A program made the position numbers and the translations under genes. Of a stretch of 6,082 bases of DNA, positions 1 through 6,082 are shown in pieces. Position 1 is the first letter of the stretch; every line of letters starts with the position of its first letter. The notes beneath the pieces are model-generated. The model had not been told where the DNA came from. It did no database searches and saw only the letters and a list, made by a program, of their open reading frames with translations. The DNA comes from a virus: positions 1 through 6,082 of the IMG/VR virus record IMGVR_UViG_3300020041_000036; one strand, 5' to 3'.

Positions 1-121
1 GGACGGATTGTCAGAGTCAAGAGCAAACGAAGATTTAGCATAAAGAAGTCTATTCGCCATAGGCCACGCGAAAGAATAGAGACCCCACTGCGAATAACCG
101 TAATAGTTTCGGACGATATCC
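1..121. repeat. Terminal redundancy, left copy (identical to 5962-6082); marks circular closure of a 5961-nt genome
   Basis: Base-by-base comparison of 1-121 with 5962-6082 shows no mismatch. The capsid reading frame runs through the repeat. Confidence 0.97.
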
Positions 122-618
122 CAATAAGCCAAATAAGTATCGGCGTTAGACCATTGCGTCATCGAGGCGTTCGACGGAAGCGCCACGGAGGTTAAAGGGG
201 TCCCGCCTATATTACTTTTATTTCCAACGCGAAGCCAAGAAAAAAGGGAATTTACGTACGATGCACCAAAGCGGTTAGAATTGAGCGCGCCGGTATCAGT
301 CATGGTAGAACAAATCCAATTTGTGCTCAAATCATTCATATCAAACTTACTACTGTTCGTCCGAAGTTCAGGGTGATACAGCTGAAGCGGCACCCAAAAA
401 CGGTGCAAACGAATGGTGTAGGGATTAAATGTCGGAACGGCAAGGGGATTACTTCGAACATCGACGCCTTGCTCAATAGACACACGATCGCGGGCGTTAA
501 TAAAATCGATTCGCACCGGATATAAAATACCCGGCGTACATGTAAAGGCTTTACTCTCGGGAAGGTCGTAACGAGAATAACCATTTACAACGTGAGAAAT
601 AAAAGGTTGTTTTCCCAT
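1..618 (-). CDS. VP1: Major capsid protein, N-terminal 206 codons. It continues across the circular junction into 5961..4774, giving 601 aa in full.
   Basis: Manual translation of the minus strand from the ATG at 618-616 gives MGKQPFISHVVNGYSRYDLPESKAFTCTPGILYPVRIDFINARDRVSIEQGVDVRSNPLAVPTFNPYTIRLHRFWVPLQLYHPELR... with no stop down to base 1. This is in frame with the MANRLLYAK Met at 60 (=6021). The pattern (G.L.P, then an acidic/D..V segment, then R..P, then FWVP..L) matches the conserved N-terminus of microvirus F/VP1 capsid proteins. The ORF track misses it because no stop lies inside the window on this side. Confidence 0.88.
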   Translation of the reverse strand, partial: MGKQPFISHVVNGYSRYDLPESKAFTCTPGILYPVRIDFINARDRVSIEQGVDVRSNPLAVPTFNPYTIRLHRFWVPLQLYHPELRTNSSKFDMNDLSTNWICSTMTDTGALNSNRFGASYVNSLFSWLRVGNKSNIGGTPLTSVALPSNASMTQWSNADTYLAYWDIVRNYYGYSQWGLYSFAWPMANRLLYAKSSFALDSDNPS

Positions 619-621
619 AAA

Positions 622-1692
622 TTAAATAATTAGTTGAAGTTTGTAATGATCTTGCCAGAATTGAAGAATATCCAAGTCTAGCCAAGTAGGAGGGTCAAAA
701 TCGGGCATCTTGCGAGAGGAAGCAGAGAAACGCATCATCTGCTTCTGCTCCCACGTGTATGTCTCTCTACGGGATACGGAGGAATCGAGACCGAACCGCT
801 TAACACACAAAGACACAATACGCTTAACCAGAGGAGACTTGCTAAAACGTGCATAGCTATCAGCAGAGGCAATCGAACGTGCGACCTCATCCTCTTGTTT
901 AAGATATTTAAGATAGTATCGAGGGATCGAGTAATTATAATTGATGCGCTTCTCAAAATCGAAATAAGACCACGTCGAAGTATAAGTAGAAGGACGAGGC
1001 ATATAACCGAGAAAATCACCAACGCCAGCAGATACGAATTTTCGCGTATAACGGCGATGTTGGAGGAGAGAAGATAGAGGTGTAGCTTTTCCATTTATAG
1101 TAACAAATTTACCCGAGACATCTTCGGGGTCAAACTGAATTTGTTTAGTAACATATTTAACAACATATCGAGCTCGCTTGTGCGTACCTTTTCCGAGCCA
1201 GACGAAACCAAGGTCTCCGACGGCCTTCCGAATTTCGTTGTAAAGAACGTTAGTTCCAAAAAGAAAACCATGGAAATGTAAGCGCGGCTCAGAGCCAATT
1301 TCGGGATGGGTGCCAAACTCCTGAAAAAACGCATGTTTAAAAGAGTGGCCAAGACTATGCCGAACCCGCTCGTTCCATCGTCGAATAAAGCAAGCCGGGT
1401 CAAGAAGAGCCTCCTGGTAATACTTAGGAGCAATCGTAATAGTAATAAATATCGCCTGCTGGTACTCAGCCTTGCAGCGAGCAAGCTCACGCTCGAGCCG
1501 AACAAACCAGTTATTGCGCTGACGACGCAGGCACTCTTCGCATTTACCACACGGGACCATGAGCCATTGGCGAGCGACATCCCAAGGACGGAGAGCTAAG
1601 GCAGACTTAGCAACGTCAGAACCATTTCGACAAGGATTCTTCTTGTCAAAATAACGACGATTACGTATCCATATGGGAGAAGAGCAGGGCAT
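622..1692 (-). CDS. VP4: Replication initiation protein (rolling-circle HUH endonuclease, microvirus VP4/gpA family), 356 aa from the ATG at 1692
   Basis: Motifs read in the translation: N-terminal MPCSSPIWIRN; the cysteine cluster PCGKCEECLRRQRNNWFVRLERE; FITITI (motif I-like); LHFHGFLFG (HUH motif); ARYVVKYVTK (YxxKY catalytic tyrosine pair). The track's start at 1713 is a TTG. The first ATG, at 1692-1690, overlaps the upstream stop as ATGA. Confidence 0.93.
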   Translation of the reverse strand: MPCSSPIWIRNRRYFDKKNPCRNGSDVAKSALALRPWDVARQWLMVPCGKCEECLRRQRNNWFVRLERELARCKAEYQQAIFITITIAPKYYQEALLDPACFIRRWNERVRHSLGHSFKHAFFQEFGTHPEIGSEPRLHFHGFLFGTNVLYNEIRKAVGDLGFVWLGKGTHKRARYVVKYVTKQIQFDPEDVSGKFVTINGKATPLSSLLQHRRYTRKFVSAGVGDFLGYMPRPSTYTSTWSYFDFEKRINYNYSIPRYYLKYLKQEDEVARSIASADSYARFSKSPLVKRIVSLCVKRFGLDSSVSRRETYTWEQKQMMRFSASSRKMPDFDPPTWLDLDILQFWQDHYKLQLII

Positions 1693-1892
1693 CAGAGTAA
1701 GCTTTGAAGACAATCAAATCTAATACTAGGATGATCGAGACGACAGCGAACAAGGTAGTCATTCGCGGGAACCTCGTCAGCAAACCAGGCGATGACAACT
1801 CGCTTTCTGCCTCTATATGCGCCAACAGAATAACGATAAGAGATGCTATTGACAACAGGAGAAAACCTAGGGCGAAAATCGAAATAATCCAT
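1692..1892 (-). CDS. Hypothetical small protein, 66 aa from the ATG at 1892, translationally coupled to Rep
   Basis: The ORF is MDYFDFRPRFSPVVNSISYRYSVGAYRGRKRVVIAWFADEVPANDYLVRCRLDHPSIRFDCLQSLL. Its TGA at 1694-1692 shares bases with the Rep ATG at 1692-1690. It lies on the same strand as all other genes. I recognise no family. Confidence 0.45.
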   Translation of the reverse strand: MDYFDFRPRFSPVVNSISYRYSVGAYRGRKRVVIAWFADEVPANDYLVRCRLDHPSIRFDCLQSLL

Positions 1893-1913
1893 AATCAAGA
1901 AAAGTAATACTTT

Positions 1914-1942
1914 GCGCTTCGAAAGACGGTACTTTCGAGCGC
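1914..1942. other. Stem-loop: 11 bp with one bulged T and a 6-nt loop
   Basis: gcgcttcgaaag / acggta / ctttcgagcgc. The pairs run 1914-1942 through 1925-1932, with t1919 bulged. It lies in the non-coding leader between the predicted promoter and the first gene. Confidence 0.6.
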
Positions 1943-1968
1943 GAAAACTGTTTCGTTACGCCGCTCGA

Positions 1969-1997
1969 CGGCCTTAACGGCCGGGACGCTTCGCGTC
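1969..1997. other. Two adjacent short GC-rich stem-loops
   Basis: cggcc-ttaac-ggccg spans 1969-1983 and gacgc-ttc-gcgtc spans 1985-1997. Both stems are 5 bp. Confidence 0.4.
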
Positions 1998-2026
1998 TTC
2001 GAGCTCCATGGCTTCACTTCACGATC

Positions 2027-2055
2027 TATATACCGAATAAATTCGGTGAATTCAA
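2027..2055 (-). promoter_or_regulatory. Candidate sigma70-type promoter reading into the 66-aa ORF/Rep/capsid operon
   Basis: On the minus strand, TTGAAT (2055-2050) is followed by a 17-nt spacer (2049-2033) and TATATA (2032-2027). Each hexamer matches consensus at 4 of 6 positions and the spacing is ideal. It sits just downstream of the terminator hairpin in the largest intergenic region. Confidence 0.4.
2032..2047. promoter_or_regulatory. Perfect palindrome accgaat-aa-attcggt filling the promoter spacer; operator-like site or small hairpin
   Basis: A 7+7 nt inverted repeat with a 2-nt centre, read directly. It occupies 2032-2047, between the candidate -10 and -35 hexamers. Confidence 0.5.
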
Positions 2056-2065
2056 GAGCAAGAAA

Positions 2066-2092
2066 TCCCAGGGGAGAGCGACTCCCCTGGGA
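2066..2092 (-). terminator. Rho-independent terminator candidate closing the minus-strand transcription unit
   Basis: The stem is 10 bp, cccaggggag (2067-2076) pairing with ctcccctggg (2082-2091), plus a t2066-a2092 closing pair; the loop is 5 nt (agcga). On the minus strand the hairpin is followed by TTTCTTGCTCTT. It starts 9 nt after the last stop codon (2102-2104). Confidence 0.6.
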
Positions 2093-2101
2093 GCTAACGG
2101 C

Positions 2102-2176
2102 CTAAAGAATTCTACCTCCAAGCGGACGAGTTACAACTTTAGTGCCTTTTCCTTTTTTCTTTCGTCGTGCTTTCAT
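2102..2176 (-). CDS. Candidate J-like / ORF8-like small polybasic DNA-packaging peptide, 24 aa
   Basis: The ATG at 2176-2174 gives MKARRKKKGKGTKVVTRPLGGRIL followed by TAG. It has 10 basic and no acidic residues and a short hydrophobic C-terminus. It is the last coding element before the terminator. It overlaps the 3' end of the 107-aa gene in the +1 frame. The call rests only on composition, size and position. Confidence 0.4.
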   Translation of the reverse strand: MKARRKKKGKGTKVVTRPLGGRIL

Positions 2177-2462
2177 CACAATCAAGATCAAAATCAAACA
2201 TAAGAACAATAGTATTATCGAAAAACTCGATGCTAAAACCAGAGAGGGTGCTGCAGGCGCTAATAAAGTCAGAGATTTCCGAGTGATCAACGTAGAGCGA
2301 ATCGCTAATACTCGAACTCTTCAGATAGGGCGCGATAGGAGAATTCTCGATAGCATCAAGAGGAATAGGAGTAAACTGACCGTTTTCGATACGACCAACT
2401 TGGGCGAGGTCAATTTTCAAAGCCGGATTAACTCGGCGAATAACAACATGGATCTGTGTCAT
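2139..2462 (-). CDS. Hypothetical protein, 107 aa
   Basis: ATG at 2462 and TAA at 2139-2141. It lies 11 nt downstream of the preceding gene on the same strand. The sequence is protein-like, with an acidic FDFDLDCDE segment and a KEKRKRH tail. I recognise no family. Confidence 0.55.
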   Translation of the reverse strand: MTQIHVVIRRVNPALKIDLAQVGRIENGQFTPIPLDAIENSPIAPYLKSSSISDSLYVDHSEISDFISACSTLSGFSIEFFDNTIVLMFDFDLDCDESTTKEKRKRH

Positions 2463-2473
2463 AACAATGTAGC

Positions 2474-2794
2474 TTAAAGTTTTACTTGAAGTTCAGCACA
2501 AAAGCGCTCCCAGGCGGCAGACTCTTTGTGCCAAAAATCAACACCTTCAGGCGTCGTCCAAAAAAGGAACGCAGAGGAAATAAGGCGACTCGGGCCAAAG
2601 CAAGAACCGTAAAGAGTACGCCGAACGTGGGAGCGCAGACGATCGCGAAAACTCTTGCGAGGCGAGAAATTGCGCTCGTAATTCTCTTTAAAAGCGACGA
2701 GTATTCCTCGACGGACGAGCCATTCAAGGAAAGCATACTCTACAACGTCGATCAACAAGTCGTTGACCCTAACACTTTCACTAGATGTTTTCAT
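2474..2794 (-). CDS. Hypothetical protein, 106 aa
   Basis: ATG at 2794 and TAA at 2474-2476. The composition is globular-looking (FLEWLVRRGILVAFKENY ... TPEGVDFWHKESAAWERFC). It lies on the same strand as the conserved genes. I recognise no family. Confidence 0.6.
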   Translation of the reverse strand: MKTSSESVRVNDLLIDVVEYAFLEWLVRRGILVAFKENYERNFSPRKSFRDRLRSHVRRTLYGSCFGPSRLISSAFLFWTTPEGVDFWHKESAAWERFCAELQVKL

Positions 2795-2880
2795 AATGAT
2801 GTGGTTATTGGTTTACAGTGCAAAGATGAAACAAAAAAAACGAATAACAGAGTCCTAGAAGTCGAAAAAGTTGATCAGTT

Positions 2881-4137
2881 TCACCTTACATAACGACGGC
2901 TAGATTTTGTAGTGCCGGCATATCTGCCATCTTTGCCGAAAATTTCTCTACTCTCATCGTAATCAACAGGAGTAGGACGTTTAGTTGTAGCCGCGCCAGC
3001 GACAGCTATGGCACCAACCAAAGCGGTTCTCGCCATGCTATAACCAAAAGCATTTTTGCTGGATCGGTTTTGGAACCAGCGACCAGAAAGATCTTGTTCA
3101 CCTTCTGAAGCAGCGAGACCCATAAGTTTCTGGTGGATCTGACGACCTGTCATCTTTGTTGTCTTGCCGGTAGGCTTACCTTTTTCATTAACCTCTGGAA
3201 CGTCGACCACTGCGTCCCAATTAAGGTTAAACCACTCGCGAAGATCAGCCAAGTTAACCTTACGTATCTCGGACTCAACGCCTAAAACATCGCCGGAAGC
3301 GGCGGATTCGTAGGCGGCGGCAAAATCCCGAACAATCTGGGCAGCGTAAACAGCATCGAAGTATTTGTCGTTATACTTCTTGATCTGATTTGCCTCTTCA
3401 ACATGCTTTGAATACATGGCAACAAAGTCTTGAAACTTATATGTAGCCATAAGATCAGCATATTCAGCGTCAGCAGTATGGATATCAGCCAAAGCGCGAT
3501 TAAGGCGGACTAATTCGGAAACATTGTCGATATGATGCTCTAAGGACTTCTTTTCCAACTCATCCATCTCCTTTCGCCAGTCTGCGCTATGAGTGTTGCC
3601 TCTCATGAGTTCAGCTTCGGCGTTATCGCGATTAGCGGCAGCGTCGTTACGATTGACTGAAGAACGAGCCATCATATTTTGCGCAATAGCGGTAGGATCG
3701 GTGGCCGCAAAACCACCAGGAGCAATAGGCGAACCACCCGAAGGGCCAGAGGCGGAAGGCATGGAGGCAGAACCGCCGGACATGGTAGCATTAACACCGA
3801 CACCAGAGGCGCCTAGAACGGCAGCAGGCGTTACGCCGGCCTTCGAATAGCGATCAAAGACCTTCGAGGGGTCATTGTAGGCGTTTTCGTAGTCAAACTG
3901 TTTCTGCCAATTAGCATAGGAAAGTTCGGACTGCTTCTGCATCTGCTCGAGGGCATACTGTTGCTGAAGCTTCATCTGTTTTTGCTGAAACTTCCACTGG
4001 CGACGAGCATTCATGCCACCAAAAAGTTGGCCCAAAAAACCGTTGATCAAACCGGTAGTGCCGGTAGAAGCAGCAGATTCGCCAAGAGCGCGACCAAAAG
4101 AGGTAGAAGCGGCAGCGGCGGCAATAGGGGCAGGCAT
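2881..4137 (-). CDS. VP2: Minor capsid / DNA pilot protein (VP2 or gpH-like), 418 aa
   Basis: The N-terminus is Ala/Gly-rich and hydrophobic (MPAPIAAAAASTSFGRALGES...GLINGFLGQLFGG). A Gln/Lys-rich heptad-like segment follows (RRQWKFQQKQMKLQQQYALEQMQKQ), then YNDPSKVFDRYSKAGVTPAAVLG, a Gly/Ser/Ala/Pro low-complexity linker, a long helical region and a C-terminal hydrophobic patch (ALVGAIAVAGAATT). This architecture, its size as the second-largest structural ORF and its position are typical of microvirus pilot proteins. Confidence 0.72.
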   Translation of the reverse strand: MPAPIAAAAASTSFGRALGESAASTGTTGLINGFLGQLFGGMNARRQWKFQQKQMKLQQQYALEQMQKQSELSYANWQKQFDYENAYNDPSKVFDRYSKAGVTPAAVLGASGVGVNATMSGGSASMPSASGPSGGSPIAPGGFAATDPTAIAQNMMARSSVNRNDAAANRDNAEAELMRGNTHSADWRKEMDELEKKSLEHHIDNVSELVRLNRALADIHTADAEYADLMATYKFQDFVAMYSKHVEEANQIKKYNDKYFDAVYAAQIVRDFAAAYESAASGDVLGVESEIRKVNLADLREWFNLNWDAVVDVPEVNEKGKPTGKTTKMTGRQIHQKLMGLAASEGEQDLSGRWFQNRSSKNAFGYSMARTALVGAIAVAGAATTKRPTPVDYDESREIFGKDGRYAGTTKSSRRYVR

Positions 4138-4138
4138 A

Positions 4139-4330
4139 CTATACGTGAGTTAAATTGTTAGAACGAATGATGTAATCAACGCGTACTGTATCAATGTGAA
4201 TACCGTTACGCTGCATCCTAGCCTGAGCGGCGCACGATGATAAGAAGAAGGCGGCCAAAGCAGCAACAATGGAAGAAACGAGTGTCCAAAAAGCCTTCGA
4301 CTTATAAAAAGGGATCTTAGTGTCTGGCAT
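4139..4330 (-). CDS. Small secreted lipoprotein or single-pass membrane protein, 63 aa
   Basis: The sequence is MPDTKIPFYKSKAFWTLVSSIVAALAAFFLSSCAAQARMQRNGIHIDTVRVDYIIRSNNLTHV. It has a Lys-rich n-region, an 18-residue hydrophobic core, and L30-S31-S32-C33, which fits the lipobox pattern [LVI][ASTVI][GAS]C. The TAG stop is 1 nt before the VP2 ATG. Confidence 0.55.
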   Translation of the reverse strand: MPDTKIPFYKSKAFWTLVSSIVAALAAFFLSSCAAQARMQRNGIHIDTVRVDYIIRSNNLTHV

Positions 4331-4362
4331 AATTTTGAAAAATTAAAGAACGATAGAAAAAT

Positions 4363-4433
4363 GCGCGACCTCTCCTGCAGTCGTTACCAATAACCTCTAG
4401 CAATTCACGAACTCTTGCAAGAGGGGTCCGCGC
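4363..4433 (-). terminator. Long imperfect stem-loop followed by a T-tract: candidate leaky terminator/attenuator or ssDNA structural element
   Basis: The arms are gcgcgacctctcctgcag (4363-4380) and cttgcaagaggggtccgcgc (4414-4433). They form about 15 Watson-Crick pairs, with one bulge (c4428), one mismatch and two G-T positions, and a GCGCG base. The inner loop is about 34 nt. On the minus strand the hairpin is followed immediately by ATTTTTCT. Confidence 0.35.
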
Positions 4434-4464
4434 ACGTAGCATATATCGTCAAGTAAAGAGTACA

Positions 4465-4761
4465 CTATTTTTCTTCAGGATTAGAGGGCGTTGAAGCAGG
4501 CTTGGACTTATCAAGCTGAGAATCAATAAGTTCCTGACCAACCTCGAGACCATCAAACTTATCCATACGAGAGAAGGAATTAGGGTCGAAGTCAATTTCG
4601 GGGTTGAACCTTTCACCCTTATCGAAGTCAGAAGGTTCGGCTGCCACATCCGGACGACCGGGAAGGACGTCAACGGAGCCGGAACCATCAAGAACGGAAA
4701 GAATACGCTGACCGCGAGAAACATATGCGGGGGCATCTTCTAATAACCAATCAAGTGCCAT
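4465..4761 (-). CDS. Hypothetical acidic protein, 98 aa; possible scaffolding-type protein
   Basis: The ATG at 4761 is 12 nt after the capsid stop; TAG at 4465-4467. The protein is rich in D/E (MALDWLLEDAPAYVSRGQRILSVLDGSGSVDVLPGRPDVAAEPSDFDKGERFNPEIDFDPNSFSRMDKFDGLEVGQELIDSQLDKSKPASTPSNPEEK). I recognise no family, and the scaffold role is only a positional and compositional guess. Confidence 0.55.
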   Translation of the reverse strand: MALDWLLEDAPAYVSRGQRILSVLDGSGSVDVLPGRPDVAAEPSDFDKGERFNPEIDFDPNSFSRMDKFDGLEVGQELIDSQLDKSKPASTPSNPEEK

Positions 4762-4773
4762 AAGATTATAGTA

Positions 4774-6082
4774 TTAACGATTAGACAAACGAGTAGCAAA
4801 TGTTTTGTTCACCAAATTCTTCTTCTGAACAGCATAGGACATATTTACAAAGAAATTATCCTCCACCTTAGACGCAAAAGGAGAGTTAACCTGCGACATA
4901 TCGGTAAAAAGCACCGGGTAATAATGAGACACAGGCAGACTGCCAGAACCATCGGAGAGTTTAGCGGATCGCTGTTGTACCCAATAGGAATAAAGGGGAA
5001 TAAAAGTCGAGCCGGAAACCTCTGGAAGAGGATAAGCCTGGAGTTGTCCAAGAACCTCATCATAGGACGCTCGAAACTCGTTAAAACACGGTTCGGAAGC
5101 GGATGTGGCGCTCGCGTTTCCATTGAAAACTATCCGAGCCGAAGGAACATCCTGATAGCCAATATCGTTATAAATAGGGTTGAAATAGTCAGAACCCTGG
5201 TAGTTGAGGTAGTCCGGCTTAACAAAACTCCAGTAATAAACAGGTCGAATACTCAACATGTCAATCATATAGCCAGGTTCGCGGAAGTAGTAAGACTGTC
5301 GACGACCTAACCGATCGTTAAAAGCGATAGCGCCACCCTGCTGTCCCAGAGGGCCAAACAAGCTCGAACCGGCGAGGTTATTTTGTCCAGCCTGATTCAT
5401 AATAACCTGCACATTAACTGTCTGTGATGCGCTAAATAAAAGTTTAGGTCGATCGACATGCTCAATCTTTGAAGCAAAAAATGTCTCCAGCCAATCGCTG
5501 TAACGATTGCCTCCGGCGCCGAGAAGGTCCTTGTATTCTTGAAGACGCGAAGCGATAGCCAATTGAGGAATCGTGCTAACGCCAGACATAGACACGGCGG
5601 CGGATGTACCAGTGGGGAGAAGACGACTAAATCGGTCGGGGTTTGAGGGAACAACCGCCATAGGATGGGCGACCAAAAAATAAGACAAGGCAGAGTTGGC
5701 AGTCGTCGCAGGGGTTGCAGAAATCTGAGACTTAATGCCGTCAGACCCGAGCAAAGTGGAATCCGGGTAAGTGTCATCAACAGGAAAACCGTCTCCGGTG
5801 CTACCCATACTATCTAAATCCGAGCGAATAATCTGAAAGAAAAGATTACCGCGGTTAAACGTATTATTGGTAGAGGTAACGGCCGAGGGATAAAATTGGC
5901 TCTCGAAATACGCATCCAAAAATTCAAGGTTTCCGTAACATTGCGTAAAAAACCTCGAGTCGGACGGATTGTCAGAGTCAAGAGCAAACGAAGATTTAGC
6001 ATAAAGAAGTCTATTCGCCATAGGCCACGCGAAAGAATAGAGACCCCACTGCGAATAACCGTAATAGTTTCGGACGATATCC
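4774..6082 (-). CDS. VP1: Major capsid protein, C-terminal part. The frame is open to the window edge, and Met 6021 in the ORF track is internal.
   Basis: It is the longest ORF in the window, with a TAA stop at 4774-4776. The frame stays open upstream of 6021 (DIVRNYYGYSQWGLYSFAWP-M...) and joins 1-618 through the repeat. The 601-aa size and composition fit a non-Bullavirinae microvirus jelly-roll capsid protein. Confidence 0.9.
   Translation of the reverse strand, partial: DIVRNYYGYSQWGLYSFAWPMANRLLYAKSSFALDSDNPSDSRFFTQCYGNLEFLDAYFESQFYPSAVTSTNNTFNRGNLFFQIIRSDLDSMGSTGDGFPVDDTYPDSTLLGSDGIKSQISATPATTANSALSYFLVAHPMAVVPSNPDRFSRLLPTGTSAAVSMSGVSTIPQLAIASRLQEYKDLLGAGGNRYSDWLETFFASKIEHVDRPKLLFSASQTVNVQVIMNQAGQNNLAGSSLFGPLGQQGGAIAFNDRLGRRQSYYFREPGYMIDMLSIRPVYYWSFVKPDYLNYQGSDYFNPIYNDIGYQDVPSARIVFNGNASATSASEPCFNEFRASYDEVLGQLQAYPLPEVSGSTFIPLYSYWVQQRSAKLSDGSGSLPVSHYYPVLFTDMSQVNSPFASKVEDNFFVNMSYAVQKKNLVNKTFATRLSNR
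5962..6082. repeat. Terminal redundancy, right copy (identical to 1-121)
   Basis: Exact 121-nt match to the start of the window. Confidence 0.97.

Follow-up and report, generated by a model that had tools for sequence, protein, structure and literature searches.

What does a tiny, apparently lipobox-bearing gene do in a microvirus of the animal gut? Microviruses rank with the most abundant phages in the guts of animals and humans, and their lysis mechanism is known for phiX174 only (PMC3394797). No homolog of the phiX174 lysis gene E was found in Bacteroidetes proviruses, and earlier work recognized neither an E-like nor a J-like gene in Bacteroidetes-associated microviruses (PMC3091885). The window analyzed here (6,082 nucleotides, positions 1 to 6,082 of IMG/VR record IMGVR_UViG_3300020041_000036) comes from a small circular ssDNA phage with a genome of 5,961 nt and carries a 63-codon gene with its own slot between a VP3-like ORF and VP2, in the structural-gene block. 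An initial annotation proposed that its product is a lysis or superinfection-exclusion lipoprotein. Is the ORF a real gene, is its product likely to be a lipoprotein, and if so, what might that lipoprotein do?

The ORF runs on the minus strand from an ATG at 4330 to a TAG stop at 4139..4141, and its 63-aa product has the translation MPDTKIPFYKSKAFWTLVSSIVAALAAFFLSSCAAQARMQRNGIHIDTVRVDYIIRSNNLTHV; its parts and neighbors are collected in Table 1. The layout first described for it, with K5, K10 and K12 in the n-region, LSSC ending in Cys33 and a 31-aa mature peptide, is all present in the translation, and the placement immediately upstream of the pilot gene is equally accurate, since the stop codon lies one base before the VP2 ATG. 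There is no Shine-Dalgarno sequence before the gene; such sequences are generally unused in Bacteroidota.

Table 1. Coordinates of the 63-codon gene, the predicted parts of its product and the neighboring elements in the window
Feature	Position	Strand	Basis
63-codon gene plus TAG stop, lipobox-bearing precursor	4139..4330	minus	ORF and translation; codon-position diversity, dN/dS
n-region M1-K12 (MPDTKIPFYKSK), with K5/K10/K12	4295..4330	minus	translation
h-region A13-S32 (AFWTLVSSIVAALAAFFLSS), 20 uncharged residues, Ala-rich helix	4235..4294	minus	hydropathy, AlphaFold2, conservation
Lipobox L30-S31-S32-C33	4232..4243	minus	translation and family variants
Cys33 codon, predicted lipidation and cleavage site	4232..4234	minus	
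Predicted mature peptide, 31 aa (CAAQARMQRNGIHIDTVRVDYIIRSNNLTHV)	4142..4234	minus	translation
TAG-T-ATG junction (stop of the 63-aa gene, one base, VP2 start)	4135..4141	minus	sequence
VP2 DNA pilot protein gene, downstream neighbor	2881..4137	minus	PHROG 8689 'pilot protein for DNA ejection', E = 9e-9
Structured non-coding element, conserved, directly upstream of the 63-aa gene	4338..4477	minus	diversity by codon phase

Nucleotide diversity at codon positions 1, 2 and 3 is 0.11, 0.06 and 0.46 among 77 aligned relatives; across analyses the third-position value is 0.42-0.49 against 0.03-0.17 at the other positions, and variation at third positions exceeds that at first and second positions about 4-8-fold (77-79 relatives). 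The Nei-Gojobori dN/dS is 0.064 in the 63-aa frame, an approximate value as dS is saturated (about 1.36), and exceeds 2 in both other frames. M1 and Cys33 are kept in 79 of 79 relatives, the length of 63 codons in 77 of them, and P7, F8, Y9, S11 and K12 are invariant in these close relatives. The initial annotation had remarked that absence of the ORF from close relatives would point to a spurious call; instead a syntenic homolog is present in every related genome examined, and the ORF is under strong purifying selection. A chance open frame within an intergenic spacer might be suspected from its mere 63 codons, its missing Shine-Dalgarno sequence and its failure to match a known family, but the codon-phase pattern and dN/dS refute this idea, and the conserved start, stop and length together with hundreds of homologs across diverse microviruses leave it next to no probability. 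Judged by its pattern of substitution, the ORF is a genuine gene under strong purifying selection.

The gene is also widespread. The 63-aa protein is matched by 372 protein clusters, and a relative is encoded in 162 IMG/VR stretches and in all 24 GenBank microviruses that have substantive nucleotide similarity to the window. A profile search (E <= 1e-3) returned, at the 50%-identity level, 64 representatives, including one spurious repeat protein (P0178). A large clade of microviruses from animal guts has the 63-aa gene as a core gene, and the family spans lineages whose Rep proteins share just 28-50% identity. The clade is linked to Bacteroidales hosts through a prophage in Alistipes montrealensis kh20 (NZ_JAGYXY010000001.1, about 131.4-136.3 kb), with further prophages in Bacteroidales-like contigs, and the phylum has the lipoprotein pathway. 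The position of the gene varies; in the window lineage, as in many others, its neighbor is VP2, and in other lineages it lies upstream of Rep. Current annotations give it as a 'hypothetical protein', overlook it, or join it to the non-coding sequence upstream to make a 100-aa protein, and one nr record (P0099) has already been auto-named 'lipoprotein'.

Pfam, PHROGs and NCBIfam contain nothing significant for the window protein (no Pfam match at E <= 1; the PHROG match has E = 0.2 and covers the TM segment only), and a PDB sequence search with the family profile gave no match at E <= 1. Matches to PADLOC PDC-M02A (E 0.003-0.02) are noise, as each of the three models matches one of 26 family members.

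The prediction that the product is a lipoprotein was examined with PROSITE PS00013/PS51257 and the DOLOP rules. The protein matches PS00013, {DERK}(6)-[LIVMFWSTAG](2)-[LIVMFYSTAGCQ]-[AGS]-C, and residues 30-33 (LSSC) match the lipobox pattern [LVI][ASTVI][GAS]C. Cys33 falls inside the required 15-35 range, and K5 provides the K or R demanded among the first seven residues, with K10 and K12 besides. The uncharged h-region, whose Kyte-Doolittle 19-mer hydropathy maximum is about 2.1, has 20 residues where the rule asks for about 7-22; a length so near the upper limit leaves room for an uncleaved anchor. In the family, Cys is invariant across 288 of 288 distinct intact variants; the residue at -1 is serine (256 of them), glycine (27) or alanine (5), the spacing from FW to Cys is 19 residues in 283, and the -2 and -3 positions vary conservatively. 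Four segments were flagged as Cys-less by the script, of which two are regex mis-registrations that have [SG]-C and two are frameshifted or truncated. The invariant Cys, the S, G or A at -1 and the fixed spacing match the rule by which signal peptidase II would be expected to cleave. Thus the syntenic homologs, which the initial annotation had proposed to inspect, all keep the Cys and a small -1 residue, and its description of a lipobox-bearing small gene is well supported by the pattern matches and by family conservation.

Lipoproteins of Bacteroidota that are exported to the surface carry a signal at +2..+6, of the form K-(D/E)2, Q-A-(D/E)2 or SDDDD (PMC5080379). This motif is absent here; AAQAR follows the Cys of the window protein, none of 170 family proteins has the motif, and just 5 of the 170 have a single E within +2..+6. 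The predicted mature peptide has a net charge of about +2 and an alternating, strand-like pattern of residues. AlphaFold2, run on a 32-sequence alignment, draws the 63-aa protein as one long continuous helix, confident in the TM part only (pLDDT 89-94 in the h-region and 56-76 in the mature part), and the model offers nothing useful on the mature peptide.

Conservation is distributed unevenly along the protein. Within the clade dN/dS is 0.045 in the n- and h-regions and 0.086 in the mature peptide, the h-region is the most conserved segment across lineages, and distant lineages retain the n-region motif 'SKKFW'. The mature peptide (about 30 aa) occurs as at least four dissimilar types across lineages, and a G43-x-H45-x-D47-T48-V49 motif is conserved in type-1 relatives. 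Because the signal/TM segment is more conserved than the mature peptide, which is replaced across lineages, it looks functional in its own right. This suggests an 'active signal peptide' like that of the colicin release proteins, and it also keeps alive the alternative of a TM segment acting like phiX174 E. A test for recent recombinational exchange of the mature types between conserved flanks gave no evidence of it, as the flanking genes in type-2 and type-3 genomes are just about 70-75% identical to those of the window.

In about 26 representative lineages the module formed by this family is the N-terminus of a single ORF that ends in a J-like basic tail. These ORFs are open every time, and the openness expected by chance is 0.05-0.44. 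The long forms, whose predicted products have 190-220 aa, comprise the lipobox, an unconstrained spacer of about 110 aa, a short hydrophobic stretch and the basic tail. The hydrophobic stretch is 9-15 residues long and resembles a by-product of overlapping gene B; the J-like tail has no consistent start codon from which it could be made independently in these long forms. The window lineage encodes the module and the J-like peptide (24 aa) separately, in genes that lie about 2 kb from each other, and no homology was detected between the window's 106-aa and 107-aa ORFs and the gene B that overlaps the long forms. These sister lineages would have a lipoprotein signal and a J-like DNA-binding tail in one overprinted protein, a fusion that would be without precedent. 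A simple lysis model leaves the fusion unexplained.

The junction between the 63-aa gene and VP2 has the form stop-N-ATG in 77 of 77 relatives in which it is readable, and the two genes are probably translationally coupled. The N-terminal third of VP2 (window about 4030..3731) is conserved and the remainder is hypervariable; the conserved part is Ala/Gly-rich and membrane-active.

For a predicted lipoprotein of this kind, lysis or superinfection exclusion is still a reasonable working hypothesis, and the reading that we tentatively favor, at somewhat less than an even chance, is that the 63-aa protein is a lysis/release factor. The gene would be translated from the structural-gene block in coupling with VP2, and a Sec-type precursor with a 32-residue signal ending in the lipobox would enter the inner membrane. 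Lgt would then lipidate Cys33 and signal peptidase II would cut before it, giving a 31-residue basic lipopeptide that has no Bacteroidota surface-export signal and would sit in a periplasm-facing leaflet, and a free, unusually conserved Ala-rich signal peptide that would remain in the inner membrane. As a pair they would form an envelope-disrupting release (lysis) factor rather than a hydrolase, and their action would resemble that of the colicin-release lipoproteins (bacteriocin release proteins) or of single-gene lysis proteins anchored in the membrane. Export, lipidation, cleavage, localization, timing and lytic effect are what we infer for this protein from its sequence and conservation.

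The phage needs lysis, and no peptidoglycan hydrolase is present; no hydrolase or holin family was found in any window ORF, and M15 peptidases are absent from the window and from all 142 module-bearing loci. Peptidase-bearing Bacteroides microviruses such as phiHBP1 are without the module, an apparent complementarity that is confounded by phylogeny, as the two groups differ in genome architecture. Lysis is further favored by the location in the structural block with the TAG-T-ATG junction to VP2 and, by analogy with TMD-driven lysis proteins, by the N-terminal TM segment being the most conserved part. Weighing against it, no single-gene lysis protein is, to our knowledge, a lipoprotein. Single-gene lysis proteins are usually fast-evolving and of de novo origin (PMC7693330), and conservation of this family among phages with Rep identities of 28-50% speaks against a place among them. 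The genome also contains another membrane ORF that is a rival lysis candidate and could be the lysis gene instead, a conserved 119-aa frame with two TM segments that is embedded in Rep in the +1 frame (735..1094). The 63-aa gene thus stands as a lysis candidate, and its designation by the initial annotation as the best one in this genome is not secure. In other lineages, further small TM ORFs lie directly after VP2.

The colicin/bacteriocin release proteins (BRPs, PF02402) are a close parallel to a lysis/release role. They too are tiny lipoprotein precursors, with mature parts of about 28-33 aa (31 aa predicted here), and their cleaved signal peptide is stable and adds to lethality. The signal is the most conserved part of the present protein, and in both systems cargo would be released by envelope damage without a hydrolase. 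On the other hand, the window protein has no Pfam PF02402 match (none at E <= 1), its mature peptide is strand-like and basic, and it is encoded by a Bacteroidales ssDNA phage rather than an enterobacterial colicin operon. BRPs work through OMPLA in enterobacteria, a route that is not known to bear on this phage; we know of nothing equivalent in Bacteroidota, which counts against a lysis/release role.

Spanins (the o-spanin Rz1 and the u-spanin T1 gp11) are also very small phage proteins that begin with an outer-membrane-lipoprotein signal, and the layout of the long forms superficially resembles that of a u-spanin. However, the genome has no i-spanin partner, endolysin or holin, the neighbors of the gene are the VP3-like and VP2 genes, and the window mature peptide has no proline-rich region, extra cysteine or C-terminal TMD. 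Entericidin B (PF08085), YgdI/YgdR and Lpp/OprI are likewise made as lipobox-bearing precursors, about 45-70 aa long, that give mature peptides of about 25-50 aa, but they are encoded by chromosomal bacterial genes and not by phages. The window protein matches none of them; type-2 and type-3 variants have sub-threshold matches to the YgdI/YgdR and Lpp/OprI models in the signal-plus-lipobox part only (12-16 bits against curated cut-offs of 42-43).

A more specific and rather improbable version of the lysis reading is that these phages use the first lipoprotein-pathway-dependent lysis of an ssDNA phage, in which the module hits a conserved Bacteroidales envelope-biogenesis target and the mature lipopeptide is exchangeable. 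Possible targets are the Lgt/LspA/Lol route itself and a membrane step in the synthesis of the wall, and the mature lipopeptide would have a specificity or anchoring role. Cys33 is a clear mutational handle that turns the lysis question into a direct experiment; a lysis factor would represent a new mechanism and possibly a new Bacteroidales antibacterial target for the list of 'protein antibiotics'.

The strongest alternative, unlikely though it seems, is that the mature lipopeptide acts from the periplasmic side to mask a receptor or to block the entry channel of the capsid or pilot protein. Infected or lysogenic cells would in this way be protected from reinfection, and fewer progeny would be lost on cell debris, as with T5 Llp and the Cor proteins of phi80 and N15. 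Those are also small phage lipoproteins that face the periplasm (a location predicted here), with a gene beside a recognition or entry gene; in the window lineage the neighbor is VP2, to which the 63-aa gene is probably coupled. Receptor specificity would lead one to expect variable mature parts, and the dissimilar mature types and the hypervariability of the adjoining VP2 are what a specificity determinant might produce. We also count in its favor that capsid and pilot mutations alter the host range of phiHBP1 (PMC13064476). Temperate relatives exist, moreover, in which the module gene is the first gene beside a dif-like attachment motif, with the motif upstream. However, no convincing match to a dif-like site was found in the window genome, which may therefore be strictly lytic. 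An exclusion gene might be expected to be a patchy accessory, whereas this core gene of a 6-kb genome is strongly constrained, universally retained and very slow to evolve. The signal also varies less than the mature peptide, which is unexpected if the mature peptide alone matters. The gene lies beside Rep and not VP2 in many genomes, its mature part is half the size of Llp, and it has no sequence relation to Llp, Cor or any PADLOC or Pfam family. An exclusion factor would be the first described for the Microviridae and would bear on gut phage-host dynamics.

It is improbable, in our judgment, that the protein is instead an uncleaved single-pass membrane protein whose N-terminal TM helix binds a conserved enzyme of envelope synthesis in the inner membrane and inhibits it, as phiX174 E (PF04517) inhibits MraY, and whose Cys is unlipidated and conserved for another reason, such as helix capping, packing or a disulfide. 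The 20-residue segment is long enough to span a membrane, it is the most conserved part in all lineages with a fixed distance from FW to Cys and an Ala-rich packing face, and the confident part of the AlphaFold2 helix coincides with it. Like E, the protein is a small Microviridae membrane protein with a conserved, probably functional N-terminal TM helix and a replaceable basic C-terminal part, which comes in four types and, in some lineages, as the unconstrained spacer of about 110 aa; the C-terminal domain of E is likewise dispensable. But an anchor has no need of the strict S, G or A at -1 and the invariant Cys that end the hydrophobic stretch in all intact variants, which are the needs of signal peptidase II, and E has no lipobox. 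Cleavable signals have a positively charged n-region, as this protein does. In addition, residues 13-32 contain no proline comparable to P21 of E, there is no Pfam Microvir_lysis match or other sequence similarity to E, and the gene does not lie inside another.

A low probability attaches to a role in the virion or its assembly, in which a membrane-active peptide would work with VP2 and the J-like peptide in DNA delivery or packaging and not in killing the host. The always-open fusions to a J-like tail and the coupling to VP2, with its membrane-active N-terminal region, are consistent with such a role, as is the presence of TM segments in the pilot proteins of microvirus virions (PMC3091885). 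Against it, Sec/SRP would capture the hydrophobic lipobox signal and so make the peptide unavailable to cytoplasmic procapsids, the two genes are separate in the window lineage, and VP1 and VP2 were the only proteins found in gokushovirus virions (PMC3091885).

The database versions of 100 aa mentioned above, which add 37 aa upstream of the 63-aa protein, are not real. The added segment covers the non-coding element listed in Table 1, which is conserved equally at the three codon phases (diversity 0.03-0.11 at each), and in this window it is out of frame with the gene. Rfam has no match (E <= 1) anywhere in the window, this element included. The element shows 72-93% identity among genomes with about 70% identity in their coding regions, and it can be folded into a nested long-range stem with 2-6 compensatory pairs.

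The 63-aa ORF just upstream of the VP2 pilot gene is a genuine gene, and the ORF, its translation and all of the features listed for it in the initial annotation are present exactly as written there: an n-region (MPDTKIPFYKSK), an uncharged core of 20 residues (AFWTLVSSIVAALAAFFLSS), the lipobox LSSC with Cys33 and a 31-aa tail (CAAQARMQRNGIHIDTVRVDYIIRSNNLTHV). It matches both PROSITE PS00013 and the classical lipobox pattern. One base separates its TAG stop codon from the VP2 ATG, and 77/77 readable junctions to VP2 have the form stop-N-ATG. Eighty related IMG/VR genomes were taken for comparison; nucleotide diversity at codon positions 1, 2 and 3 is 0.108, 0.058 and 0.463 (77 aligned copies), dN/dS (Nei-Gojobori) is 0.064 versus 2.4–2.8 in the two other frames, and neither the start Met nor Cys33 varies among 79 relatives. 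The same codon-phase signal lies precisely over 4330..4151 in a 61-genome whole-genome alignment. A protein search gave 372 clusters, the best 120 of which are 83–100% identical to the protein (best local alignment), and one matching cluster carries the source name "lipoprotein [Microviridae sp.]". The 100-aa database versions are in-frame reads through the upstream region, which is out of frame in the window; this region is non-coding, since its conservation does not differ between the three phases.

The window spans a complete circular microvirus genome (46% GC), and every gene lies on the minus strand. Its ends are an exact 121-nt direct repeat (1..121 = 5962..6082), so it represents a circle of 5,961 nt read past its own start.

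Features of the window genome and of loci from other microvirus lineages (L numbers); the "module" is the n-region, h-region and lipobox with its Cys
Feature	Locus	Coordinates	Strand	Remark
VP1 capsid (601 aa)	window	618, across end junction, to 4774	-
Acidic 98-aa ORF	window	4465..4761	-	slot given to a VP3-like scaffold by Krupovic and Forterre (PMC3091885)
Non-coding element, ~135 nt	window	4338..4477	-	between 98-aa ORF and 63-aa gene
63-aa gene	window	4139..4330	-
VP2 pilot	window	2881..4137	-	PHROG 8689
Two ORFs of ~106 aa	window	2474..2794 and 2139..2462	-
24-aa basic ORF	window	2102..2176	-	MKARRKKKGKGTKVVTRPLGGRIL
68-aa ORF	window	1692..1898	-	TTG start; overlaps Rep start
Rep	window	622..1713	-
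119-aa two-TM ORF	window	735..1094	-	+1 frame of Rep
Long-form module ORF	L005	4088..4687
Long-form module ORF	L007	1512..2114
Long-form module ORF	L090	4688..5320
Long-form module ORF	L091	7001..7609
Long-form module ORF	L092	2432..3025
Long-form module ORF	L097	1440..2027
Long-form module ORF	L115	154..726
dif-like motif	L091	~6915..6930
dif-like motif	L092, L115, L007	~80-90 nt upstream of long-form ATG
Post-VP2 small ORF	L088	3349..3474
Post-VP2 small ORF	L089	3519..3695
Post-VP2 small ORF	L090	3610..3735
Post-VP2 small ORF	L005	9264..9389

The small ORF with a retained cysteine and lipobox that the initial annotation proposed to seek in related microviruses was found, and the pattern holds far beyond the close relatives. 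Among 292 distinct module sequences gathered from all proteins and loci, a script counted the Cys in 288. Of the remaining four, two had been mis-registered and do have [SG]-C, leaving one frameshifted and one truncated sequence as the only true exceptions. At position -1 only S (256), G (27) and A (5) occur; S, A, T and V predominate at -2 and L, T and V at -3, and the conserved FW-to-Cys distance is 19 residues in 283/288. Signal peptidase II requires this pattern, which a simple membrane anchor can do without; the sequence comparison strongly supports a lipoprotein-type reading of the gene. The Bacteroidota lipoprotein export signal, K-(D/E)2, Q-A-(D/E)2 or SDDDD (PMC5080379), does not follow the Cys in any family member, and because of this the product, if lipidated, should face the periplasm.

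A family profile search of 1.8 billion cluster representatives (E <= 1e-3) gave 64 matches, all of which carry the module and look microvirus-like except one protein (P0178), a spurious repeat protein. With three variants as queries, tBLASTN against GenBank phages gave ~65–70 microvirus records, all from animal faeces. Each of the 24 GenBank genomes that are genuinely similar to the window in nucleotide sequence carries the gene, which makes it a core gene of the clade. Evidence on the host comes from its presence inside integrated microvirus prophages of Alistipes montrealensis and in Bacteroidales-like metagenome contigs, with flanking genes such as hisG and znuA. Its leader is AT-rich and without a Shine-Dalgarno sequence, which fits a Bacteroidota host.

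Conservation is unexpectedly uneven along the protein. From lineage to lineage, the n- and h-regions (LLxSKKFWTLVAAIVAALxAFF..[SGA]C) hardly change, whereas for the mature peptide of ~30 aa there are at least four types that do not resemble one another: GVHxDTVRVDY (type 1, that of the window), HYVVQSASSVKSGDTTRTTITYEQ, HRVQQTA..DSVVMTIIYD and STTLTVRGAQVDSLDF, each short and basic with an alternating, strand-like pattern. Constraint is likewise stronger on the signal part within the window clade (dN/dS 0.045 versus 0.086 for the mature part). Ordinary signal peptides are not known to be conserved to such a degree; either the cleaved signal peptide or an uncleaved TM helix is predicted to have a sequence-specific role.

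No family in Pfam, NCBIfam or PHROG matches the window protein; type-2 and type-3 variants matched the YgdI/YgdR and Lpp/OprI models only below threshold, over the signal and lipobox. PADLOC matches were noise, no PDB relative was found, and AlphaFold2 was uninformative on the mature part. By these searches the protein belongs to no known family, and it is best described as a putative small phage-encoded lipoprotein, a known kind of protein, in a virus family with none characterised. A literature search found no paper connecting microviruses with a lipobox and no lysis gene described outside phiX174.

A lytic 6-kb phage requires a lysis function, and no hydrolase was found in the window clade. 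The cultured Bacteroides microvirus phiHBP1 has an M15 peptidase (PMC13064476); this kind of enzyme is absent from the window and all 142 module-bearing loci, and the peptidase-bearing microviruses examined are without the module but also differ in genome architecture. We tentatively favor a lysis or release factor, because the gene is core, small, strongly constrained, membrane-targeted, in the structural block and coupled to VP2 in a clade with no hydrolase. Colicin-release lipoproteins are the proposed working model: the protein would release the phage as they do, or would act through its TM helix like a single-gene lysis protein. An exclusion lipoprotein like Llp or Cor is a less likely rival; the lysis or exclusion function proposed in the initial annotation is plausible. 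An uncleaved E-like TM protein, for which the invariant Cys would not be needed, is more doubtful still, and an entry or packaging accessory, suggested by the fusion of the module to a J-like tail in some lineages (below), is the least probable of these.

The initial annotation's view that this is the best lysis candidate of the genome is weakened by a second one, the two-TM ORF embedded in Rep (strongly hydrophobic segments at residues ~21–39 and ~77–97). Rep third-position diversity drops from ~0.48 to 0.10–0.26 exactly over this ORF; its frame is open at identical length in 50/50 aligned relatives, and 116–119 codons are kept in nearly all sampled genomes with a Rep 66–90% identical to that of the window. 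Given the Rep protein, the probability of such openness by chance is ~0.05. The ORF probably represents a genuine membrane-protein gene overprinted on Rep, and is a candidate rival lysis gene. In Rep-side lineages (see below), a small ORF (~41–58 aa) with an N-terminal TM segment and a basic C-terminus directly follows VP2, a candidate for a further unannotated membrane effector.

The module gene occupies one of two slots, directly upstream of VP2 or upstream of Rep. In the former it is always preceded by the non-coding element, which occurs only there. This element is conserved beyond any coding region (diversity 0.03–0.11 at all phases; 72–93% identity among genomes ~70% identical elsewhere) and contains a nested long-range stem, GAAGAAAAAT/ATTTTTCT plus GTGCGCGG/CCGCGCAT, with compensatory changes. 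It has no Rfam match; possible roles are a complementary-strand origin and an RNA regulatory element.

Forms on the Rep side can be short or long (~190–220 aa), the long ones occurring in lineages that include prophages. After the module, long forms have ~110 residues without amino-acid conservation, overprinted on the conserved gene "B" in another frame, and their last residues, immediately ahead of the Rep ATG, form a conserved basic tail (...RRGGRRGKxRPKxTKxIPLGGSHL). The long ORF appears to be maintained by selection: given the B protein, the probability of chance openness is only 0.05–0.44, yet 26/30 long representatives extend as far as the tail, and contig ends or frameshifts account for the four that do not. 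No consistent start codon of its own was found for the tail in long forms. The window lineage has this tail as a separate, highly basic 24-aa ORF that overlaps the 3' end of the 107-aa ORF in a different frame; its ATG is conserved in 56/56 relatives with a readable ORF, and the codon-phase signal changes to its frame at ~2170. The peptide resembles the J/VP8 DNA-binding peptides, and a J-like peptide has been reported missing from Bacteroidetes-associated microviruses (PMC3091885).

A short distance upstream of the module gene, temperate relatives have the motif (A)TTATGTTAA(A/C/G)T, a match or near-match to the XerD arm of the bacterial dif consensus. This agrees with XerCD-mediated integration as proposed for Bacteroidetes microviruses; no dif-like site was found in the window. 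The N-terminal third of VP2 (~4030..3731) is strongly conserved (diversity 0.02–0.15 at codon positions 1 and 2) and the remaining ~300 codons are hypervariable at every position (0.3–0.6), which suggests diversifying pressure on the pilot protein. Finally, the 68-aa ORF has its own codon-phase signal and a conserved sequence (..FDFRPRFSP..YRGRKRVVIAWF..) that recurs in relatives, and is probably a real small gene.
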